Source: Patescibacteria group bacterium
GTDB lineage: Bacteria > Patescibacteriota > Patescibacteriia > UBA10025 > JBIOWE01
Direction: 5' to 3'
Length of the DNA stretch: 64,000 bases
NCBI GenBank assembly: GCA_044868145.1
Contig: JBIOWE010000006.1
Location: forward strand, 78,558-142,557
Part shown: positions 1 to 64,000 of the stretch, in pieces
How positions within the stretch are numbered: the first letter of the stretch is position 1
Layout of the letters: every line of letters starts with the position of its first letter
Made by a program: the position numbers and the translations under genes
Notes under the pieces: generated by a model
The model's input: only the letters and a program-made list of their open reading frames with translations
What the model was told of the DNA's origin: nothing
Database searches by the model: none

Positions 1-441
1 ATCATAAACTTTTTGGTGCTGTTATTCATATTGTATAAACTTGCGTACAAGCCGATCCTGAAGATTCTGCAGGAACGCAAGAACACTATTGAGCAAGGGC
101 TCCATAACGCAAAAAAAGCCGAAGATCGGTTGCAAGAGGTTGACGCACTGGCAAAAGCGAAGTTAGTTGACGCCAGTAAGGAAGCGCAACGCTTGCTAGA
201 TAATACGCAGAGCGACGCGGAATTGCTTCGACAAGAAAAGTTGACTGAGACGCAGCGCGAAGCCCACATTATCTTGGAAAAAACGAAAAAGGAGATTGAG
301 CGCGAACAAAAACAAATGTTTGAAGAAGCAAAATCCTCGGTCGCCAGTCTCGTCGTCAGCGCGACCGAGAAAGTGCTCGTAAAAAAGATCGACAGCCAGG
401 AAGATCAGCGGATTATTGAAGATGTCGTGAAACATCTCTAA
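1..441 (+). CDS. atpF: F0F1 ATP synthase subunit b, 5'-truncated at window edge
   Basis: Open frame from nt 1 with no upstream stop; residues ILKILQERK...KAEDRLQE form the coiled-coil stalk typical of subunit b; immediately precedes delta/alpha/gamma/beta/epsilon. Confidence 0.8.
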   Translation: MINFLVLLFILYKLAYKPILKILQERKNTIEQGLHNAKKAEDRLQEVDALAKAKLVDASKEAQRLLDNTQSDAELLRQEKLTETQREAHIILEKTKKEIEREQKQMFEEAKSSVASLVVSATEKVLVKKIDSQEDQRIIEDVVKHL

Positions 442-449
442 GGAAACAT

Positions 450-848
450 ATGTCGAAGATTCCAAGTAAAAAATATGCAGCCAGCTTGCTCGAAGCGTTG
501 GCTGAAACCCCGGAAGCGAAGCAGGATGCGATTTTTAATCATTTCCTTAGCCTCATGGTGCAACAGAATGACATGGCAAAAGCACCGGCGATTGTTCGCG
601 ACCTTGAACAAATGTTGAAAGTAAAAGCCGGCGTTCTGGACGTCGAGCTCACAACCAGCCATCCGCTTGATGACCAGACGCGTCAGCATATCGTTGAAAA
701 AGTCCAGGAACGGCTTGGCAAAAAGATAGAGGTGTTCGAGCGCCGCGATCCAAGCCTGTTGGGCGGCGTCGTGATAAAATACGGCGACACTGTCTTGGAC
801 GGTAGTATCAAGCGAAAACTTGCAGCCTTACGCGAACAATTGATTTGA
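450..848 (+). CDS. atpH: F0F1 ATP synthase subunit delta (OSCP), short form
   Basis: 132 aa; position between b and alpha; C-terminal LDGSIK.KL..L motif typical of delta; RBS AAGGAAACAT upstream. Confidence 0.85.
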
Positions 849-852
849 ACAT

Positions 853-2358
853 ATGGCAAATAAAGATTACATTATCGAACGACTCAAGGAAAAAATCATC
901 CACTTCAAAGCAGAGATGAAAAAAGAGAACGTGGGCACGGTCGTGGAAGTCGGGGACGGCATCGCGCGCGTTTCCGGTTTGTCCGAATGCCTTGCCTCGG
1001 AAATGCTGGCGTTTCCGCACAACACGTTTGGCGTCGCGTTAAACCTGGAAGAAGATTTTGTCGGCGCGGTCATTTTGGGCGATTATACGCGTATCAAGGA
1101 GGGTGATGAGGTGAAAACAACCGGACGCATTCTCGAAGTGCCGGTTGGCGACAGTCTTATCGGACGCGTGGTTGACCCGCTCGGCAGGCCGCTCGACGGC
1201 AAAGGGGAGATCAAAACAAAAACGTTTTATCCAGTTGAAAAGATTGCGCCACGCGTTATTACGCGTGAATCCGTGCGTACGCCCGTGCAAACGGGGATTA
1301 AGGCAATCGACTCGATGATTCCAATCGGTCGCGGCCAGCGTGAGCTCATTATCGGCGACCGTCAGACCGGTAAAACTTCACTTGCTATCGACGCGATCAT
1401 CAACCAAAAAGGCCAGAACATGATTTGTGTGTACGTCGCCATCGGCCAGAAGGAGTCCAAGATTGCGAAAATCGTTGCCAAGCTTGAGGAACGAGGGGCG
1501 ATGGACCACACGATTGTCGTTCTCGCCGGCGCGTCCGAGCCCGCCTCACTTTCGTTTATTGCGCCGTACGCCGGATGTGCAATGGCGGAATATTTCATGG
1601 ACCAGGGCAAAGATTGCCTTGTTATCTACGACGACCTCACGCGCCATGCCTGGGCGTATCGGCAAATTTCATTATTGCTCCGTCGGCCGCCGGGCCGCGA
1701 GGCGTATCCAGGCGACATTTTCTACTTGCATTCTCGTTTGCTTGAACGCGCCGCGAAGTTGAATAAAGAACACGGCGCAGGCTCTTTAACCGCGCTCCCT
1801 ATTATCGAAACGCAAGCAGGCGACATTTCCGCGTACATTCCGACCAACGTCATTTCGATTACGGACGGACAAATTTACCTTGAATCAGACCTTTTTTACC
1901 AGGGCATTCGGCCGGCCTTGAACGTCGGGCTTTCCGTTTCCCGCGTCGGCTCCACAGCTCAAATACCGGCGATGAAACGCGTGGCCGGCAAACTGCGGCT
2001 TGAACTGGCGCAATTCCGCGAGCTCGCGGCGTTCGCGCAATTCGGTTCGGAACTCGATGACGCCACGCGTAAGCAAATTGAACGCGGACGTAGGCTACAG
2101 GAAATTCTCAAGCAAAAGCAGTTTGTTCCCATGGCCGTGGAACACCAAGTAGCCATTCTCTATGCCGCGATCAATGGCTATGTTGACGACGTGCCTGTTG
2201 AACGTGTGCAAGAATTTGAACAGAAGTTCCACGATTACTTAAAGCGCAACAAGAAAGCACTTGAGCTCATTAGCAAAGAGCGCGACATCACGCCGAATGT
2301 CGAAACGGCGCTCAAAGCGGCAATCAAGGAATTTAAAACAGTTACGCCTCTCACTTAA
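853..2358 (+). CDS. atpA: F0F1 ATP synthase subunit alpha
   Basis: 501 aa; Walker [14 protein letters not shown]; strongly conserved alpha-subunit sequence throughout. Confidence 0.97.
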
Positions 2359-2361
2359 CAT

Positions 2362-3264
2362 ATGCCAGTTGCTACACGCGATATTAAACGACGTATTCGT
2401 TCCATCGGTAATACCCGCAAGATTACCAAGGCGATGGAACTGGTTGCCGCCGCGAAAATGCGGAAAGCCGTGCAAGCGGTTTTGGCAACGCGGGCCTATG
2501 CCCATGCGGCATGGGAAATAGTAACAGACCTCGCGCATCGTTCGCAGGAAGAATTGCATCCGCTCTTGCAGAAATCAAAAAAGACCCGCTCGCTCGCCAT
2601 TATTTTGATTACTTCGAACAGGGGTTTATGTGGCGGGTTTAATCGAGAAATTATTGAAGAAACCGGCACGTATATTCATGAACAAAAGAATGGTGGCGTT
2701 CAAACAGTTGATGTGATTTTATTGGGCAAGAAAGGAACGGATATAGTGTCGCGCCATGGCCAGCGGGTGACTGCTGCGTATCCGAAAGAGGACGTGGCTC
2801 GGGGAGTCTCCGATATCGCATCTATCAGCCGTTTCGTTGTCAACGATTTCTTATCAAAAAAGTATGACCGCGTGGTGGTGAGCTACACTGATTACGTTTC
2901 CGCGGTTTCGCAAGAGCCGTATATCAGGACGATTCTGCCCATCGAACGAGAAAGCCAAAAGCTCGGCGTGATCGGTAAAACAGCCAACGTTCCAACTCAT
3001 GCTTTTGGCGAGTATCTGTTTGAGCCGTCAGCCGATATTGTGCTGGATAATATGCTCTTCCGATTGATTGAGCTACAATTGTATCAAGCGCTGCTTGAGT
3101 CGAACGCCTCGGAGCATTCGGCCCGCATGTTCGCAATGCGTAACGCGTCTGATGCTGCCTCGGACATGATTGATGATCTGACGCTTACCTATAACCAAGC
3201 GCGTCAGTGGTCAATTACGGCGGAACTTGCGGATATCATTGGCGGACGCGCAGCGGTTGAGTAA
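2362..3264 (+). CDS. atpG: F0F1 ATP synthase subunit gamma
   Basis: 300 aa; N-terminal IKRRIRSIGNTRKITKAMELVAAAKMRKA and C-terminal ITAELADIIGG are gamma hallmarks. Confidence 0.95.
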   Translation: MPVATRDIKRRIRSIGNTRKITKAMELVAAAKMRKAVQAVLATRAYAHAAWEIVTDLAHRSQEELHPLLQKSKKTRSLAIILITSNRGLCGGFNREIIEETGTYIHEQKNGGVQTVDVILLGKKGTDIVSRHGQRVTAAYPKEDVARGVSDIASISRFVVNDFLSKKYDRVVVSYTDYVSAVSQEPYIRTILPIERESQKLGVIGKTANVPTHAFGEYLFEPSADIVLDNMLFRLIELQLYQALLESNASEHSARMFAMRNASDAASDMIDDLTLTYNQARQWSITAELADIIGGRAAVE

Positions 3265-3276
3265 AGAAAAAATTAA

Positions 3277-4707
<1,431 letters not shown>

Positions 4708-4748
4708 TCCCAGCGCACCTCTCCGCGGGTGCGATTGGACCATGCGAT

Positions 4749-5189
4749 ATGGCAAAAACATTCCATTTCGAAATAACGACACCCGAGAAAACCGTTCTCA
4801 AAGATGAGATTGACGAACTCATTGTGCCAACGCCAAACGGCGAGATTGGCATTTTGCCCAATCATGTGCCGCTTGTCTCGCTCGTTTCGCCCGGTGAAAT
4901 TCGTATTAAAAAGGGAAGTGACGTGACCCATATGGCGACGTCCGGCGGTTTCGTGCAAGTGCAACGCGACAAAGTAATTCTCCTTGCGGACACCGCTGAA
5001 CACGCGGAAGAAATTGACGTGGCAGCCGCGGAAGAGGCGCATAAACGAGCTGAAGCGATGATGAAGGAGAAGAAGTTAGATGCGCGAGAATTCGCTGCAC
5101 TGTCTGCTCGAATCGAAAAAGAGTTGGCACGCCTCAAAGTGGCGCGCAGGCGCCGAGAGCCAAAAATAAGACCAGGATCGCTTAAATAA
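4749..5189 (+). CDS. atpC: F0F1 ATP synthase subunit epsilon
   Basis: 146 aa; N-terminal beta-sandwich sequence (F.ITTPEK...E.D.LIVPT..GEIGILPNH.PL) plus helical C-terminus. Confidence 0.9.
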   Translation: MAKTFHFEITTPEKTVLKDEIDELIVPTPNGEIGILPNHVPLVSLVSPGEIRIKKGSDVTHMATSGGFVQVQRDKVILLADTAEHAEEIDVAAAEEAHKRAEAMMKEKKLDAREFAALSARIEKELARLKVARRRREPKIRPGSLK

Positions 5190-5219
5190 CAGCGCATCAC
5201 CCCTGAGTATATCGAGGGG

Positions 5220-5247
5220 TTGACAAATTCTTATTTTAGAATATACT
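5220..5247 (+). promoter_or_regulatory. sigma70-like promoter (TTGACA-16-TATACT) upstream of the 5300 gene
   Basis: -35 TTGACA at 5220-5225, 16-nt spacer, -10 TATACT at 5242-5247; AAAGGAGG RBS follows at about 5288. Confidence 0.5.
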
Positions 5248-5299
5248 AATGAGTCAGTAAAAAATAAAACCGGCACTCTAACAAACAAAAGGAGGATTG

Positions 5300-5860
5300 A
5301 TGGGAGATGCAACCGGAGGTGAAGCATATCGTCCGACCGAACTAGAAAGAATCCAAGACTGGATTGACGGAGGCCTTCTCCGTAATGTCGACCAAGGAAT
5401 TTTGAACGGCCGTTGTAAAGAAGGGTCCATTGTCCTTCTTTGCGGCGATGGTGACAAATCATTCGATAAGATTTTCAAACATCTTATCGAGAAGCTCGGT
5501 TTGTCCAAGCGGGTCCATCTGGAGGCAGTGAACGGCGGCGCATTTCGACTTATCGAAGACGCGCCAATACCCAACAATCAACGGATCCACCAGCAGCTTC
5601 TCGCAGAGCTGCATCAGAGTCGAGAGCTGAAGCAGATCTCCAACCTTCTTTTGTACGCGCACTATCCGTGTGGAATGGCAATAGCCTCTGGCATCGACTT
5701 GTCGCAAACAATTGAGTACACGCTCCAAGCCTCCCAATTATTGGTACGGACAGGATGGGATGCGAAGAGTATTGTGCCGTTATTTCATGTAGATCACGGA
5801 ACAAAACTCCGGACCTACTATATCGAAAAGACGATGCGTCATCTTCTGAATGCCGCATAA
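5300..5860 (+). CDS. beta-carbonic-anhydrase-like protein (divergent paralog; CxDxR replaced by CGDGD, HxxCG retained)
   Basis: ATG at 5300 after RBS AAAGGAGG; aligns along its length with the downstream 142-aa paralog; motifs LLCGDGD and HYPCG about 76 aa apart, matching beta-CA Zn-ligand spacing. Confidence 0.4.
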   Translation: MGDATGGEAYRPTELERIQDWIDGGLLRNVDQGILNGRCKEGSIVLLCGDGDKSFDKIFKHLIEKLGLSKRVHLEAVNGGAFRLIEDAPIPNNQRIHQQLLAELHQSRELKQISNLLLYAHYPCGMAIASGIDLSQTIEYTLQASQLLVRTGWDAKSIVPLFHVDHGTKLRTYYIEKTMRHLLNAA

Positions 5861-5865
5861 CGTTT

Positions 5866-5905
5866 CCGGGCAGTTGCATATTTGTGACTGCCCGTTTATT
5901 ATTAC
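5866..5905 (+). terminator. rho-independent terminator-like hairpin between the two beta-CA-like genes
   Basis: 8-bp stem CGGGCAGT/ACTGCCCG followed by TTTATTATT. Confidence 0.5.
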
Positions 5906-5917
5906 TAATGGACATCT

Positions 5918-6346
5918 ATGCATACGTGTAAAGCACTTGTTATCCATTGTATGGACTTTCGGTTCATCGAGAGTCTCCGGCAGTGGCTGAACAGCGTTGG
6001 GCTGAAGAATGATTACGATCTCGTATCCGTTGCCGGCGCTGCGAAAAATATCGTAAGCCCGAGTCAATCGTCTGACCGCGATTTTCTTTTGAGACAAATT
6101 GAGACAAGTAAGCGATTGCACCACATTTCAGAGGTATACTTGATCAATCATCTCGATTGCGGAGCGTACGGAGGCGCAAAAGCGTTTTCGGACCAAAACG
6201 CAGAGCGTAACCAACACGTGAGCGACCTGAAAGCCGCGAAAGAGATTCTCCAAAAACAATTTTCTGACCTTGCGGTAAAACTCGTGGTCGCGAAGCTGGC
6301 AAAAGACACAGGGGAATTTGAAGTGCAGTTCGAGATGATTGTATAA
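5918..6346 (+). CDS. beta-class carbonic-anhydrase-like protein (short, 142 aa)
   Basis: CMDFR (CxDxR) at residues 11-15 and HLDCG (HxxCG) at 78-82 with canonical spacing for beta-CA zinc ligands. Confidence 0.5.
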   Translation: MHTCKALVIHCMDFRFIESLRQWLNSVGLKNDYDLVSVAGAAKNIVSPSQSSDRDFLLRQIETSKRLHHISEVYLINHLDCGAYGGAKAFSDQNAERNQHVSDLKAAKEILQKQFSDLAVKLVVAKLAKDTGEFEVQFEMIV

Positions 6347-6488
6347 TTTCACCATATTTTTGCACAACGTAAACCCAGCGCAGGCCGCTGTGCCTGCGAT
6401 GGGTTATGGCTTTCGTCTCCGCACCCACAGCGGGGTGCTCTGGTTTTTGCAGCCTTGTTTCAAAAATATATTATTGCTATAATGTAAG

Positions 6489-6510
6489 CATGAAACATTT
6501 GTTTCATGCT
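6489..6510. repeat. perfect 10-bp-arm palindrome GCATGAAACA..TGTTTCATGC
   Basis: Read directly from sequence; sits in a 290-bp intergenic region. Confidence 0.6.
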
Positions 6511-6533
6511 GTGGAAAACTTTGAATAACTGAA

Positions 6534-6557
6534 GGGGCGAATTTTCGCCTCTTTTTT
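6534..6557 (+). terminator. rho-independent terminator (GGCGA-loop-TCGCC plus T7)
   Basis: GC stem followed by CTCTTTTTTG. Confidence 0.5.
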
Positions 6558-6640
6558 GTTTATTGCTCGCAGAGATTGGAGGTGAGACCTACGTAATGCG
6601 CGCACATAAAGCTCATTAACATTTCATAAAGGAGGGATCA

Positions 6641-7072
6641 ATGCTGCAGGTGGCTGAAAAGAACGTTATTGACTTTAAGAAACTCGTGAGTGAGCCCTTG
6701 GGTAATGGATACCCACGTTTCTCCGTCAACGGTGTAGCCTATGCGTCTGAAGGAGAGAAAATGATTGCGCTTATGCTGCACGGGAATAACATTAAGTTTC
6801 GTCCAAACCCGTCGTTTAAGTTATCAGACGGTCACACATATATTCCAGACTTTGTTTTAAAATTTCCTTTCACGTGGCTGGGCCAAGACGATGATCGTTA
6901 TAAGACGTTCCGCGTTCTCGAAGCAAAAAACGGAATCATCCACCCTACAGATCTCATAAAAGCAAAACTTCTTGAGGAGGAATGGGGGTTGCCTGTCAAG
7001 TTGCTGCTGTATCGTGAGATTAAAAACCATCACAAACAAGGAGCTTTGCCTCTTGAGCTCATTTTCGACTGA
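6641..7072 (+). CDS. VRR-NUC / PD-(D/E)xK-fold nuclease domain protein
   Basis: 143 aa; motif ...YIPDFVL...(21 aa)...VLEAKNG = D ... ExK catalytic signature; RBS AAAGGAGGGATCA upstream. Confidence 0.5.
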   Translation: MLQVAEKNVIDFKKLVSEPLGNGYPRFSVNGVAYASEGEKMIALMLHGNNIKFRPNPSFKLSDGHTYIPDFVLKFPFTWLGQDDDRYKTFRVLEAKNGIIHPTDLIKAKLLEEEWGLPVKLLLYREIKNHHKQGALPLELIFD

Positions 7073-7138
7073 AAAATGCGACTCGCCCAAGATATTGGGC
7101 GAGTTTTGCTTTTTACTTTCGTGTGTTAAAATACATCC

Positions 7139-10100
7139 ATGAATATTTCCGAGAACCTGAATGACGCGCAAAAAAAGGCGGTCACGTTTGGCGAAGGACC
7201 GCTTTTGATTGTGGCCGGCGCCGGAACTGGAAAAACGACCGTGATCACCCAGCGTATCGCATGGCTCATCCTCGAAAAAAAACTGAAAACAGATTCCATC
7301 CTCGCGTTGACGTTCACGGATAAAGCCGCGGGCGAGATGGAGGAGCGCATTGACGTCGCGTTGCCGTACGGCTACGTTGATCTTTGGGTGTCGACGTTTC
7401 ACGCGTTTTGCGAGCGTATCTTAAAAGACAATGCATTGGAGATTGGCTTGCCGCCGGATTTCAAGCTCTTGAATCAAGTTGACCAAGCGCTACTCGTTCG
7501 GGAACAGTTTGACCGGTTCAACCTTGATTATTATCGGCCGCTCGGGAATCCGACAAAATTTATTCAAGCGCTCGTTAAACATTTCTCACGCGCAAAAGAT
7601 GAAAATATTTTACCGCAAGATTACCTTGAGTATGCAAAGAACGTGAAACTCGATCGCGACCAAGCGGAGTTTTTGAAGAAGAAGGAGGGCGAGCGCATCT
7701 CTGAAAAAGAACGCATACAAGAGGTCGCGGACGCGTATCACGTCTATCAGCAGCTTTTGTTGGAAAAAAGCAGCCTCGATTTCGGCGACCTGATTCTGTA
7801 TGCGATTAAATTGCTGAAGGAACGGCCAAACGTGCTGAAGCGATACCAGGAGCAATTCGCGTATATTCTCGTGGACGAGTTTCAAGACACCAATCATGCG
7901 CAATACGAGCTCATCAAGCTCCTGGCCGCGCCGAAGAATAACGTAACTGTGGTCGGTGATGACGACCAGTCAATCTACAAATTCCGCGGAGCCGCCATAT
8001 CGAACATTTTGGAGTTTAAAAAGGACTTTCCGAATTCGCAGGAGATCGTACTCACAGAAAATTATCGTTCGAAACAAAACATCCTTGATTTGGCGTACAA
8101 GTTCATTCAACTGAATAACCCAAACCGCCTTGAGTATCAATTGTCGCACGGGCACATTGATCCGAAGGGCCGCCCGCTGCAAACAAAAATTTCCAAACAG
8201 CTCCATTCCACAACGGGCGATGCGGGGTTGATCGAGCATATGCATTTTCGAGGCCACACGGAAGAGGCGTCGGGCGTAGTGAAGAAAATTCTCGATTTGA
8301 AGCGCGACGACCCCAAGCTCACGTGGTCCGATTTTTCGATTCTTGTTCGTGCGAACAGCTACGCGAGCGACTTTCTGGCGGTCTTGCGACGATACGACGT
8401 GCCGTATCACTTTCTCGCATCCTCAGGGCTCTACAGCCAGCCTGAGGTTATGGACATTATCGCTTATTTGAAGATGCTTGATAATTATCACGAGAGCGCA
8501 AGCTTATGGCGCGTATTGAATTTTCCTCATTGGCAATTACCGCATAAAGATCTTATTGAGTTTTCCCGATATGCGTCAAGGCGAAATGTTTCGCTGTATG
8601 ACGCGATGAAGATTGGAAGATCGTTGCAATCGGTTTCGCAGGAGACCTTGAAAAAAATTGACGACGTGCTTGGCATGATTGAAAAACATACGGCGTTCGC
8701 GAAGCAGAAAACCGTGGGGCAAGTCGGTTTGCAGTTCATGCAGGATTCTGGATATCTCCAACATTTAACTGAAAATCAGAACCAAGAGAATCTTGACAAA
8801 ATCATGCACCTCAACCAATTTTTTCGAAAAATCGAGCAGTTCGAGTCGAACCATGACGATAAGTCGGTGCACTCGTTCTTGAAGGAGTTCGAGATGATGC
8901 AGGAAGCCGGTGAGGAGGGCGCTTTATTGCCACCGTTTGAAGAGGGCCCAGACGCGGTGAAACTGATGACGCTGCATAGCGCAAAGGGGCTCGAATTTTC
9001 CTACGTGTTCCTCGTCAACTTAGTTGATAAACGATTCCCATCCGTGGAGCGCAAAGAGCCGATTGAGCTTCCGGAAGCGCTGATTAAGGAGATTATCCCC
9101 GAAGGCGATGTGCACCTGCAGGAAGAGCGGCGGTTATTTTACGTCGGCATGACACGAGCAAAACAGGCGCTTTTCTTCACATCCGCTGATGATTACGGAG
9201 GAACGCGCAAGAAGCGGCCGTCGCGTTTTCTTGTTGAATTAGGATTCCAGCGCAAGGAGGGAACAGAAGAGGTTGACTTCAGCGAGCGACTAAGGCAGCC
9301 AGAACAAATGAGCCGTCAGGAAGTGAGCTATGTGGAATTTTTGCGAAAATCAATTCCGGAAAAAGCGAGCTTCACGCAAATACGCGCATTTGAAACGTGC
9401 CCGAAGCAATATAAGTATGCGCATATTTTTAAGATTCCTGTGGAAGGACGGTTCACCTTCAGTTTTGGAAAGTCCGTTCACAATACGTTATTTCGGTTTT
9501 TTAAGCTCGTGAAAGAACGGGCCACGAATAATCAAGCCAGCCTTTTTTCGACTTCCAAAGCGCCAAAATCAACGCAGCCGATTGTAACCCTCGAGGAGCT
9601 GCTCGTCATCTATGAGAATGCGTGGATTCCCGATTGGTACGAATCAAGCAAGCATCAGGAGGAATATCAGCGAAAAGGCAAACAGCAGTTGCAGCAGTGG
9701 TACCTTGCGATGCAAGGAAAGTTTCCGGTGCCTGTTCATCTTGAAAAATCGTTCAACGTGAAAATAGGCGAGCGTCTTTTGAAAGGGGTGATTGATCGTA
9801 TTGATCCAGTGGGGGAGAACGGGGAGGTCGAGATTATTGACTACAAAACGGGCGCGGTTCCAAAAGGAGGCAAGCTTGAAGAAGACGACAAGCGACAACT
9901 GTTCATCTATGACTTGGCCGTCCGCGACGTACTTGGCTTGAAGCCCAAGAACCTCACCTACCACTACCTTGAAGGCAACCAGCTCTTATCATTTGCAAGC
10001 GATCCTGCTACACTAGAGGAGACGCGAGAATACCTAACGCAGACCGTTGAAGCCATTCACGGGAGCACGTTCGCCGCTACTCCTGGGTATTGGTGCAAGA

Positions 10101-10144
10101 CATGCGATTTCTATCAAATTTGTGAAGACCGATGGAAAGGATAA
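7139..10144 (+). CDS. UvrD/PcrA-family SF1 DNA helicase fused to C-terminal AddB/Cas4-like PD-(D/E)xK Fe-S nuclease domain
   Basis: Helicase motifs GAGTGKTTV (I), VDEFQDTN (II), ENYRS, YVGMTRAK (VI); C-terminus has CPKQYKY ... IDRID ... EIIDYKTG ... CKTCDFYQIC (Cys cluster plus nuclease motifs). Confidence 0.85.
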   Translation: MNISENLNDAQKKAVTFGEGPLLIVAGAGTGKTTVITQRIAWLILEKKLKTDSILALTFTDKAAGEMEERIDVALPYGYVDLWVSTFHAFCERILKDNALEIGLPPDFKLLNQVDQALLVREQFDRFNLDYYRPLGNPTKFIQALVKHFSRAKDENILPQDYLEYAKNVKLDRDQAEFLKKKEGERISEKERIQEVADAYHVYQQLLLEKSSLDFGDLILYAIKLLKERPNVLKRYQEQFAYILVDEFQDTNHAQYELIKLLAAPKNNVTVVGDDDQSIYKFRGAAISNILEFKKDFPNSQEIVLTENYRSKQNILDLAYKFIQLNNPNRLEYQLSHGHIDPKGRPLQTKISKQLHSTTGDAGLIEHMHFRGHTEEASGVVKKILDLKRDDPKLTWSDFSILVRANSYASDFLAVLRRYDVPYHFLASSGLYSQPEVMDIIAYLKMLDNYHESASLWRVLNFPHWQLPHKDLIEFSRYASRRNVSLYDAMKIGRSLQSVSQETLKKIDDVLGMIEKHTAFAKQKTVGQVGLQFMQDSGYLQHLTENQNQENLDKIMHLNQFFRKIEQFESNHDDKSVHSFLKEFEMMQEAGEEGALLPPFEEGPDAVKLMTLHSAKGLEFSYVFLVNLVDKRFPSVERKEPIELPEALIKEIIPEGDVHLQEERRLFYVGMTRAKQALFFTSADDYGGTRKKRPSRFLVELGFQRKEGTEEVDFSERLRQPEQMSRQEVSYVEFLRKSIPEKASFTQIRAFETCPKQYKYAHIFKIPVEGRFTFSFGKSVHNTLFRFFKLVKERATNNQASLFSTSKAPKSTQPIVTLEELLVIYENAWIPDWYESSKHQEEYQRKGKQQLQQWYLAMQGKFPVPVHLEKSFNVKIGERLLKGVIDRIDPVGENGEVEIIDYKTGAVPKGGKLEEDDKRQLFIYDLAVRDVLGLKPKNLTYHYLEGNQLLSFASDPATLEETREYLTQTVEAIHGSTFAATPGYWCKTCDFYQICEDRWKG

Positions 10145-10151
10145 GAGTAAG

Positions 10152-10205
10152 AATGACTAATGTCTAATTAATTTAATTCCTAATCAATGTCTAATGTCCT
10201 AATGA
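10152..10205. repeat. cluster of CTAAT(G) direct repeats (5 copies in about 50 bp)
   Basis: aatgaCTAATGtCTAATtaatttaattcCTAATcaatgtCTAATGtcCTAATGac, upstream of the DUF721 gene. Confidence 0.5.
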
Positions 10206-10249
10206 CCAAACTTCTCATTTCGTTCGTGGGGAATTAGAAATTTAGTGTT

Positions 10250-10543
10250 ATGGCAACGCCGATCAAAGACATCTTGGACGATAACCTTGCGAAAGCGGGC
10301 ATTAAACAAAACGTGGAAGCCGCGATGATTTGCGACGCATTTCCTGATGTCGCCATTCAAGTGATTGGCGAGGGCGTGCGTAACAAAGTCAAGGCGCTTT
10401 ACGTGAAGAATAACACGCTCACCGTCGCGGTTATGAGCTCTGTCATTGGCCAAGAGCTCAAATTGCACGAACAAGAGATTCTTCAAAAGTTGAACCAAAA
10501 AGCTGGTAGAAAACTTGTTCAGAGTATTCGATTTTTTGTGTGA
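10250..10543 (+). CDS. DUF721-family small protein
   Basis: 97 aa; LYVKNNTLTVAVMSSVIGQELKLHEQEILQKLN resembles the DUF721 core (L.V....L.V.v.s...aqEL......ll.kln). Confidence 0.5.
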   Translation: MATPIKDILDDNLAKAGIKQNVEAAMICDAFPDVAIQVIGEGVRNKVKALYVKNNTLTVAVMSSVIGQELKLHEQEILQKLNQKAGRKLVQSIRFFV

Positions 10544-10586
10544 TTTTTTCGCTGTAGTTAGGGGAAAAATATACATTTATCAAAAC

Positions 10587-10615
10587 TTGTTTTAGGGCGC
10601 CTTCTGTGGTACAAT
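10587..10615 (+). promoter_or_regulatory. promoter with extended -10 (TTGTTT-17-TGgTACAAT) for the membrane-protein/pheST operon
   Basis: Read from sequence; followed by a short GTAGG/CCTAC hairpin plus T6 at 10623-10645 that overlaps the first possible start. Confidence 0.45.
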
Positions 10616-10648
10616 AAAGTAGGTTTGAAGGCCTACTTTTTTGATATT

Positions 10649-11047
10649 ATGTCGCTAAAAACATACCTGCTTTTCATGTCGATTCTCTCCCTGGTTTGTT
10701 GGATTGCCTGGATTTTTGTCTTGTCGTATCTCGATCCGGTTGAATCCGGCGCGCTTAGCCACGTGTTATTTTATCTCAGTTTATTCTTGGCGCTGATGGG
10801 CACGTTTTCCTTGCTCGGATTTTTTGGCCGTGTTTGGTTCTCAAAAGAAGAGGTGATCTTTCGACATCTCGGCGTGTCGTTCCGCCAAGCCATATTGTTC
10901 GCCCTTTTCTTGACGGGTTTGTTGATGTTGCAGGGTGTACGGTTTCTTCGGTGGTGGAACGTCCTGTTATTCATGATTCTACTCACGATAGCCGAATTTT
11001 TGTTCCTGTCGAAACGCCCGTATCGCCAATTGCCAAACGCATCATGA
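10649..11047 (+). CDS. hypothetical integral membrane protein (about 4 TM), translationally coupled to pheS
   Basis: Hydrophobic helices throughout; stop overlaps the pheS ATG (ATGA); alternative start at 10625. Confidence 0.5.
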   Translation: MSLKTYLLFMSILSLVCWIAWIFVLSYLDPVESGALSHVLFYLSLFLALMGTFSLLGFFGRVWFSKEEVIFRHLGVSFRQAILFALFLTGLLMLQGVRFLRWWNVLLFMILLTIAEFLFLSKRPYRQLPNAS

Positions 11048-12069
11048 AGGATCAAATTGAAAAAATCAAACAGGAGTTTTTCGACGTCATCGGGCGTGTC
11101 CGCGATGCGCAAAGCTTACGCGATCTTGAGGTACGATTTCTCGGCCGAAAGTCACAACTCACGAACGTTCTGCGGAATTTGAAAAATTTGAGCATTGACG
11201 AGCGCCGAACGGTTGGTTCGTTCGCCAATGCAGTGCGCCAAGAGATGGAGCAAGCGCTTAAACAGTCGCGCCAACGCCTTGCCGCATCCCGCAGTCGCAC
11301 ACCGCGACTCGACATCACCTGGCCAGGTCAACATGCGCCTGTCGGTCATTTGCATCCGATCACGCAGTTTTTGCGGAAGGTTGAAGACATCTTCGTCTCC
11401 ATGGGGTTTGAAATACTCGACGGTCCGGAAATTGAAACAGAACAGTATAACTTCGACTTGCTGAACATCCCTAAGGATCATCCAGCGCGCGATAAATGGG
11501 ACACGTTTTACGTCGAGTCGCCCAAAAGCAAGCGCGAAAAGCTTTTGTTACGAACACATACGTCGCCCGTGCAGTTGCGCGCTATGGAAAAACGGAAACC
11601 GCCAGTACGATTGATTGTCCCAGGGCGGGCGTTTCGTCATGAAGCAACGGACGCAAGCCACGAAACAACTTTTTATCAATGCGAAGGGCTCGTGATTGAT
11701 GAAGGCGTAAGCGTAACGAATCTCATTGCGACCCTTCAATTGTTTCTCCGATCGATATTTGTTGAGCAAGTTAAAACACGCGTGCGACCGGAATATTATC
11801 CATTTGTAGAACCGGGTATGGATATTGATATGTCCTGCCTTATTTGCGGTGGGAAAGGCTGTTCTGTGTGCAAGCACCGAGGTTGGTTAGAGATGATGGG
11901 TTCCGGTATGGTACATCCCCAGGTTCTAAAGAACATGAGGGTTGACCCAAAGAAGTATCGCGGATTTGCTTTTGGCATGGGCATCGATCGGTTGATGATG
12001 TTGTATTATGGCATCAATAATATTCGACTTTCATACGCTGGCGATTTGAGGTTTTTGGAACAATTCTAG
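11044..12069 (+). CDS. pheS: phenylalanine--tRNA ligase alpha subunit
   Basis: 341 aa from ATG 11044 (MKDQIEKIKQEF...); class II aaRS motifs (FRHEA..D, GMGIDRL). Confidence 0.93.
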   Translation: MKDQIEKIKQEFFDVIGRVRDAQSLRDLEVRFLGRKSQLTNVLRNLKNLSIDERRTVGSFANAVRQEMEQALKQSRQRLAASRSRTPRLDITWPGQHAPVGHLHPITQFLRKVEDIFVSMGFEILDGPEIETEQYNFDLLNIPKDHPARDKWDTFYVESPKSKREKLLLRTHTSPVQLRAMEKRKPPVRLIVPGRAFRHEATDASHETTFYQCEGLVIDEGVSVTNLIATLQLFLRSIFVEQVKTRVRPEYYPFVEPGMDIDMSCLICGGKGCSVCKHRGWLEMMGSGMVHPQVLKNMRVDPKKYRGFAFGMGIDRLMMLYYGINNIRLSYAGDLRFLEQF

Positions 12070-12070
12070 C

Positions 12071-16536
<4,466 letters not shown>

Positions 16537-16738
16537 AAAGCTGGGAGGAAGAACCTACGGTTCCCGGGGCCCCGTTGGTCACCCAAAGGTGACATCACCA
16601 GGCCCGTCTCGTCCCGCGTCAAGCAAAGCAGTTTGCTTCACTTCTTGGCTCGACCCCTCCCACGCCTCCCTTTCCCTTATTTGTGTCCCTCGTCGTAGGT
16701 AACCCGAGACTTACAACTCGGGACGGATTCCTTTTCAT

Positions 16739-16767
16739 TTGACAACCATTCTTGTCCATTCTACAAT
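16739..16767 (+). promoter_or_regulatory. consensus sigma70 promoter TTGACA-17-TACAAT for secE-nusG-rplK
   Basis: -35 at 16739-16744, -10 at 16762-16767; preceded by the conserved CT-rich upstream motif (see findings). Confidence 0.6.
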
Positions 16768-16811
16768 GGATTTAGTCCCCGCAGAGGGGATTTTAAAGAC
16801 CAGAAAATTCC

Positions 16812-17000
16812 ATGTTTAAGTGGTTATTGCGCTATTTTCGAGAATCCCGCGATGAGCTACGCAAAGTTGTTTGGCCTTCGAGGCGCGATTTGGTCCGATA
16901 TACGTTGATCGTGATCGGCTTTAGCTTGTTTATGGCTATTTTTTTGGGAGCGGTCGATTTTATACTGACAATAGCGCTTGAGAAAGTTTTTAGTCGTTAG
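16812..17000 (+). CDS. secE: preprotein translocase subunit SecE
   Basis: 62 aa; single C-terminal TM; ELRKVVWPSRRDL motif; immediately upstream of nusG. Confidence 0.85.
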   Translation: MFKWLLRYFRESRDELRKVVWPSRRDLVRYTLIVIGFSLFMAIFLGAVDFILTIALEKVFSR

Positions 17001-17011
17001 CCGGAGCTTTT

Positions 17012-17557
17012 ATGCCAAAACAAACAGCACAACTTGGTCGCCGATGGTACGTTCTCCATACGTATTCAGGATACGAAGAAAACGTTGCGCAAAACTTGCG
17101 CCAGCGTATTGAATCAATGGGTATGGAGGACAAGATTTTCAATGTGTTAATCCCGACTGAGAATAAGATTAAGATAAAAAACGGTACAAGGAAGATCGTG
17201 ACCGAGAAGATTTTTCCCGGCTACGTGCTCGTCGAGATGATCGTGACCGATGATTCATGGTATGTCGTGCGTAACACCCCGAACGTCACCGGGTTCGTTG
17301 GCTCAGGCACGACGCCGACCCCGATTTCCGACACAGAGGTGAAAGAGATCCAACGGCGCATGGGGATTGCCGAGCCGAAGTACAAAATCGATGTTACCCC
17401 GGGCACACCTGTTCGCATCACGGATGGGCCATTCAAAGAATTTGAAGGGAAAGTTTCCGAAGTGGATGAGTCGCGTGGTAAAGTAAAAGTACTTGTTTCA
17501 TTATTCGGACGCGAAACACCCGTTGAGCTGGACTTCTTGCAAATTAAGAAACTTTAA
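17012..17557 (+). CDS. nusG: transcription termination/antitermination factor NusG
   Basis: 181 aa; [14 protein letters not shown] domain and C-terminal KOW ([30 protein letters not shown]). Confidence 0.95.
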
Positions 17558-17562
17558 AGAAT

Positions 17563-17991
17563 ATGGCGACAAAAAAAATAAAGACGATCGTGAAGCTCCA
17601 AATACCCGCAGCCAAAGCAACGCCGGCGCCACCGATAGGGCCAGCGCTCGGGCAACACGGCTTGAATATTCAGGAGTTTTGCAAACAATTTAACGACCGC
17701 ACAGAGGGAATGAGCGGTGATATTGTGCCGGCAGAAATAACTATTTTTGAAGATCGTACGTTTAAGTTCGTCTTAAAAACTCCTCCCGCCGCGGAGCTCT
17801 TGAAAAAAGCGGCGAAGATCGAGAAAGGATCCGGTAGCCCGTTGAGCCAAAAAGTCGGCAAAGTCACAAAGCAACAAATTCGAGAGATCGCCGAGAAGAA
17901 AATGCCTGATTTGAACGCGAAAGACATCGAAGGGGCGATGCGGATTGTTGAAGGCACCGCGCGCAACATGGGTCTGACCGTGGAAAAGTAA
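17563..17991 (+). CDS. rplK: 50S ribosomal protein L11
   Basis: 142 aa; [30 protein letters not shown]. Confidence 0.97.
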
Positions 17992-17998
17992 GAGGTCA

Positions 17999-18964
17999 AT
18001 GCTTAGTTTGCTTATCCCGTTTGGGATTCTCATTATTATTATCTTTGCCATCGTGGCAATGATAGAAGGTAAAACAACAATGAAAAAAGGACGGGTGATT
18101 CGCAGTCTGTATTTCTATTTGACGTCGCTCATTACGCTCGCTATCGTGGTGGGCTCGTTGATTTATCTTATTAACCTTGGCTTGAAGAGCTACGCGTTTA
18201 AGGATGCCGATGCGGGGCTTGATTATGCGGGCGCGCCGCCGACATTATTCTTGGACGCCACAACAACTCCGGAGGCAGCGAAGCCGGTTGGACCGATAGA
18301 TGCAAAACTTTCGTGCGAAAAGGATTGTACGCTTACGGAAACGCAAAAAACGGGTATCGAGAGTTGGAAAACTAACTATCAGCAATGGCAAAGGACCGCA
18401 GCCGATCCCAGCGCAAGGCGGACGCGAGATGCGGTTGCCGCGCTTTCGTTTTTTCTCGTGGCGCTTCCATTTTTCATTATTCATTTTCGCGTAGTGCAAA
18501 AGGATGCAAAACAGCAAGACGAGTCTGAACCAGGCGCGATGCGGCCAATGTATTTTTACTTCGTGGCGCTGGCATCGCTCGTGATGATCGTTGTCGCCGG
18601 CGGTTTTCTCATTAACGTCGGTTTGAAAACATGGGTGTTCCCGAAAGCCGGCCAAGTAGACCAACAGGTGGTACGGCCGTATATTGCTGAATCTGATGCG
18701 AATAAAACCGTTATGGCAAGCCTGGTTGATTGTGCGGATAAGTGCGGTATTGACGCCGAAACAAAAGCGCTCGCGCAGAAGTGGCAAACTGATTACGATT
18801 CGTGGCAGGCACGGGTTAATAAACCGACGAACACGAACCAGCGTCAGGCCGCGACCTCCATTCCGTATGTGTTCGTCGGCATACCGCTGTTTTGGTACCA
18901 CTGGACCGTAGCGCGTCGCGAATCAAAAGAACGCAAGCAATCTCCGCCGACGATGGCTACATAA
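17999..18964 (+). CDS. hypothetical membrane protein with internal tandem duplication (2 x [2 TM + Cys-pair + W..Q.W motif]) inserted between rplK and rplA
   Basis: Repeat 1 RSLYFYLTSLITLAIVVGSLIYLINLGLKSYAF...CEKDC...WKTNYQQWQ; repeat 2 RPMYFYFVALASLVMIVVAGGFLINVGLKTWVF...CADKCG...WQTDYDSWQ. Confidence 0.6.
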   Translation: MLSLLIPFGILIIIIFAIVAMIEGKTTMKKGRVIRSLYFYLTSLITLAIVVGSLIYLINLGLKSYAFKDADAGLDYAGAPPTLFLDATTTPEAAKPVGPIDAKLSCEKDCTLTETQKTGIESWKTNYQQWQRTAADPSARRTRDAVAALSFFLVALPFFIIHFRVVQKDAKQQDESEPGAMRPMYFYFVALASLVMIVVAGGFLINVGLKTWVFPKAGQVDQQVVRPYIAESDANKTVMASLVDCADKCGIDAETKALAQKWQTDYDSWQARVNKPTNTNQRQAATSIPYVFVGIPLFWYHWTVARRESKERKQSPPTMAT

Positions 18965-18969
18965 AGAAT

Positions 18970-19653
18970 ATGACCGATCGATCAAAACGATATTCACAGG
19001 CAAAAAAGCTTGTTGATAGTACGAAGACGTACGATATTGACGAAGCTTTACAATTGGTCAAGAAAATTTCGACGACCAAGTTTGACGGAAGCGTCGAGGT
19101 CCATATCAAACTGGGCATTGATCCAAAAAAAGGAGATCAGTCCGTGCGCGGTTCCGTCACGCTGCCCCACGGAACCGGCAAAAAGAAGATCATCGCCGTT
19201 TTTGCAGAAGGCAAGGCGGCTGATGACGCCCGCGCGGCAGGCGCCGACATCGTTGGCGGCGACGAGCTGATTCAAGAAATAAAAAAGACCGGTAAAGTTA
19301 ATTTCGAGATTGGTATGGCGACGCCTGCGATGATGAAAAAGCTCGGTCCCGTTGCCAAGATTCTTGGGCCGAAAGGACTGATGCCCAATCCAAAGAACGA
19401 GACAATCACCGATGACGTTGCGAAGACTGTGGCTGCGCTCTCGAGCGGAAAGATTACTTTTCGAAATGATGAGTCCGGCAATATTCATCAAGTTATCGGA
19501 AAGACGTCTTTTGAGACGAAGCAGCTTGGTGAGAACCTGTCAACATTTCTCGAAGCGGTAAAACGTACAAAGCCCCAAGCCCTCAAAGGCACCTTTCTGC
19601 TTGGCATGGCGGTCGCATCGACCATGAGTCCTGCAATCAAGATTAAAAGTTAA
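18970..19653 (+). CDS. rplA: 50S ribosomal protein L1
   Basis: 228 aa from ATG 18970 (MTDRSKRYSQAKKLVD...); conserved L1 sequence. Confidence 0.95.
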   Translation: MTDRSKRYSQAKKLVDSTKTYDIDEALQLVKKISTTKFDGSVEVHIKLGIDPKKGDQSVRGSVTLPHGTGKKKIIAVFAEGKAADDARAAGADIVGGDELIQEIKKTGKVNFEIGMATPAMMKKLGPVAKILGPKGLMPNPKNETITDDVAKTVAALSSGKITFRNDESGNIHQVIGKTSFETKQLGENLSTFLEAVKRTKPQALKGTFLLGMAVASTMSPAIKIKS

Positions 19654-19669
19654 AACGTAAAAAGGAAAC

Positions 19670-20368
19670 ATGGGAGCCGCCGCAAAAAGGATTTTAAGGA
19701 TTGGACACCGCGGGGCTGCCGGGTATGCGCTTGAGAATACGGTCGCGTCATTTCAGAAAGCGATCGAACTTGGCTGCGACATGATCGAAGTTGACGTGGC
19801 GAAGACGTGCGATGACGAGCTCATACTCATGCACGACGCACTCGTAGACCGAACCACTGTCGCAACAGGCTTCGTACGAGACTTGCGACGGTCGGATGTC
19901 GAATCCATACGCACGAAGAACGGAGAACGGTTGCTGATGCTCCACGAGCTTCTGGATACATTCGGCGGACGCATCCGGCTCAACCTCGAATTAAAAAGTG
20001 CCGGGACAGCTGCACTGGTTGGGCGTCTACTCAAGAAGAAAGGAATCGATGGCCAGATAGTCGTTTCTTCGTTTTCGCATGAAGAGATACGCGAATTCAA
20101 AAAGCTCAATGCATCCGTGAAAGCAGCTATTCTGCTCGGTGGATCACCCGCGGATTTAAACGATCTTGCGATGCTCATACGCAAAGCCGATGCCGACGGT
20201 GTAAGCCTCGCTTACGAAACAGTGACTAGCGAGGTGGTTCAATTTCTCCATGAGAACAAATATTTTGTTTATGTTTGGACAGTCAACGACCCCCGTGAAA
20301 TCGCCTTAATGAGATCAATGGGAGTCGATGGGATTATCAGCGATTACCCGGACCGCCTAGTAAATTAA
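19670..20368 (+). CDS. glycerophosphodiester phosphodiesterase (GDPD family)
   Basis: IGHRGAAGYALENT ... EVDV ... HD motifs of GDPD/UgpQ fold. Confidence 0.8.
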   Translation: MGAAAKRILRIGHRGAAGYALENTVASFQKAIELGCDMIEVDVAKTCDDELILMHDALVDRTTVATGFVRDLRRSDVESIRTKNGERLLMLHELLDTFGGRIRLNLELKSAGTAALVGRLLKKKGIDGQIVVSSFSHEEIREFKKLNASVKAAILLGGSPADLNDLAMLIRKADADGVSLAYETVTSEVVQFLHENKYFVYVWTVNDPREIALMRSMGVDGIISDYPDRLVN

Positions 20369-20453
20369 AAATGAAAAATTAAAAAGTAAAAATATCGAAA
20401 GAATTTCTTTACATTTTTTTATCTTTACTATTTAGTTTTTTATTTGGTGTCGT

Positions 20454-22055
20454 ATGGCTGACGACAAACGAGACATCTTTGCAATCGTAGGATTACCACC
20501 CGAGGTACTCGCGGTCGCCATGGCGAAGTATTCCCGTTCTGCGAAATCCATCAAGGAAACGATTGATGAGTTGACCGAGGAAAAATCCGCAGAGTTTCAC
20601 GAAAAGTGGGTGTTGGGATACGGCGATGCGTCCGTCGCTGATATGGCAATTGTTGCGCTCGCGCTGGAGAATGTTTCCATTCTCGCGAGCAAAGTGATCG
20701 AAGACAACCGAATAGCCGCGTATCAAGAAAAATCCACGCGCTACCAGTCATTCGCGCTTGAAGATAAAGAATTATCAGCTCACTTGCTTGAGCGCAAAGA
20801 AACCGGAGAAGCATTCGCTCGAAAAAGGTACTTCAAGCCCCGGGCAATCATGGCGTCCGGCCAAGCGGCTTTGTTCACGCAAACGGCCGACTTTTTGTTT
20901 GAGCAATACACGGAGATAACAAAGAAGATGATGGAGTATTATTCGCGGAAGTACCCCAAGCCTGCGGACATGACGGATAAGGCCTACGCCGCAAAAGTGC
21001 GGGCACGCTCGCTCGACGTGGCCAGATATTTGTTGCCGGCGGCGACGTTGACGAATTTCGGCATGATCATCAATGCGCGCTCGCTCCGTCATGCGATTTC
21101 CAAAATGATGGGACATCAGCTGGAAGAATTACACGAGATCGGGGCGGAAATGCGGGAAGCCGCCATCAACCCGGCATACAATCCGCAGTCGAAAAAGATC
21201 GAGCAATTACTTGCCCAACTGCGTGCGCTCGGAGGAAAAACGCAGGAGTTAGCCGACCAAGTTCAACAATCCATTTCCCTCCAAGTGAAAGGAGCGCCGA
21301 CGCTTATCAAACATACGGACCCCAAAGAGTATTTAACAAAAACAAGCACGAAACTTGCGGCGATCGCCTCGGAATTACTGAAAGACGTGGTTCCGGAAGC
21401 GGGGGAGCGCGCGTCCTATCTGGGGGTGGATGAAACGTACGAAGACGAGCTGATCATCACCCTTCTTTACGGCGTATCTCATTGCGCGTATCGTCAGATT
21501 GCCGACGTCGTGAGGCGATTGCAAGAAGCGAAGAAAAAAGAAATTATTAAAATCGCAACAGCGCATCGCAGCCAGTGGGATTGGCCGACGCGCCACTTTG
21601 AAACCGGTCGTCAATTCACCTTTGACACGCTTATGGACTATGGCGCGTTTCGGGACCTCCAGCGCCATCGGCTCACGACGCAGATCAACCAAGAGCTGGG
21701 AGTTGAGCATGGCTATGAATTGCCGCTTGGCCTTGGCATTGACGAAGCGGGACTCACTGCACAAATGTCGCAAGCGCTTGAACGCGTGAAAGAAGTATAC
21801 CTCGAGCTGAAATACTCATTCCCGAACGAAGCGCAATACATTATCCCGCTCGGGTTTCGGAAGCGTACGCTTTTTAAAATGAATCTTCGCGAGCTCACGC
21901 ATATCGTGGAACTGCGGACAAAAGCGGGAGGTCACCTATCGTACCGCGACCTGTGCTATGAAATGTATGCAAAAGTATCCAAGCGGCACCCACTGCTCAC
22001 CATGCACATACGCGCCGTGAAGCCGGATTTCCCTAAGGAATTTTTTGAACGCTAG
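20454..22055 (+). CDS. thyX: FAD-dependent thymidylate synthase ThyX-like, fused two-domain (533 aa)
   Basis: Degenerate ThyX motifs in each half (YSRS...STRYQS in the N-half; QRHRLTTQ in the C-half); immediately followed by tmk. Confidence 0.6.
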   Translation: MADDKRDIFAIVGLPPEVLAVAMAKYSRSAKSIKETIDELTEEKSAEFHEKWVLGYGDASVADMAIVALALENVSILASKVIEDNRIAAYQEKSTRYQSFALEDKELSAHLLERKETGEAFARKRYFKPRAIMASGQAALFTQTADFLFEQYTEITKKMMEYYSRKYPKPADMTDKAYAAKVRARSLDVARYLLPAATLTNFGMIINARSLRHAISKMMGHQLEELHEIGAEMREAAINPAYNPQSKKIEQLLAQLRALGGKTQELADQVQQSISLQVKGAPTLIKHTDPKEYLTKTSTKLAAIASELLKDVVPEAGERASYLGVDETYEDELIITLLYGVSHCAYRQIADVVRRLQEAKKKEIIKIATAHRSQWDWPTRHFETGRQFTFDTLMDYGAFRDLQRHRLTTQINQELGVEHGYELPLGLGIDEAGLTAQMSQALERVKEVYLELKYSFPNEAQYIIPLGFRKRTLFKMNLRELTHIVELRTKAGGHLSYRDLCYEMYAKVSKRHPLLTMHIRAVKPDFPKEFFER

Positions 22056-22057
22056 CT

Positions 22058-22780
22058 ATGAAAAAACATAAAGGTATTTTTATCATGGTAGACGGCATTG
22101 ACGGTTCCGGCAAAGGAACCATCGTCCAAGGCCTTGGCGCTTGGATGCGCAAGAAAGGCAAGCGCATTTTAGACCTTCGCAGCTATATGAAACGCCGGCA
22201 TAGTTTGCCGGAGCCGGAAGCATTGAAGCCATACGACGTCATTCTTTCCGCAGAGCCGACTTTTTCTCTTATTGGCCGAGCGATTCGCGAAGAAATCGTC
22301 CGCGATAACAAACGGGAGTATTCCGCGCTTGCGACAGCACAGGCGTTTGCGCTCGATCGTTTTATTTTGTATAAACGGGTTATTATTCCGGCGCTCTTGC
22401 AAGGCAAGTCTATTTTTCAGGAACGAGGGATCTCAAGCTCGATTGCGTACCAGCCTATTCAGAAAGAGCGACTGTCGCTTCAGGCTATTCTTTCATTGGA
22501 AGGCAACAAACTCGCACTCCGCTACAGGCCGGATATTTTGCTGATTACCACAGTTGATCCAAGAGAAGCCGCCCATCGCTTAACCAAGCGTGATGGAAAA
22601 AAAGACAACGCGATTTTTGAGCACCTAACGTTCTTGGCGAGGTTAAAAAAGCGTTACGAAGCGCCGTGGTTTCGCTCGATATTCATGAAGCGCGGCACAA
22701 TCGTGCGTTATATCGATGCGAGCACGCCAAAGCCGGAAACTATCCGCCAAGCAATAAATGTTTTGTCAAAGAGCTCCTAG
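22058..22780 (+). CDS. tmk: thymidylate kinase
   Basis: P-loop VDGIDGSGKGT; dTMP kinase family; downstream of thyX. Confidence 0.85.
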   Translation: MKKHKGIFIMVDGIDGSGKGTIVQGLGAWMRKKGKRILDLRSYMKRRHSLPEPEALKPYDVILSAEPTFSLIGRAIREEIVRDNKREYSALATAQAFALDRFILYKRVIIPALLQGKSIFQERGISSSIAYQPIQKERLSLQAILSLEGNKLALRYRPDILLITTVDPREAAHRLTKRDGKKDNAIFEHLTFLARLKKRYEAPWFRSIFMKRGTIVRYIDASTPKPETIRQAINVLSKSS

Positions 22781-22784
22781 GCCT

Positions 22785-22813
22785 TGACACCGTTTTCCTA
22801 TCTGGTATTGTAA
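22785..22813 (+). promoter_or_regulatory. promoter TTGACA-17-TGgTATTGT upstream of sigma factor gene
   Basis: Read from sequence; RBS AAAGGAGG at 22876-22883. Confidence 0.45.
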
Positions 22814-22892
22814 GGACACTTAAAATGTGTTCTTTTTTTGTACCTTAACAATACTTCCATACGAGGGAGTCCCGAAAGGAGGTGTGAAAGAC

Positions 22893-23747
22893 ATGAAGCC
22901 GAAGCAAAGATGGAAACGTACTGCAGATAAAAGCTTGGATGTCTATTTGAAAGAAATAGGCAAAACCCCCCTCATTAACCATGAGCAAGAGAAAGAGCTT
23001 GCAAGACGTATTAAAGCAGGTGATGTGCAGGCGATCGAGGAATTGACAAAAGCAAATTTGCGATTCGTTGTTTCTGTCGCAAAACAATACCAAAATCAAG
23101 GCATTCCTCTTCCCGACCTGATCAATGAAGGGAACACAGGTCTTATTACGGCCGTGAAACGATTTGACGAAACCAGAGGCTTCAAATTTATCTCATACGC
23201 TGTTTGGTGGATTCGTCAGGCGATTCTTGCAGCATTAGCCGAACAGTCGCGTATTGTGAATATTCCGTTGAACAGAGTGGGAACAATGATGAAAATCGGT
23301 AGAATAGCGGGCGAATTAGAGCAGTCGCTCGGGCGTCCACCTTCACCTGGAGAAATCGCCAGCGAGCTTAATCTCGGGCACCTGGAGGTGGTTGATACGA
23401 TGAAGATCAAGAATTCTCATCTATCGATTGACGCGCCAATGCCTTTTGCTGAAGACAAGAACCTCATAGAAAACCTTGAGGATAAGCAGCAACCTTCGCC
23501 TGAAGACCTATTGTTAGAACAGTCTTTACGTAAGGAAATTTCCGCAGCTCTTGATTCGTTGACTCCACGTGAAGCAGAAGTCCTGTTATTGTACTTTGGA
23601 TTGAATGGCGAAAGAGCGCAAACTCTTGAAGAAATTGGCCGTGGGTATAATCTGACCCGCGAGCGGGTAAGACAAATCAAGGAAATAGCTATTCGACGGC
23701 TTCGTAAAACAAGTCGCGTCAATGCCCTTAGGGCTTATCTTAAATAG
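22893..23747 (+). CDS. RNA polymerase sigma-70 family factor (regions 1.2-4, no region 1.1)
   Basis: 284 aa from ATG 22893; region 2 NLRFVVSVAKQY, DLINEGNTGLITAVKRFD, region 4 TLEEIGRGYNLTRERVRQIKEIAIRRLR. Confidence 0.9.
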   Translation: MKPKQRWKRTADKSLDVYLKEIGKTPLINHEQEKELARRIKAGDVQAIEELTKANLRFVVSVAKQYQNQGIPLPDLINEGNTGLITAVKRFDETRGFKFISYAVWWIRQAILAALAEQSRIVNIPLNRVGTMMKIGRIAGELEQSLGRPPSPGEIASELNLGHLEVVDTMKIKNSHLSIDAPMPFAEDKNLIENLEDKQQPSPEDLLLEQSLRKEISAALDSLTPREAEVLLLYFGLNGERAQTLEEIGRGYNLTRERVRQIKEIAIRRLRKTSRVNALRAYLK

Positions 23748-23781
23748 GCATTCGTGTTACGGCACGGATGCCTTTTTTTAA
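23746..23781 (+). terminator. rho-independent terminator after sigma gene
   Basis: GGCATTCGTG-ttacgg-CACGGATGCC followed by TTTTTTT. Confidence 0.6.
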
Positions 23782-23876
23782 TCCTCGGAGAGCAAACCTA
23801 CGGTTTTCTCTTCCGATGCCTCTCTTTCCCTTTATTGTCTTCGTCAATTTCAGGAACCCGCCTGTCGGCACCCGAA

Positions 23877-23906
23877 ATTGACTCAGTGTTTTAAGAATAT
23901 GCTACA
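23877..23906 (+). promoter_or_regulatory. promoter TTGACT-18-TACAAT for gatB (ATG only 8 nt after -10, implying a leaderless mRNA)
   Basis: Read from sequence. Confidence 0.45.
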
Positions 23907-23914
23907 ATGTATGT

Positions 23915-25417
23915 ATGAAATACGAAGCGGTTATAGGTCTTGAGACGCATGTACAACTTCGGACGCGATCGAAGATGTTTTGTTCGTGCGACAACACCGG
24001 TGAGACGCAACCGCCGAACACAACCATTTGCCCGATTTGCATGGGCCATCCTGGTACGTTGCCCGTGGCGAACAAGCAGGCAGTTGAATGGGCTATGACC
24101 GCTGCGCTTGCGCTTAGCTGCACGGTAAAGGAACATTCCCGATTTGACCGGAAAAGTTATTTCTACCCGGATTTGCCTAAAGGCTATCAAATTTCCCAGT
24201 ACGACCAGCCAATCGGACGCGACGGTTTTTTGATTGTGGAAACGCCGTCCGGCAGTCGCCGTATTGGCATTGAACGACTGCATGTTGAAGAAGATACAGG
24301 CAAGCTGCTCCATGCGGCTGACGGTTCAAAGTCTTTTGTCGACTTCAACCGCGCAGGCACCCCTCTTCTTGAGATTGTCACAAAACCGGAAATTCGTTCA
24401 CCCGAAGAAGCAAAGATATTTTTACAGGAATTGCGTACGATCATGCGGTACCTAGGTATTTCGGACGCGGATATGGAAAAAGGGCATTTACGCTGCGACG
24501 CAAACATATCGTTGCGGCCGCGCGACGATAATCAGCTGTATCCGAAAACGGAAATCAAGAATATGAACTCGTTTCGAGCGGTTGAAAAAGCGCTGCAGTA
24601 TGAAATAAAACGGCAAACCAAGCTCTGGCAGGCGAACACGCCGCCAAGTACACTTTCCACCCGTGGTTGGGATGAAAAGCGCGAGCAAACTGTGGCCCAG
24701 CGTGAAAAAGAAGAACAGCACGATTACCGCTATTTCCCTGAGCCGGATTTGCCGCTCTTGTATTTCGACAAGGCATTCGTTGCTCACACGAAACAATCCA
24801 TCCGTGAGTTGCCGTTTGAAAAGCGCAACCGTTTTGAGGAAGAATTTGAGCTGTCAAAGTCCGATGCGCACATGATCAGCCAAGACAAGGAAACCGCAGA
24901 TTATTTTGAAAACGTCATTTCAGAGCTGCGGGAATGGCTCGGCACGGCCGAAGGTATGGAAGGGTCGAAGGAAGAACTGTGGGAACAAAACAAGAAAAAG
25001 TTGATCAAGCAAGTCGTGAATTGGCTTATCAGCCGGCTGTTCAATTTGTTGAACGAATCGCGGACCACGATTGATCATGTAAAAGTCACACCGGAAAATT
25101 TTGCCGAGCTCATGACCATGATTTTTCAACACCGCGTGAACGGCACAACCGCATTGGCAATCTTAAAAAAAATGTTTGCGACCGGTGAGGATCCCTCGAC
25201 GATCATGGAAGAAGGGGGGCTTGAACAAATCGGGACAAGTCAGGAATTGGACGGTATCGTTGCAGCCGTGCTTGACAACCACCCGGATATTGTGCGAATG
25301 TACCAACAGGGAAAAACGACAACTTTACAATTTCTCATTGGACAGGTTATGAAAAAGACAAAAGGTCGAGCAGACCCGGAAGTAGTACAAGATTTATTGC
25401 TAACACACTTACAATAA
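23915..25417 (+). CDS. gatB: Asp-tRNA(Asn)/Glu-tRNA(Gln) amidotransferase subunit B
   Basis: 500 aa; MKYEAVIGLETHVQL..SKMFCSC; conserved GatB throughout. Confidence 0.95.
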   Translation: MKYEAVIGLETHVQLRTRSKMFCSCDNTGETQPPNTTICPICMGHPGTLPVANKQAVEWAMTAALALSCTVKEHSRFDRKSYFYPDLPKGYQISQYDQPIGRDGFLIVETPSGSRRIGIERLHVEEDTGKLLHAADGSKSFVDFNRAGTPLLEIVTKPEIRSPEEAKIFLQELRTIMRYLGISDADMEKGHLRCDANISLRPRDDNQLYPKTEIKNMNSFRAVEKALQYEIKRQTKLWQANTPPSTLSTRGWDEKREQTVAQREKEEQHDYRYFPEPDLPLLYFDKAFVAHTKQSIRELPFEKRNRFEEEFELSKSDAHMISQDKETADYFENVISELREWLGTAEGMEGSKEELWEQNKKKLIKQVVNWLISRLFNLLNESRTTIDHVKVTPENFAELMTMIFQHRVNGTTALAILKKMFATGEDPSTIMEEGGLEQIGTSQELDGIVAAVLDNHPDIVRMYQQGKTTTLQFLIGQVMKKTKGRADPEVVQDLLLTHLQ

Positions 25418-25419
25418 TT

Positions 25420-25572
25420 ATGGAACGAGAAAGAATCGCACCGCACCAAGAGGCTGAGGGCGAGGAGGCAAGGAAAGAGTTGGAAAAGGGTATTCAGGAA
25501 GAGGAAGCGAAGGATCCAGATTTTTGGAAGAAGCATGATGAGCGCATTGGAAAAGAAAAACCCGGCGCTTGA
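25420..25572 (+). CDS. possible small charged protein (50 aa, Glu/Lys-rich), 2 nt after gatB stop
   Basis: ATG 25420 to TGA 25572; no similarity recognised; may be spurious. Confidence 0.2.
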   Translation: MERERIAPHQEAEGEEARKELEKGIQEEEAKDPDFWKKHDERIGKEKPGA

Positions 25573-25597
25573 CTCTTCACTCTGTCTAGAGTATCCT
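25569..25597 (+). promoter_or_regulatory. promoter TTGACT-17-TATCCT for carAB leader
   Basis: Read from sequence. Confidence 0.4.
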
Positions 25598-25662
25598 GAA
25601 TGAAGAATGTGGAAATATCTGGCAACCAAAATTCATTATTGTATTAATCGGTGACCTAAAAA

Positions 25663-25690
25663 CCCCTCCGAAACGGAGGGTGTTTTTTAT
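25663..25690 (+). terminator. intrinsic terminator/attenuator hairpin ending 6 nt before the carA ATG
   Basis: CCCTCCG-aaa-CGGAGGG followed by TGTTTTTTAT. Confidence 0.55.
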
Positions 25691-25695
25691 AAAAT

Positions 25696-26775
25696 ATGCC
25701 AAAGCGAGGAACTTTACTATTAGAAGACGGAACTGTTATTGAGGGTGTATCGTTCGGTTATCCACAGTCGCGTGCCGGGGAGGTCGTTTTTAACACAGGC
25801 ATGGTCGGGTACCCTGAGAGTTTCACAGACCCCTCATATTACGGACAGATTCTTGTGCTGACGTATCCCCTTATTGGCAATTACGGTGTGCCGCGCAATA
25901 CGACCGTTGGCGGCCTGCCTGCGTTTTTTGAATCTGATCGGCCGCATATCGCCGGTTTAATCGTGGCAAACTACTCGCACACGTATAGCCACTATCGGGC
26001 GGCCCAAAGTTTGGGCGCATGGCTCACGAAAACAAAAGTGCCGGCGCTAACCGGTATTGATACGCGGCAGCTCACAAAAAAACTTCGAGAGCGCGGAACA
26101 ATGTTGGGGAAAATCGTGATTGGTCGCGATGTCGAGCCATACGACCCAAACGCAGGAAACGTACTGCCGTTCGTGAGCGTGCGTAAATCCTTGTCGTATG
26201 GCAAAGGGCCGTTGCGCGTTGTGCTGTATGATTGCGGCGTGAAAAACAATATTATTCGGGAACTCGTGGCTCGCGGCGTGCAAGTGCTGCGCGTGCCATG
26301 GGATTATCCCTTATCCAAAAGTCGCCTTCAGTATGATGGCGTTGTCTTGTCTAACGGTCCAGGAGACCCCACAAAAGCGGGTGCAACAATAGCGGAAGTC
26401 GCACGATTGTTAAAACGGGATAAGCCGGTATTCGGTATTTGCCTAGGCATTCAACTAATGGCGCTGGCGGTGGGAGCCAAAACATATAAACTAACCTTTG
26501 GTCATCGTAGCCAAAACCAACCGTGTCAGGACATTGCAACTGGGCGATGCTATATCACAAGTCAGAACCACGGGTTTGCCGTGAACGACAAAACGCTGCG
26601 TGGCGGGTTCCTGCCATGGTTTGTGAATCTTAATGACAACACGCTTGAAGGAATGAAACACGCCTCCAAGCCATTCATGGCGGTCCAATTCCATCCAGAG
26701 GCAACGCCCGGCCCTTTGGATACCTCATTTTTATTCGACCAGTTTTTATCCATGGTAAAACGACATGGCACGTAA
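25696..26775 (+). CDS. carA: carbamoyl-phosphate synthase small (glutaminase) subunit
   Basis: 359 aa; GATase catalytic GICLGIQLMA and conserved N-domain. Confidence 0.95.
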   Translation: MPKRGTLLLEDGTVIEGVSFGYPQSRAGEVVFNTGMVGYPESFTDPSYYGQILVLTYPLIGNYGVPRNTTVGGLPAFFESDRPHIAGLIVANYSHTYSHYRAAQSLGAWLTKTKVPALTGIDTRQLTKKLRERGTMLGKIVIGRDVEPYDPNAGNVLPFVSVRKSLSYGKGPLRVVLYDCGVKNNIIRELVARGVQVLRVPWDYPLSKSRLQYDGVVLSNGPGDPTKAGATIAEVARLLKRDKPVFGICLGIQLMALAVGAKTYKLTFGHRSQNQPCQDIATGRCYITSQNHGFAVNDKTLRGGFLPWFVNLNDNTLEGMKHASKPFMAVQFHPEATPGPLDTSFLFDQFLSMVKRHGT

Positions 26776-29700
26776 CATGCGAAAAATTTTGTTACTTGGT
26801 TCCGGCGCTTTGAAAATCGGCGAGGCAGGGGAGTTTGACTATGCGGGCTCGCAGGCAATAAAGGCGTTGAAAGAACAGAAATTGGAGGTCGTGCTCGTCA
26901 ACCCAAACATCGCGACCATACAAACATCAGAGGGGATGGCAGACCGGGTGTATTTCCTGCCTGTTAATCTGGATTTTGTCACGCGTGTCATTAAAAAGGA
27001 ACGACCGGACGGCATCCTCTTATCATTCGGCGGCCAGACCGCTCTCAATTGCGGCGTGGCGCTCCATGATCAAGGCATACTAAAAAAATATCGCGTCAGC
27101 GTGTTAGGCACTCCCATTCGCGCCATTAAGCAAACGGAAGACCGCGCGCTGTTTGCCAAGAAATTACAATCCATCGGCGTTTCGATCCCTCGGAGCGCGG
27201 CGGTTCGCTCGCTTGCCGAATTGCGCAACCAAGCGAAAAGAATCGGTTACCCCGTTATGATCAGAAGCGCGTACGCGCTCGGCGGTCTTGGCTCAGGCGT
27301 CGCGCACGATGAGAAAGCACTGACCAGCCTTGCGACAAAAGCGTTTCACCACACAAAGCAAATTCTCGTCGAGGAATACCTGAAGCACTGGAAGGAAGTA
27401 GAATATGAGGTGGTGCGGGACAGGCATGATAATTGCATAACCGTTTGCAACATGGAAAATCTTGACCCGATGGGCATTCACACAGGTGAGAGTATTGTCG
27501 TTGCACCTTCGCAGACCTTGTCGAATTATGAATATCATAAGCTCCGCACCGTGGCTATGAATGTTATCCGCCGCATTGGCATTATCGGTGAATGTAACAT
27601 TCAATTTGCGCTCAACCCAAAGCGAGACGAATATCGCGTCATTGAAGTAAATGCTCGACTTTCGCGTTCCTCAGCCCTCGCTTCGAAAGCAACCGGCTAC
27701 CCGTTGGCGTACGTGGCATGCAAATTGGCGCTGGGCAAGACGTTGCCAGAACTAAAAAACTCGGTTACAAAAGACACGCCCGCGTTTTTCGAGCCGGCGC
27801 TTGATTATATCACGTTGAAATTCCCGCGTTGGGATTTGTCGAAATTCAAGAATGTGAGCCCGGAAATCGGCAGCGAGATGAAGAGTGTCGGAGAGGTAAT
27901 GGCGATTGGCAGGTCCTTTGAGGAAGTGCTCCAAAAGGCGGTGCGCATGCTTGAGATAGGCAGTGAGGGAATCCTTGATGGTGGAAACGGATCCGCGCAC
28001 GATCTTACGTTCGACACACCCACGCCCATGCGCGTTTTTGGGGTCGCCCGCGCGTTGAGCAAGGGTGTTCCGGTTCGCACCATTTACCGCAAGACGGGGA
28101 TTGATCCATGGTTTTTGGAGAAAATTCGCAATATCGCGGTGCTCCATAAGGCGCTTCGACGTAAAACGTTTTCCCGCTTGAATAAGGGATTATTGCTGCG
28201 GGCAAAACAACTTGGCTTTTCCGACAGATTTCTTAGTCGTATGTATTCCGTTTCCGAAGACACGGTCCGCATCACGCGCAAGCGATTGGGCATTGTACCG
28301 TTCGTGAAACAAATCGATACGGTGGCCGCAGAATATCCTGCAAAAACGAACTACCTGTACTTAACCTACAACGGCAGCGCTGATGATACACTGGTGAAGC
28401 AGGCACGAAAGTCCGTGATGGTGCTTGGTTCAGGCGTCTACCGGATTGGGTCGTCCGTCGAGTTTGATTGGTGTGGCGTACACACGATTAAAACACTGCG
28501 AGCTAAGGGCTACGAAACAATTATGGTCAATTTGAACCCGGAAACAGTTTCAACGGATTATGATATTGGAAATAAACTGTATTTCGACGAGTTGACCTAC
28601 GAGCGCGTGATGGATATTTACGATAAAGAGGGACCGCGAGGGGTGATTGTTTCCGTCGGCGGGCAGACGCCCAATAATCTTGTGGTGCAGCTGTCCCGTG
28701 CTAAGGTGCGCATTCTCGGGACGTCGGCATCGTCGATTGACGCCGCAGAGAATCGGTACAAGTTTTCGCGACTGCTCGATCGGCTCGGCATTGACCAACC
28801 GTCGTGGGATGAGCTGCGTACGGAAAAAAGCGCGCTCCAATTTGCTAACCAGGTCGGATTTCCAGTACTTGTCCGGCCGTCATACGTATTGAGCGGTCAG
28901 GCAATGAATGTTGCTTTTTCCGAGAATGAACTGCGTCGCTTTTTGCAGGTTGCGGGCGTTGTATCCCCGGACCATCCGGTGGTGATTACCAAATTCGAAG
29001 AAAATGCGAAGGAAATAGAGATCGACGCGGTTGCCCAGAACGGTAAGATGGTTATTTGGGCAATTTCCGAACACGTGGAAAACGCCGGAGTGCATTCAGG
29101 GGATGCCACAATCGTTTACCCGCCGCAAAAGCTGTACCTGGAGACGATTCGTCGCATCAAAGCGGCGACCTACAAAATCGCTCAAGTCCTGAGGATTTCC
29201 GGGCCGTTCAACATACAGTTCCTTGCCCGTGAAAATGCGATCAAAGTGATTGAATGCAATTTGCGCGCGTCGCGGAGCCTGCCGTTCATATCCAAAGTCT
29301 CTAAAATCAATTTCATTGAGCTTGCGACCAAGGTGATGTTGGGTGAAAAAATCACGCAAAAATTCCAGACGCTCGATTTTGACTATGTAGGCGTAAAAGC
29401 GCCGCAGTTCTCGTTTCAGCGGCTCAAGGGCGCAGATCCCATTCTCCGCGTGGAAATGGCTTCAACCGGCGAGGTGGCGGCGCTCGGTGATGACCTCGAG
29501 GAAGCGTTTCTGAAGTCCATTCTCTCAACCGGGTTCCGCTTGCCCAAAAAGAATATTCTCATCAGTTTGGGCGGAGAAGAAAATAAAATAAAGCTGCTCG
29601 ATTCCGTGCAGGAACTTTCCCGGCTCGGTTATGCGCTGTTCGCTACCGAAAAAACCGCACAGTTCTTGCGCGAAAATGGGATTCCGTGTAACCACCTCTT

Positions 29701-29950
29701 TAAAATTTATGAAGAAAAAAGTCCCAACATTCTGGAGTACCTGCAGGCCGGAAAACTCCACCTCGTCATACACATTACGGACGCCTATGTTCGTAAGATT
29801 ATTGACGACGACTACACAATGCGGCGTTACACGGTTGATTATAACGTGCCGCTCATTACCAACCGGCAGCTTGCCAGACTCATTGTCGATGCACTTGCGA
29901 AGAAGCGAACGCGCGATTTGAAAGTCAAGGCGTGGCAGGATTACAATTGA
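26765..29950 (+). CDS. carB: carbamoyl-phosphate synthase large subunit
   Basis: 1061 aa; duplicated ATP-grasp halves, MGS-like C-terminus; 11-nt overlap with carA. Confidence 0.97.
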   Translation: MARNMRKILLLGSGALKIGEAGEFDYAGSQAIKALKEQKLEVVLVNPNIATIQTSEGMADRVYFLPVNLDFVTRVIKKERPDGILLSFGGQTALNCGVALHDQGILKKYRVSVLGTPIRAIKQTEDRALFAKKLQSIGVSIPRSAAVRSLAELRNQAKRIGYPVMIRSAYALGGLGSGVAHDEKALTSLATKAFHHTKQILVEEYLKHWKEVEYEVVRDRHDNCITVCNMENLDPMGIHTGESIVVAPSQTLSNYEYHKLRTVAMNVIRRIGIIGECNIQFALNPKRDEYRVIEVNARLSRSSALASKATGYPLAYVACKLALGKTLPELKNSVTKDTPAFFEPALDYITLKFPRWDLSKFKNVSPEIGSEMKSVGEVMAIGRSFEEVLQKAVRMLEIGSEGILDGGNGSAHDLTFDTPTPMRVFGVARALSKGVPVRTIYRKTGIDPWFLEKIRNIAVLHKALRRKTFSRLNKGLLLRAKQLGFSDRFLSRMYSVSEDTVRITRKRLGIVPFVKQIDTVAAEYPAKTNYLYLTYNGSADDTLVKQARKSVMVLGSGVYRIGSSVEFDWCGVHTIKTLRAKGYETIMVNLNPETVSTDYDIGNKLYFDELTYERVMDIYDKEGPRGVIVSVGGQTPNNLVVQLSRAKVRILGTSASSIDAAENRYKFSRLLDRLGIDQPSWDELRTEKSALQFANQVGFPVLVRPSYVLSGQAMNVAFSENELRRFLQVAGVVSPDHPVVITKFEENAKEIEIDAVAQNGKMVIWAISEHVENAGVHSGDATIVYPPQKLYLETIRRIKAATYKIAQVLRISGPFNIQFLARENAIKVIECNLRASRSLPFISKVSKINFIELATKVMLGEKITQKFQTLDFDYVGVKAPQFSFQRLKGADPILRVEMASTGEVAALGDDLEEAFLKSILSTGFRLPKKNILISLGGEENKIKLLDSVQELSRLGYALFATEKTAQFLRENGIPCNHLFKIYEEKSPNILEYLQAGKLHLVIHITDAYVRKIIDDDYTMRRYTVDYNVPLITNRQLARLIVDALAKKRTRDLKVKAWQDYN

Positions 29951-29956
29951 CGAGAG

Positions 29957-30889
29957 TTAGTCATGGCAGATGTCCGTACCGCTGTCAGTAAAGGCTTCGC
30001 CGGCCGCGCGTATAAATTCCCATTGGTAACGGCCGGGCGACAGTACGAGCTTGAGCACCCCGTACGTTTTGTTTTGCTTTATTTCGCTGTTTGGCGCGGT
30101 ACGCAGGAACTGGTAGAGGCTGCGACCGCCTGTTCCGACGACGAATTCTCGAATGCCGCGTGCATCATCCCGATTGCCGCTGGCGTCTTGCGGTGCAAAC
30201 CGTTCATAGGTGTGGTCATGCCCGGAAATGACAACGTCCGCGCCTGCGTCGTAGAGCGCTTGCCAGAGGGGCTGAACCTCGTTGGTGTTTCCATGTAAGC
30301 CGGAGCTAAAGCGAGGATGGTGCCAATAGGCGAGCGTGCACTCTGTAGGGTGCGCTGCCAGGTCAGCCCGGAGCCATTGGCCTTGGCTAGACTCCGCGGA
30401 GCAGCCGCCGACTGCACTGCAGTTTGAGTTCAAAACCACAATGTGCCATGTGCCAAGGTCGTAACTGTAGTATCCCTTCCCTTGTTCGCCGGCCTTATCG
30501 CCAAAGTATGCAAAGTAGCCAGTCGCGTTCGCAGTGCCATAGTCATGGTTACCAGGTGCTGGGTGTGTTCTTTCTTTCAGCCTGCCCCAGGATGGTTCGT
30601 AGCAGTTAGCATAATCTTGAACGGATCCGTTTGGGTATGTGTTATCTCCTACGGCAAAAATAGTTCCCTGAATTGTGTCCAGTAGCCGCGCGGTTTCCTC
30701 GTCGTATAAACCATCACACGACGCAATGTCGCCGGCGCCAATAAGCACGGGCGCGTCGCTCGATTCATTCGAAGGCGTAAACGTCAGGGGTCGAATCTTT
30801 TTCGTGAAAATATATTGTTGGCCGATCAGTGCCCCCACAACGATCGCAAGGACAACGCCGAGGCCGATATGTGACAATACTTTTTTCAT
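29957..30889 (-). CDS. secreted/membrane-anchored calcineurin-like metallophosphoesterase
   Basis: N-terminal TM/signal; GDIASCD..GD..Y..GNHDY...GHDHTYERF metal-ligand motifs. Confidence 0.8.
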   Translation of the reverse strand: MKKVLSHIGLGVVLAIVVGALIGQQYIFTKKIRPLTFTPSNESSDAPVLIGAGDIASCDGLYDEETARLLDTIQGTIFAVGDNTYPNGSVQDYANCYEPSWGRLKERTHPAPGNHDYGTANATGYFAYFGDKAGEQGKGYYSYDLGTWHIVVLNSNCSAVGGCSAESSQGQWLRADLAAHPTECTLAYWHHPRFSSGLHGNTNEVQPLWQALYDAGADVVISGHDHTYERFAPQDASGNRDDARGIREFVVGTGGRSLYQFLRTAPNSEIKQNKTYGVLKLVLSPGRYQWEFIRAAGEAFTDSGTDICHD

Positions 30890-30916
30890 TTTTCAAATAA
30901 TGAAGGAAGCAACATG

Positions 30917-31129
30917 TTATGCAAAGTCCTCAATTGTTAGATTCGCTTGCCGGAGAATGGACCGGAACGTTCCAAAGGGAATCTCTTTACGGTTTGCAGG
31001 AACAATAACCGTAAGTGCTGGATTGCCTAATTTTCTAAACTTAATGTGACTTCCTTTTTGGGAAATAAAAATAAAGCCCTTCCGGAGAAGGACTTTTATA
31101 ATCCGGTTTGATGAATACAGTTTAGGCAT
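30917..31129 (-). CDS. hicA: type II toxin HicA (mRNA interferase, YcfA-like)
   Basis: 70 aa; KVLLRKGF...QKGSHIKF......VIVPANRKEIPFGTFRSILRQANL matches the HicA fold consensus. Confidence 0.8.
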   Translation of the reverse strand: MPKLYSSNRIIKVLLRKGFIFISQKGSHIKFRKLGNPALTVIVPANRKEIPFGTFRSILRQANLTIEDFA

Positions 31130-31340
31130 GCTGAAGCTGCTGCTTCACGATGGTTGGACTTTCTACATTGACGATCTGAGAGAATTTTTTATCTTCAAAA
31201 TACAATTCCAAGGCCTCTTTCAGGTTTGAAAGAGCTTCTTTTTTTGTTTTACCAAAGCTCGATACGTCGACATTTAAACATTGCGCCACGTAATACTTGC
31301 CTTCCTTCCAGACTATATTTTGTACCTTAATTTTTTGCAT
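31122..31340 (-). CDS. hicB: antitoxin HicB-like (UPF0150/RNase-H-like fold)
   Basis: 72 aa from internal ATG (MQKIKVQNIVWKEGKYYVAQCLNVDVSSFGKTKKEALSNLKEALELYFED); 8-nt overlap with hicA; the longer ORF to 31463 would overlap miaA. Confidence 0.65.
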   Translation of the reverse strand: MQKIKVQNIVWKEGKYYVAQCLNVDVSSFGKTKKEALSNLKEALELYFEDKKFSQIVNVESPTIVKQQLQHA

Positions 31341-31378
31341 AGACTTATTTTCAAGGATAGCAAAATTGCGACTTAGCG

Positions 31379-32272
31379 TCAAGTTCTTAGAAATTTTTTC
31401 ACGAGCGTGCTTGTTTTTTGGTTGTTCTGTATCCAATGAACACGAGAGTCGCGCTTGAACCAAGTCATTTGTCGTTTTGCGTAGTTCCGCGTGTTGCGTC
31501 TGATATGTGCTACTGCATCTTGCAAACTGAGTTTACCCTGAAGGTACATCCCTATCTCTTTGTATCCGATCCCAGACATAGCCGGTAGATTCGCATTATA
31601 CGTTTTTCTCAGAGTCTTCACTTCACGCACCAGGCCGCGCCGCATCATAGAATCTACCCGTCGAGCGATGTTTCGGTCGAGTTGCGCTTTTGGCAGGCTG
31701 ATGCCGATGAGTAAAACATCGTAGCGCGCGCTACCTTTTGTGATGTTCGGTACTTTCTTCAAGGCTTTTGCTACTTCGATTGCGCGGATTAATCGCCTTG
31801 GATTGTTTTTGTCAATTGTTTTTGCCCGACGGCTGTCGAGGCTTTCGAGTATTTTATATAGTTTTGACGTTGGGTATTTTGCGAGTTTGCGGCGCAGTCG
31901 TTCATTCGGTTCCACCTCGGGGAATTCAACATTGTCGACAATAGATTGAACGAAAAAGCCAGTCCCACCGACGAGCAAGGGGAGCTTGTCCCGCTTAAGA
32001 ATGCCGCGAATTGACCGTTGCGCTGCTTTTTTATAATGCGTTACGTTGAATGCCTGATTCGGGCGGACTACGTCTAGCAGGTGGTGTCGAACGAGCCGCT
32101 GCTCTTGCCGCGTGGGCTTGCCTGTTCCTATATCCATACCCTTATACAGTTGCCGGGAATCCGCAGACACGATCTCGCCGTTAAATTTTCGTGCGAGCTG
32201 TATCGCAAGCCTGGTCTTACCGGTAGCTGTTGGCCCAACAATTGCAATTATTTTTGGCAGATGGGTTGACAT
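31379..32272 (-). CDS. miaA: tRNA dimethylallyltransferase
   Basis: P-loop IVGPTATGKT; conserved MiaA. Confidence 0.93.
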   Translation of the reverse strand: MSTHLPKIIAIVGPTATGKTRLAIQLARKFNGEIVSADSRQLYKGMDIGTGKPTRQEQRLVRHHLLDVVRPNQAFNVTHYKKAAQRSIRGILKRDKLPLLVGGTGFFVQSIVDNVEFPEVEPNERLRRKLAKYPTSKLYKILESLDSRRAKTIDKNNPRRLIRAIEVAKALKKVPNITKGSARYDVLLIGISLPKAQLDRNIARRVDSMMRRGLVREVKTLRKTYNANLPAMSGIGYKEIGMYLQGKLSLQDAVAHIRRNTRNYAKRQMTWFKRDSRVHWIQNNQKTSTLVKKFLRT

Positions 32273-32351
32273 TGAACACTCTTTATGTTAGCATACCTAG
32301 ACGTTCTTTAAAAAACCACAACAAAAAAACATTAGGTAAGGAGGAGGCCAA

Positions 32352-32891
32352 TTGAATTTTGTTCATTTTGGATTTTCCGATCTGCTCGTCGCATTAATGA
32401 CGACCTTTAAGATTGAAGCGGGGATCCTGTACTTCCGTCTGAATGGTACGCCATTTTGGGAAGCATATGCGATAGGCGTTACGCTCTGTGCGCTACACTT
32501 ATGTCTGATTTTTGGATTCTTCGACATGATTGTGCGGATTTTGAAGAAACCCTATCTTTACTTTCTGCCGCGCTGGCGATGGTTACAAAAGGTGTCAACT
32601 CTGTTATCCGCACGGAACAATCATGTTACCGAGCGACGCGAGAAGATGAAGCGGTGGTTGATCAAAAAGCAGTATTTCTGGTTTTTTGTTCTCTACTCTC
32701 TGCCTTTCCTATTCATGTTGTCCGGCGCAGTGATCGCCACAGTGAAGATATCGCATGCGAGCTCAAAGAAGGGTTTTTTCGCAATGCTGGGGGCCGTGCC
32801 CGTCAAGGTCATGCTCACCACAATCATTGTGTACACTTTTCCCGATCTTGCCCAAAGACTTCTCCATCCAGTTCTCAACCTGTTTCGATAG
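32352..32891 (+). CDS. hypothetical membrane protein
   Basis: TTG start 6 nt after AAGGAGGAGG; multiple TM helices. Confidence 0.5.
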   Translation: MNFVHFGFSDLLVALMTTFKIEAGILYFRLNGTPFWEAYAIGVTLCALHLCLIFGFFDMIVRILKKPYLYFLPRWRWLQKVSTLLSARNNHVTERREKMKRWLIKKQYFWFFVLYSLPFLFMLSGAVIATVKISHASSKKGFFAMLGAVPVKVMLTTIIVYTFPDLAQRLLHPVLNLFR

Positions 32892-32926
32892 TGCCAGTAC
32901 TTGATAATCGTATTGGCACTTTTTTA
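32891..32926 (+). terminator. terminator-like hairpin plus T-run
   Basis: GTGCCA...TGGCAC then TTTTTTATTTT. Confidence 0.4.
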
Positions 32927-32942
32927 TTTTATCAAGGAGGCC

Positions 32943-32971
32943 TTGACAAGCGATACCTTCCGTGATATGCT
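32943..32971 (+). promoter_or_regulatory. promoter TTGACA-17-TATGCT for response regulator
   Basis: Read from sequence; GGAGGG RBS before ATG 33021. Confidence 0.55.
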
Positions 32972-33020
32972 CCTTGAGAAATAGAAAAAGAACTTTTCAC
33001 TATAAACAGAGGGAGGGATC

Positions 33021-33419
33021 ATGTTACACATGATTTTACTCGTTGACGATGACGCTTCCATTCGGAACGTTTTTCCGAAGCTGGTAGAAGCCATTACTCA
33101 AGAGTACAAGGTCGTACTAGCCAAAGATGGCCAAGAGGGATATCAAGCACTACTGGACCATGGAAGTAAGATTCACGCCGTCTTTTGCGATGGCCAAATG
33201 CCAAAGCTCGATGGCCCAGCGTTCGTGCAGAAGGTACGCGAGAATCCGCATTTTGAAGAAATCCCCATTGTCAGTATTACTTCCAATCAAGCCATGGCTG
33301 ACCAAATGGCTAAAGACGGAAAAACGCAATTCCACATGCCAAAGCCGTTTAATCTGGAACAGTTGGAAACTGCTCTTACCACCATAAAACTGCTCAAAAC
33401 TTCTACGCCATCATCGTAA
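33021..33419 (+). CDS. single-domain response regulator (CheY-like receiver)
   Basis: LLVDDD acidic pocket, phospho-acceptor D in FCDGQMP, conserved K in HMPKPF. Confidence 0.85.
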   Translation: MLHMILLVDDDASIRNVFPKLVEAITQEYKVVLAKDGQEGYQALLDHGSKIHAVFCDGQMPKLDGPAFVQKVRENPHFEEIPIVSITSNQAMADQMAKDGKTQFHMPKPFNLEQLETALTTIKLLKTSTPSS

Positions 33420-33430
33420 GTTGTTCTTAA

Positions 33431-33460
33431 AAGCTCACACGGAAATGTGAGCTTTTTTCT
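33431..33460 (+). terminator. rho-independent terminator
   Basis: AGCTCACA-cggaaa-TGTGAGCT followed by TTTTTTCTTGATTTTTTTT. Confidence 0.7.
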
Positions 33461-33504
33461 TGATTTTTTTTGAAAAAAAGAGTATACTGAAGTTAATTCA
33501 ACAT

Positions 33505-33651
33505 ATGGATTCAATCAACCAACGATCAGGGCTCGACGTCGAGACTGACATCAAGCTCGGTACAGGAACCAAGGTGCTCATTGCGGTCATTGTGATCGGC
33601 GCGATTGGCGCAGGCATTGTTGCGGCGCTCGTCATGACGAATCAGATTTAA
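33505..33651 (+). CDS. possible small single-TM protein (48 aa)
   Basis: Promoter-like CTTGAT-18-TATACT upstream; hydrophobic C-terminus VLIAVIVIGAIGAGIVAALVM. Confidence 0.3.
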   Translation: MDSINQRSGLDVETDIKLGTGTKVLIAVIVIGAIGAGIVAALVMTNQI

Positions 33652-33705
33652 GCAAACACCCAGTACATGCTTTCTAGCGTGCGATGGGTTGCTTGATTTT
33701 GACAA

Positions 33706-33870
33706 TTATTTAAGAAAGATATACTGTATGCTTGCCAGGATTACTGACCCTAGTCGGCCCTGGCTTGGAGAGGGGCGCGTATACTCCATATTTATACGCC
33801 GTTTGACGGGACCTAGGGGTCCGCGAGAATAGCCGGATGGCCATTAAGGCATCCGGCGTTTATTTACAGT
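33706..33870 (+). ncRNA. candidate small structured RNA (unclassified)
   Basis: TTGACA-15-TATACT promoter at 33706-33732, followed by about 140 nt with at least four stable hairpins (GCCAGG/CCTGGC, GCGTATA/TATACGC, GGACC/GGTCC, CCGGATG/CATCCGG) and a U-rich tail; no ORF. Confidence 0.3.
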
Positions 33871-33884
33871 AAACAACCAGTAGG

Positions 33885-33911
33885 TCGGGGCCTGGCCCCG
33901 ACCTACGATAT
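33885..33911. terminator. perfect 13-bp-arm palindrome (GTAGGTCGGGGCC t GGCCCCGACCTAC), likely bidirectional terminator after thrS
   Basis: Read from sequence, 5 nt from the thrS stop. Confidence 0.55.
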
Positions 33912-33915
33912 TTTA

Positions 33916-35688
33916 TTATTTCTTCTTCTCGATTTCTTCTTTTACTGTGTCGGTAAACTTTTTGGTTGTAAAGGGTTTCGTATCTTTTGAACCGCGCATG
34001 CGCACGGCGAGCTGCTTGCTTTTCATTTCTTTGTCGCCAATCACGAGAATGTACGGTACTTTCTGCTGTTCGGCCTTGCGGATGCGATAGGACACGGTTT
34101 CGTTCGCGGTGTCCGCTTCGGCACGGATACCCTCGTCCTTCATTTGTTGCGCTAATTTTTCGGCATACTTCTCATGCGCCTTGCCCACACTCACAAGCTT
34201 CACTTGCACAGGTGAGAGCCAGACAGGAAGATTGCCAGCCGTGTGTTCGAGCAGAATACCAATGAAGCGTTCGAATGAACCGTAGATGGCACGGTGGATG
34301 ATGACTGGTCTTGCTTTGCTGCCATGCTCGTCGGTGTAATGGAGATCGAATCGCTCCGGCAACTGAAAGTCCAGCTGAATTGTGGCGACCTGCCATTCAC
34401 GGTTCAAGCTGTCCTTGATGACGATATCTACCTTTGGTCCGTAAAAAGCGCCTTCGCCTTTGCTGACTTTATACTCCAGCTTGTTGTTGTTCAGTGCTGT
34501 CGAAAGCACTTCTTCAGCTTTTTTCCAGTCTGATGCTTCGCCGAGGTGTCCTGCTGGCATTGTGGACAGCGTGAACGATGGTTTGAGCCCGAATACTTTG
34601 TACGTGGCGGTAACGAGCTTGAGAACGCCGGAAATTTCTTGCACGGCCTGGTCAAATCTGCAATAGATATGGGCGTCGTCCATGGTGATCTGTCGAACCC
34701 GGAATAAACCACCAAGCGCCCCGCTTACTTCGTTGCGATGCAATCGTCCGATTTCCGACAGCCGAAGTGGCAGGTCGCGATAGCTTCGCAGTTTACTCGC
34801 GTAGATGTATGTAGAATCTGGGCAGTTCATTGGCTTCACGCTATATGTCTCATCCCCTTGTTTTACGATGAACATATTGTCACGATAGTGTTGCCAATGG
34901 CCCGATTTTTCCCACAACTCCTTTTTGTTCAAAATAGGCGTTGAAGTTTCTTGATACCCGGCCTTTGCGTGCTCTTCACGCCAAAATTTTTCCAGTTCTT
35001 TAAAAATAATCATACCGTTCGGATGCCAGAACGGCGCGCCAGGAGCAACGGAATGAAAGCTAAAAAGATCAAGATCCACGCCGAGCTTGCGGTGATCTCG
35101 CTTCGTGACTTCTTCCATATATTTGAGGTAATCTTCAAGCTCCTGCTTTGTCGCAAACGCCACGCCATAGATACGGGTGAGCATCTTGTTTTTTTCGCTC
35201 CCGCGCCAGTACGCGCCTGCGACCCGCGTAAGCTTGAACGCGTTTGAGTCAATCTGTTGTGTATTGTCCACGTGGCCTCCTGCGCATAGATCCATAAACG
35301 AGCCGGTCGCGTAAACACTGACATGATCTTTCCCTGCGCGTTGCGTGCCGCTTTGTATTTCGCCATAGTCGGTTGTGCCTTTTTCTTTGAGATCACGAAT
35401 CAGTTCGAGCTTGAATGGTTGATCGTGAAAGAGCTCGCGCGCTTCGTCGATGGTTTTTTCCTGCCCAGCAAAACCGAGTCCTTGCTTCATGAGCCGACGC
35501 ATTTCCTTTTCAATTGCCGGTAAGTCCTCGGCGCTCAGAGGTTTTGGCAAGTCAAAATCGTAGTAAAACCCGTTTTCAATGGCAGGGCCAATGCCGAGCT
35601 TTACACCCGTATAGAATTTGAGCACGGCCGCGGCAAGTACATGCGCCAGCGAATGACGAATATGTTCAATTGGTATTGTCGTTTTCAT
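33916..35688 (-). CDS. thrS: threonine--tRNA ligase
   Basis: 590 aa; class II motifs; conserved ThrRS catalytic and anticodon-binding domains (no N-terminal TGS extension). Confidence 0.95.
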   Translation of the reverse strand: MKTTIPIEHIRHSLAHVLAAAVLKFYTGVKLGIGPAIENGFYYDFDLPKPLSAEDLPAIEKEMRRLMKQGLGFAGQEKTIDEARELFHDQPFKLELIRDLKEKGTTDYGEIQSGTQRAGKDHVSVYATGSFMDLCAGGHVDNTQQIDSNAFKLTRVAGAYWRGSEKNKMLTRIYGVAFATKQELEDYLKYMEEVTKRDHRKLGVDLDLFSFHSVAPGAPFWHPNGMIIFKELEKFWREEHAKAGYQETSTPILNKKELWEKSGHWQHYRDNMFIVKQGDETYSVKPMNCPDSTYIYASKLRSYRDLPLRLSEIGRLHRNEVSGALGGLFRVRQITMDDAHIYCRFDQAVQEISGVLKLVTATYKVFGLKPSFTLSTMPAGHLGEASDWKKAEEVLSTALNNNKLEYKVSKGEGAFYGPKVDIVIKDSLNREWQVATIQLDFQLPERFDLHYTDEHGSKARPVIIHRAIYGSFERFIGILLEHTAGNLPVWLSPVQVKLVSVGKAHEKYAEKLAQQMKDEGIRAEADTANETVSYRIRKAEQQKVPYILVIGDKEMKSKQLAVRMRGSKDTKPFTTKKFTDTVKEEIEKKK

Positions 35689-36845
35689 TGCGAAAGAATG
35701 GTTTTGATTTCAATATGGTCGCTTAATGAAGGTGCGCGAGATACCCAAAACGGTGAAAAGTGAATGTCCACGGCTGAGACTTCGTCAAAGTCGGCGTAGA
35801 ACGTTTTGATCTCTTCGGTATTCAGTCCTTTAAGGCGCGCTTTTTCAAATAGAGCCGCCGTTTGCCCGGGAGTTTTCTTTCCTTCAAGGGTTACAAGTAA
35901 GGTGGCTGTTTGCTCATTTGCATTATACTCCTTTATCGAATAGTTGACTGCGGTTGAGGTGTTAAGCAGTTGTTCATCTTGGCGGATTTCCGCTTTGACG
36001 GTTTCCACACCTCGCGCCATAAGGTCGTCTCTATTCACGACGCAGGCAACCACCTTTGCGGTCAGCTCCATGGTAAAGTCTTGGGTTTCCTCGTTCGGCT
36101 CCGCGGACGATGTTTGTTTGATAACCTCGACCGTCATTGAAGCGAGCGGGATATCGACGGTTTGTCCTTGTCGCTTGAGCGCTGTTTCGATTTGCTCTTT
36201 TGCTTCTTTTTTGATTGACGATTCAAGCGTATCAGCCGCTGTTTTTAGATCGAGCGCCGTGATCACATGGGCGTTTTTTGTTCCGCCGGTCATGGCAGTA
36301 GACGATTCCGCAAATATTTTATCTTGAATGCCTGGCCAAAGCCCGGGGATCGTAAAACGGCTTGGCCCAATGTCTCCTTGTTTACCTTTTTGGTCCGCGT
36401 AGACGGCAATATTCTCCACCTTAGCACCCGCTGGGACAACTACATAGTTTTCAATGTGGAAGAGAACACCGTCGGACGAGAGTAGGCGAGTGGTCGCGGC
36501 GAGTTGCTGGTCTTGGGACCAGTTGTTGTAGATTGTCACAACACCTTCTGCTTGACCATCAATGGCAATCGCTTCCGAGGATGGGGTAAACGTTTCTGAT
36601 TGTGTGAGTTGTACTTGCTCAATTGATCCAGCCAGAACGGCATCGCGTTCGTCATCAGCCGGATTCTTTTTTACCTGAACGTCAAACGATGAAGTTACTG
36701 CCTTTGGTTTTATGGTGAGGGTAATGGTCGTTTTGGAAAAAGAAAAATACGCGATAAAGCCTAGCACAAAAACCGTGAGAATCGCAAATGCGACCACGAT
36801 TTTCTTATATGCGCTCGAGGTCGTGGTTTTTCCTATGCGATTCAT
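35685..36845 (-). CDS. hypothetical N-terminally anchored extracytoplasmic protein, translationally coupled between dnaE and thrS
   Basis: 386 aa; TM at residues about 15-37; overlaps the dnaE stop and thrS start by 4 nt each. Confidence 0.6.
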   Translation of the reverse strand: MNRIGKTTTSSAYKKIVVAFAILTVFVLGFIAYFSFSKTTITLTIKPKAVTSSFDVQVKKNPADDERDAVLAGSIEQVQLTQSETFTPSSEAIAIDGQAEGVVTIYNNWSQDQQLAATTRLLSSDGVLFHIENYVVVPAGAKVENIAVYADQKGKQGDIGPSRFTIPGLWPGIQDKIFAESSTAMTGGTKNAHVITALDLKTAADTLESSIKKEAKEQIETALKRQGQTVDIPLASMTVEVIKQTSSAEPNEETQDFTMELTAKVVACVVNRDDLMARGVETVKAEIRQDEQLLNTSTAVNYSIKEYNANEQTATLLVTLEGKKTPGQTAALFEKARLKGLNTEEIKTFYADFDEVSAVDIHFSPFWVSRAPSLSDHIEIKTILSQ

Positions 36846-39800
36846 ACTGATCTTCCATTCGACGCAAGCAGACTTTCTTCGCCAAGCAGTTTTTTTACCG
36901 ACTGGATGCAGGCTTCATCGATGGAGAAATTTGTGGCAATCAACCTCGAAGACTGATCTCTATCAATTTTGAGGCGTACTTTGTATGGACCGGGATGCTC
37001 CACGAACATGGCTTTGAGCCTTGCCATAAGGTCCTGCCCGACGTTTTCCCGCAGGTGCACGGTTATGGTGTTTGTCACGTCGGTTTGTTGATGCGTTCGC
37101 ATCGTTTGTAAATCAAGTGGCCGAGCAGCGTTGGCAATGACTTTTATTTCGCCGTCTTTGTCGGATAATTTTCCCTCGATAATGACGAGGGCGTCTTCCA
37201 GCCACAGCGACGGATTTTCTTTCAGGATGCTTGGAAAAACAAGCACTTCAATCCTGCTTGAGGTGTCTTCCAATTTCACAAAGAGCATTGGCTCGTTCGA
37301 TCGAGTAATAATCCGTTGGATTTGTGTGATAATGCCAGCGATCTTCAGAGGTCTCATCGTACCGGCCTGATGCCGAATTTCGGCAATGGGAGTCACGGTT
37401 TGTTTCAGAGCCTCTGCGTATTCTTGGAGCGGATGGTCGGAAATATACAACCCGAGATATTCTTTCTCCCAGCGCAGCATTTCGAATTTGGATGCCGGAT
37501 CGGTCTGCCGCAATTTTAGTCGCGGCGCATGGGACACCGGCGTGTGCGCAAACAAGCTGACTTGGTTGCTATCCACCGCTTTTTGCGAGTTTTTTACATG
37601 GGCGAGCAACACGTCCAGATTTTCGAGTAATTCATTTTGCTCGCCAAACTGGGCAAGCGCACCGGATTTGATCAAGCTCTCGAGCGATTTTTTGTTCATG
37701 TCCTTGGATTTGATACGCGTGAGAAAATCCTCAAGACTGTTGTATGGACCGTTTGCTTTTCGTTCCCGAATAATTTCTTTTGCGATGTTCGTACCGATGT
37801 TTTTGATTGCCATCAAGCCAAAGCGAATCGTATTGACCGGTATTTTCTTTTCCTGATCAAACACCGAGGTAAATGTTGAAAAGCTCTCATTAATGTCTGG
37901 CGGAAGGACTCGGATGCCCATGTCCTCGCATTCGTTTACCTCGATGGCGATGCGATCCATGTCTCCGTAATCCGAGGTGAGGAGGGAGGCCATGAATTCA
38001 TTCGGGTAATTCGCTTTGAAATAGGCGGTTTGATAGGCGATCAGTGCGTAACAGGCAGCGTGAGCCCTGTTGAATCCGTAGCGTGCGAATGGTTCGATGA
38101 ATTTGAAAATCTTTTCCGCCGTCGTTCTCGGTATTTTATTTTTGACGCATCCATCGATGAACTTATCTTTTTGTTCTTTGAGCAATTTCGCAATTTTTTT
38201 ACCAACCGCCTTACGCAGCACGTCGGCCTCCGCATAGGTGAATCCCGCAAGTTCACGCGCGATTTCCATGATTTGCTCTTGGTACACAATGACGCCGTAC
38301 GTTTTTTCGAGTATTGGTTTCAGCGCGGGGTGCACATAACTCATCTCCCGTCTTTTATGCTTGCCTGCGATGAAGTCCGGGATGAATTCCATTGGGCCTG
38401 GGCGATACAGGGAAACCATGGCGATAATGTCTTCGAGGGACGTGGGTTTGAGTTGGCTCAAATATCGCTTCATGCCTGACGATTCGAGTTGAAACACGCC
38501 AGTTGTTTTTCCTGCTTGGAGCAGCGCAAACGTGCGCTCGTCGTTCAACGAAATCGTGTCGATATCTATTTTTTTGCCGTGGGTTTTTTCGATTATTTCG
38601 ATAGTGTTTTCAAGAATCGTCAGGTTTTTTAATCCGAGAAAGTCCATTTTCAAAAGACCCAGATCTTCGATTGCGTGAAGCGAATATTGCGTAATGATGA
38701 TCCGCTCGTCCTGCGCGGCGTATTGTACCGGAACGTATTCGTCCAGCGGTTTTTGCGTAATCACAACACCGCACGCATGCGTTGATGCGTGGCGAACGAC
38801 GCCTTCGAGTTTTTTCGCCTGATCGAGCAATTTTCGTCCGTTGGCATCATGTTCGTAAATTTCTTTCATCTCCGGTATCGTTGCGAGCGCCTTGTCCAGC
38901 GTCGTGAACATAGGGATGAGCTTCGCTATTTTGTCGCAATAGGCATACGGATAGTCCAATACTCGGCCGACATCGCGCACGACGACGCGCGCCGCCATCG
39001 TGCCAAATGTAATGATCTGCGCTACGTGGTCTTTGCCGTATTTTTCTTCGACGTAACGGATTACCTCGTCCCGTCGCGTGTCAGTGAAGTCCAAGTCAAT
39101 GTCAGGCATTGAGATACGATCCGGATTCAAAAACCGTTCAAACAGCAAGTCATACTGAATCGGATCTATATTTGTGATATTCAGGAGGTACGACACGATG
39201 CTGCCGGCTGCAGAGCCGCGTCCCGGGCCAACAACAATGTTCCGGGTTTTTGCCCAGGCCACAAAATCGTGGACGATGAGAAAATATGGGGCAAAACCCG
39301 TGCGCTCGATAACGCTTAATTCATAGGCGAGGCGCTCTTGGAGCTGTTCATCTCTTGCTTTGCCGGGATATCGCTTCGATAGCCCCTTTTCGCACAGTTC
39401 TTGCAAGTAAGCATCGGCACTTTTGCCGTTGGGCACGGTAAAATGGGGGAGGGTTAGTTTGCCGAGTTCAATTTCAACGGTGCAACGTTCAGCAATTTTG
39501 ACGGAATTTTCAAGCGCTTCCGGGTGTTCGTGAAAGAGTCGAGCCATTTCGTCGGGTGTTCGGAGGGAAAAATTCTCGCCCAAGTAAGACATTCGGTCCT
39601 TATCGCTTTTTTTGCGTTTCGTTTGCAAACAGAGAAGAATGTCTTGCGCTTCTGCGTCTTCCTCTTCCAGGTAGTGGACATCGTTTGTTGCAACCAACGG
39701 GATGCCAAGCTTTTTACTCATGATCGCCAATTGTTGGTTGATTTCCATTTGATGCGGCACGCTTGGGTGATGCTGCATCTCGAGATAAAAATTGTCCTTC

Positions 39801-40300
39801 CCGAAAATTTCTTGATAGCGCAGTGCGGCTTGCTCCGCTTTATCTGCGTTGCCCGCGATAATCGCTTGGGCGATTTCGCCTTGTAGGCATGCGGACGTCG
39901 CGATGATTCCTTCAGCGTGCTTGGCGAGGAATTCGTGGTCGACGCGCGGCCGATAATAATAACCCCGAAGATGGGCGGCAGTTGTTATTTTAATCAGATT
40001 CTGATAGCCTGTAAGATTTTTCGCGAGCAAGATGATGTGATACGGACGATCGTCAACTCTTGCCCGCTTCATTTCCATGCCATTTCGCGCAAGGTACGCT
40101 TCGCAACCAATTATCGGTTTGATCCCGGCTTTTTTCGCCTTTTGATAAAATTCAATAGCGCCGTGCATCACACCGTGATCGGTGAGTGCAACGGCCTTCA
40201 TGTTTTTCCGTGCGACGTTTTCGATCAGCCGATCGATGGTTGGCAGACCGTCCAACAAACTGTAGTGGCTATGGACATGGAGATGGACAAAACCCTTCAT
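36842..40300 (-). CDS. dnaE: DNA polymerase III alpha subunit
   Basis: PHP domain FVHLHVHSHYSLLDG, polymerase core, OB fold; ATG at 40300 (MKGFVHLHVHS) preferred over TTG 40381. Confidence 0.93.
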   Translation of the reverse strand: MKGFVHLHVHSHYSLLDGLPTIDRLIENVARKNMKAVALTDHGVMHGAIEFYQKAKKAGIKPIIGCEAYLARNGMEMKRARVDDRPYHIILLAKNLTGYQNLIKITTAAHLRGYYYRPRVDHEFLAKHAEGIIATSACLQGEIAQAIIAGNADKAEQAALRYQEIFGKDNFYLEMQHHPSVPHQMEINQQLAIMSKKLGIPLVATNDVHYLEEEDAEAQDILLCLQTKRKKSDKDRMSYLGENFSLRTPDEMARLFHEHPEALENSVKIAERCTVEIELGKLTLPHFTVPNGKSADAYLQELCEKGLSKRYPGKARDEQLQERLAYELSVIERTGFAPYFLIVHDFVAWAKTRNIVVGPGRGSAAGSIVSYLLNITNIDPIQYDLLFERFLNPDRISMPDIDLDFTDTRRDEVIRYVEEKYGKDHVAQIITFGTMAARVVVRDVGRVLDYPYAYCDKIAKLIPMFTTLDKALATIPEMKEIYEHDANGRKLLDQAKKLEGVVRHASTHACGVVITQKPLDEYVPVQYAAQDERIIITQYSLHAIEDLGLLKMDFLGLKNLTILENTIEIIEKTHGKKIDIDTISLNDERTFALLQAGKTTGVFQLESSGMKRYLSQLKPTSLEDIIAMVSLYRPGPMEFIPDFIAGKHKRREMSYVHPALKPILEKTYGVIVYQEQIMEIARELAGFTYAEADVLRKAVGKKIAKLLKEQKDKFIDGCVKNKIPRTTAEKIFKFIEPFARYGFNRAHAACYALIAYQTAYFKANYPNEFMASLLTSDYGDMDRIAIEVNECEDMGIRVLPPDINESFSTFTSVFDQEKKIPVNTIRFGLMAIKNIGTNIAKEIIRERKANGPYNSLEDFLTRIKSKDMNKKSLESLIKSGALAQFGEQNELLENLDVLLAHVKNSQKAVDSNQVSLFAHTPVSHAPRLKLRQTDPASKFEMLRWEKEYLGLYISDHPLQEYAEALKQTVTPIAEIRHQAGTMRPLKIAGIITQIQRIITRSNEPMLFVKLEDTSSRIEVLVFPSILKENPSLWLEDALVIIEGKLSDKDGEIKVIANAARPLDLQTMRTHQQTDVTNTITVHLRENVGQDLMARLKAMFVEHPGPYKVRLKIDRDQSSRLIATNFSIDEACIQSVKKLLGEESLLASNGRSV

Positions 40301-40313
40301 TGGTGGATACAAA

Positions 40314-40643
40314 TCATGAGCGCGCTTTTTTTTGGTTTTGCACGGATTGTTTTTTTTCTTTGCGCTTCTTGAAAAATTCAAACAAATCCGTGATGCCTTT
40401 CATCACAAGCGGCAGGTAGGTGGCCGAATGTTTGATTTTTTCTTCAATGGAAAGGAAGAGCGCTTCTAATCGTTTTAATTGGTCTTTCAAGGAAGCCATG
40501 AACTCACGCACGTCATTGACCACCTCATTCATTCTTTTGAGCATCATGACAATGTAATAGAGCGCCCACGCGAAAAAAAAGGTCAGTATTATAATGGCGC
40601 CAGCAATGACGAGAAAAAGCACGTCTTTTGTGGTTTCTATCAT
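40314..40643 (-). CDS. small membrane protein with coiled-coil C-terminus, upstream of dnaE
   Basis: 109 aa; one TM helix then charged helical region; RBS AAGGAA. Confidence 0.45.
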   Translation of the reverse strand: MIETTKDVLFLVIAGAIIILTFFFAWALYYIVMMLKRMNEVVNDVREFMASLKDQLKRLEALFLSIEEKIKHSATYLPLVMKGITDLFEFFKKRKEKKQSVQNQKKARS

Positions 40644-40706
40644 AAAAAGAAATTCCTTGCGATTTCGCGGCTCAGCGAAACCGATTTAGTTATAAAAATC
40701 GATTTT

Positions 40707-40734
40707 ATTATACCACAAGCTCGTGGGTCCGCAA
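40707..40734 (-). promoter_or_regulatory. minus-strand promoter TTGCGG-16-TGgTATAAT (extended -10) for the dnaE operon
   Basis: Reverse complement of 40707-40734 reads TTGCGGacccacgagcttgTGGTATAAT. Confidence 0.55.
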
Positions 40735-40792
40735 AATCTTATTGAATGAAACGCGTGCCTTGTGATATGATAAGGGCAAATACTTTGATTGT

Positions 40793-41617
40793 ATGGCTGA
40801 CGGAAAGGACATTTGGCTCAAAGTGAACTATTGGCGGCTCGCCCACGCAAAGGAGTTGATGCGATGGTGGGTCATAGTTTTTTTGGCGATTGACGTTTTT
40901 GTTGTTGTGTTCGCTGCCACAAATGTGGGTGTGTATCTTTTGACGTCTCGGCGAAACGCAGCGTTGATTCTCTCGATACGCGATGATCACGTTGCATATC
41001 AGCAGCTGCGGAATCAGCTGGCTCCGCAGCAGTTGCAGGTGGGCAACGCGCAAGTGCTGGCTTCCGGACCCGGCACATACGACATCTTGACGCGCATTGA
41101 GAATCCTAACACCCAGTGGGCCGCCTCGAAGGTTGGATACACCGTCAGCGTTGACGGCGCACAAGTCGCGGAGGGCGACACCTATGCACTTGCCGGACGC
41201 ACCGCGTACGTTCCGATATTCGCCGTGCAGTCAAAAAGTAAACCAAACTCCGTGCAGTTCGCTATTACGAATATTACATGGCAACGGGTGACGAGCGGCG
41301 TCAGCGCGATACTCGACGATTTCAAAGTGCGGGACGCAGCTTATGTTACTCACGCGATATCAACGGGCGGGACTTCTGGTTCGGTTACCGCCACCGTACG
41401 CAACCAAGGCGTGCACAGTTTTTGGCGGGCTCGTTTCGTTGTTTTACTTTTGAACGGTTCGACGATCGTTGGCGTGCGACAGGTGTACATTGAACAATTT
41501 CGTTCGTTGGCCGATCGTCCGTTAAACGTTGTTTGGACGTCCGCGCCCTCTGGCGCTTCGCAGGTGCAAATCATTCCCGACGTGAATGTGCTGGACAAGG
41601 AGAATTTCATGGAATGA
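40793..41617 (+). CDS. hypothetical N-terminally anchored protein
   Basis: 274 aa; TM near the N-terminus; stop overlaps the SEDS gene start (ATGA). Confidence 0.5.
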   Translation: MADGKDIWLKVNYWRLAHAKELMRWWVIVFLAIDVFVVVFAATNVGVYLLTSRRNAALILSIRDDHVAYQQLRNQLAPQQLQVGNAQVLASGPGTYDILTRIENPNTQWAASKVGYTVSVDGAQVAEGDTYALAGRTAYVPIFAVQSKSKPNSVQFAITNITWQRVTSGVSAILDDFKVRDAAYVTHAISTGGTSGSVTATVRNQGVHSFWRARFVVLLLNGSTIVGVRQVYIEQFRSLADRPLNVVWTSAPSGASQVQIIPDVNVLDKENFME

Positions 41618-42729
41618 CCCTGCCTTTCACTTATCTCAGAAAAATCGATTGGATTTTGATTGGATGTACCCTCTTGCTCCTCGCGGTAAGTCTTATCACT
41701 CTTTTTAGTGTGGCGCAGGCGCAAGAGACACCGGATTTTTCCACGTTCACCAAGCAGCTCATCGTGGTTGGGGTCGGTTTATTGTTGCTTTTTGGAGTGA
41801 GCATGGTGAATTATCAAGTATTCCAAACGTTTGGATACTTTTTTTATGGCCTGGGCTTGGTATTTCTGCTTGCGGTACTTTTCTTTGGAACGGAAATCCG
41901 CGGGACCCAAGGTTGGTTTTTTTTGTTTAGCGATCTCGGCATACAGCCCGTCGAGTTTGCGAAGCTTGCCCTGATTATTGTGTTGGCAAAAGTATTTGCG
42001 CAATGGGACGGACTACAGCATCCTCTAAAACCGGTCATTGTGGGCGCCGGACTGACGGCTGTGTATATTTTCCTCGTACTCTTTCAACCTGATTTTGGTT
42101 CCGCCCTTATTTTGTTAATTACGTTTCTTGGCATGCTTTTTTTGACGAACATTAAGAAACGCACGATTTTTCTTGTCCTGGTCGGTTTGGTCATTCTCGG
42201 AACGCTCGGCGCCCTGTTCTTTTTGCAGGATTTTCAGAAAGAACGCATATTAACGTTTTTAGAGCCCAGTCGCGATCCGTATGGAAGCGGATACAATTTG
42301 CAGCAGTCAATTATCGCTATTGGTTCAGGCCAGATCTTTGGTCGCGGTCTCGGCCTTGGGTCGCAAAGCCGACTTAATTTTTTACCTTCCCAGCAAACAG
42401 ACTTTATTTTTGCCGTTATCGCGGAGGCATTCGGTTTGATCGGCGTGTTACTGATTTTGATTCTTTTTGGCGTGCTTGCTTTTCGAGTTGTTCGAGCGGC
42501 GCGGTTCGGCAGGGACGATTTCGGCGTCTATGTGACGAGCGGATTTCTTATTATGATCCTTTCTCAAACCATCATTAACATTGGCGGAAACCTTGGTTTG
42601 CTGCCCATCACGGGGCTGCCGCTGCCTTTCGTCAGCGCAGGCGGGAGTTCGCTCTTGGTCAGCCTGATTGGCCTTGGGATTGTGCAGAGTGTCTTTTCCA
42701 GGCGTGTGAGCATTCACCCAACGGTATAA
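41614..42729 (+). CDS. SEDS-family peptidoglycan glycosyltransferase (FtsW/RodA/SpoVE)
   Basis: 371 aa from ATG 41614; 10-TM topology and conserved FtsW/RodA motifs (QPVEFAKL, GSG.NLQQS, LPFVSAGGSS). Confidence 0.88.
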   Translation: MTLPFTYLRKIDWILIGCTLLLLAVSLITLFSVAQAQETPDFSTFTKQLIVVGVGLLLLFGVSMVNYQVFQTFGYFFYGLGLVFLLAVLFFGTEIRGTQGWFFLFSDLGIQPVEFAKLALIIVLAKVFAQWDGLQHPLKPVIVGAGLTAVYIFLVLFQPDFGSALILLITFLGMLFLTNIKKRTIFLVLVGLVILGTLGALFFLQDFQKERILTFLEPSRDPYGSGYNLQQSIIAIGSGQIFGRGLGLGSQSRLNFLPSQQTDFIFAVIAEAFGLIGVLLILILFGVLAFRVVRAARFGRDDFGVYVTSGFLIMILSQTIINIGGNLGLLPITGLPLPFVSAGGSSLLVSLIGLGIVQSVFSRRVSIHPTV

Positions 42730-42733
42730 GGGC

Positions 42734-42763
42734 TTGACAACACGCACGATTTTCATGTATACT
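42734..42763 (+). promoter_or_regulatory. promoter TTGACA-18-TATACT
   Basis: Read from sequence. Confidence 0.5.
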
Positions 42764-42795
42764 ATACGCAGGATGAACATTTTATTCGTGCATCA

Positions 42796-43128
42796 ATGAT
42801 CGCACCAAGAGGACAATCGTGGAACCGGTTTTCGCTTGACGGTTTGCGCATTATTTCCTATTGCCCGCTATGCAATGCGCATTTTAGTCCGTTTGATGCA
42901 AATGTTGTGGAAGAAGAAGGAGACTCGCATCTTATTCATATTATTTGTCGACGATGCTCGAGCTCCATTTTGATGCTCGTCTTGACCGGTGAGCTGGGGG
43001 TAAGCACCGTGGGCCTCGTGACTGATCTATCCGCCGACGAAATCTTTCGCTTGAAAGACGATGAATCAGTGAGGGTGGACGACGTCCTGGCGGTCCACGA
43101 ATATTTGCGTCAGCCCGTGCTAACATAG
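42796..43128 (+). CDS. hypothetical zinc-ribbon protein (CPLC...CRRC)
   Basis: 110 aa; Cys pairs 23/26 and 52/55. Confidence 0.4.
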   Translation: MIAPRGQSWNRFSLDGLRIISYCPLCNAHFSPFDANVVEEEGDSHLIHIICRRCSSSILMLVLTGELGVSTVGLVTDLSADEIFRLKDDESVRVDDVLAVHEYLRQPVLT

Positions 43129-43163
43129 CAGAGGACACAACCAGGGAGGCCTGATCTATTTTT

Positions 43164-43892
43164 TTGTTTATAAAACGGATGAAACTTCAGTTGCAAGCAC
43201 AAACTCGTAAGGCAAAAGGCAAACAGCTTGCCAAATTTCGAAAAGCCGGCACCGTTCCTGCGGTACTGTATGGTCATGGCATGAAATCCGTGTCGCTTGC
43301 CGTCGCGTATAGCCCATTTGAAAAAGTGTACCGTGAAGCCGGCGGCAGCAGCCTTATCGACATTGAGGTAGATAACGGTAAACCCGTCAAAGCCTTAATC
43401 CAGGACGTACAACGCGATCCGCTTTCCGGAAAGTTCCTCCATGTCGATTTTCACGCAGTACGAATGACCGAGAAAATCAATACCGAAGTAGTACTTAAAT
43501 TTACCGGTGAATCAAAAGCAGTGAAGGAGCTTGGAGGTATTTTGGTAAAAAATCTTGATGAGGTGAAAGTTTCGTGCCTGCCTAGCGATCTTGTTCATGA
43601 AATTGAAATTGACATTTCGCGCCTCACAACATTCGAAGATCAAATTCGTATTCGTGATTTGCGTGTACCCACCGGCATTGAGATTAAGGAAAAGCCCGAG
43701 GAAGTTGTGGTGCTTGTCCAGCCGCCTCGAACGGAAGAGGAACTGAAAGAACTTGAACAAACGGTGGTTGAAGACGTGCAGCAAGTTGAGAAGGTAGAGA
43801 AGGAAAAGAAGGAGGAGGAAGCCGAAGAAACTGCGGAAGAGGTGCCTAAGCAAGAAGAAAAGAAAGACGCTAAGGCGTCCGGCGCAAAGTGA
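43164..43892 (+). CDS. rplY: 50S ribosomal protein L25 / general stress protein Ctc form with acidic-basic C-terminal tail
   Basis: LQAQTRKAKGKQLAKFRKAGTVPAVLYGHG...; C-terminal E/K-rich extension. Confidence 0.85.
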   Translation: MFIKRMKLQLQAQTRKAKGKQLAKFRKAGTVPAVLYGHGMKSVSLAVAYSPFEKVYREAGGSSLIDIEVDNGKPVKALIQDVQRDPLSGKFLHVDFHAVRMTEKINTEVVLKFTGESKAVKELGGILVKNLDEVKVSCLPSDLVHEIEIDISRLTTFEDQIRIRDLRVPTGIEIKEKPEEVVVLVQPPRTEEELKELEQTVVEDVQQVEKVEKEKKEEEAEETAEEVPKQEEKKDAKASGAK

Positions 43893-43928
43893 TCCATCCT
43901 TGCTTCATGTCTCATTCTTCATGACGAT

Positions 43929-44990
43929 ATGACTTCACCAGGTAAGGACAAAGAATTCATTTGGGGCAAGAAGCGGAATAAAACGTGGATCCTCATCGTT
44001 GCGATTGCCGTGCTTGCTGTTGCCGCGCTCGTTGGTGGGGTTTTGTATTTTGGGAAAAAGACAGGGAAGCCGCAGGAGAATGCCAACACGACCAACAATC
44101 TCGTGAGACGGGCTATTGACGGCGTATTGGTCGAACCAGACCAGGCGAATTTCTACCCGGTTGCCGTGATGATTGAAAATCTCGTGTCTGTTCGCCCGCA
44201 GTCAGGCCTTAGCCATGCAAATGTTGTGTACGAAGCTCTCGCGGAAGGCGGCATTACCCGCTTTATGGCCGTTTTTGCGGGCAAGTATGATATAGCGATG
44301 ATTGGACCAGTCCGATCCAGCCGTTTGTACTATCTGGATTGGGCAAAGGAGTTGAACGCCCTGAACGCGCACGCTGGCGGCAGTCCCGAGGCGATATCCG
44401 CAATCAAGAAATACAGCATTATCGATTTAGATCAGTTTTACAACGCTCAATATTTCTGGCGGGATAAAGACCGTGCAGCGCCCCATAACCTGTTCACGTC
44501 CTCACAATTGCTCGCGTTCGCTTTGCGCGATAAAAAGATCGCACAAGAAGGGTCCTATGACAGGTGGCTTTTTAAAGACGATGCAGCTCTGCTTGAGCGG
44601 CCCGCAGACGCAAAAACAATAACGATTGATTTTTCCACGTTTAATTATAAGGTGGAGTACCAATACGACCGAGAACAAAATGATTATAAGCGATTCCAAG
44701 CAGGCCAGCCGCATGTTGATCGGGATGGTACGGTTATTCGCACAAAGAACGTAGTCGTTCAATATGTAAAAACGCGACTGGCCGATGAGCAGCGGTTGTC
44801 TATGGAAACGATTGGCGAAGGAGACGTGATTGTATTCCGTGATGGCAATGCCACGCTCGGGAGATGGAAAAAAACTGCGCGAGAAGAACGAACGCGCTAT
44901 TATGACACAAACGGCAATGAAGTATCGCTCAATGCTGGAACTACCTGGGTGGAGGTTGTTCCCTCGGATCGGACCATACAATATAATTGA
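43929..44990 (+). CDS. DUF3048-family (YerB-like) protein, paralog 1
   Basis: N-terminal TM; core VAVMIENLVSVRPQSGLSHANVVYEALAEGGITRFMAVF...GPVRSSRLYY. Confidence 0.7.
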   Translation: MTSPGKDKEFIWGKKRNKTWILIVAIAVLAVAALVGGVLYFGKKTGKPQENANTTNNLVRRAIDGVLVEPDQANFYPVAVMIENLVSVRPQSGLSHANVVYEALAEGGITRFMAVFAGKYDIAMIGPVRSSRLYYLDWAKELNALNAHAGGSPEAISAIKKYSIIDLDQFYNAQYFWRDKDRAAPHNLFTSSQLLAFALRDKKIAQEGSYDRWLFKDDAALLERPADAKTITIDFSTFNYKVEYQYDREQNDYKRFQAGQPHVDRDGTVIRTKNVVVQYVKTRLADEQRLSMETIGEGDVIVFRDGNATLGRWKKTAREERTRYYDTNGNEVSLNAGTTWVEVVPSDRTIQYN

Positions 44991-45023
44991 CGATTCGAGG
45001 ATAGAAAACCTTAGCTAAAAAAA

Positions 45024-46151
45024 ATGGATAAAACAAAAAAACAAACAAACAATCAACCGACAAACACGGCACTCTACAAGGGGTTGACGCTCGTGATATT
45101 TCTTCTTGCAGGAACCCTTGTGTCGTGGCTTATCGTGCACGCATACACTGCCGCAGTTGGCGATGCGGTAAGTTTTTATTTTGAAGAGGGTAATGTTTCT
45201 CACGTTGCAACCGCTGAAGGTATACAAACGACGCAACCCGCTCGCTTACTCGACGGTGTGCTCGTTCCTTCTGACCAAACATCGTATTGGCCATACGCCG
45301 TGATGATCGAAAACTTGCTTTCGGTTCGCCCGCAATCCGGGTTGTCGCAAGCGTCCGTGGTGTATGAGACCCTTGCGGAAGGAGGCGCCACGCGCTTTAT
45401 GGCAGTGTTCGATCCGTCGGAGGTGATGCCAGAAATTGGGCCGGTGCGCTCCAGTCGTCCCTATTACCTTGAATGGGCGTCAGAATATGCAGCGCTCTAT
45501 GCGCATGCGGGTGGCAGTCCGAAGGCGCTGACGGTTATCCGCGAGAACAGCGATTTGTCTAAGCAGAACCTGGAAGCGCTCGGACGCGACGGCGTGTACT
45601 TTTGGCGCGACCACGGTATTAGCGCGCCGCATAATTTATTCACGTCGTCAGAAAAAATGAACTTCGCCCTTCGGGACAAAGGATTCGCGGACCAAACCGC
45701 ATCGTTTCAGCCATGGCTCTTCAAGAACGACGCAGCTTTGGCAGATCGCGGGCAAGACGGAAAAACGGCGACGTTCAATTTTTCTTATGGGTTAACGTAT
45801 AAAGTTGGTTTTCAATATAACCGTGAGCGTAATGTGTATCTGCGATTCAACGCGGACCAGCCACACACCGATAAAAACACCGGCAAGCAAATTGAAGCGA
45901 AAAACGTGATTGTACAACTTGTTGAAGAACCCCAATTGGTCGGGGAAAAAGGACGACTGGACATCTATGTCGGTGGAACCGGCAAAGCTTGGATTTTCCG
46001 CGATGGCCAAGTGATTCCTGCCACATGGAAAAAAACCGAGCGCACCGAGCGGACACGTTTCTATGACGCTGACGATAAGGAAATAGAGCTGAACAGTGGG
46101 AACACGTGGGTTCAGGTTTTATCGAAGACGCAGGACGTTACCTATGAATAA
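45024..46151 (+). CDS. DUF3048-family (YerB-like) protein, paralog 2
   Basis: Same conserved core as the 43929 gene (AVMIENLLSVRPQSGLSQASVVYETLAEGGATRFMAVF...GPVRSSRPYY). Confidence 0.7.
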   Translation: MDKTKKQTNNQPTNTALYKGLTLVIFLLAGTLVSWLIVHAYTAAVGDAVSFYFEEGNVSHVATAEGIQTTQPARLLDGVLVPSDQTSYWPYAVMIENLLSVRPQSGLSQASVVYETLAEGGATRFMAVFDPSEVMPEIGPVRSSRPYYLEWASEYAALYAHAGGSPKALTVIRENSDLSKQNLEALGRDGVYFWRDHGISAPHNLFTSSEKMNFALRDKGFADQTASFQPWLFKNDAALADRGQDGKTATFNFSYGLTYKVGFQYNRERNVYLRFNADQPHTDKNTGKQIEAKNVIVQLVEEPQLVGEKGRLDIYVGGTGKAWIFRDGQVIPATWKKTERTERTRFYDADDKEIELNSGNTWVQVLSKTQDVTYE

Positions 46152-46187
46152 TGATTCTTTGTAGCTCAACAATGCAAAAAGAAAAAA

Positions 46188-46215
46188 GCCATAGGGTTAT
46201 TCCTATGGCTTTTTG
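46188..46215. terminator. bidirectional rho-independent terminator
   Basis: GCCATAGG-gttatt-CCTATGGC flanked by A-run on one side and TTTTT on the other, between convergent genes. Confidence 0.7.
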
Positions 46216-46231
46216 GTATTCTCCTGAGAGA

Positions 46232-46670
46232 TTAATCGGGTTGTGGCAGTTGACATTTGCAGACTGAGGGACGTGCGTGCAACGTAGGACCGTCGGGTCC
46301 TTCTTGCAGAACATATGCAATGCCGTCCACTGGATTTGGCCAAAACAGAATGTCGAGAAACTCACTCAGCGTGAGCTTGTCAACACGCAAGACTTTTGGT
46401 CCGTATAATGTGAAGGAAACAGACGGCTTATCCTTTTGCAAGTTGAACGACAGTTCCGTGAGCATCCCGGCATAAATCTTATCGCGGGTGTATATCCGTG
46501 TCAGAATTTGTAGTTCTGGGTCATTGGTAATAACCACTCTGCTTCGGCTGCTTACGCCCGGCTGCTTCAACAAATAGTCTGCTAACTTTTCAGCTGCCAT
46601 TGATTTGGAGGTAGCAACTGATACCTCTTGCCACAAAGCGATAACCTCTTGGAAGTTTTGAAGGATCATG
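46232..46670 (-). CDS. hypothetical protein
   Basis: 146 aa from ATG 46670 preceded by GGAGGTG RBS on the minus strand. Confidence 0.5.
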
Positions 46671-46829
46671 CTGCACCTCCTTAAGTAGGATGAGGATAGC
46701 ATGCGGGGGCTTCGTATGCAAGATGTCTTTTAAAGCCACTTCAGTGCAATCAAGGCTTCATCAAGTCAATCAATGGCTCACAGGATCAATGTCGCTTAAT
46801 GCAATTTTTCGTTATGTGGGTAAGAGCCC

Positions 46830-46858
46830 TTGACAAAATGTAACAAGTTTGCTAAAAT
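46830..46858 (+). promoter_or_regulatory. promoter TTGACA-17-TAAAAT for SPFH gene
   Basis: Read from sequence. Confidence 0.55.
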
Positions 46859-46888
46859 ACCGTGATTAAATAAAAAACAAACTTTATC

Positions 46889-46906
46889 AAGGAGGAAAAA
46901 ATGTAG
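46889..46906 (+). promoter_or_regulatory. start-stop minimal ORF (AAGGAGG-6nt-ATG-TAG) in the SPFH leader
   Basis: caAGGAGGaaaaaATGTAGtttg read directly from sequence. Confidence 0.4.
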
Positions 46907-46971
46907 TTTGAAAAATCAAACACAGGAATAAGCAACCAAACCTTAAACCTTTTTTACGAGGAGGTCCCGAA

Positions 46972-47952
46972 ATGGGCTATATTATCATTGTAATTTTGGC
47001 GGTTATCATTTTTATCATTCTCAGAAAGGTAAGTAGAAAATTGCTGAAGACAGGAGAAGATAAGGGTATCCGCGGCAAAGAGCGAGATGAGGATCATGAA
47101 GACATCCGGAAGGAACTGATTAGGACTGGTAAAATACTTCACGTAGCCGCTCCGGTATTTCTGGCTATAGTAGTTGTTTCCGCTACTCTGATCACGTCCA
47201 TTCATCAAGTCCCGGCGGGCCACATTGGTGTCGTCTATGAATTTAAGGCGATTAGGGGTCAAATAACCGAGGGGTTCCAGGTGATTGCTCCCTGGCGAAA
47301 AGTGCAGATCGCCAATGTCCAGGTGCAAAGCCACAAGATTGAACTCGTGGCTTTTAGCCAGGAAACGCAGGACGTTCGTGTAAAAGCAACGTTAAACATA
47401 AGAGTATCGCCGGATGCGATTCAGAAGCTCTTCCGTGAGGTTGGGCCAAACTACTTTGAGATAGTGGTCTTACCTCGAGTGTTGCAGAATTTTAAAGATG
47501 AGACGGTAAAATATAAGAGCGTAGACATAGCGCCAAGCAGGGAGCCTATTCGTAAAACAGTGCGTACCCGTCTTGAGGGTGAATTATCCTCGGCTTATTC
47601 TATTGAGGTAGTTGACCTTCTCCTTGATGATGTTGATTTCAACCCGAAGTTCAAGGAGGCTATCGAGAAGAAGCAGATCGCGACCCAGAATGCCCTTGAG
47701 GAACAGCAAAGAGTTGCTGTAGAAAAATACAAGGCTGACCAGGCCGTGGAGAAAGCAAAAGGCCAGGGTAATTCCATTCTTGTCGTAGCTGAGAAGCAGG
47801 CGGAGGCAAACAGAAAGCTGTCAGCATCCCTAACGCTCCAGCTTATTCAATATACAGCAATCCAGAAGTTGAGCGAGAATGTTCAAGTCATTATGCTGCC
47901 CTCCGGACAAAACATAATTCTGCCACCAGAAGTCTTAAAACCGGGTCGTTAA
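46972..47952 (+). CDS. SPFH/band-7 (stomatin/prohibitin/HflK-C-like) membrane protein
   Basis: N-terminal TM then conserved SPFH core (PAGHIGVVYEF..., coiled-coil EEQQRVAVEKYKADQAVEKAKGQG). Confidence 0.85.
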   Translation: MGYIIIVILAVIIFIILRKVSRKLLKTGEDKGIRGKERDEDHEDIRKELIRTGKILHVAAPVFLAIVVVSATLITSIHQVPAGHIGVVYEFKAIRGQITEGFQVIAPWRKVQIANVQVQSHKIELVAFSQETQDVRVKATLNIRVSPDAIQKLFREVGPNYFEIVVLPRVLQNFKDETVKYKSVDIAPSREPIRKTVRTRLEGELSSAYSIEVVDLLLDDVDFNPKFKEAIEKKQIATQNALEEQQRVAVEKYKADQAVEKAKGQGNSILVVAEKQAEANRKLSASLTLQLIQYTAIQKLSENVQVIMLPSGQNIILPPEVLKPGR

Positions 47953-47975
47953 AACGACATCCGAGTTTACTAATA

Positions 47976-48012
47976 GTCCCTTCAGAACTTCGATTCTGAA
48001 GGGACTTTTTAT
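47976..48012. terminator. bidirectional rho-independent terminator
   Basis: 11-bp stem GTCCCTTCAGA/TCTGAAGGGAC followed by TTTTTATTT. Confidence 0.75.
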
Positions 48013-48876
48013 TTAGCTAATAATCGCAACGCGGTCCATACCCGCCAGGTCCTGTTTAAAGGTCACTGTTCGATCTGGCAGATGGTGCTCCACGAGGTAT
48101 TCCAGTGCCTTTGTTTGTCGCGGTGAGATTTCAAGGAGGAGCACGCTTGACGGTGCGAGGACGCCGCTCGCTTGCATGAGTAGTCGCTCTATATATTCCA
48201 TGCCTAGCTTGCCTCCATAGAGTGCCTCTTTGGGTTCGTGAGGAACATTCGCAAGTTCGTCCTTTGTAAGGTAGGGAAGATTTGCGACAATAATATCTGC
48301 TTTTGCCCTGGTACCGTCCGGCCGCTTCACTCGTGCTAACGGCTTGACGAGGTCGCCGTGCAGAAACAGAATTTTGCTAAGCAGCTTATGAACCCTAGCG
48401 TTCTTTTTGGCAACTGTGAGTGCGCCGGGTGAACGGTCAATCGCAATGATTCTGGCAAATGGAACATATTTGGCAAGAACAATTGCAACGCAGCCAGAAC
48501 CAGTCCCAATATCGACAATGAGTGGAGGCGGTGTTCTCGACTTCATTGTTCTTGCCTGCTGAATCGTTTCATCAACCAGCAGCTCAGTTTCTGGCCGCGG
48601 GATCAGCACGCGTTTATCAACAAGAAATTCCAGACTGTAAAACTCTTTTTTCTTGATAAGATATGCGACCGGCTGGCCCTTAGCGCGCTTGGCGACCAGT
48701 ATCCGAAATTTTTTAATTTGTTTTGTTGTAAGACGTTGCCCAGTATGCGCAAGAAGCGATGCTCGGCTAATACGTAGGATAGAGGACAATAAAACTTCTG
48801 CGTCAAGATGAGCAGAAGGAATCTCATTGCCCCGAAGTTTTTCAACGGCTCTTGTGAGCGCTTCCTGTATGATCAT
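48013..48876 (-). CDS. prmC: release factor glutamine N5-methyltransferase
   Basis: SAM motif VDIGTGSGC and NPPY-like IIVANLPY. Confidence 0.9.
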
Positions 48877-49925
48877 CGCTGTTTTTCTTTGTTTTTGAGC
48901 GATTCAATGATCGGTTGTAAGTCGCCGTCCATAGTTGCTTGAATATTATGAAAGCTTTCTTTAATGCGGTGATCTGTTATGCGGTCTTGGGAGAAGTTGT
49001 AGGTCCGAATTTTTTCCGACCGGTCGCCAGTGCCGATTTGGCTTTTGCGCGCCCGGGATTGCTCTTTGCGTTTTTTTTCTTCTGCTAAGGCAAGCAGCCG
49101 CGAGCGCAATACTTGCAGCGCTTTTTCCCTGTTTTGGCGTTGGGATCGTTCGTCTTGGCATTGGACGACAAGGCCCGTAGGCAGGTGCGTAATGCGAACA
49201 GCCGAGTAGGTTGTGTTGACGGATTGCCCGCCATGGCCCGACGAGGTTGTTGCCTCAATGCGTAAATCCTCGGGTTTGATTTCTATGTCCACGTCTTCCG
49301 CTTCCGGCAGCACAACAACGGTTGCCGTAGACGTGTGCACCCGGCCGCTTTTTTCCGTCTCTGGTACCCGTTGGACGCGGTGAACGCCGCTTTCATACTT
49401 AAGGACGCTATACACGTTGTTTCCATTTATTTCAAAAATAATTTCTTTCATACCTCCAATACCAGTACGGTTCGCGGCGATGAGATGCGTTGTCCAACCC
49501 TGGCGTTCCGCGAATTGCGAGTACATGCGAAACAACTGTGCCGCGAACAACGCTGCTTCATCGCCGCCGGTTCCTGCTCGAATTTCGATAATGATGTCCC
49601 GCTGGTCCAGAGGGTCGGCCGGGTGGAGGAATTCGTTTATCACGCTTTCTCGTTCTTGTTTTTTTTGCAAGAGGGAGCGCTCTTCGTCTCTCGCGATAGA
49701 CGCGAGCTCATCGTCTCCATCGGTCTCCATGGTCTTTTTGGTTTCCGCAAGCGCTGCCTCGATTTTCTTGAGTTCCTCAATATCACGAAGCACCCCGCCC
49801 AGTTCGTTATAGCGTTTCATTTTTTTTTGCAGAACGTGCGGCTGCGCCAATACTTCTGGATCTTGCAGGAGGCGCTCCAGCTCTTCGCGTTCCTTTTGTA
49901 AGTTGTTGATTTCTCGCGTTTCCAT
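48873..49925 (-). CDS. prfA: peptide chain release factor 1
   Basis: GGQ motif [11 protein letters not shown]; PxT tripeptide region; overlaps prmC by 4 nt. Confidence 0.95.
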
Positions 49926-49990
49926 GGTTTTGATGAAAGAAAAATCCCTCCATTTGCATATGCAAAAAAGAGGGACTACGTTGAGCCTTG

Positions 49991-50233
49991 TTACTTCGCG
50001 TCGCGCTTTGTTCGTTTCTTGGAGAGTTCCTGTTTACGCTGTACCATTCGCTGGAATCGTTCCACACGCCCCCGGTCATCGACGAGCTTTTGTTTACCGG
50101 TGTAAAACGGATGACAATTTGAGCAAATTTCGGTGTGCATTTCTGCCAACGTTGAACCGACCGTGAACGTGTTGCCGCACGCGCAGGTTACCTTTGCTTC
50201 AGAGAAATAGGTTGGATGGATTGAGTTTTTCAT
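49991..50233 (-). CDS. rpmE: 50S ribosomal protein L31
   Basis: MKNSIHPTY...CxC...[10 protein letters not shown] zinc-ribbon L31. Confidence 0.9.
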
Positions 50234-50317
50234 ATTACGTACGCTCATAGTGTACCAGAATGACGCGTCTTGTCAAGATATCGTGGCCGGACAAAGACTT
50301 GTTTACCCATAAGGCAC

Positions 50318-50345
50318 TTGCATATTTTATTCGATATGGTACTAT
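50318..50345 (+). promoter_or_regulatory. promoter TTGCAT-16-TACTAT for rpsB-tsf, followed by about 105-nt leader
   Basis: Read from sequence; leader contains a GCTC-GAAA-GAGC tetraloop hairpin. Confidence 0.4.
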
Positions 50346-50452
50346 GAGAACGCTCGAAAGAGCGATTATCTCACATACTTTCTGACGACCCCATCCTGCC
50401 CAAATCGGCACGCGGGAAGAACGACGAAAGTAGCGGCTAAAAAAGGATTCCT

Positions 50453-51181
50453 ATGCAAGACATTACGCTTGTAGACATGCTACAACAAGGGGTTCACTTC
50501 GGACATCAAGAAAGCCGATGGCACCCCGGTATGAGGCCGTACATCCACTCTGTGCGAAACGGCATTCATATTATTGATTTAGAAAAAACAAAAGAAAAGC
50601 TGCTTGAAGCCTTGACGTTTGTGCGCGACATTGCCGCTTCAAACGGCACGATTCTGTTTGTTGGGACTAAGCGTCAAGCGCAGGCGGTTGTCGAAAAACA
50701 CAGCCGCGCGGTCGCAATGCCATTTGTTACACACCGGTGGATTGGTGGAACGTTGACGAATTTTTCCGTCATTCAGCAATTGATTCGTCGTCTAAAGAAT
50801 TTGAAACAGCAAGCGTCTTCGGGTGAACTGAAAAAGTACACAAAAAAAGAACAGCTTGATCTTCATCGGGAGATCGAACGGCTCGAAGAGGAGGTCGGAG
50901 GCATGCAGCAGATGGAACAGTTGCCGCAAGCGCTTTATGTGGTTGATATTAAAACAGAGAGGACCGCAGTTCGGGAAGCGCAGTCTAAGGGAATTCCGGT
51001 CGTGGCGCTCTGCGATTCAAACACAAATCCGACAATGGTAACGCACCCAATCCCCGCGAACGACGACGCGACAAAATCCATCGAGTTCATTACCAATTTG
51101 ATCGCCAAAGCGATCGAAGAAGGAAAAAAACACCCGAAACAGCCGGAGCCAAAGCCAACAGAAAAGAAGAAAGAGGCATAA
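50453..51181 (+). CDS. rpsB: 30S ribosomal protein S2
   Basis: 242 aa; conserved S2 sequence (GVHFGHQ..RWNP, FVGTKRQA). Confidence 0.97.
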   Translation: MQDITLVDMLQQGVHFGHQESRWHPGMRPYIHSVRNGIHIIDLEKTKEKLLEALTFVRDIAASNGTILFVGTKRQAQAVVEKHSRAVAMPFVTHRWIGGTLTNFSVIQQLIRRLKNLKQQASSGELKKYTKKEQLDLHREIERLEEEVGGMQQMEQLPQALYVVDIKTERTAVREAQSKGIPVVALCDSNTNPTMVTHPIPANDDATKSIEFITNLIAKAIEEGKKHPKQPEPKPTEKKKEA

Positions 51182-51184
51182 TCT

Positions 51185-51769
51185 ATGGCAGTGAATCAAG
51201 ACATTGTTACATTACGAGAGCGCACTGGTGCCGCCATCATGGATGCAAAGAAAGCACTTGAACAAGCAGGCGGCGACCTCGAGCAGGCTATTGGAATCCT
51301 CAAGAAGAAGGGGATGAAGATTGCGCAGGAAAAAAGCGGTCGTTTGGCAAAAGAAGGCACGATTGGATCCTACGTGCACGCGAACGGCAAGGTTGCCGCT
51401 TTGGTTCTCGTTTCATGCGAAACTGACTTCGTGGCGCGCACGCCAGAGTTTCAGGAACTGGCTCATGACATTGCCATCCAGGTCGCGGCAACAAATCCGC
51501 AATACGTGGCTCCTAACGACGTGCCTTCGGTCATTGTTGAAAAGGAACGACAGCTAATCATGGAGGAATTCAAGGGTCAAAAAAAACCCGTAGCCGTGCT
51601 GGAAAAAATTGTGCAGGGCCGGCTGGAAAAATTTTTCACTGAAGTTTGTTTAGTCAAGCAGCCGTTTGTGAAGGACGACACAAAAACAATTGAAGCATTG
51701 CTGCACGAAAAGACCGCACGATTAAAAGAGCATATTGAAATTAAGGATTTCAAACGACTCGCGCTATGA
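51185..51769 (+). CDS. tsf: elongation factor Ts (short form)
   Basis: 194 aa; UBA-like N-terminus LRERTGAAIMDAKKAL; adjacent to rpsB. Confidence 0.93.
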   Translation: MAVNQDIVTLRERTGAAIMDAKKALEQAGGDLEQAIGILKKKGMKIAQEKSGRLAKEGTIGSYVHANGKVAALVLVSCETDFVARTPEFQELAHDIAIQVAATNPQYVAPNDVPSVIVEKERQLIMEEFKGQKKPVAVLEKIVQGRLEKFFTEVCLVKQPFVKDDTKTIEALLHEKTARLKEHIEIKDFKRLAL

Positions 51770-52656
51770 TTGCCGATTACATTGCGATCGGGCTTATCGT
51801 GGTGTGCTTGACGGTCATCACCATAATTGTTTCGAAAAAATTCCCGGTCCTCGCTTCGATCAACACGCGCGCACTCCCGAAGCATCGTCAAGAAACAGTT
51901 CGGAAAGAGCTGATGGAAAATAGGTTGCGCCGAAAATTCATTTCACTCAAGGATACGGCTCTCACGCAGGCAAAGCCATTGCAAGAGAAGATGCGCACAG
52001 CGTTAAAGGGTTTTTATGGAAAACTGGTGCAGCTCGAGCATGAGTATAAACTCAAGGCGAGGCAATTGGGACTGAACGAATCTGACGCGATAAAAGTCAA
52101 GGTACAGCGTCTTCTGAGTGACGCAAAAACTCTGATTGAACAGGAGGATTTGCGAGCCGCGGAGCAAAAATGCATCGAAGCAATTAGCCTTGATCCGAAA
52201 GAGGAAAAGGTCTATAAACTGCTGGGAGATGTGTATCTGCATATGAAGGATTATCAGCATGCAAAAGAAGTGTTGCATCATGTCTTGAAGCTTCATGAAA
52301 AAGATGCGGATGCCCACAGTGGCTTAGGCCTGATCGCAGCGCAAGAAGGCAACCTTGAGGAGGCACAACGAGAATACCTTGAGTCGGTCACCTTAAATAA
52401 TCAAATCGCGTCTCATCACGTTAACCTTGGCGAAACCTATTTGGCGCTTGGAGATATGAAGAAAGCAATCCAGTCTTTTCAGGAAGCGGTGCGCCTTGAG
52501 CCGAATAATCCGCGCAACCTTGATGTGCTGCTTACCGTCGCATTGAAAAGTAAGAATGTAACACTCGCCAAGGAAACACTTGAACGTTTGCGTGCAGTGA
52601 ATCCCGAGAACGAGAAGCTTGCAGGGTTCCAAGAGCAAATCCGGACTATGAAGTAA
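51766..52656 (+). CDS. TPR-repeat protein with N-terminal TM anchor
   Basis: Multiple 34-aa TPR-like units (AIQSFQEAVRLEPNN etc.). Confidence 0.75.
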   Translation: MIADYIAIGLIVVCLTVITIIVSKKFPVLASINTRALPKHRQETVRKELMENRLRRKFISLKDTALTQAKPLQEKMRTALKGFYGKLVQLEHEYKLKARQLGLNESDAIKVKVQRLLSDAKTLIEQEDLRAAEQKCIEAISLDPKEEKVYKLLGDVYLHMKDYQHAKEVLHHVLKLHEKDADAHSGLGLIAAQEGNLEEAQREYLESVTLNNQIASHHVNLGETYLALGDMKKAIQSFQEAVRLEPNNPRNLDVLLTVALKSKNVTLAKETLERLRAVNPENEKLAGFQEQIRTMK

Positions 52657-52779
52657 CGCGCCGTTGTAGCTCCCCGTACAATCCTCATTTCACTCGGATT
52701 TACGGGGCAAGCAGTTGGCACCCCGCACAACGAATCGTTCCGCACGTCGTATGCAGGGCAAGGAGCAACTCCATTACAT

Positions 52780-52855
52780 GCCGAGATAGCTCAGTTGGTA
52801 GAGCATCCCCATGGTAAGGGGAAGGTCACGAGTTCGATTCTCGTTCTCGGCTCCA
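52780..52855 (+). tRNA. tRNA-Thr (anticodon GGT)
   Basis: Manual cloverleaf: acceptor GCCGAGA/TCTCGGC, anticodon stem TCCCC/GGGGA, loop aTGGTaa, T-loop TTCGATT, CCA encoded. Confidence 0.9.
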
Positions 52856-52999
52856 GTTTCAATCTACTAAAGCATGGCGACCTTGGAATGTCATATATAC
52901 TGAACGTTTTACAGCAAAAGCCGAAGCATATAAAAAAGAAAGACAGATAAAATCTTACAAGGGTGGCGAAGGGTTTAAAAAATTGTTGCGTTGAGGCTG

Positions 53000-53087
53000 T
53001 GGGTGGATACCGAAGCGGTCAAACGGGCCTGACTGTAAATCAGGTGGCCTCCGGCCTTCGTAGGTTCGAATCCTACTCCACCCACCA
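53000..53087 (+). tRNA. tRNA-Tyr (anticodon GTA), long variable arm
   Basis: Acceptor GGGTGGA/TCCACCC, anticodon stem CCTGA/TCAGG, loop cTGTAaa, T-arm GTAGG-TTCGAAT-CCTAC, CCA encoded. Confidence 0.9.
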
Positions 53088-53106
53088 TCGCGCTAGCTCA
53101 AATTTT

Positions 53107-53182
53107 GCCGAGGTAGCTCAGCCGGTAGAGCAACTGTTTTGTAAACAGTAGGTCGGAGGTTCGAATCCTCTCCTCGGCTCCA
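53107..53182 (+). tRNA. tRNA-Thr (anticodon TGT)
   Basis: Acceptor GCCGAGG/CCTCGGC, anticodon stem ACTGT/ACAGT, loop ttTGTaa, T-loop TTCGAAT, CCA encoded. Confidence 0.9.
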
Positions 53183-53198
53183 GGCGATCGGCAGGCGG

Positions 53199-53237
53199 GT
53201 AAACAGTAAGTCGTGGGTTCGAGTCCCACCTCCGGCT
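53199..53237 (+). pseudogene. tRNA-Thr(TGT)-derived 3' fragment (anticodon-loop remnant + variable + T-arm + 3' acceptor; no 5' half)
   Basis: GTAAACAGTAaGTCGtgGGTTCGAgTCCcaCCTCCGGCT parallels GTAAACAGTAgGTCGgaGGTTCGAaTCCtcTCCTCGGCT of the preceding tRNA; the complementary 5' acceptor strand is absent. Confidence 0.55.
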
Positions 53238-53335
53238 TTGCAAAATTTGGGCGGATAGGGCGTCGGTTTCGCCCTACGGGCGATCACCCGAAGGGTAACG
53301 AATCTTCTCCGATATTAACTCCATTAACCTACACT

Positions 53336-53491
53336 ATGTCACAAGATAATCTCATCAAATTAGAATGCACCGTGTGCCATCGGGTGAATTACTATAACTA
53401 TAGAAATAAGAAGACTGTTAAGGCACGGCTTGAGCTCAAGAAGTATTGCCAATGGGATAAGAAGCACACCCTCCATAAAGAAAGCAAGTAG
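53336..53491 (+). CDS. rpmG: 50S ribosomal protein L33
   Basis: 51 aa; LECTVCHRVNYYNYRNKK...RLELKKYCQWDKKHTLHKESK zinc-ribbon L33; the longer ORF from 53213 is an artefact. Confidence 0.9.
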   Translation: MSQDNLIKLECTVCHRVNYYNYRNKKTVKARLELKKYCQWDKKHTLHKESK

Positions 53492-53573
53492 CTTATGGCG
53501 TATGGCTTATAGTTAAGATGCGTCGCAATCAGTATTCCTATATGCGATAGGCTATAAGCCATAAGCTTTCTTT

Positions 53574-53607
53574 GGGGCTATCGTTCAATGGCAGGACACT
53601 GGTCTCC
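53574..53607 (+). pseudogene. 5' half of a second tRNA-Trp-like gene (acceptor + D-arm + anticodon stem up to CTCC of the CCA loop)
   Basis: GGGGCTATCGTTCAATGGCAGGACACTGGTCTCC parallels the 5' half of the intact tRNA-Trp; its partner lies at 53809-53845. Confidence 0.5.
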
Positions 53608-53684
53608 CCGCCCGCCTTCGAACGCCTTCACTGGGAGAGTAGTTTAGCGGCAGAACGCCGGTCTCCAACCCGCCCACCAACACT

Positions 53685-53755
53685 GGGGTCATCGTTCAAC
53701 GGCAGGACGTCGGTCTCCAAAACCGATAACCGAGGTTCGAATCCTCGTGACCCCG
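53685..53755 (+). tRNA. tRNA-Trp (anticodon CCA), intact
   Basis: Acceptor GGGGTCA/TGACCCC, anticodon stem TCGGT/ACCGA, loop CTCCAAA, T-arm CGAGG-TTCGAAT-CCTCG; CCA not encoded. Confidence 0.88.
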
Positions 53756-53808
53756 ATGTTGGTGGGCGGACGACTCCTTCCTCTCCCGCTGAAGGCGGTC
53801 GGGTGGGC

Positions 53809-53845
53809 AAAACCAGTAATCGGGGTTCGAATTCCTGTGGCCCCG
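53809..53845 (+). pseudogene. 3' half of the split tRNA-Trp-like gene (AAA of anticodon loop + ACCAG stem + T-arm + acceptor TGGCCCC)
   Basis: AAAACCAGTAATCGGGGTTCGAATTCCTGTGGCCCCG pairs with the 53574 half: acceptor GGGGCTA/TGGCCCC (one G-U), anticodon stem CTGGT/ACCAG. Confidence 0.5.
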
Positions 53846-53911
53846 TATCAATAAAACAATTGTTTATACGTATGAACTTAATTCGTCCTTAACATTAGCA
53901 ATGAACACAAT

Positions 53912-54337
53912 ATGAAAACAGCAATCGTCGTTATCGTCATCGTCGTGGTGGTCGGCCTCGGCGCATGGTATTTTTTAAGCCAGGACAAGGGTTTGTACTC
54001 AAACTCAAACACCACGACCAACACGGTATCGGGAAACACGAACGGAGTGCAAACCACGTTTGACAAACAAATGAGCATTAATGAGTATGCATTTTCGCCC
54101 AACACAGTGACGGTCGGCCTTGGGGAGACAGTTCGTCTTCTTGTGAAAAACAATGGATCGACTGACCACAACTTTATCGTTGACGAGCTGGGTGTGAGCT
54201 CCGGCTCGATCGCCCCGGGCAAGGAAAAAGTCGTGACAATCAACGGTTCAAAGGTGGGCACGTTTAAGTTCTATTGTGGTATTGATTCGCATCGAGGGCT
54301 GGGTCTCGAGGGTACCGTCACCGTTACGGCTCAATAG
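53912..54337 (+). CDS. membrane-anchored cupredoxin (plastocyanin/azurin-like blue-copper domain)
   Basis: N-terminal TM; Cu-ligand pattern H(NF)...C(GIDS)H(RG)...; TVTVTA beta-strands. Confidence 0.65.
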   Translation: MKTAIVVIVIVVVVGLGAWYFLSQDKGLYSNSNTTTNTVSGNTNGVQTTFDKQMSINEYAFSPNTVTVGLGETVRLLVKNNGSTDHNFIVDELGVSSGSIAPGKEKVVTINGSKVGTFKFYCGIDSHRGLGLEGTVTVTAQ

Positions 54338-54358
54338 ATTAGACGAGAAAATTTTTGT

Positions 54359-54781
54359 ATGACGCGAACAGTGAAGGTTCGTCAAAAAATTAACGACGAA
54401 CGTATTAAATTGCAAACTGGTAAGTCGCTTGCCGAATGGTCCCGCATCTTGAATACATGGGGTGCTCCAAAAAAGGGTCATACTGCAACTGCGAAATATC
54501 TCTTCGAGAAGTATAAGATTGGACCCTGGTGGTCGCAAGCGGTAACTGTCGAATACGAGTACGCCCATGGTTTACGCAGCGAGACACATACGATTCCTGC
54601 GGATTTTCTCAAGGCGCTAAAAGCCAACCAAAAAGCGCAGAAGATTTTCGACTCGCTTCCGCCATCGCACAAGAAAGAATACATTGAGTGGATAGTCGAA
54701 GCAAAGAGGCCGGAAACTCGATTGGCGCATATCCGGAAGAGCATTAGCAGATTACTTCAATGGAAAAAAGAACCACGTTAG
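54359..54781 (+). CDS. DUF4287 + YdeI/OmpD-associated domain protein
   Basis: N-half LQTGKSLAEWSRILNTWG..KKGH...LFEKYKIGPWWSQ; C-half LPPSHKKEYIEWIVEAKRPETRLAHI. Confidence 0.55.
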   Translation: MTRTVKVRQKINDERIKLQTGKSLAEWSRILNTWGAPKKGHTATAKYLFEKYKIGPWWSQAVTVEYEYAHGLRSETHTIPADFLKALKANQKAQKIFDSLPPSHKKEYIEWIVEAKRPETRLAHIRKSISRLLQWKKEPR

Positions 54782-55338
54782 ACAAAGCGACATTTGCCGG
54801 TGGTTGCTTCTGGTGCACAGAAGCGGTTTTCACGAGGTTAAAAGGCGTTGAAAGCGTTCTGCCTGGGTATGCTGGCGGCGACATGGAGAACCCATCATAC
54901 GAAGCCGTAAGCGCCGGCCAATCAGGTCATGCAGAGGCAATACAGCTTGCGTTTGATTCTTCGGTTATCCCGTATGAGAGATTACTTGATGTTTTCTTCG
55001 CCACACATAATCCAACCACGCTGAACCGGCAGGGGAATGACATTGGCGAACAATATCGCTCCGTTATTTTTTATCATTCAGACGCGCAGCGCAAAATAGC
55101 AGAAGCAACAAAAGCGCGATTAGAGCAAGAAAAAACATTTAAGAGTAAGATCGTTACGGAAATCGTGCCTTTTACGAATTTCTATCAGGCAGAAGAGTAC
55201 CACAGAGACTATTACGCAAAAAATCCTGATAAAGCTTACTGTCAAGCGATCATCAGCCCAAAGGTGGCGAAGCTGCGACAAAAATTCTCGAAATACTTGA
55301 AGGAGAATTCTTTATCAATACCAATCAGAAAGGTATGA
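54760..55338 (+). CDS. msrA: peptide-methionine (S)-S-oxide reductase
   Basis: ATFAGGCFWC active site; conserved MsrA. Confidence 0.93.
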   Translation: MEKRTTLDKATFAGGCFWCTEAVFTRLKGVESVLPGYAGGDMENPSYEAVSAGQSGHAEAIQLAFDSSVIPYERLLDVFFATHNPTTLNRQGNDIGEQYRSVIFYHSDAQRKIAEATKARLEQEKTFKSKIVTEIVPFTNFYQAEEYHRDYYAKNPDKAYCQAIISPKVAKLRQKFSKYLKENSLSIPIRKV

Positions 55339-56525
55339 GAAATCCCGAACGCCTCGGATCACCGATTGAAGAAGAGGTCTCATCTGACAGTGCAGAGCCT
55401 AAGGGAAGCATTGAGATTCAAAAAGGATCAGCTGAATTGCCCAGAGAACCGGAGCATGTAGAATCGACCAAGGAGAAGAAAGGTTTCCTCGAACAACTTC
55501 GTACATACCCCGCAATCCGTCCCATCGTCATTGGATTGGCACTGGAGATCGGTGCCCTCGCTTGGCACGTCAAGCAGAAATTTCAGGAGAAGGGAGAAAT
55601 TGAGCAGCTTGCAACATCAGTCAAGACAGAACTATCGAATATCGAGTACCTTAAAGAGAGGGGGGAACGTTTAAGGGAACTCTTTGGAAACAATTTACCG
55701 TTCTCCTTGGACGTTGCGGGACAGCTTGAGGCGCTTCAGGGGGGCGAGGAGCAAGTTCGAACGTTGGAGAAAAGTTTTAGCTGGTTTAAGGAAAAGAGGC
55801 CGATTCTCGCAGAACCGAGCGAATTGTTAGAGCCTCCCCCTTCATCAGAAGAACGCGAACAGGCGGGTGTTAAAGTCAACGATTTCGTACTACACCCTGA
55901 ATATTACGAAGTGGGTAAGGTCGAGCAACGGATCGATAGCGCGACCGTGGATCGTATCCTCGCCGAGACGTACCCGAAGGGTTGGATACGTGGGGAAGTC
56001 GCGTCGGTCGAGCAGTTGCCGGACACCCAACTGATGGGAGACAGGTATGGATTGGGAAAAGATGCAGAGTCGGTCGCTACGCACTATAAGGGGGGGGAAG
56101 GTGGGAAATCGAAAATCGTTTTCCACGGCATTTCGAAACAAGGCTACAGCGCAAATGAGATCTTCGGGATACTCGCTCACGAGCTTGGACATGCCAACGA
56201 TTGGTCAGGGGACAATGAGATGAACCGGGAGGAGAAGATGGATCTCCTGCTTCACGTTGGGGATCGATTGGACGACGAGGATCGATACTACTCCAGTTAC
56301 GTCGAGGCAATCCAAAATGATGACGAGCAGCGCGAACGATACCTGAAAGCGAGCGAGTATTGGGCAGAGATATGCGAGGCGTATTTTTCTGACCCCGGGA
56401 ACATGAACTATACAGACTACGCACTCGTTGAAGAACACCTGAAGAAACAAGACCCGAATTTCAATCGCGACCGGGCAATGAAATTGCGATTTGAACTCCT
56501 CCAGTCATCTCTCAGTAACCCCTAA
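55335..56525 (+). CDS. putative zinc metallopeptidase (HExxH)
   Basis: 396 aa; GILAHELGHANDW (HExxH) with downstream EAY; no other domain recognised. Confidence 0.5.
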   Translation: MRNPERLGSPIEEEVSSDSAEPKGSIEIQKGSAELPREPEHVESTKEKKGFLEQLRTYPAIRPIVIGLALEIGALAWHVKQKFQEKGEIEQLATSVKTELSNIEYLKERGERLRELFGNNLPFSLDVAGQLEALQGGEEQVRTLEKSFSWFKEKRPILAEPSELLEPPPSSEEREQAGVKVNDFVLHPEYYEVGKVEQRIDSATVDRILAETYPKGWIRGEVASVEQLPDTQLMGDRYGLGKDAESVATHYKGGEGGKSKIVFHGISKQGYSANEIFGILAHELGHANDWSGDNEMNREEKMDLLLHVGDRLDDEDRYYSSYVEAIQNDDEQRERYLKASEYWAEICEAYFSDPGNMNYTDYALVEEHLKKQDPNFNRDRAMKLRFELLQSSLSNP

Positions 56526-56529
56526 ACCA

Positions 56530-56952
56530 ATGACCACGGACATTTACCGAGGCACAACGCATTTAGGAACTCTCCAAGTTGATGAGAGTGGGTACACACT
56601 GAAGCCTATATCCGACTCCACGTTGAAGGCCCTTCTCGATCGTTCATTCAGAGAAGGAGTTCATCGTTTCCGCGACGTTCACGACGAAAATAGGCAGATC
56701 ATTGTTCGCGAGCCGATCAAACCTGAACATCCCGGTTTCCCGCTCGCCCTCTTTGAGTGGCTCCGGAGTCAAGGACTCGACGTTCGAATCCGTCACCCAG
56801 AAGTTGACGAAGAGATCCGTTTACTTCTTGCGAAGTTGCCAGACAATCAACTAATCAAGGGGCAGGTTCTTCAACAGCTATCATCGATGAATTACCTCGA
56901 GAAGACATTTATTATTGAGAAACTGAAGGAAAAATTTGGTCTGCCTAAGTGA
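56530..56952 (+). CDS. hypothetical protein
   Basis: 140 aa from ATG 56530, 4 nt after the upstream stop. Confidence 0.45.
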   Translation: MTTDIYRGTTHLGTLQVDESGYTLKPISDSTLKALLDRSFREGVHRFRDVHDENRQIIVREPIKPEHPGFPLALFEWLRSQGLDVRIRHPEVDEEIRLLLAKLPDNQLIKGQVLQQLSSMNYLEKTFIIEKLKEKFGLPK

Positions 56953-56964
56953 AAGGGAATAATC

Positions 56965-57354
56965 ATGGATAAAACATCAATCGACGACATGAAGAAAAAG
57001 CTCACCCCCGAGCAGTACAACGTCTGCTTCCTCAAAGGCACGGAACCGCCGGGGAGCGGGAAATGGCTGCACAACAAAGCAAAGGGGATGTACGTTTGCG
57101 TTGCCTGCGGCCAGGAGTTGTTCAGGTCGGACACGAAGTTCGATTCCCGTACGGGCTGGCCATCGTTTTGGGACCCAGTGAACAATGCGAACGTGAAGAC
57201 CGAGGAGGACTACTCGCTCGGGGCACGTCGGCTCGAGGTATTGTGCAGCAACTGTGGCAGCCACCTTGGCCACGTATTTGATGACGGGCCAGAGCCGACT
57301 GGGAAGCGCTATTGCATTAATTCGCTTGCCTTAGACTTTCAACCCAAGCAGTAA
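56965..57354 (+). CDS. msrB: peptide-methionine (R)-S-oxide reductase
   Basis: CVACGQELF...CSNCGSHLGHVFDDGP..TGKRYCINS (two CxxC pairs + catalytic Cys). Confidence 0.93.
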   Translation: MDKTSIDDMKKKLTPEQYNVCFLKGTEPPGSGKWLHNKAKGMYVCVACGQELFRSDTKFDSRTGWPSFWDPVNNANVKTEEDYSLGARRLEVLCSNCGSHLGHVFDDGPEPTGKRYCINSLALDFQPKQ

Positions 57355-57360
57355 ACAGCA

Positions 57361-57391
57361 AAAGCTCCGTTCAAATCGCGGAGCTTTTTTG
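57361..57391 (+). terminator. rho-independent terminator after msrB
   Basis: AAGCTCCG-ttcaaatcg-CGGAGCTT followed by TTTTTTGATT. Confidence 0.75.
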
Positions 57392-57401
57392 ATTGAGTGA
57401 G

Positions 57402-57623
57402 CTATTCATCGAGTGGCTCGATGGTGAACGAACTGCTTCCGACTTTTTGCAAGCCGTTCATTCTCGTCGTCAAGAAATTCCGTGTTTCAATCCACGCAGA
57501 ACTCATTGCCAATACTTCTTCCGCAGTTTTTTCCTCTTCCCACTCGAATGTGAGTAGGTCAAAATACTTTCCGTCTACAACCGCATCAGACATTGCAAGT
57601 TTGAATTTACATGACATTCTCAT
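57402..57623 (-). CDS. possible small hypothetical protein (73 aa)
   Basis: ORF only; no similarity recognised. Confidence 0.2.
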   Translation of the reverse strand: MRMSCKFKLAMSDAVVDGKYFDLLTFEWEEEKTAEEVLAMSSAWIETRNFLTTRMNGLQKVGSSSFTIEPLDE

Positions 57624-57709
57624 GGTCCCTCCTTGCTGTTTTTTTCAGATTAACCTGCTGCTGAGTATTTGTCAAGGGCAAAGGCAAAAAAGCGCAAACA
57701 TATCGCGAA

Positions 57710-57738
57710 TTGACGGGGATGTTTCCCCGTGGTACAAT
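57710..57738 (+). promoter_or_regulatory. promoter TTGACG-17-TACAAT for ftsB; spacer contains the palindrome CGGGGAtgtttCCCCG
   Basis: Read from sequence. Confidence 0.55.
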
Positions 57739-57768
57739 AGCAATACTTTATGAACGTGGAGATACGAA

Positions 57769-58188
57769 ATGCCTCAAGAACAGAGACAATCTTTTTTTTC
57801 TCGGCTCGCGTACTCTCGGCTCCTCCTGATTTTGGAAATCGTCATCCTTGTTCTTATCGGCGTTTCGTTCGGCCAAGAAACAGTCCGTAAATATCAAGTT
57901 GAGCACGAAATTAAAAAATTACAGGAACAGGTAGACACGTTGGAGCATCGGAATACGGAACTGGCGCAACTGATCGATTATTTTCAGAGCGATCAGTATA
58001 AGGAGAGGCAGGCGCGGACTAGACTTGGGCTTGTCAAAGAAGGTGAAAGTATTTTGGTTGTGCCAGGCGTCAGCGGAAGCGAGCCGGGCGGCCTTATTCA
58101 AGAGACCGCTAATTCGTCTCGAGCCGTATCTGCCTCGAATCCTCAAAAATGGTGGAATTACTTTTTCGAAAAAAAGATTGATTCATAA
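57769..58188 (+). CDS. ftsB: septum formation initiator FtsB/DivIC-like
   Basis: N-terminal TM then coiled coil IKKLQEQVDTLEHRNTELAQLIDYFQSDQYKERQAR..LGLVKEGE. Confidence 0.75.
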   Translation: MPQEQRQSFFSRLAYSRLLLILEIVILVLIGVSFGQETVRKYQVEHEIKKLQEQVDTLEHRNTELAQLIDYFQSDQYKERQARTRLGLVKEGESILVVPGVSGSEPGGLIQETANSSRAVSASNPQKWWNYFFEKKIDS

Positions 58189-58205
58189 TAAACAACATTC
58201 ACTAT

Positions 58206-59270
58206 ATGCCAACGAAAAAAACTCAGGCAGAAGCGGTGAAGGCTTTATTGGAAGATCCAAAAACAACTGAGGCAAAAAAACAACCGACTCGTTTGCCCGC
58301 AAAAAGATTAGTCCTTTTTGTTTTGCTTGTTCTCGCGAGTCTTGTTGTCGGCACGCTGATCGTGTTCGCCATGGGCATTTACGATTTTCAGTGGCGCGGC
58401 AGCGTGACTCGAGCGGCCATTGGCGTTGTTCCGTATCCCGCGGCGATCGTGAACGTGAGCATCGTGCCCTACAGTACGTTTCTTGATGATGTAGACACGT
58501 TGAACTTTTTTTATGCTGCGCAGCAAACATTGAATCCCGGCGTCCAGGCACCTTCGGAACAAGAACTCCGTCAAATAGTTCTGACACGCATGATCAAGGA
58601 TATTCTAATGCGCAAGAAGGCCCAAGCCTACGGTGTGAGCATTTCGCAAGCGGACGTTGATAAAGAGTTTCAATCAATTGTGAGCCAGGCCGGATCCGTT
58701 GAAGAGGTACGGCAAACGTTGACGACTCTTTATAATTGGGACGAGAAAACGTTCAAAGATAAAGTCTTGCTGCCGTTTCTCCTCAGCCGTGCCTTGGAAG
58801 AAAAACTTGCATACGATCCGCAATTGAATAAAGATGCAAAGCAAAAAGCGGAAGAGGTGCTCGCCAAGCTTCAAGCCGGCGGGGTGACCTTTGAAGATCT
58901 CGCACGTCAATACAGCGAAGACGTTACTGCAAGCTCCGACGGTGATTTAGGGTTTGTACAAAAAGGGGATTTAGTCCCGGAATTTGAGGACGCGATGCTC
59001 AAATTGAAAGAAGGCGAAACATCGGGAATTGTCCAGACACGTTACGGATTCCACATCATTAAGCTCGTGAAAATCGTGCCGGCGACCGATACGAAGCCGG
59101 AGCAATATAGCGTCAAGCATATTTTATTGAAAGCAAAAAGTCTTGACACGTGGCTCCAGGAAGAACTCGCGCGAACGAGAGTGCTCGTTGCCGTTCAGGG
59201 ATACTATTGGGCAGCTTCATGCGACCAGGTTCTGTTGAAAGGTGAACAATGTCCGAGTGCGTCGGGTTAG
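58206..59270 (+). CDS. PpiC-type peptidyl-prolyl cis-trans isomerase (PrsA/SurA-like), membrane-anchored
   Basis: Parvulin domain VKHILLKAKS ... GDLGFVQKGDLVPEFEDAMLKLKEGETSGIVQTRYGFHIIKL. Confidence 0.85.
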   Translation: MPTKKTQAEAVKALLEDPKTTEAKKQPTRLPAKRLVLFVLLVLASLVVGTLIVFAMGIYDFQWRGSVTRAAIGVVPYPAAIVNVSIVPYSTFLDDVDTLNFFYAAQQTLNPGVQAPSEQELRQIVLTRMIKDILMRKKAQAYGVSISQADVDKEFQSIVSQAGSVEEVRQTLTTLYNWDEKTFKDKVLLPFLLSRALEEKLAYDPQLNKDAKQKAEEVLAKLQAGGVTFEDLARQYSEDVTASSDGDLGFVQKGDLVPEFEDAMLKLKEGETSGIVQTRYGFHIIKLVKIVPATDTKPEQYSVKHILLKAKSLDTWLQEELARTRVLVAVQGYYWAASCDQVLLKGEQCPSASG

Positions 59271-59302
59271 GACGTTGTGTTATTAAAAACCCAAAAGCCA
59301 CT

Positions 59303-59330
59303 GGCCCCGCCGATGGCGGGGCGACCTCGT
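59303..59330. terminator. bidirectional terminator hairpin (GGCCCCGCC-gatg-GCGGGGCGACC)
   Basis: Between convergent ppiC-like gene and tRNA-Thr(CGT). Confidence 0.55.
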
Positions 59331-59335
59331 ACCGT

Positions 59336-59411
59336 GGAGCCACTGGTCGGAGTTGAACCGACAACCTCTCCCTTACGAAGGGATTGCTCTGCCAGTTGAG
59401 CTACAGTGGCG
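59336..59411 (-). tRNA. tRNA-Thr (anticodon CGT)
   Basis: Reverse complement: acceptor GCCACTG/CAGTGGC, anticodon stem ATCCC/GGGAG (one A.G), loop ttCGTaa, T-arm GTCGG-TTCAACT-CCGAC, CCA encoded. Confidence 0.85.
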
Positions 59412-59416
59412 TGACT

Positions 59417-59432
59417 TTGGAGCGGGATACCC
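59417..59432. repeat. 16-nt direct repeat TTTGGAGCGGGATACC, copy 1, embedded in a near-palindrome
   Basis: Identical 16-mer recurs at 59726-59741; the two copies bracket the GIY-YIG gene. Confidence 0.7.
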
Positions 59433-59446
59433 GCCCAAATTTTCTC

Positions 59447-59710
59447 CTACTGCCTTACTAATGCTAAACTATTTCTTATATGTTTCTTTACGAAATTGCG
59501 ACCCCATCCTGTTTTAAAATATTTTTCTCGTTCGCGCGCATCGGATTCTGCTAGGAACGCTTCATAATAGAGAAGTTTGAACGGAGTCCGCAGTTTTGTC
59601 GAAAATACTTTACCCGCGCGGTGTTTGTTAAGACGCTTCTTCAAATCATTCGTAAATCCGGTGTATAATTTATTATCTCTGGTACTGTACAGAATGTAAA
59701 CATAGTACAT
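59447..59710 (-). CDS. GIY-YIG nuclease superfamily protein (87 aa)
   Basis: MYYVYILYSTRDNKLYTGFTNDLKKRLNKHRAG...KLLYYEAF...REKYFK..GRNFV matches the GIY-YIG core; the longer 248-aa ORF extension is antisense to neighbouring features. Confidence 0.8.
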   Translation of the reverse strand: MYYVYILYSTRDNKLYTGFTNDLKKRLNKHRAGKVFSTKLRTPFKLLYYEAFLAESDAREREKYFKTGWGRNFVKKHIRNSLALVRQ

Positions 59711-59725
59711 AAAGGAGTCCGAAAA

Positions 59726-59741
59726 TTTGGAGCGGGATACC
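59726..59741. repeat. 16-nt direct repeat TTTGGAGCGGGATACC, copy 2
   Basis: See copy 1. Confidence 0.7.
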
Positions 59742-59766
59742 GGAATCCCTGCCCGCCCTCGCCTTT

Positions 59767-59837
59767 GCGGGTGTAGTATAGCGGCAGTACGCTTGCTTCC
59801 CAAGCAAGAAGAGGCGGTTCGACTCCGCTCATCCGCT
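59767..59837 (+). tRNA. tRNA-Gly (anticodon CCC)
   Basis: Acceptor GCGGGTG/CATCCGC (one G-U), anticodon stem CTTGC/GCAAG, loop ttCCCaa, T-arm GGCGG-TTCGACT-CCGCT, discriminator U. Confidence 0.8.
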
Positions 59838-59862
59838 CGGGCGAAGGCAGGCGGGGAACCGG

Positions 59863-59911
59863 CGCAACAACCTTGGGAAGGTTGTGTACTACCACTATAC
59901 GAATCCCGCAA
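59863..59911 (-). pseudogene. inverted partial tRNA-Gly(CCC)-like copy (5' half intact, 3' half degenerate)
   Basis: Reverse complement GCGGGATTCGTATAGTGGTAGTACACAACCTTCCCAAGGTTG has acceptor, D-arm and CCC anticodon arm but no valid T-arm/acceptor 3' strand. Confidence 0.4.
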
Positions 59912-59939
59912 CATTGTAACATACACTACTGTATCGAAT

Positions 59940-61469
59940 ATGCGTAAAATCGTCAACATATTTTTTTCACTCATCCTGCTCGGCACGTATTTCTTTGCGC
60001 CATTGAACGCACAGGCGTACGATGATCCGCTGCGACTCCGTTTCGCCATGGAGGCCATCCAACATGGGTACACAGCGGAATATCGCAATGCGGATTTTCG
60101 TTTGGCCGTCATGCCCAATCTAGTGAACGAAGCAATTACGCTTGAGATGAAACAGTTTGATGGTGCCGCTGAACTACCATTGCTGGACGGCAAGAAGCTG
60201 GTGAGCGACTACTTTATTTACGATATTTTAAGCCAGGCGGGTAACAACCCCATAGCTTTGAACCGCCCGCTCATTCTTGCGGTTCGTTTTCAATCCGACA
60301 CGCTTTATCGAAAAGTGATCCATTACTGGGCGAGTAACAAGCAACAATGGATACCGCTTCCTTCCACCACAGACTACACCGGCCGCTATGTTCGCGCGTA
60401 TTCCCATCTGCCTTTTTCTCGTATCGCGGTTTTTGAAGATCCGAATTCGTTTGAAGGCGTTGCGTCGTGGTACAGAGATTCCCGTTACCCGTATGGAGCT
60501 GCGATTGATGCGTACCCGATCGGCACCAAGCTGCGCGTCACGAGCATTGAAAATAATATATCAATTATTGTTCAGGTAACGTCTCACGGGTTGAACGCCC
60601 CTGGACGAGTCATTGATCTGACCTCGAACGGTTTCAGCAAGCTCGCGCCGCTCTCGCAAGGGTTAACGCGCGTAAAAGTTGAACCGGTTGATGGACTTGT
60701 GCTTGGCCTGCAGGCGCCTGGGCCAGCCGCGCCTGCTATAGTTTCAAAAGCCGCTATTGCTATCAATGAAAAGACGGGCGCAATTTTGTACGTGAAAAAT
60801 AAGGATATGCGACTGCCCATGGCGAGTCTAACGAAAATCATGACCGCCACCGTTTTTTTGGAGATGAACATACCGTGGGATAAAGTCGTGACCTACCAGG
60901 CGCAAGATAATGCGATTGGCTCGAAGCTCTATGTCAATGTCGGCGATACGATGACCGTGAAGGATTTGTATTATACAAGCCTTGTTGGTTCAGCGAATAA
61001 CGCCACGAATGCGCTCGTGCGCTCTACAGGACTTTCGCGGGCGGATTTTGTTAACCGCATGAACGCTAAGGCGAGCGCGTGGGGACTGACGAATACGCAC
61101 TTTGCTGATGTAACTGGGCTGGATCCCGCAAACGTCACGACAGTCGGGGATTACGCCGTTCTCGCCACTCGCGCGTTGAAGGACTTTCGCCTTCTGCAGG
61201 GCACAACCACGCACAGTTACTCTTTTACCACAATCAATACTGGGGTGGCACATACCATTGTGAATAAAGACAAAATGGTGGACAGCTCCTGGTATATTTC
61301 TGGAACAAAAACTGGCTATCTTGACGAAGCGTTGTATTGTCTCATGACAAAAGCGCGTAAGGACAAGCTGTCCTCGCCGGACGTTATTACTGTCGTGCTC
61401 GGCAGCGGATCAGACGCTCAACGTTACGCGGAAACGAATGCGCTTATTCAGTACGCCCTAAGTAAGTAG
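59940..61469 (+). CDS. secreted RlpA-like (double-psi beta-barrel) domain / D-alanyl-D-alanine carboxypeptidase (peptidase S11) fusion protein
   Basis: ATG 59940 (MRKIVNIFFSLILLG signal); VASWYRDSRYPYGAAIDAYPIGTKLRVT..IIVQVTSHGLNAPGRVIDLTSNGFSKL = RlpA DPBB; ASLTK (SxxK) and SAN(N) motifs of the PBP5-type C-terminal domain. Confidence 0.8.
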   Translation: MRKIVNIFFSLILLGTYFFAPLNAQAYDDPLRLRFAMEAIQHGYTAEYRNADFRLAVMPNLVNEAITLEMKQFDGAAELPLLDGKKLVSDYFIYDILSQAGNNPIALNRPLILAVRFQSDTLYRKVIHYWASNKQQWIPLPSTTDYTGRYVRAYSHLPFSRIAVFEDPNSFEGVASWYRDSRYPYGAAIDAYPIGTKLRVTSIENNISIIVQVTSHGLNAPGRVIDLTSNGFSKLAPLSQGLTRVKVEPVDGLVLGLQAPGPAAPAIVSKAAIAINEKTGAILYVKNKDMRLPMASLTKIMTATVFLEMNIPWDKVVTYQAQDNAIGSKLYVNVGDTMTVKDLYYTSLVGSANNATNALVRSTGLSRADFVNRMNAKASAWGLTNTHFADVTGLDPANVTTVGDYAVLATRALKDFRLLQGTTTHSYSFTTINTGVAHTIVNKDKMVDSSWYISGTKTGYLDEALYCLMTKARKDKLSSPDVITVVLGSGSDAQRYAETNALIQYALSK

Positions 61470-61472
61470 GTC

Positions 61473-62144
61473 ATGGCGTTTCTCGCGTTGCAGAACGTTT
61501 CTAAGGTGTATGATGTTGGCAAGCCGAATGAATACCGGGCTCTTCAGGGTGTTACCCTCGAGATTAATCGAGGCGAATTTGTCGCGGTGATGGGAGTGTC
61601 GGGATCCGGCAAATCAACGCTCATGCATATCCTTGGTTGCCTGGATAAGCCCACATCTGGCTCATTCGTCTTGGACGGTGAGAACGTGAGCGAGAAAAAA
61701 GCAAAAGACCTTGTCATGATCCGACGTAAAAAAATCGGATTTATTTTTCAAACATTTAATCTTTTGCCGAGATTATCGTCATTGGCGAACATTGAACTTC
61801 CTCTTATTTACAATCGCGTGCCGTCCACTGAGCGCAAGCAGCGAAGCTTGGCAATGTTGGACAGGGTTGGCTTAAAAGAACGCAGTCAGCACAAGCCCTC
61901 AGAACTTTCTGGCGGAGAACAGCAGCGCGTTGCAATCGCACGAGCGCTCGTGAACAACCCGTCTGTTATCCTTGCCGACGAACCAACCGGTAACCTTGAC
62001 ACAAAAAGCGGGGGAGAGATTATGACCATCCTTGAGAAGCTCAATCGTACAGGTACAACCATCATTGTCGTAACCCATGACCCGGCTATCGCTTCGCGCG
62101 CAAAAAGAACCATACGCATTCAGGACGGCGCTATTCTTACCTAA
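61473..62144 (+). CDS. ABC transporter ATP-binding protein (MacB/LolD-like)
   Basis: Walker A GVSGSGKST, signature [15 protein letters not shown], Walker [12 protein letters not shown]. Confidence 0.92.
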   Translation: MAFLALQNVSKVYDVGKPNEYRALQGVTLEINRGEFVAVMGVSGSGKSTLMHILGCLDKPTSGSFVLDGENVSEKKAKDLVMIRRKKIGFIFQTFNLLPRLSSLANIELPLIYNRVPSTERKQRSLAMLDRVGLKERSQHKPSELSGGEQQRVAIARALVNNPSVILADEPTGNLDTKSGGEIMTILEKLNRTGTTIIVVTHDPAIASRAKRTIRIQDGAILT

Positions 62145-62155
62145 CCCATTCTTTT

Positions 62156-63373
62156 ATGATACTGGAAAATATAAAGCTCGCACTCCTCGCCATTTGGACG
62201 AAAAAACTTCGTTCGTTTCTGACGATGCTCGGTGTGCTCATAGGTGTTTTTTCCATCACAACCCTGCTTGGTATTGGTCAAGGCGTCAAACAATCGGTTA
62301 CGCAAGAGGTGCAAGATTTCGGAACGAATCTGCTTTTTATCTTGCCGGGCCAACTCGTTGGCTCTGGCGGCGGCTTTAACCCATCGGCTTCAGTCGGCGC
62401 GTCGACCCTTACACAACAGGATATCGATACTCTTCGAACGTTGCCCGACGTCGAAGCGGTATCTCCGATTTCTCTGGCGTCCGGCCTACTGAAAGCCGAC
62501 GGCAGGTCCGAGAGTGGCCTTTTGGTCTTGGGTACGACGTCGGAAAACGATGAGATTCGCAATTTGGAGGTTATACAGGGAAGATTCATCGAACCAGATG
62601 ATGAAACAAAAAAGGCTCGCATTGTCGTGTTGGGCAGCGGAGCCGCCACGGCGCTTTTTCCCGATACCGCCGAACTTGCAGGAAAAACGATTACGTTCAG
62701 GAATGAAAGTTTTACCGTGATCGGGCTTCTGAAACAAACGGTTTCTAATGCCTCGTTCAGTGGCCCCAACTTTGATACAGCCGCCTACTTCCCGTTTTCA
62801 ACACTCGCTGACGTTACGGGTTCTTCCCAAATATTCCGCATTGCCGCCAAGGTACGATCCGCTGATCGGGTTGAAGCCGCCAAGGAGACAGTGAAACAAA
62901 CGATGTTGGCCAACCATGGAGGTGAAGAGGACTTCACAGTTTTAACGCAGGACGATCTTCTGAAAGTGTTTAATAGTATTCTTGGCGTTCTCACGGCGAT
63001 GGTGTCGGCAATTGCCGGCATCTCCTTAGTTGTCGGAGGTATTGGCATTATGAATACCATTCTTGTGGCAGTGACCGAGCGAACACGGGAAATCGGACTA
63101 CGCAAAGCTCTTGGTGCGTCTTCGGCAGACATTTTTGTCCAGTTTCTGACCGAAGCGGTTGTTCTCGGTATTTTTGGTGGGGTTGCCGGCATCGCGCTTG
63201 CTATTGTTGTCGGTATTGTCGTAAAGGCCCAAACGCCGCTTTCCATTGTCTTGAGTCCAACGTATATCGTCCTCGCAATCGCATTCTCCGTTGTGGTGGG
63301 TGTGCTGTTTGGCGTGCTCCCGGCCATCCGCGCGTCTCGACTGAACCCGATTGATGCGCTAAAATACGAGTAA
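62156..63373 (+). CDS. ABC transporter permease, FtsX/MacB-like (4 TM + large periplasmic domain)
   Basis: N-terminal TM, periplasmic domain, C-terminal 3 TM with FtsX-family signature (REIGLRKALGAS). Confidence 0.88.
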   Translation: MILENIKLALLAIWTKKLRSFLTMLGVLIGVFSITTLLGIGQGVKQSVTQEVQDFGTNLLFILPGQLVGSGGGFNPSASVGASTLTQQDIDTLRTLPDVEAVSPISLASGLLKADGRSESGLLVLGTTSENDEIRNLEVIQGRFIEPDDETKKARIVVLGSGAATALFPDTAELAGKTITFRNESFTVIGLLKQTVSNASFSGPNFDTAAYFPFSTLADVTGSSQIFRIAAKVRSADRVEAAKETVKQTMLANHGGEEDFTVLTQDDLLKVFNSILGVLTAMVSAIAGISLVVGGIGIMNTILVAVTERTREIGLRKALGASSADIFVQFLTEAVVLGIFGGVAGIALAIVVGIVVKAQTPLSIVLSPTYIVLAIAFSVVVGVLFGVLPAIRASRLNPIDALKYE

Positions 63374-63378
63374 GGGCA

Positions 63379-64000
63379 ATGATTCAATTCAAAAACGTTT
63401 CAAAAATCTATCCTCCAGACACGTACGCGCTACGTAACGTAAGCGTTGATATCGCGTCGGGCGAATTTGTTTCCGTTGTGGGTCAGTCGGGGACCGGTAA
63501 AACGACCTTCGTTAAGCTTGTTATTGCCGAAGAACGCCCCACAAAGGGCCGCGTCGTTATTGGCGACTGGGATATTACAGATATTCAACCAAAGGAAATA
63601 CCCATTCTCCGGCGACAGATCGGGGTTGTGTATCAGGATTTTAAGCTCTTGCAAAAAAAGACCGTTTACGAGAACGTGGCGTTTGCGCTTGAGGTGACGT
63701 TTGCGGACTCTGAAAAAACCAAGAACATCGTTCCCCAGGTGTTGAAAATCGTCGGTTTAGAGAATAAGGCGCAACGATTCCCGACCCAGCTGTCCGGCGG
63801 CGAGCAGCAACGCGTGTCCATTGCGCGGGCGCTCGTGCATCGGCCGAAGATTCTCGTGGCGGACGAGCCGACGGGCAACCTTGATTCCATTAATTCGCAA
63901 GAAATCGTCAATCTCCTGCGTAAAATTAATGAGTTCGGCACGACCGTTGTGCTCGTAACCCACAATCGGGAAATCGTGAATGCGCTTCGCAAGCGCGTTA
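63379..64000 (+). CDS. ftsE: cell-division ATP-binding protein FtsE-like, 3'-truncated at window edge
   Basis: [18 protein letters not shown]; Walker [10 protein letters not shown]; [15 protein letters not shown]. Confidence 0.8.

Follow-up and report, generated by a model that had tools for sequence, protein, structure and literature searches.

Type II beta-carbonic anhydrases (beta-CAs), such as HICA of H. influenzae and Can of E. coli, have an inactive T-state in which Cys, Asp, His and Cys hold the zinc, leaving no position open to water. In the carboxysomal beta-CA CsoSCA, a catalytic domain lies beside a duplicate that has degenerated, which is a precedent for the pairing of catalytic and diverged modules. 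In CsoSCA the two form one fusion, in which the degenerate module has lost its zinc ligands. In beta-CAs the Asp and Arg of the CxDxR motif are the only residues with absolute conservation apart from the metal ligands (PMC12018205). Mutation of this dyad impairs the function of DabA2 (PMC13144422). The D34A mutant of Cab has only a modest loss of kcat (PMC12018205), so changes in the dyad need not abolish activity.

Very short beta-CAs have been described in the F-clade. Caut-bCA of Clostridium autoethanogenum (Pander et al. 2019) is a protein of 124 aa that forms an active dimer with a kcat of 2.1e5 per s (PMC6690855). F-clade enzymes like Caut-bCA have 124-142 aa, with about 64 residues between CxDxR and HxxC, and most F-clade members carry a QxP motif C-terminal of CxDxR; CsoSCA belongs to clade E (PMC6690855). 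The F-clade also includes a Moorella-type subclade of 172-183 aa.

Layout and expression signals of the locus

The window, a stretch of 64,000 nucleotides, comes from a Patescibacteria group bacterium (contig JBIOWE010000006.1, assembly GCA_044868145.1). Two adjacent open reading frames, ORF1 and ORF2, lie on its + strand 3' of the ATP synthase genes. The features of this region are listed below.

4749..5189, + strand: atpC, for the F1 epsilon subunit, at the end of the ATP synthase operon (PF02823, 8.7e-26; PF00401, 1.2e-5)
5220..5247, + strand: sigma-70-like promoter candidate 5' of ORF1, TTGACA-16-TATACT (11 of 12 consensus positions by pattern scan)
5290..5295, + strand: Shine-Dalgarno sequence AGGAGG of ORF1 (direct sequence reading)
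5300..5860, + strand: ORF1, ATG start, 186 aa, unnamed beta-CA-like family (profile comparison, AF2 fold)
5867..5904, + strand: GC-rich hairpin with an interrupted T-tract, resembling an intrinsic terminator or an attenuator (stem, TTTATTATTA tail, folding energy)
5918..6346, + strand: ORF2, 142 aa, predicted minimal beta-class carbonic anhydrase, Pro_CA_2 (PF20393) (Pfam match, motifs, AF2 fold)

The genes atpA, atpG and atpD 5' of the pair were assigned from ORF translations and agree with the ATP synthase genes at related loci. The match of 5220..5247 to the consensus suggests that it may function as the promoter of ORF1.

The hairpin stem (5867-5894) has 12 bp, including 7 GC pairs, and is followed by TTTATTATTA. 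For the 60-nt spacer (5858-5917) the folding energy is -23.6 kcal/mol, with a z of about -5.5 (-5.49) against shuffles. The original prediction was that a strong terminator hairpin separates the two genes and that they may be expressed independently. The hairpin is indeed strong and real. Independent expression fared less well: no promoter between the hairpin and ORF2 passed the pattern scan, so partial read-through across the hairpin into ORF2 is at least as likely. A candidate promoter inside the hairpin (TTGCAT-17-TATTAT, 5874-5902), picked by eye, was rejected: with only 8 of 12 positions matching, it falls short of the scan criteria. No hit came from Rfam and tRNA scans of 5000-7300, and the intergenic hairpins are therefore not known RNAs.

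ORF2 and the ORF1 family

ORF2 carries the motifs C11-M-D-F-R15 (CMDFR) and H78-L-D-C81-G (HLDCG). C11 and H78 are 67 residues apart, with 62 residues between R15 and H78. From these motifs C11, H78 and C81 are the predicted zinc ligands and D13-R15 the predicted dyad. Neither ORF1 nor ORF2 matches PF00484 (Pro_CA), the Pfam model first proposed for the comparison, at E<=10. ORF2 instead matches PF20393 (Pro_CA_2), which Pfam describes as a putative carbonic anhydrase, over residues 1-120 with 58.9 bits (gathering cut-off 30) and E=7.5e-16. More than 220 homologs of ORF2 were found, all with PF20393, and NCBI or JGI annotates many of them as carbonic anhydrase. Of 85 aligned orthologs, 84 have CxDxR and all have HxDCG. 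No Q-x-P motif was found anywhere in ORF2 or in the consensus of alignment A2. Phage genomes were searched by tblastn with ORF2, because Caut-bCA sits in a prophage-like cluster, and gave no match.

The AF2 model of ORF2 (pLDDT 95.9) places C11 after strand 6-10 and H78 and C81 at the end of strand 72-78. When this model was compared with the PDB by Foldseek, the best match was 1g5c (E=4.2e-5, with a modest TMq of 0.55), and matches 1-14 were all beta-CAs. The N-terminal arm is absent, ORF2 having about 20 N-terminal residues fewer than Cab. At the sequence level, the ORF2-family profile matched the PDB beta-CAs 1ylk, 6jqd and 3las with E down to 1.3e-4, and the Pro_CA_2 profile made weak contact with CS2 and COS hydrolases. 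Judged by its sequence, ORF2 clearly belongs to a family of minimal beta-CAs that already has a name; taken alone, it is ordinary. Its beta-CA signature, its motif spacing and its missing arm were thus read correctly at the outset; the claim that it is unusually small was not borne out, as its length is normal for Pro_CA_2. Its small size is also not new, because the published F-clade minimal beta-CAs are equally short and one of them is active (PMC6690855).

ORF1 contains IVLLCGDGDKSF (residues 44-55) and LLYAHYPCGMA (residues 117-127). In C48-G-D50-G-D52 the Arg position of CxDxR is taken by D52, and H121-Y-P-C124 corresponds to HxxC. When the profile of the ORF1 family (81 sequences) was compared with that of the ORF2 family by hhalign, the probability was 96.85% with E=2e-10. 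C48/D50/D52 aligned with C11/D13/R15 and H121/C124 with H78/C81, exactly the register originally proposed for the two proteins. A two-sequence ORF1 profile gave a probability of only 43.8%. Plain BLASTP between the two proteins reached only E=0.012, with the residues paired in another, incorrect register, and the homology is therefore visible only with profiles. The ORF1-family HMM (A3) also matched Pro_CA_2 ORFs with E down to 1.8e-8, and the two AF2 models have the same topology of ligand residues relative to the strands. On profile comparison, ORF1 is a genuine, distant paralog of ORF2.

No Pfam or NCBIfam model matched ORF1, and PF20393 also gave no match at E<=10. A word-indexed search returned 2 matches, and 8 with a profile, as if ORF1 were an orphan. 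We rejected this as a sensitivity artefact: exhaustive HMMER found at least 424 cluster representatives at E<=1e-3, with clusters at 50% identity. Ten of these representatives were looked up, and none carried taxonomy or a name beyond "hypothetical protein". ORF1 scores 163 bits against its own family HMM, and was among the sequences used to build it.

The consensus of the ORF1 family is CxDGDQ ... RIH..NGGA ... LK ... HxPCG ... HVD ... KRTYF. All 81 members have C48, D50, K111, H121 and C124. D52 is found in 73 of 81 members, which confirms the replacement of the dyad Arg as a property of the family and not a one-off; H73 and H163 are each found in 78. The near-invariant residues are G42, D52, H73, G79, G80, P123, G125, A127, H163 and Y173, all of which ORF1 has. 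Weak matches to PF00484 were found in 3 of the 81 members (best E=0.0041).

The AF2 model of ORF1 (pLDDT 91.3) has C48 directly after strand 43-47 and H121 and C124 at the end of strand 116-122. Its best Foldseek match was 1ekj (E=8.7e-4, with a modest TMq of 0.43-0.45) and the top 20 were all beta-CAs; 3e3i, 9ebz and 2a5v were among the fold matches. Both models thus gave the beta-CA folds that had been anticipated. PDB sequences searched with ORF1 profile A3 gave one marginal beta-CA match, 1ddz (E=0.0086), and with profile A1 no match. The putative metal ligands of ORF1 are C48, D50, H121 and C124, and the strand topology suggests that they would group round one site. By its pattern of conservation, ORF1 is not a simple dead copy: the four putative ligands, together with several new residues, do not vary among 81 diverse members.

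Gene neighbourhood in Patescibacteria

We compared 80 species-level Pro_CA_2 loci. atpC lies 5' of Pro_CA_2 in 39 of them. In 15 loci Pro_CA_2 follows atpC by 0-153 nt on the same strand, which is operon-like spacing, and in 10 further loci only an ORF1-type gene stands between the two. In Patescibacteria the minimal CA gene is conserved 3' of the F1Fo ATP synthase operon. This arrangement is common, and not the unusual placement that it had first seemed to be. The order atp - (CA genes) - UvrD/PDDEXK helicase - pheS is kept across many Patescibacteria. atpC and Pro_CA_2 are often separated by unrelated genes, for example a Peptidase_S8 gene in locus L002. Searches of the literature on PF20393/Pro_CA_2, on Patescibacteria and carbonic anhydrase, and on CA and the ATP synthase operon in CPR found nothing relevant, and no report of a CA gene 3' of the ATP synthase operon in Patescibacteria was found in the literature searched.

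The pairing of paralogs is also seen in related genomes. A tandem paralog lies beside Pro_CA_2 on the same strand in 39 of the 80 loci, 22 of them with a paralog of ORF1 type, and 41 loci have no partner. The partner diverges much faster than the catalytic copy, and ligands are missing from some partners, with H121 changed to D in L002 and D50 to N in L010. There are also tandem partners that retain the Arg. In the closest relatives (L001; L089/L090) the gene order of ORF1 and ORF2 is reversed and the pair is still together. ORF1-family genes also stand alone in other contexts (L085-L088, L091). In the four encoding contigs that were viewed, no pathway context was found round ORF1-family genes.

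Possible roles of the pair and comparison with described enzymes

We favour, with modest confidence, the reading that ORF2 functions as a minimal CA with a link to the ATP synthase, and that ORF1 is a paralog that binds metal and has taken on a new function, probably without CO2 hydration. In ORF2, water would be activated by zinc on C11, H78 and C81, with the fourth coordination position held open by the D13-R15 dyad. The enzyme would interconvert CO2 with HCO3- and H+, most likely as a homodimer. It may thereby serve proton and bicarbonate homeostasis tied to ATPase function, because the gene is conserved 3' of the F1Fo operon and is often close enough for co-transcription. The ATP synthase link is read from gene order, which is weaker evidence here than usual because these genomes are so small and so syntenic.

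ORF1 would be an ancient, fast-diverging paralog of the same fold, still binding metal through C48, D50, H121 and C124. With D52 in place of the dyad Arg, D50 could not be pulled off the metal. The site would then probably be locked in a four-coordinate "closed" state, with CO2 hydration weak or absent. The conservation of H73, K111, H163 and Y173 points to a retained but different role, as a regulator, a sensor or an altered enzyme, and not to decay.

A bolder form of this reading, which we put forward tentatively and consider doubtful, is that the ORF1 family is a branch of the beta-CA fold that has so far gone undescribed and has been neofunctionalised, with a permanent Cys2-His-Asp metal site and new polar invariants (D52, H73, K111, H163 and Y173), and that it acts together with the ATP-synthase-linked CA. 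If so, ORF1 could be, for example, a CO2/bicarbonate or pH sensor that tunes the CA or the ATPase, or an enzyme with a new substrate. The atp-CA module would then be an unrecognised part of energy and pH physiology in ultra-small bacteria. The role of the ATP synthase in Patescibacteria is debated, and the neighbourhood of CA and ATP synthase suggests a testable tie between CO2/bicarbonate chemistry, proton handling and the ATPase. With at least 424 clusters and no Pfam or NCBIfam model, the ORF1 family is also an experiment of nature on the Asp-Arg dyad, and may be a pseudoenzyme or a neofunctionalised enzyme.

It is unlikely that ORF1 and ORF2 form an obligate heterodimer at the usual beta-CA interface, in which, by analogy with CsoSCA, one subunit would be catalytic and the other regulatory or structural. 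The core ORF1 family keeps all four ligands, unlike the degenerate domain of CsoSCA. A strong hairpin stands between the two genes, their order is flipped in the closest relatives, more than half of the Pro_CA_2 loci (41 of 80) have no partner, and ORF1-family genes occur alone elsewhere. Such a heterodimer would be consistent with the adjacent same-strand paralogs at 39 of the 80 loci, with the much faster evolution of the partner and with the ligands missing from some partners. Beta-CAs also act as dimers, and the minimal Caut-bCA is dimeric (PMC6690855).

The conservation of D50 and D52 could equally signal catalytic activity of ORF1 on the basis of a changed second shell. It would then be a CA with a rebuilt second shell, or another small-molecule hydrolase on the beta-CA scaffold, like COS/CS2 hydrolase. 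The (near-)invariance of the ligands and of the polar residues D52, H163, D165, K111, H73 and Y173 in at least 81 members resembles the selection pattern of an active site, and the weak contact of the Pro_CA_2 profile with CS2 and COS hydrolases and the few weak PF00484 matches in the family also fit. We nevertheless give this possibility little credence. COS and CS2 hydrolases both keep the CxDxR Arg, and so are no precedent for its loss. H73 and K111 appear, from their secondary-structure positions at the start of strands, to lie at the sheet edge away from the metal site, and no pathway context was found around ORF1-family genes in the four contigs viewed.

That ORF1 and ORF2 are functionally unrelated, adjacent only because an old tandem duplication has stayed frozen in a reduced syntenic genome, and with no tie to the ATP synthase, would fit the synteny of the whole region through pheS, the genes inserted after atpC and the promoter-like site and terminator that bracket ORF1, but is very improbable given the operon-like atpC spacing in 15 loci and a pair that stays together despite its internal order flip.

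The favoured reading, an ATP-synthase-linked CA beside a metal-binding paralog of new function, can be set against the described enzymes. ORF2 resembles the F-clade, a likeness drawn from the published description of the clade. Its 142 aa fall within the F-clade range, its 62-residue spacing is similar, and it has no N-terminal arm; like the F-clade, it has low similarity to classical beta-CAs and its kind is frequent in uncultivated lineages. Unlike most F-clade members, ORF2 has no QxP. The Caut-bCA gene lies in a prophage-like cluster (PMC6690855), whereas ORF2 lies beside atp genes. Compared with Pro_CA_2, ORF1 shows no HMM match, and the kinship appears only at the profile-profile level.

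Classical beta-CAs (PF00484; Cab 1g5c, Rv1284 1ylk, pea 1ekj) have the fold of both models, with the Cys/His/Cys ligands at equivalent strand ends, and sequence similarity is found round HxxCG. They keep the dyad Arg, whereas ORF1 has Asp instead. Compared with CsoSCA, ORF1 is a separate gene, is set off by the hairpin and keeps all four ligand residues, and the pair is not a pseudo-dimer of that kind. The state proposed for ORF1 is the closed T-state that type II beta-CAs have, and structures of such enzymes, 3e3i, 9ebz and 2a5v, are among the fold matches of ORF1. Type II enzymes, which have kept the Arg, change over to an open, active form. ORF1 lacks an Arg that could take up the Asp, and its closure would therefore be permanent.

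Gene layout and expression

The end of the F1Fo ATP synthase operon, identified from gene translations, occupies window positions 1-5189 on the + strand. It is followed by ORF1 (186 aa) and ORF2 (142 aa). Every motif quoted in the original prediction was recovered in these two proteins at its expected place, which confirms the observation.

Features of the locus
within 1-5189, +: ATP synthase b and delta subunit genes (read from translations)
853-2358, +: atpA (translation; matches ATP synthase genes of related loci)
2362-3264, +: atpG (same evidence)
3325-4707, +: atpD (same evidence)
4749-5189, +: atpC (translation; confirmed by Pfam)
110 nt: atpC-ORF1 spacer, containing the next two sites
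5220-5247, +: promoter-like site TTGACA-16-TATACT (11/12 matches to the sigma-70 consensus, which may not be Patescibacteria's own)
5290-5295, +: AGGAGG before ORF1 (sequence)
5300-5860, +: ORF1, ATG to stop (translation)
57 nt: ORF1-ORF2 spacer
5867-5894: hairpin between ORF1 and ORF2, 12-bp stem with 7 GC, then TTTATTATTA
5918-6346, +: ORF2 (translation)
6421-6438: terminator-like site
6446-6474: promoter-like site
around 6488-6512: palindrome gcatgaaacatttgtttcatgc
6531-6554: terminator-like site
6641-7072: ORF of 143 aa without a Pfam match
7139-10144: UvrD/PDDEXK helicase-nuclease
downstream of the helicase-nuclease: pheS

The 143-aa ORF lies outside the conserved module, because homologs were found in only 2 of 80 related loci (L009 and L061). 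The 294-nt intergenic region after ORF2 (6347-6640) contains several hairpins and had no match in an Rfam and tRNA search.

The hairpin between the two genes is strong, with an interrupted T-tract, and the 60 nt at 5858-5917 fold at -23.6 kcal/mol (z=-5.5 versus shuffles). No + strand promoter from 5247 to 6318 passed a scan based on the sigma-70 consensus, from which that of Patescibacteria may differ, and only a weak GGA, five nucleotides away, precedes the ORF2 start. Independent expression of the two genes, as originally suggested, is unsupported but may still occur. The most economical interpretation is a single transcription unit, driven from the ORF1 promoter or the atp operon and attenuated at the hairpin. 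If so, ORF1 transcript would exceed ORF2 transcript. A candidate ORF2 promoter within the hairpin, TTGCAT-17-TATTAT, matched 8/12 positions and was rejected under the scan criteria.

Elsewhere in the window (59767-59910), ARAGORN placed two abutting, tail-to-tail tRNA-Gly(CCC) genes on opposite strands, with arms 71% complementary across 56 nt:
59767-59838, +: tRNA-Gly(CCC) (ARAGORN; Rfam at gathering score)
59839-59910, -: tRNA-Gly(CCC) (ARAGORN)
At gathering score, Rfam supported the + strand copy only; the copy on the - strand is perhaps an inverted duplicate that has degenerated.

Family and fold of ORF2 and ORF1

ORF2 is a member of Pro_CA_2 (PF20393, 'putative carbonic anhydrase'), which it matched in Pfam with 58.9 bits (E=7.5e-16; cut-off 30 bits). 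The classical PF00484 model, named in the original prediction, was not reached in the Pfam search. More than 220 homologs were found, nearly all of 128-155 aa and all with PF20393. They come mostly from Patescibacteria MAGs and are often already named carbonic anhydrase. In an alignment of 35 Pro_CA_2 sequences, D34, G40, H68, H78, D80, C81 and G82 are invariant and C11, D13 and R15 are kept in at least 90%. Among ORF2 orthologs of the fetched loci, 84 of 85 carry CxDxR and all 85 carry HxDCG. When the Pro_CA_2 profile was compared by sequence with solved structures, the best match was the beta-class carbonic anhydrase (beta-CA) Rv1284 (1ylk, E=1.3e-4), then 6jqd, 3las and 5ztp; CS2 and COS hydrolases matched more weakly.

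The AlphaFold model of ORF2 is confident (pLDDT 95.9, pTM 0.90), and its best PDB fold matches are beta-CAs throughout, with Cab (1g5c) at the top (E=4.2e-5, TMq 0.55). In the manner of beta-CAs, C11 directly follows strand 6-10, and strand 72-78 ends with H78/C81. The protein has no N-terminal arm, as predicted: Cab is ~20 residues longer before the equivalent point.

ORF1 had no match in Pfam or NCBIfam, and a word-indexed search returned, apart from ORF1, a single protein (53% identity). The resulting impression of an orphan was ruled out by exhaustive HMMER searching: among 1.84 billion cluster representatives, 424 proteins matched at E<=1e-3 and 175 at E<=1e-10, with a typical length of 175-200 aa. 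In an alignment of 81 members (mean identity to ORF1 ~28%), C48, D50, K111, H121 and C124 are invariant (81/81), followed by G79 (80), G80 and P123 (79 each), H73 and H163 (78 each), G42 (77), Y173 (76), A127 (75), and D52 and G125 (73 each). The family consensus is CxDGDQ ... RIH..NGGA ... LK ... HxPCG.A ... HVD ... KRTYF.

Profile-profile alignment of this family with Pro_CA_2 (96.85% probability, E=2e-10, 119 columns) pairs C48/D50/D52 with C11/D13/R15, G79 with G40, and H121/C124/G125 with H78/C81/G82, the same register as first proposed. The ORF1-family HMM also matched Pro_CA_2 ORFs directly (E=1.8e-8 for the window's ORF2). The ORF1 model, built from the 81 sequences, is likewise confident (pLDDT 91.3, pTM 0.87) and has the topology of ORF2: strand 43-47 is immediately followed by C48, and strand 116-122 ends with H121/C124. 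Residues 12-38 form an additional N-terminal helix-strand-helix. The model's best PDB matches are beta-CAs (1ekj, E=8.7e-4, then 2a5v, 3las and 6jqd; TMq 0.38-0.45), and its top match in a viral structure library is a carbonic anhydrase. The profile match, topology and fold matches therefore identify ORF1 as a genuine though distant paralog of ORF2 with the beta-CA fold, as had been claimed.

Three positions are invariant inside each family yet differ between them. With the register from the profile-profile alignment and counts from the 81 members, R15 of ORF2 becomes D52 in ORF1, D34 becomes H73 and H68 becomes K111. The reported replacement of the CxDxR Arg is thus family-wide (D52 in 73/81). 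Further additions in ORF1-type proteins are an invariant HVD where strand 158-165 ends and KRTY(F/Y) in the last hairpin. Type II beta-CAs have a closed, inactive state, with the Asp of the Asp-Arg dyad bound to zinc, and an open state, in which the Arg draws this Asp away. Function is impaired when the dyad of DabA2, a beta-CA-like protein, is mutated (PMC13144422). As a beta-CA-fold variant that has lost the dyad Arg throughout, the ORF1 family is undescribed.

Conservation of the pair next to ATP synthase

We compared 80 species-level loci centred on Pro_CA_2 genes; essentially all come from Patescibacteria-type MAGs. Their ORFs were searched with the HMMs for the two families and with the proteins encoded next to the pair in the window. 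Same-strand atpC lies upstream in 39 loci; Pro_CA_2 starts 0-153 nt past it in 15 of these, and an ORF1-type gene alone parts the two in 10 more. As in the window, the UvrD/PDDEXK helicase is commonly next downstream. An adjacent same-strand paralog is present in 39/80 loci: 22 are ORF1-type and 17 are divergent Pro_CA_2-like copies, which mostly keep CxDxR and HxxC and have lost the DCGAYGG signature. Therefore, placement after the atp genes, at first considered unusual, is typical for the lineage, and the tandem arrangement recurs without being obligatory. A literature search found no report of an atp-linked carbonic anhydrase module in Patescibacteria.

Individual loci vary. The partner is degenerate at a ligand position in L002 (H121 to D) and L010 (D50 to N). 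More than one extra copy occurs in some genomes: in L010 (7168-8950), three consecutive genes are beta-CA-like, one of ORF1 type, one Pro_CA_2 and another Pro_CA_2-like one carrying CSDDR ... HSDCEAYGG; L024 (7947-8969) has two tandem Pro_CA_2 genes (174 and 160 bits). Unrelated genes separate atpC from the pair in some relatives, including L002 (1926-4946; a 1006-aa Peptidase_S8 protein) and L004 (3593-5863; proteins without a Pfam match). The upstream partner in L004 is extremely divergent (257 aa, CRDPR ... HGPKC, 18 bits against the ORF1-family HMM). L001, from the most closely related genome, carries a 119-aa gene (3842-4201; PF05635, '23S rRNA intervening sequence protein' family) between atpA and atpG and thus inside the ATP synthase operon. 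L021, L027, L029, L030, L032, L040, L048, L050, L053, L057 and others show Patescibacteria-type atp / Pro_CA_2 / UvrD synteny under MAG labels such as 'uncultured Gammaproteobacteria', 'Candidatus Saccharibacteria' or 'Desulfobulbaceae', which looks like mis-binning or placeholder taxonomy.

Proposed roles and comparison with known enzymes

From sequences and models, we lean towards ORF2 as a working minimal beta-CA that would hydrate CO2, tied to ATP synthase through conserved gene order and possibly acting in proton and bicarbonate handling. ORF1 would bind metal without hydrating CO2 and serve a new role. A heterodimer of ORF1 and ORF2 is doubtful. CsoSCA offers a precedent and the paralogs are recurrently adjacent, but the genes nearest to ORF1 (53% and 49% identity) lie in the swapped order atpC - Pro_CA_2 - ORF1-like, a hairpin separates the two genes, the ORF1 ligands are intact, and each type occurs without the other: some carbonic anhydrase loci have no partner, and ORF1-family genes stand alone, beside Peptidase_S11/ScpB/ScpA, in a genome of Uhrbacteria and on a contig related to it. 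One stand-alone gene adjoins pyruvate:ferredoxin oxidoreductase and hydrogenase-type genes. It is quite unlikely that ORF1 is an active, re-tooled enzyme; its invariant polar residues would fit, but Arg loss has no known precedent in such an enzyme and the pathway context gives no support. Adjacency as a pure relic agrees with how syntenic these genomes are in general but is highly improbable, as it leaves unexplained the operon-like spacing to atpC and the pair staying together through the order flip.

These results are of use to carbonic anhydrase enzymology and Patescibacteria physiology, but they do not amount to a new category of system. Proteins of the ORF2 kind are already known. The beta-CA F-clade was defined by Pander et al. 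(2019; PMC6690855), and its Caut-bCA-like members have 124-142 aa and ~64 residues between CxDxR and HxxC, compared with ~55 in other clades. These proteins the authors found 'relatively often' in uncultivated bacteria and archaea. Thus ORF2, predicted to be unusually small, has a normal size for this group. Caut-bCA, the 124-aa enzyme of C. autoethanogenum, is dimeric and active (kcat 2.1e5 per s, kcat/KM 3.1e7) and rescues an E. coli can mutant by complementation (PMC6690855). With 142 aa and 62 residues between motifs, ORF2 fits the published description, whereas the QxP motif reported for most members is absent. Compared with Caut-bCA by description only, ORF2 probably works like, and belongs with, the F-clade enzymes.

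Follow-up and report, generated by a model that had tools for sequence, protein, structure and literature searches.

A small gene for a putative nuclease stands immediately upstream of a gene for a large helicase in this genome of a member of the Patescibacteria, and we wish to determine whether the two constitute a single helicase-nuclease system, either for the processing of DNA ends or for defence against phages, or whether they are merely neighbours. The evidence from the window (that is, the whole analysed stretch of 64,000 nucleotides) and from related loci makes it fairly probable that they are two separately transcribed genes of DNA metabolism, which belong neither to a dedicated two-gene system nor to a defence locus. 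Both reading frames are real, and their translations contain the motifs ascribed to them in the earlier note on this DNA. The features on which the argument depends are as follows.

6347-6640: intergenic region of 294 bp upstream of the small gene
6421-6438: terminator-like hairpin within the 294-bp region
6446-6474, + strand: promoter-like site, an upstream intergenic element
6487-6497/6500-6510, + strand: perfect inverted repeat with arms of 11+11 nt
6531-6554, + strand: terminator-like hairpin within the 294-bp region
6641-7072, + strand: reading frame of the small, predicted PD-(D/E)xK nuclease, 143 aa, containing IPDFVL and LEAKNG
7080-7105: intrinsic terminator hairpin between the two genes, with an 11-bp stem and T-runs on both strands; strong and bidirectional
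7139-10144, + strand: reading frame of the helicase-nuclease, 1001 aa, containing CPKQYKY, EIIDYKTG and CKTCDFYQIC
7157-9187, + strand: SF1A UvrD/PcrA-type motor of the 1001-aa protein, aa 7-683 (Pfam)
9365-10126, + strand: C-terminal PDDEXK_1, Cas4/AddB-like four-cysteine nuclease domain of the 1001-aa protein, aa 743-996 (Pfam)
10250-10543, + strand: DciA, the replicative-helicase loader (Pfam PF05258, 1.9e-12), conserved on the downstream side of the helicase-nuclease
10649-11047, + strand: conserved hydrophobic protein of ~130 aa, likewise a downstream neighbour by synteny

The large protein is the easier of the two to classify. Pfam identifies UvrD-helicase (PF00580, 2e-83; 280 bits against a gathering cut-off of 23), UvrD_C (PF13361, 2e-55; 189 against 25.6) and PDDEXK_1 (PF12705, 1e-30; 107.7 against 22), and the helicase motifs GAGTGKT, DEFQD, GDDDQSIY, NYRS, LHSAKGLEF and YVGMTRAK are all intact in the translation. 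Its closest relatives by sequence are PcrA and UvrD (SF1A; PDB 1pjr and 2is1), with which it has all helicase motifs in common: the best match in the PDB is PcrA 1pjr (1.5e-99, over residues 5-702), and the best NCBIfam model is PcrA (TIGR01073), whose equivalog cut-off of 911 bits is not reached by the score of 520.5 bits. The match to this model covers positions 3-639 of 725; beyond that point, a nuclease domain of ~260 aa takes the place of the C-terminal region of PcrA. Within this domain the motifs C(P/A)xQ[YF]K[FY], IDR[IV]D, E[IVL]xDYKTG, Q-x3-Y and CxxCDFxxICE are conserved among 11 homologues, and four cysteines, one in TCPKQYKY and three in CKTCDFYQIC, are invariant in the pattern C...CxxCx5C. 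A single cysteine followed by CxxCx5C is the pattern of AddB, Cas4 and Dna2, and the four residues are predicted to be able to hold an Fe-S cluster. Judged by its sequence, the 1001-aa protein is a complete SF1 helicase of the UvrD/PcrA type with a C-terminal, Cas4/AddB-like, predicted Fe-S nuclease, as the earlier note had also proposed.

A UvrD-like motor combined with a RecB-family nuclease is also found in AddAB, AdnAB and RecBCD, and the nuclease core aligns best, among solved structures, with AdnB (2.5e-5). Unlike those enzymes, the protein studied here is a single polypeptide, and there is no evidence that it recognises Chi. It adjoins no second large subunit of the AddB, RecC or RecD type, its neighbours being the 143-aa protein, DciA, the hydrophobic protein and PheS, and none stands next to the helicase in those related loci for which gene calls are listed. 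Models of AddA, RecB and AddB fall far below their cut-offs (addA_Gpos 233 against 708, recB 179 against 696, addB_alphas 42 against 487), as does the CRISPR Cas4 model TIGR00372 (35.2 bits against 65), and PF01930 falls just short (22.5 against 22.7). No ORF annotated in the window matches a Cas protein family.

The same architecture, an N-terminal UvrD-like SF1 3'-5' helicase with a C-terminal, cysteine-bearing, Cas4-like PF12705 nuclease, was described in 2017 as the UvrD-Cas4-like fusions, the largest branch of pfam12705 (Hudaiberdiev et al., PMC5704561); the likeness that we draw is one of architecture, rather than of placement in a clade. The published fusions occur in type III restriction-modification or Dcm-Vsr loci, and a role in defence was proposed for them (PMC5704561). 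In contrast, the 1001-aa protein is found in many Patescibacteria in a block with ATP synthase, DciA, PheST and GyrB, and neither type III restriction-modification nor Dcm/Vsr genes occur among the window's annotated ORFs or at the corresponding syntenic loci in relatives.

More than 8000 homologues of the large protein were scored. The best 120 of these are nearly all ~1000 aa long with identical architecture; where an organism is named among those 120, it is a member of the Patescibacteria/CPR or an unclassified bacterium. Inteins are present in some of the same 120. The conserved gene order reads atpD-atpC-(Pro_CA_2)-[variable]-helicase-(DciA)-membrane protein-PheS-PheT-GyrB; this block is seen in dozens of genomes and persists down to ~44% helicase identity. 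The membrane protein of this order corresponds to 10649-11047, whose product is probably membrane-spanning, given the four hydrophobic segments in an alignment of nine orthologues; it is not a nuclease. The remaining annotated genes of the window have housekeeping or ordinary cellular functions, apart from a few small ORFs that have no assignment; a PADLOC scan of ten unassigned ORFs returned no matches, and no restriction-modification, methyltransferase or abortive-infection gene was found among the annotated ORFs. The earlier note had suggested that synteny in distant relatives and the presence or absence of a defence-island context be used to distinguish housekeeping from defence. Synteny holds even in distant relatives, and the surroundings contain no defence genes; housekeeping is therefore favoured. 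Thus, we conclude that the helicase-nuclease is this lineage's standard PcrA-like enzyme, serving ordinary DNA maintenance rather than defence.

The small protein matches no model in Pfam or NCBIfam, and searches of PHROG and of PDB sequences gave no significant match. Its assignment comes instead from its structure and its conserved residues. The AF2 model (pLDDT 88.8) has an alpha-beta-beta-beta-alpha-beta core (H37-48, E53-55, E71-79, E89-96, H102-115, E119-123), and all of the meaningful fold neighbours of this model are PD-(D/E)xK nucleases, at TM-scores of ~0.5. A predicted catalytic tetrad of E39, D70, E94 and K96, with the first E in helix 1, the D in strand 2 and the ExK in strand 3, is invariant in family alignments of 13 and of 38 sequences. 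Model and alignment together indicate a member of the PD-(D/E)xK superfamily with a restriction-endonuclease-like fold, and the invariance of the catalytic residues points to a predicted active enzyme that is under selection. In size, in its E...PD...ExK tetrad and in its core, the protein resembles T7 endonuclease I, junction resolvases of the Hjc type and the phage DUF1064 proteins, although no significant sequence match to any of these exists in Pfam, PHROG or the PDB. The neighbours in BFVD carry the names Endodeoxyribonuclease I, Holliday junction resolvase and DUF1064 (E from 1e-5 to 3e-4); one family member matches the PHROG 'Holliday junction resolvase' (0.0018); and the sole nuclease-like match in a PDB profile search is T7 endo I, in the region L..GI.F...PDF, at a non-significant E=0.81.

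The label VRR-NUC, which the earlier note had attached to this protein, finds no support. VRR-NUC (PF08774) is comparable in size and likewise a small, stand-alone PD-(D/E)xK domain, but PF08774 matches neither the 143-aa protein nor the 12-13 family members tested with it, at E<=1. The fold likewise gave no grounds for the label: the solved VRR-NUC structures (4qbo, E=0.32; 4qbl, 0.50; 4qbn, 1.5) rank below DrdV, R2 RLE, Bax1, Cas4 and AbaSI. The small nuclease belongs to a rare family that is confined to Patescibacteria and comprises 32 clusters, all of them unnamed; each 90% cluster holds 1-3 members. Searches of phage, plasmid and IMG/VR collections turned up no homologue. Tandem pairs of paralogues occur.

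How the two genes are transcribed bears directly on our question. A strong Shine-Dalgarno sequence, AAAGGAGGG, precedes the small gene. The region further upstream was described in the earlier note as ~290 bp of intergenic DNA with a terminator and a palindrome; this stands, except that the arms of the palindrome measure 11 nt instead of 10. The promoter-like site, inverted repeat and hairpin at 6446-6554 could together be a very small transcription unit, or else an operator. A search of the upstream intergenic elements against Rfam yielded nothing significant (sraA, E=0.86), and the window shows no enrichment of the motif GAAACN4GTTTC. The gap between the small gene and the helicase gene is only 66 bp long and contains the terminator at 7080-7105, which the earlier note had overlooked. 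An equivalent GC hairpin followed by a T-run lies 3' of the small gene in six relatives (L087, L089, L092, L094, L096 and L004), so that a terminator closes all seven of the small-gene 3' regions that were folded, the present one included. Because a strong, bidirectional terminator occupies the gap, the two genes, although adjacent, are probably not co-transcribed.

Their neighbourhood is nevertheless persistent. In ~15 of the 17 informative loci, the helicase gene is preceded on the same strand, at a distance of 0.1-1.7 kb, by a member of the small-nuclease family. This linkage is kept even though the flank further upstream changes: most loci have the ATP-synthase block there, one (L089) has AtpI and another (L098) TrmB-CofD-HAD; such persistence would be unexpected if synteny were purely a matter of chance, and functional coupling could account for it. 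The identities of the small protein and of the helicase also co-vary among loci (Mantel r=0.65, p=0.0004), a sign that the two have been inherited together vertically rather than moved recently. On the other hand, the small gene is absent from all 59 of the other helicase loci that have 2 kb or more of upstream flank, including those of the four closest relatives (64-73% helicase identity). Often, a response-regulator gene in convergent orientation comes between the small gene and the helicase, two subfamilies of the small nuclease are located elsewhere in the genome, and the nuclease motifs of the helicase itself are complete whether the small gene adjoins it or not, with no sign of compensation. 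Among the individual loci, one relative of the small nuclease lies beside a small GIY-YIG gene, itself found in only some variants, and a pair of HTH and Gp49-type genes stands directly downstream of a family member at L100/L101. Given the separate terminators, the convergent gene in between and the absence from 59 of 59 other loci, the two genes do not form an obligate pair. Therefore, of the earlier proposal of a helicase-nuclease with an accessory nuclease, the upstream association survives, while the notion of a fixed partnership does not: the small nuclease is an optional, vertically inherited neighbour of the helicase, and most relatives lack it.

It is important to weigh this reading against others that would give the two genes a closer or a different relationship. 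The small nuclease might be a dedicated partner of the helicase-nuclease, such that one motor and two nucleases resect both strands of a DNA end in the manner of AddAB or AdnAB. The linkage across rearranged flanks, the co-divergence of the two proteins and the invariance of the predicted catalytic residues are all consistent with this idea, as is the presence among the fold neighbours of Bax1, which is the nuclease partner of a helicase. But the 59 helicase loci without the small gene imply that the helicase works on its own, the nuclease motifs of the helicase, intact in either case, reveal no compensation, and a partnership fits poorly with a terminator or a convergent gene between the partners and with subfamilies that reside elsewhere; we consider a dedicated pair unlikely. 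The broader proposal that a subset of Patescibacteria possesses in these two proteins a minimal, one-motor, two-nuclease machine for double-strand-break resection or fork processing, a stripped-down functional analogue of AddAB/AdnAB built from a housekeeping helicase and an add-on of 15 kDa, in which the tandem paralogues would suggest a heterodimer, seems to us equally doubtful. Alternatively, the locus might serve anti-phage defence, whether as a helicase and nuclease of the Gabija or Nhi kind, which the earlier note had entertained, or as a UvrD-Cas4 fusion of the sort found with type III restriction-modification or Dcm-Vsr genes. In Gabija (GajA + GajB) a UvrD-like helicase gene likewise adjoins a nuclease gene, the PADLOC models of GajB and RTasHel match our helicase strongly (1e-100), the small protein has a weak match to a PADLOC PD-DExK model (1.5e-4), and the published fusions are tied to defence contexts. 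The strong matches, however, reflect generic UvrD similarity, and PcrA scores higher. GajA is a large ATPase with a TOPRIM (OLD-family) nuclease, to which the 143-aa PD-(D/E)xK protein shows no match in PADLOC, and GajB carries no fused nuclease. With its housekeeping block, its near-universal presence in the group and the inteins of some copies, the helicase-nuclease has the character of a core replication or repair gene, whereas defence genes are patchy and the window's annotated ORFs include none of their usual companions. A role in defence is thus extremely improbable.

The remaining explanations concern the small gene alone. It could be a selfish, free-standing gene akin to those of homing endonucleases, which inserts beside a conserved essential gene and cleaves those alleles that lack the insert. 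Its patchy distribution, its monocistronic organisation, complete with a ribosome-binding site and a terminator of its own, and the relative that adjoins a variable GIY-YIG gene would all suit such an element, and among its fold neighbours are free-standing endonucleases of phages and the homing endonuclease I-Bth0305I. Yet different genomes share no near-identical copies, each 90% cluster having 1-3 members; divergence that tracks that of the host helicase bespeaks long vertical descent; the protein has no extra DNA-binding domain; homologues are absent from the phage, plasmid and viral-contig collections; and the tandem paralogues resemble duplication rather than invasion. We therefore regard a selfish gene as very unlikely. 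An orphan nuclease of the restriction or toxin type, tied to the helicase by inherited gene order only, would account for the restriction-endonuclease fold, for the BFVD neighbours labelled 'restriction enzyme' and for the separate transcription unit. A restriction enzyme without protection would be lethal, however, and no methyltransferase- or antitoxin-like gene adjoins the small gene here or in related loci with listed gene calls, the HTH and Gp49-type pair at L100/L101 excepted; nor would such an enzyme explain a place beside the helicase that is kept through rearrangements of the flank. This explanation, too, is very improbable indeed.

Under the preferred reading of two separately transcribed genes, we envisage the following functions. 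In the large protein, a RecB-family nuclease with a putative four-cysteine (Fe-S) module replaces the usual C-terminus of PcrA. By analogy with PcrA/UvrD, AddAB and AdnAB, the motor would translocate 3'->5' on single-stranded DNA and unwind duplex from ends, nicks and stalled forks, while the tethered nuclease may cut the strand that leaves the motor. An AddA-like motor and an AddB/Cas4-like nuclease would in this way be united on one polypeptide for the processing of ends and forks in a reduced genome. The small protein would be a minimal enzyme of the restriction-endonuclease fold with an E-D-ExK site, most like the phage endonuclease I and junction-resolvase types, and is presumably a dimer that cleaves DNA at specific structures. 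A minority of lineages have passed its gene down vertically in the place just ahead of the helicase, which does not require it.

Neither finding overturns present understanding; the practical gain is that the defence-system and VRR-NUC readings are removed. With the small nuclease, the PD-(D/E)xK superfamily gains a family of 32 clusters that had not been described, and the unusually faithful position of its gene by the helicase provides a hypothesis of cooperation that is cheap to test. The helicase-nuclease is apparently the regular UvrD-family enzyme of a vast bacterial radiation whose members are uncultivated and have tiny genomes; to our knowledge, no biochemical study of the Patescibacteria enzyme has been made. 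Should it be the sole end-processing enzyme of these organisms, it would show how far recombinational repair can shrink.

Both open reading frames are present where the earlier note had placed them, at 6641-7072 (+), encoding a protein of 143 aa, and at 7139-10144 (+), encoding one of 1001 aa, and all of the peptide motifs it quoted occur in their translations. Its domain reading of the larger protein, a UvrD-type helicase fused to a nuclease, is correct, as judged by Pfam, NCBIfam, matches to solved structures and conserved motifs.

Pfam domains of the 1001-aa helicase-nuclease
Residues 7-298: UvrD-helicase (E=2e-83)
Residues 303-683: UvrD_C (E=2e-55)
Residues 743-996: PDDEXK_1 (E=1e-30)

The Cas4 model scores right at its threshold on this protein. 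The top NCBIfam model is PcrA, whose 520 bits fall well under the 911-bit equivalog cut-off, and the AddA, RecB and AddB models score far lower. The nearest solved structure to the motor is PcrA 1pjr (1.5e-99 across residues 5-702), and the nearest to the nuclease core is the AdnB nuclease domain (2.5e-5). The complete set of SF1 helicase motifs is legible in the translation, and the nuclease motifs are kept in 11 aligned homologues: the Cys in C(P/A)xQ[YF]K[FY], IDR[IV]D, E[IVL]xDYKTG, Q-x3-Y and CxxCDFxxICE.

Over 8000 homologues received scores. Nearly all of the top 120 are about 1000 aa long and have the same three domains, and wherever an organism is named among them it is 'Patescibacteria group bacterium', a CPR (Patescibacteria) lineage with a name of its own or an unclassified bacterium. 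Assemblies of NC10, Rokubacteria, Armatimonadetes, Chloroflexi and Acidobacteria contain full-length relatives too, at 34-39% identity. Six close homologues (P0004, P0024, P0026, P0050, P0061 and P0081; 1343-1385 aa) carry Hint (PF01079) and intein-splicing (PF14890) domains, and thus inteins have invaded the helicase-nuclease gene in some Patescibacteria. Core replication and repair proteins are typical intein hosts. Literature searches on recombination inventories of CPR, and on helicase-nucleases characterised from them, returned nothing specific. UvrD-Cas4-like fusions form the largest branch of pfam12705, and their reported contexts are restriction-modification or Dcm-Vsr loci (Hudaiberdiev et al. 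2017, PMC5704561). The context of the window's helicase-nuclease differs from these in being a housekeeping one: apart from a few small ORFs without assignment, the other annotated genes are housekeeping or ordinary cellular genes.

Annotated genes of the window
ATP synthase b, delta, alpha, gamma, beta, epsilon
Putative carbonic anhydrase
DciA, PheS/PheT, GyrB, NusG, L11, L1
ThyX, Tmk, sigma-70, GatB, CarAB, MiaA
ThrRS, DnaE, FtsW, L25, RF1, PrmC, S2, EF-Ts
tRNAs

Across 81 loci recovered through the helicase, one gene order persists to helicase identities as low as about 44%: atpD, atpC, (Pro_CA_2), a set of variable genes and the helicase-nuclease, followed by (DciA), a hydrophobic protein of about 130 aa, PheS, PheT and GyrB. 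PADLOC gave zero matches on the ten unassigned ORFs of the window that were scanned against it. The earlier note had weighed a housekeeping against a defence role, and had proposed that synteny conserved in distant relatives without accessory genes would favour the former. Synteny is indeed kept at such distances and no defence genes were found among the annotated ORFs, which by this criterion favours its housekeeping alternative.

In most Patescibacteria loci the protein of about 130 aa (10649-11047 in the window) is encoded 3' of both DciA and the helicase-nuclease. It and its orthologues have four hydrophobic segments and match no Pfam family, and it accompanies the helicase more constantly than the small nuclease does. 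We rejected it as the true protein partner because it is hydrophobic and probably membrane-spanning.

The evidence on the pairing of the two genes points in two directions, depending on the gene from which one starts. Seen from the helicase, the small gene is absent from all four of the closest relatives (L001, L002, L007 and L009; 64-73% helicase identity), and from all 59 helicase-derived loci whose upstream flank spans 2 kb or more, 38 of them at 44% identity or above. In loci without it, the slot 5' of the helicase is filled by other, unrelated genes, and an HMM search excluded the unannotated ORFs found there in the four closest relatives as divergent family members. In the closest GTDB relative, an unrelated 112-aa ORF 5' of the helicase (L007, 5142-5480) contains a stretch, FPDLVVW...IIEEVET, that resembles another signature of PD-(D/E)xK-like type; the ORF matches no Pfam model and falls outside the small-nuclease family.

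Seen from the small gene, by contrast, linkage holds in about 15 of 17 informative loci, always on the same strand. A helicase of the UvrD+PDDEXK_1 type lies directly 3' of the small gene in the window, L087, L089, L094 and L115, and the small gene lies one or two genes 5' of the helicase in L092, L096, L098, L104, L106, L108, L112, L113/L117, L118 and L119. Linkage is kept even where the flank further upstream has changed, to AtpI in L089 and to TrmB-CofD-HAD in L098. Only two divergent subfamilies lie away from the helicase, one near RuvA and a tRNA (L004-6) and one near RmuC, Tag and DnaG (L100/101). In 13 loci the pairwise identities of the small proteins correlate with those of the neighbouring helicases (Mantel r=0.65, p=0.0004), which argues for long co-inheritance and against recent mobility. 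Four lineages hold tandem paralogue pairs of the small gene (L094 4400-5477; L098 7394-8495; L100 5431-6567; L118 3019-4008) with the catalytic residues kept in both copies, a pattern that hints at heterodimers.

The signals around the two genes in the window are as follows.

6421-6438: terminator-like hairpin, in the 294-bp region 5' of the small gene
6487-6510: perfect inverted repeat with 11-nt arms, AGCATGAAACA tt TGTTTCATGCT, in the same region
6531-6554: terminator-like hairpin, in the same region
7080-7105: strong bidirectional intrinsic terminator (11-bp stem, T-runs on both strands), inside the 66-bp intergenic gap

The terminator in the 66-bp gap had been missing from the earlier account. 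The small gene has a strong ribosome-binding site of its own, and a -10-like TAAAAT stands immediately 5' of the helicase start codon. All seven small-gene 3' regions that were folded, those of the window and of six relatives, end in a GC hairpin with a T-run. In many loci the small gene is separated from the helicase by a gene convergent with it, which encodes a receiver-only response regulator; the window has none there.

Receiver-only response regulator genes
L096: 5540-5926 (-)
L098: 8609-8980 (-)
Also L104, L106, L108, L110 and L118

Nor did we find compensation, which would have shown as a degenerate fused nuclease in loci with the small nuclease: all 11 aligned proteins keep their motifs intact, with or without the small gene. 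Taken together, the 3' terminators, the intervening convergent gene and the intact helicase nuclease motifs argue against an operon or an obligate complex.

In the gap 5' of the small gene, the stretch 6446-6554 runs from a promoter-like site through the inverted repeat to the second hairpin. An operator and a very small RNA gene are both possible readings of it, and Rfam returned no significant match. An SOS-type operator common to other genes is ruled out by counts of GAAACN4GTTTC, which has one exact site and, with at most one mismatch, 5 sites against 4.2 expected.

The 143-aa protein matched no Pfam or NCBIfam model, and the VRR-NUC label first given to it fails, there being no VRR-NUC match in the Pfam scan. 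In 5.8 billion proteins, a word-indexed search recovered only the protein itself. Of the hits from exhaustive phmmer over 1.84 billion representatives, about a dozen are true relatives (130-174 aa, 27-41% identity) and three are artefacts, the large repeat proteins P0122, P0124 and P0125 (TPR, cadherin-like). A profile search enlarged the family to 32 clusters, none with a functional name; the two named by organism are both Patescibacteria. Residues E39, D70, E94 and K96 are invariant, first in an alignment of 13 sequences and later in one of 38.

An alignment-based AlphaFold model is confident (pLDDT 88.8, pTM 0.84) and has an alpha-beta-beta-beta-alpha-beta restriction-endonuclease core. Its Foldseek matches in the PDB are weak throughout (E at least 0.015), and the top two dozen are, with few exceptions, PD-(D/E)xK nucleases, including DrdV, R2 RLE, Bax1, Cas4, AbaSI, VRR-NUC, I-Bth0305I and T7 endonuclease I. 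Predicted viral structures match better (E 1e-5 to 1e-3, TM about 0.5), and the phage proteins concerned carry the labels endonuclease, endodeoxyribonuclease I, Holliday junction resolvase, DUF1064, TnsA-N and Vsr. The sole nuclease in a PDB profile search was T7 endonuclease I, at a non-significant E=0.81. Given the invariant tetrad, the modelled core and these fold neighbours, we conclude from sequence and model that the protein is a real PD-(D/E)xK member and probably active. Its family is a new and small one inside a well-known superfamily.

Several other features were observed. A 321-aa DUF5671 protein (17999-18964) lies between the L11 and L1 genes, breaking the usually contiguous rplK-rplA pair. 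The 533-aa ThyX (20454-22055), a flavin-dependent thymidylate synthase, has two Thy1 stretches and resembles the product of a duplication or a fusion. ARAGORN predicts a tRNA-Gly(ccc) gene on each strand, one at 59767-59838 (+) and the other immediately adjoining it at 59839-59910 (-), of which Rfam supports only the plus-strand gene; a mechanically called 580-aa ORF (start 59727) overlaps these calls, and its real start must therefore be further downstream. Small GIY-YIG (T5orf172-type) genes, adjoining a small-nuclease relative and the helicase gene, come and go between near-identical contigs (L006 5543-5794 versus L004/L005; L002 9084-9365), which suggests that mobile mini-endonuclease genes occur in these genomes.

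We consider it reasonably likely that the helicase-nuclease is a housekeeping enzyme of the PcrA/UvrD type and the small protein a minimal endonuclease inherited upstream of it in a minority of lineages. The larger protein would be an SF1A motor of 3'->5' polarity to which an Fe-S nuclease of the RecB family is tethered, uniting in one chain the active motor of AddA and an AddB-like nuclease, and would act on DNA ends or stalled forks; we infer its polarity, cut strand and Fe-S cluster from its families. The small protein would be structure-specific and probably dimeric, its gene inherited in the variable slot 5' of the helicase and elsewhere lost.

That the small nuclease is instead a true accessory partner, the two proteins forming a reduced AddAB, seems to us rather unlikely, and is given some chance because the position of the small gene is so strikingly faithful. 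A selfish, homing-endonuclease-like gene is improbable: the small protein and the helicase co-diverge, near-identical copies are absent, and no homologues were found in phage, plasmid and IMG/VR collections. We regard an orphan restriction or toxin nuclease as quite improbable. A defence system is very improbable, being disfavoured by gene context and distribution; the strong matches of the PADLOC GajB and RTasHel models to the helicase reflect generic UvrD similarity.

Of the two genes in this housekeeping reading, the small nuclease has a link to the helicase that is interesting, if unproven. The architecture of the helicase-nuclease is already known and widely annotated; that it sits in a housekeeping setting almost throughout Patescibacteria extends this modestly.

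Follow-up and report, generated by a model that had tools for sequence, protein, structure and literature searches.

REP and BIME elements, the extragenic palindromes of enterobacteria, occur in hundreds of copies and serve in 3′-end protection and in the attenuation of read-through. C-rich small RNAs (with UCCC or CCUCC; for example staphylococcal RsaE and RNAIII-type motifs) pair with Shine-Dalgarno sites. UP elements are A/T-rich, lie at −40 to −60 and touch the −35 hexamer.

Here we describe a sequence that occurs twice in 64 kb of contiguous DNA (the window, meaning the whole stretch that was analysed) from a member of the Patescibacteria (CPR). The NusG of this organism is at most 89% identical to that of any species-representative genome, and its best matches all come from Patescibacteria MAGs. 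The sequence belongs to a broad class, that of small structured repeats outside genes, and is an undescribed member of it. Like REP/BIME elements, it is an imperfect palindrome of ~20–40 nt that forms a stable hairpin (32 nt in copy 2, with the same 12 pairs in copy 1); it occupies non-coding gaps where transcription units end, always oriented the same way relative to transcription, its hairpin is maintained by compensating changes, and the roles proposed for it match theirs. It differs from them in the number of copies seen (two in the window and none in the 7.4 kb beyond it, versus hundreds) and in having a conserved single-stranded C/U-rich tail as part of the unit. It has no sequence relationship to them, no RAYT (IS200/IS605-like) transposase is found among the annotated genes of the window, and there is no flanking GTAG – the only instance of that tetranucleotide is on the minus strand of the loop.

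Other described systems share fewer traits with the element. C-rich small RNAs likewise have hairpins on either side of an unpaired C/U-rich tract that is complementary to ribosome-binding sites of the GGAGG type. The present element, known here from sequence alone, is without promoter, canonical terminator or homology to them, and its tract is duplicated and partly sequestered by an internal Shine-Dalgarno-like strand. UP elements resemble it in lying upstream of a near-consensus promoter, whereas its tract is C/T-rich and sits at a variable position, 39–54 nt upstream of the −35 hexamer. MITEs and other small dispersed repeats (Correia/NEMIS, RUP, BOX, ERIC) are likewise small, intergenic and non-coding and vary in length between copies, but the borders of this element carry no terminal inverted repeats or target-site duplication. 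The 3′ end of 16S rRNA (the helix 45 3′ strand AACCUGCGGUU, then the GAUCACCUCCUUUC anti-Shine-Dalgarno tail) has the same order of hairpin and CCUCC-UUUC-like tail, and an 11-mer of the element matches it at 10 of 11 positions (AACCTACGGTT against AACCTGCGGTT). We rejected a fragment or mimic of the 16S 3′ end: 3% to 55% of shuffles reach the score, depending on the reference, other parts of the window score higher, and neither region has an SSU rRNA match in Rfam at E values up to 10.

Two spacers of the window share a collinear sequence

The two copies lie 7.2 kb apart, in the gyrB-secE spacer (copy 1) and in the spacer between a sigma-70 gene and gatB (copy 2; Table 1). Each takes up the DNA from where one transcription unit stops (gyrB; sigma-70) to the next promoter (secE-nusG-rplK; gatB), and both are oriented like the flanking genes. 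Copy 1 begins 3 nt past the gyrB stop codon and copy 2 begins 5 nt past the T-run of the sigma-gene terminator. Two coding features of the same run of genes may be recorded here: the DUF5671 membrane-protein gene between rplK and rplA (321 aa, 17999–18964), an arrangement kept in several relatives, and a ThyX of double length (20454–22055; 533 aa, two Thy1 stretches).

Table 1. Features of the element and of its surroundings (positions are those of the window)
Feature	Position	Strand	Description
Gene order, first part		+	pheS, pheT, gyrB (14470–16536), spacer 1, secE (16812), nusG, rplK, DUF5671, rplA
Gene order, continued		+	GDPD, thyX, tmk, sigma-70 (ends 23747), spacer 2, gatB (23915), carA, carB
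Element core			~65–70 nt; P1 (7–9 bp) around P2 (5 bp, UAC loop), then an unpaired ~30-nt C/U-rich tail
gyrB stop codon	16534–16536	+	
P1 5′ strand (outer stem), copy 1	16540–16548	+	GCTGGGAGG; purine-rich, with Shine-Dalgarno-like GGGAGG
Inner hairpin P2, copy 1	16551–16563	+	GAACC-TAC-GGTTC; includes the 11-mer (16552–16562)
Copy-1-specific insert, 92 nt	16564–16655	+	~60% GC; separates P2 from the P1 3′ strand; adds two or three hairpins
P1 3′ strand, copy 1	16656–16665	+	CCTCCCA-c-GC
C/T-rich tail, copy 1	16664–16697	+	GCCTCCCTTTCCCTTATTTGTGTCCCTCGTCG; CCTCCC of the P1 3′ strand recurs here
Short hairpin, copy 1	16703–16722	+	CCCGAG-N8-CTCGGG; upstream of the −35 hexamer
secE promoter	16739–16767	+	TTGACA-17-TACAAT; 11/12 match; outside the repeat
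Intrinsic terminator of the sigma-70 gene	23746–23780	+	Canonical; 12-bp stem and T7; immediately 5′ of copy 2; called by the scan at 23746–23773
Complete bulged hairpin, copy 2	23785–23816	+	P1 5′ TCGGAGAG, P2 AAACC-TAC-GGTTT, P1 3′ CTC-t-TCCGA
C/T-rich tail, copy 2	23818–23848	+	GCCTCTCTTTCCCTTTATTGTCTTCGTCAA; unpaired in the fold
Inverted repeat, copy 2	23843–23882	+	GTCAATTTCAGG-N16-CCCGAAATTGAC; −35 TTGAC inside the right arm
gatB promoter and start	23878–23917	+	TTGACT-19-TGCTACAAT, 6 nt, ATG (23915); outside the repeat

A first-pass annotation of this DNA had pointed to an 11-mer and a CT-rich tract shared by the two spacers. Both are present. The 11-mer AACCTACGGTT occurs twice on the + strand, in copy 1 and at 23795–23805 within the P2 hairpin of copy 2, and the tract GCCTC[C/T]CTTTCCCTT[A/T][A/T]TTGT occurs at 16664–16684 and 23818–23838. 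The short hairpin said to follow each copy is also there, although the two hairpins are non-homologous beyond AGG(T)AACCCG and neither is a canonical terminator. The spacing of 95–140 nt between the motifs did not hold: copy 1 has 101 nt between them and copy 2 has 12. Nor is the recurrence of the 11-mer improbable, as had been argued: the window has 1046 same-strand pairs of repeated 11-mers, 15 of them between different intergenic regions, and the argument is invalid because the 11-mer was picked after the fact. With one mismatch allowed, at least two matches to it were found in 17 of 100 shuffles. Two other pairs of sites share exact 13-mers – CGACCCCATCCTG at 50386–50398 (in the spacer upstream of rpsB) and 59499–59511 (near tRNA-Thr/Gly), and TTTATCAAGGAGG at two ribosome-binding sites, 32928–32940 and 46883–46895 – so short exact repeats between spacers are common here.

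The CT tract has only its two matches in the window even at three mismatches, with none expected. As an alignment (22 of 27 positions identical, score 29) it is only among the top four of 930 intergenic comparisons, and pairs of A-rich, low-complexity spacers equal its local score (29–33). The collinear combination of 11-mer and tract, with a long gap allowed, is the highest-scoring of the 930 comparisons (41.2 versus 35.9 for the runner-up), and its score was reached by none of 300 shuffles. A rough extreme-value correction for the 930 comparisons puts p at an estimated ~0.05–0.15, which makes the similarity of the sequences alone borderline. When the 92-nt insert of copy 1 is spliced out, the copies give an ungapped alignment of 70 columns with 47 identities, and the likeness extends past both motifs (CT.GGAG; TCC.A.GCC; C.TCGTC; AGG(T)AACCCG). 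As a pattern, the element reads [5-bp stem]-TAC-[stem], then GCCTCYCTTTCCC. We regard the homology of the two copies as very probably real.

Both copies are predicted to form the same hairpin

The 11-mer, itself an inverted repeat (AACC-TAC-GGTT), forms the tip of a bulged hairpin of 12 bp. This inner stem, P2, grows to 5 bp in both copies, and its fifth pair is G-C in copy 1 and A-T in copy 2, a compensatory difference. A second stem, P1, encloses P2 in both copies (GCTGGGAGG / CCTCCCA.GC versus TCGGAGAG / CTC.TCCGA). All 12 common pairs form in both, with none broken, and the six stem columns that differ make up exactly three compensatory pairs (G-C to C-G, G-C to A-U and G-C to A-U). Random sets of six substitutions kept all pairs in only 0.07% of trials, a covariation argument that is inflated because the structure was drawn with both sequences known. 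Sliding the partner strand as a control gave 42–67% pairing, versus 100% observed. The structure played no part in finding the pair of copies. Fold z-scores were −3.1 for the copy 1 domain and −4.4 for the 32-nt copy 2 hairpin, which has a predicted energy of −14.3 kcal/mol and was matched in stability by none of 200 shuffles. From these modelled folds we conclude that the hairpin is under constraint.

The tail of each copy duplicates the 3′ strand of its own P1: CCTCCC occurs twice in copy 1, and TCTCTTTCC repeats TCTCTTCC in copy 2. The purine strand of P1 could thus pair with either. Within a conserved 15-mer the copies differ only by one C/T exchange, which goes with the G/A exchange in the 5′ strand. 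The outer stem of copy 1 is complementary across a 92-nt insertion, which argues for constraint on a folded single strand, most simply RNA, and an outer arm 92 nt from its partner is a poor fit to a dimeric site in duplex DNA. All stem pairs are Watson–Crick, so the folds cannot distinguish the + from the − strand.

The insert makes the copy 1 hairpin a multi-branch domain that is still closed by P1, the 5′ strand of which pairs with 16656–16665 in both the minimum-free-energy and the centroid fold. Its own predicted hairpins are GGGCC..GGTCACC-CAAA-GGTGAC..GGCCC and AAGCAAA-GCAG-TTTGCTT; it is absent from copy 2 and has no second instance in the window. The tails of both copies rank among the + strand sites with the strongest excess of C over G. 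Positions 16654–16678 are the only intergenic run in the window with at least 23 pyrimidines in 25, and C outnumbers G by 34 to 12 at 16603–16680 (99.96th percentile for C/G, + strand) and by about 26 to 13 at ~23800–23877 (99.7th percentile). The short hairpin downstream of the copy 1 tail is not distinctive (fold z-score −0.1); a T-run begins 9 nt past its stem, and the terminator scan made no call there and called no canonical terminator for gyrB.

In the Logan assembly of the same organism (SRR30692719), contig L082 ends at 16566 and the next contig, L081, starts at 16638, so that 71 nt within the copy 1 insert are unassembled. Population polymorphism, a repeat and a drop in coverage at a G+C-rich hairpin are all possible causes. 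Since Logan contigs also break in coding genes (near 6824 and 12833), breakage is no special property of the element, and it gives only a hint of polymorphism.

The promoters lie outside the element

The promoter pattern claimed for both genes, TTGAC(A/T)-17/18-TACAAT, stood for secE, with a spacer of 17, and failed for gatB, which has a spacer of 19 with a TGn extended −10 (TGCTACAAT, 23900–23908); our promoter scan did not call the gatB promoter. The gatB ATG lies 6 nt past the −10 hexamer and has no Shine-Dalgarno sequence, so its mRNA is probably leaderless. A relative (locus L002, 17020–17052) has the same layout of terminator, extended −10 (TGTTAATAT), N6 and ATG upstream of gatB without the element. 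At secE, relatives that lack the element have the promoter at the same position relative to a conserved leader hairpin. The conservation of that distance indicates that the promoter is ancestral and that the element lies upstream of the transcription start.

Measured from the inferred starts, the CT tract spans about −110 to −90 at secE and −97 to −77 at gatB, and the 11-mer lies at about −222 and −120, so that the offsets differ between copies by 13–15 nt for the tract and by ~100 nt for the 11-mer. From the end of the tract to the −35 hexamer there are 54 nt at secE and 39 nt at gatB. Neither promoter includes any part of the element. The scan found no sigma-70-like promoter before either copy, where manual inspection showed weak −10-like AT boxes only.

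The leader that directly follows the secE promoter is an observation in its own right. It is terminator-like, with a hairpin (TCCCC-GCAGA-GGGGA) followed by TTTTAAAGACC at 16776–16801, ~20 nt before the secE ATG, and it has the same position across loci L001–L077. The layout of promoter, G+C hairpin of 4–7 bp and T4-7 AA[AG]A occurs upstream of secE at 52 of 69 Patescibacteria loci, versus 0.5 expected in shuffles. The stems vary in sequence across relatives with what look like compensating changes, the loops being too variable for MAFFT/RNAalifold to align. No Rfam family matched the leader. Judged by its sequence, it may attenuate the secE-nusG operon, perhaps in response to NusG. This leader hairpin across Patescibacteria is a more general and better supported finding than the two-copy element.

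The element is confined to this genome among the sequences searched

A pattern search with three mismatches, nhmmer and a covariance model run with its filters off all returned two copies in the window, and a further 7.4 kb of upstream sequence from the same organism held no third (~71 kb covered in total, of a 397,665-nt contig). This bears out one suggestion of the first-pass annotation, a small repeated genomic element. The other translation operons of the window (rpsB-tsf, rplY, pheST, thrS and the tRNA cluster) lack it, the window contains no tandem or TIGR-like arrays, and no transposase gene is present among its annotated genes or near either copy.

In the nearest relatives with the same gene order, the element is missing and the promoters sit directly against the upstream gene. 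The proposed check for conservation upstream of orthologous operons thus came out negative in L001, L002 and L004, which keep the gyrB-secE adjacency and the promoters, with gyrB-secE spacers of about 450, 150 and 78 nt, respectively; the L002 sigma-gatB spacer consists of terminator and promoter only. Among eighty Patescibacteria nusG loci (~1.25–1.26 Mb), no homologue was found by blastn, nhmmer or covariance model. The best covariance-model match (L058, E = 0.02) is spurious, lying inside a coding region. All six flanking proteins examined are singletons in 90% clusters of ~15 billion proteins, so there is no close relative in which to test conservation.

Wider searches gave a similar picture. 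A metagenome scan with the CT tract yielded 13 matches, which we rejected as unrelated since only the 21-mer matched and several were reverse-complemented ribosome-binding sites; phage and plasmid collections gave no match. Only tRNAs pass the Rfam thresholds in the window, and a permissive Rfam search of the two regions returned at best 10–21 bits against thresholds of 45–81, with no family. No match was seen to operator motifs for LexA, CIRCE, NrdR and others. A small protein gene was likewise rejected: on the + strand, the frame that both copies have in common opens with ACG in copy 1, frames on the minus strand diverge after the insert and have no usable starts, and the small ORFs have no tblastn similarity in relatives and no coding remnant.

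Two further observations concern other parts of the window. In a 264-nt spacer at 33652–33915, a TTGACA...TATACT promoter precedes ~190 nt rich in G+C and in hairpins, with a T-run close to the end; we regard it as a candidate gene for a non-coding RNA, with no Rfam match at the gathering threshold and a permissive match of 15.8 bits that is at chance level. ARAGORN reports abutting tRNA-Gly(CCC) genes on opposite strands, at 59767–59838 (+) and 59839–59910 (−), of which Rfam reports only the + copy. Either the tRNA gene was duplicated in inverted form or the second call is a mirror artefact.

Discussion

We propose, with a probability of roughly 45%, that the element is an extragenic hairpin repeat, specific to this lineage and present in two copies, which the gyrB and sigma-factor transcripts probably carry in their 3′ tails. 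Selection on a folded single strand would mean that it is most likely read as RNA, and since it has no convincing promoter of its own, the likeliest transcript is the 3′ tail of the upstream gene. Behind gyrB, where no other terminator is present, the element would be transcribed directly. For copy 2, transcription would require read-through from the sigma gene, past the strong canonical terminator that precedes this copy. The stable hairpin and its C-rich, G-poor tail may protect the 3′ end of the transcript; alternatively, they may provide back-up termination, of Rho-type or weak intrinsic kind, that insulates the strong downstream promoter. We infer these roles by analogy with described elements.

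As regards intrinsic termination, no U-run directly follows either element hairpin (the tails begin CUCCCUUUC and UGCCUCUCU), and the scan that calls the sigma-gene terminator calls neither of them. As regards Rho, both copies have the composition of a rut site, a stretch of ~70–80 nt of poorly structured RNA rich in C and poor in G; no rho gene was found among the annotated ORFs of the window, and a literature search was without result. The putative status of a repeat family rests on n = 2.

In order of weight, the rivals to a 3′-tail hairpin repeat are a small RNA with an anti-Shine-Dalgarno-like tract, a neutral or mobile repeat, chance, and a regulator site upstream of the promoters. The weightiest, if still unlikely, is a small regulatory RNA that is independent or arises by processing of a 3′ UTR, and whose free C/U tract would bind the Shine-Dalgarno regions of target mRNAs or which would act as a two-fold switch. 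The layout of both copies (a structured 5′ domain, ~26–30 nt of unpaired C/U tract, a 3′ hairpin and U-rich sequence) is that of such an RNA, and so is the match of a Shine-Dalgarno-like strand (GGGAGG or GGAGAG) to the duplicated P1 3′ strand in each tail, together with the C/T difference that tracks the G/A difference; genes of this genome use strong GGAGG-type Shine-Dalgarno sites, and copy 1, at ~60% GC, is far above other spacers. Yet a sigma-70-like promoter precedes neither copy, the 3′ hairpins are non-homologous and not canonical terminators though canonical ones exist nearby, homologues are lacking in relatives and in Rfam, and here too n = 2. A further reading, a first example of a structured RNA module from a Patescibacteria lineage in which the Shine-Dalgarno-like strand can pair with either of two tandem anti-Shine-Dalgarno-like tracts, strikes us as improbable. 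Its two-state fold would expose or hide a CCUCC-type tract, and the module could act on ribosome-binding sites in trans or at the 3′ ends of transcripts; in this genome some genes (gatB) would be leaderless, while others have strong Shine-Dalgarno sites. We also think it unlikely, and place second among the rivals, that the copies are neutral or selfish DNA – the relic of a local duplication, or MITE-like insertions into two permissive spacers – that would do nothing for the host. A decaying neutral repeat would not preserve stem differences that are all compensatory, and the borders show no terminal inverted repeats or target-site duplications, with no transposase gene nearby; what recommends this reading is the restriction to one lineage, with the element missing from relatives that have minimal spacers, and the large internal indel between the copies. 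The Logan breaks on both sides of the 71-nt segment fit polymorphism or a repeat, but such breaks occur in coding genes as well.

That two pyrimidine-rich spacers sharing an 11-mer are alike by chance is quite improbable in our estimation. Repeated 11-mers are common here (1046 pairs, 15 of them intergenic), low-complexity spacer pairs score 29–33, and the estimated corrected p from sequence alone would leave room for it. Against chance, this particular 11-mer is a hairpin lengthened by a fifth pair that covaries, a second stem surrounds it in each copy with a sequence that differs between them, the similarity runs past both motifs, and both copies occupy the same kind of position. Least probable by our reckoning is the other suggestion of the first-pass annotation, a shared regulator site or UP-like element in DNA that co-regulates the secE-nusG-rplK and gatB promoters. 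It draws on the location of both copies upstream of strong promoters of translation-tied genes and on the 11-mer being an inverted repeat (AACC-N3-GGTT). It does not hold up against the variable offsets of tract and 11-mer, far upstream of −40 to −60, against a tract that is C/T-rich and not A/T-rich, against the displacement of the outer arm of the palindrome by 92 nt in copy 1, or against the absence of the element from the orthologous promoters of relatives and from the rpsB-tsf, rplY, pheST, thrS and tRNA promoters of the window.

The practical value of reading the element as an extragenic hairpin repeat is mostly corrective. Both promoters are ordinary, the sequence shared upstream of them is not a regulon signal, and it offers no basis for inferring co-regulation of secE-nusG-rplK with gatB. 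If real and functional, the element would be a candidate non-coding RNA in a phylum for which, to our knowledge, almost no RNA elements have been described, and an example of how the very small, spacer-poor genomes of CPR/Patescibacteria end or insulate their transcription units.

Follow-up and report, generated by a model that had tools for sequence, protein, structure and literature searches.

The window, which is the whole 64,000-nucleotide stretch of DNA that was analysed, carries on its plus strand at 16.8-19.7 kb the genes secE, nusG, rplK, a 321-aa gene of the DUF5671 family and rplA, in that order:

16739..16767, plus strand: promoter-like site TTGACA-17-TACAAT, with 11 of 12 consensus matches
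16812..17000, plus strand: secE (Pfam SecE, E 2.2e-21)
17012..17557, plus strand: nusG (Pfam NusG, E 1.9e-32, plus KOW)
17563..17991, plus strand: rplK, encoding L11 (Pfam L11, E 6e-30 and 3e-27), with its stop codon TAA at 17989-17991
17990..17995, plus strand: Shine-Dalgarno-like AAGAGG, the putative ribosome-binding site of the DUF5671 gene as read from the sequence, overlapping the rplK stop codon
17999..18964, plus strand: DUF5671 membrane-protein gene, 321 aa (Pfam PF18920), with ATG at 17999 and TAA at 18962-18964
18962..18972, plus strand: junction TAA-AGAAT-ATG between the DUF5671 gene and rplA, with the 5-nt spacer AGAAT
18970..19653, plus strand: rplA, encoding L1 (Pfam Ribosomal_L1, E 5.3e-56), with its start codon ATG at 18970

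The initial annotation had placed a 321-aa open reading frame between rplK and rplA with gaps of 7 nt and 5 nt, and these coordinates proved exact. The 7-nt spacer after the rplK stop codon is GAGGTCA, and the junction before rplA is the same as that between nusG and rplK, where the stop and start codons are also separated by 5 nt (TAA-AGAAT-ATG, 17555-17565). The adjacency of rplK and rplA is therefore broken in the window by an intervening gene of 966 nt. The promoter-like site lies 45 nt 5' of secE and is a candidate operon promoter by its match to the consensus. A sequence search found no convincing terminator within the secE-rplA cluster. Downstream of rplA lie a glycerophosphodiester phosphodiesterase (GDPD) gene and then a 533-aa open reading frame read as thyX without a Pfam scan.

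The inserted gene encodes an all-helical integral membrane protein of two tandem units of ~140 aa. In each unit, two transmembrane (TM) helices flank a loop of 75-82 aa that contains a Cys pair and an aromatic helix (W-x3-Y-x2-W). The internal duplication proposed from the first reading of the sequence was borne out by BLASTP of one half against the other, which aligned residues 6-176 with residues 156-315 (E 3e-21) at ~26-26.6% identity over 171 aa. The motifs described there were also recovered, namely C106-EKD-C110 followed by WKTNYQQWQ, and C245-ADK-C249 followed by WQTDYDSWQ. The same reading had assigned two TM helices to each module; the modules are indeed membrane modules, but the protein as a whole has five hydrophobic helices and not four. 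Using hydropathy and the AlphaFold model, these were located at residues 2-22 (TM1), 37-62 (TM2), 145-164 (TM3), 184-209 (TM4) and 285-303 (TM5), of which TM1 is absent from several homologues in the alignment. The AF2 model is all helical, with a pLDDT of 82 and a pTM of 0.73. Within the gene, the parts of the two modules are as follows:

18080..18526, plus strand: module 1, residues 28-176, with TM2, a predicted outside loop of 82 aa and TM3 (half-versus-half BLASTP, hydropathy and matches to one-module relatives)
18314..18328, plus strand: first Cys pair, C106-x3-C110 (CEKDC), invariant in the homologue alignment
18527..18961, plus strand: module 2, residues 177-321, with TM4, a predicted outside loop of 75 aa, TM5 and a basic tail (half-versus-half BLASTP, hydropathy and matches to one-module relatives)
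18731..18745, plus strand: second Cys pair, C245-x3-C249 (CADKC), invariant in the homologue alignment

The short segments between helices are rich in Lys and Arg, and the two long loops measure 82 and 75 residues. By the positive-inside rule, the long Cys-bearing loops would lie outside and the K/R-rich short loops and the tail would be cytoplasmic. Disulfides would staple the long loops. The aromatic helix of each loop would be amphipathic and may rest on the outer leaflet. In this topology, the R-x2-Y-x-Y and P-L-F-x2-H-W motifs would fall at the cytoplasmic face of the membrane; their versions are IRSLYFY and LPFFIIHF in module 1, and MRPMYFY and IPLFWYHW in module 2.

When scanned against Pfam, the window protein matched DUF5671 (PF18920) in three stretches with 66.8 bits, well above the gathering cut-off of 28.4 (E 2.2e-18), and the repeating TM-hairpin motifs were also present. 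It has both motifs of the Pfam family: one TM helix begins with R-x2-Y-F-Y, and the partner helix ends in P-L-F-x2-H-W. The Pfam model itself best fits an architecture of ~640 aa with six repeats and a DUF3842 domain, whereas the window protein consists of two units, whose Cys-bearing loops are long. NCBIfam gave no match for the protein. No sequence relative was found among solved structures in the PDB, where the best Foldseek match had an E of 0.2 and a TM-score of 0.24. In the literature searched, no paper on DUF5671 or PF18920 was found, and a search for work on CPR gene order returned nothing relevant.

A search of a large protein collection identified 78 homologues with 33-59% identity across essentially the full length, and all 78 carry a precomputed PF18920 annotation. 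Wherever the source name of a homologue specifies a taxon, it is Patescibacteria or Candidatus Kerfeldbacteria. An alignment of 32 homologues has 21 invariant positions, among them the four Cys together with W123 and W262; the TM motifs vary little or not at all, and the ends of the TM helices have conserved His, Tyr and Trp. The window protein is a member of a subfamily that is sited in the rplK-rplA slot and in which the named members carry a Patescibacteria label. The DUF5671 gene has a GC content of 0.50 and a GC3 of 0.54, the same as its neighbours. With conserved relatives in numbers far beyond chance and native composition, the 321-aa open reading frame is a genuine, vertically inherited DUF5671 gene. 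The initial annotation had likewise taken it for a membrane-protein gene.

An exhaustive profile search at E≤1e-3 extended the family to 1206 representative clusters, which fall into three size classes: one-module proteins of ~140 aa, two-module proteins of ~320 aa, and multi-repeat proteins of ~640 aa with 4-7 matched stretches. The largest homologue search gave roughly 1,900 family members. P0152, the sole multi-repeat protein scanned, scored 231.7 bits; it contains six repeats, whose short loops are Cys-free, and a DUF3842 domain. The P-x4-H motif was found in 287 of 294 one-module members, and among two-module members it occurs twice in 76 of 126 and once in 36 of 126. The distribution of Cys differs between classes. 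Two-module members almost always have four Cys. Among one-module members, 23% are Cys-free and 64% have exactly two Cys, separated by 3 or mostly by 15-40 residues. The multi-repeat relatives have no Cys-bearing loop and no CX3C, and 14 of 30 examined are entirely Cys-free. These Cys statistics across the family favour structural disulfides over a catalytic or metal site.

The genomic setting of the family was surveyed in one genome per species, giving 40 loci, with flanks identified by tblastn with the SecE, NusG, L11 and L1 of the window. The rplK-DUF5671-rplA order, with L11 and/or L1 flanking, was found at 36 of the 40 genome loci. L11 and/or L1 likewise flank the DUF5671 gene at 36 of 39 metagenome loci, some of which are the same contigs as genome loci; retrieval relied on peptide patterns, which biased the sampling of loci. 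The interruption of rplK-rplA is therefore conserved in relatives, and the order secE-nusG-rplK-DUF5671-rplA is common to dozens of these ultra-small Patescibacteria (CPR bacteria). In some lineages a one-module gene takes this place. Such genes, of 130-153 aa, occupy the slot at six loci (L035-L040) in records labelled Uhrbacteria and Gracilibacteria, and others do so in a record labelled Buchananbacteria (P0142) and in two unlabelled lineages. The Buchananbacteria-labelled record has gyrB upstream and one small gene before secE, much as in the window. Retention of the slot from Gracilibacteria- to Kerfeldbacteria-labelled lineages exceeds what neutral hitch-hiking would lead one to expect.

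The link to ribosomal genes does not extend to every relative. The initial annotation had named such unlinked copies as a finding that would count against it, and in part they do occur. Two-module genes lie in a rhomboid-X-ABC transporter arrangement at L021 and L023, and in an X-ferredoxin-Nfu arrangement at L022, L068 and L084, where X is the DUF5671 gene. One-module relatives in non-ribosomal contexts, which are as similar to the window protein as the other one-module relatives, are found in these positions:

between nifU_N and nfu-nifS
beside, and divergent from, Rrf2-nifS-nifU (L034)
after lemA-htpX
after dagK-plsY
after a folC-like ligase gene
between two aminoacyl-tRNA synthetase genes

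The theme shared by DUF5671 contexts is insertion into constitutive housekeeping operons. Some family members are also found near rpmA/rplI. The Nfu/ferredoxin neighbourhood recurs in four arrangements, which hints at a more specific role beyond housekeeping.

The occurrence of one-module genes also bears on the origin of the two-module form. One-module relatives match both halves of the window protein at 23-35% identity; the halves resemble each other (~26-26.6%) less than one-module proteins resemble each half (up to 35%), and module-specific features are common to all two-module proteins in the alignment. Together, these matches and shared features point to one old tandem duplication. As one-module versions occupy the same rplK-rplA slot, the duplication was probably a single ancient event that took place in situ. 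In an ancestor, a one-module gene would have become fixed at the site between rplK and the L1 operator that precedes rplA, and it would later have been duplicated there in the branch to which this genome and the Kerfeldbacteria-labelled records belong.

At 36 related loci, 48-125 nt usually separate the DUF5671 gene from rplA (median ~68), and at one of them the two genes overlap by 4 nt. At L015, the two genes are separated by 606 nt, and the operator-like element described here still abuts rplA. It was found that 34 of the 36 gaps hold the pattern TTGTGGGA(C/G)-variable hairpin-G..T.G.ACCAC-GAAAGGA-N7-ATG, which includes the Shine-Dalgarno sequence. The motif also resembles the L1-stalk sequence of 23S rRNA, GGUGGGAG...AUACCACC. 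RNAalifold on related loci gave an invariant 4-bp helix P1 (GUGG/CCAC), a GA bulge and a 7-bp helix P2, with compensatory changes at 7 of 7 P2 pairs; at one locus, the outer helix P1 carries a compensatory GCGG/CCGC change. Over 46 distinct sequences, 94.8% of cells were paired, compared to 73% in shuffles, and the covariation score was 0.504, compared to 0.151 in shuffles and ≤0.136 in slid-partner controls. A covariance model returned 52 matches, and 52/52 abut rplA. The element of related loci thus has the stem, the internal bulge, the covariation and the position against the rplA ribosome-binding site of an L1-interacting mRNA, and it looks like a candidate L1 autoregulatory site. [quoted passage not shown] This RNA is known from the region before rplA in Cyanobacteria, Actinobacteria and Chloroflexi and from that before rplK in Proteobacteria (PMC3616713). 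Searches with Rfam of the region (E≤10), of the whole window (gathering thresholds) and of 16 related loci gave only tRNAs at or above gathering, and no ribosomal-leader family.

The initial annotation had directed attention to an L1 structure upstream of rplK or rplA. A covarying element does precede rplA in relatives, but none was found in the window before either gene. A search with the operator pattern gave no match in the 64-kb window, and the covariance model run with filters off returned at best 12.9 bits (E 0.73) for a sequence without the GUGG/CCAC helix. The operator-like element is also missing from L026, and the copy at L072 is degenerate. L047 and L052, the closest relatives of the window protein at 58-59% identity, have both kept it, which suggests that the loss in the window is recent and lineage-specific.

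These observations change how the coupling of the genes is understood. From the short gaps, it had been argued that tight translational coupling implies stoichiometric co-expression with L11 and L1. This does not hold for the family, since the tight spacing on both sides is peculiar to this genome and the gap before rplA in relatives is usually 48-125 nt. There, rplA has its own operator-like element and Shine-Dalgarno sequence, so L1 synthesis would normally be controlled independently of the DUF5671 gene; the membrane gene was inserted on the 5' side of the operator, presumably leaving the autoregulation of L1 in force. In relatives, L1 would bind the rRNA-mimicking site beside the GAAAGGA ribosome-binding site and repress its own translation, in which case the membrane protein and L1 would not be made at a fixed ratio. 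In the lineage of this genome, the spacer with the operator appears to have been deleted. The rplA gene of the window would now rely on termination-reinitiation at TAA-AGAAT-ATG, as at the junction from nusG to rplK, and it is the identity of the two junctions that suggests this mode of translation.

We lean modestly towards the view that the DUF5671 product is a housekeeping component of the envelope or of membrane homeostasis, made in step with growth because of where its gene lies in the operon, rather than a partner of the ribosome. The gene would share the transcript that starts at the promoter-like site 5' of secE and would use its own AAGAGG for translation, and a growth-rate-controlled operon would couple the supply of the membrane protein to growth, as for secE here and for secY in the spc operon. 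The housekeeping settings of other family members, and the two-module orthologues found outside the ribosomal cluster, speak for this view. This reading is the most economical because secE is in the same operon, the promoter-like site is near consensus and no convincing internal terminator is present. The initial annotation had regarded a membrane protein as an odd partner for ribosomal proteins, but secE already places one in this operon.

An alternative is that the protein is a partner in translation or secretion, which docks the ribosome through its basic C-terminal tail or serves as an accessory of SecYEG or YidC, and that the slot is selected for this reason. The deep retention of the slot in records labelled Kerfeld-, Buchanan-, Uhr- and Gracilibacteria is what one would expect of it and could reflect a real translation link; secE is in the same operon, the cytoplasmic tail is K/R-rich, and the best-conserved motifs, R-x2-Y-x-Y and P-L-F-x2-H-W, would lie at the cytoplasmic face. 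The neighbourhoods between aminoacyl-tRNA synthetase genes (one family member) and near rpmA/rplI point the same way. However, orthologues and close one-module relatives reside in unrelated contexts, rplA normally has its own operator-like element so that expression is not locked to L1, and the protein has no sequence or fold similarity to known ribosome-binding or translocon proteins. In addition, L11 and L1 are located on the two ribosome stalks, far from the exit tunnel where membrane docking would take place. A role of this kind is therefore unlikely. Its more specific form, a Patescibacteria-specific factor for ribosome docking or co-translational insertion with the slot selected for co-expression, is decidedly unlikely; if it were true, the operator loss in the window would make L1 synthesis directly dependent on translation of the membrane protein mRNA.

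It has also been considered that the Cys pairs are functional, and that the protein is a membrane redox, metal or Fe-S factor which passes electrons, iron or sulfur to cytoplasmic Nfu or ferredoxin. Neither CX3C pair varies within the two-module subfamily, four arrangements place family members beside Fe-S genes (nifU_N-X-nfu-nifS; X-ferredoxin-nfu; Rrf2-nifS-nifU divergent, L034), and His, Tyr and Trp are conserved at the TM ends. Against these stand the Cys statistics: the Cys-free fraction of one-module members (23%) and the spacing of 3-40 residues fit structural disulfides, and the multi-repeat relatives lack CX3C, with 14/30 Cys-free. Redox-active CX3C was for this reason judged unlikely as the family function. 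Moreover, Nfu and ferredoxin are cytoplasmic but the Cys are predicted to lie outside the cell, and no Fe-S assembly gene is found near the DUF5671 gene in the window. Comparison with thiol-disulfide proteins (DsbB, VKOR, CcdA/DsbD) gave no match by sequence or fold, nor was any other redox family matched in Pfam, NCBIfam or the PDB. Overall, such a function is quite unlikely.

A small channel of the MscL type, an oligomer in which each unit has two TM helices and keeps both termini in the cell, is very improbable. One homologue is named 'large-conductance mechanosensitive channel', the one-module topology resembles MscL, and P0040 and P0036 have Pfam MscL matches. These matches, however, score 26.3 and 17.8 bits, below the threshold of 27.4, and cover residues 2-30 only, in the dispensable N-terminal helix. 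The MscL lead (PF01741) was rejected on these grounds; the window protein itself has no Pfam match to MscL at E≤0.1, and no MscL chain is among the Foldseek matches listed. Finally, a spurious open reading frame or a recent foreign or mobile insertion, suggested by the unusual position only, has practically no chance of being right: the 78 full-length homologues with invariant residues and the synteny in dozens of genomes rule out the former, and native composition and conserved synteny, together with a list of flanking open reading frames in which no transposase gene was seen, rule out the latter.

The rplK-rplA pair is among the most conserved gene pairs in bacteria, and here it is split stably across deep Patescibacteria lineages. 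The conserved interruption marks DUF5671 as a probably important and highly expressed envelope protein. The locus also offers a natural experiment in the regulation of ribosomal proteins: most relatives keep the L1 operator 3' of the inserted gene, and this genome and at least one other have lost it, with rplA fused to the stop codon of the membrane gene. Interest would rise further if a link of DUF5671 to ribosomes or to Fe-S trafficking turned out to be true. In the literature searched, no report was found of the conserved rplK-rplA interruption in Patescibacteria or of the loss of the operator in this genome.

Besides the Pfam family, three known systems invite comparison with this locus. 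Small Tim proteins are twin CX3C proteins with a helix-loop-helix structure. They resemble the window protein in having one CX3C per module beside a helix and two modules, and the analogy invites the idea that disulfides are paired between modules, or between subunits in the one-module proteins. They differ in that no sequence or fold match is found, and that DUF5671 proteins are membrane-embedded, with other Cys spacings or no Cys in many relatives.

The second is the canonical L11 operon, in which rplK-rplA is accompanied by an L1-binding translational operator, as in E. coli, with variants described by Fu et al. (Fu et al., 2013; PMC3616713). The flanking genes and their order, secE-nusG-rplK...rplA, are shared with the window, and the relatives keep an RNA like the L1 site before rplA. 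In contrast to the canonical operon, the window has a membrane gene between rplK and rplA and no operator, with rplA abutting the inserted gene, and rplA is followed by GDPD and thyX instead of rplJ-rplL.

The third comparison is with the membrane genes secE and secY. The latter is embedded among ribosomal protein genes in the spc operon. Unlike DUF5671, both have known functions in translocation, and neither has detectable similarity to the DUF5671 protein. Their arrangement is nevertheless the same: like the DUF5671 gene, they run in the direction of the ribosomal protein genes and lie close against them, which plausibly links the building of the envelope to growth rate.

Homologous proteins in the DUF5671 family were found with more repeats than the two-module protein encoded between rplK and rplA. 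In the representative search, three such proteins of ~560-650 aa (P0152, P0154 and P0149) showed 5-6 stretches matching the DUF5671 profile, with short, Cys-free loops. P0152, the one multi-repeat protein scanned against Pfam, carries the DUF5671 hairpin six times over, with a DUF3842 domain at its C terminus, and it is this multi-repeat architecture that best fits the Pfam DUF5671 model. In one related locus (L025:4124-4982, also L067/L071), whose record is labelled Parcubacteria GW2011_GWA2_48_9, the match to DUF5671 is broken between two reading frames; the split may reflect a frameshift, a pseudogene or faulty assembly.

Fe-S genes were found to be recurrent neighbours of DUF5671 genes, in several arrangements (coordinates within each related locus):
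L022:3893-5384, L068:2977-4530 and L084:3007-4627, DUF5671-ferredoxin-Nfu triads
L041:2533-4995, L043:2525-5045 and L088:2576-5369, nifU_N-DUF5671-nfu-nifS operons
L034:1468-4372, single DUF5671 gene divergent from Rrf2-nifS-nifU

Further lineage-specific genes are inserted in the secE-nusG-rplK-rplA cluster of related bacteria (L035:2617-3303, L039:2783-3514, L093:1265-1996, L012:3062-3448, L017:3112-3444, L028:1299-2625, L006:2556-3530 and L091:2970-3586), and the cluster looks like a hotspot for insertions. Read by eye, the inserts in the nusG-rplK gap include a lipoprotein-like ORF and a membrane-anchored ORF of 243 aa, and the others include genes for a four-helix-bundle protein and for one resembling MazG, along with two ORFs on the minus strand ahead of rplA.

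In the window, an identical 11-nt stop-start junction was found at two positions, and could be either a preferred reinitiation junction or a coincidence:
17555-17565, nusG/rplK junction, TAAAGAATATG
18962-18972, DUF5671/rplA junction, TAAAGAATATG

Downstream, rplA is followed (19670-22780) not by rplJ-rplL but by a Pfam-confirmed GDPD phosphodiesterase gene and then two ORFs that look by eye like thyX and thymidylate kinase, tightly packed on the same strand. Farther along the window, ARAGORN called two tRNA-Gly(CCC) genes that converge on opposite strands with zero spacing between them:
59767-59838, plus strand, tRNA-Gly(CCC), with Rfam support at the gathering threshold
59839-59910, minus strand, tRNA-Gly(CCC), without Rfam support at that threshold

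In related loci, rplA is directly preceded by a conserved structured RNA of the form GUGG-GA-[7-bp covarying hairpin]-loop-CCAC-GAAAGGA (n = 52 instances), for example at L002:4995-5058, L009:5010-5073, L047:3997-4055 and L015:5535-5598. The element was not detected by Rfam 15. It is absent from the window, having been lost there and in L026, and L072 has a degenerate copy. In L015 (CP181398.1, a complete genome record labelled Kerfeldbacteria), ~550 nt separate the DUF5671 stop from the putative L1 operator (4985-5534); this interval contains no ORF of at least 50 aa on either strand and may represent the remains of a gene or a non-coding RNA. The structured RNA found ahead of rplA in the relatives agrees with the published consensus of the L1-binding mRNA site (PMC3616713).
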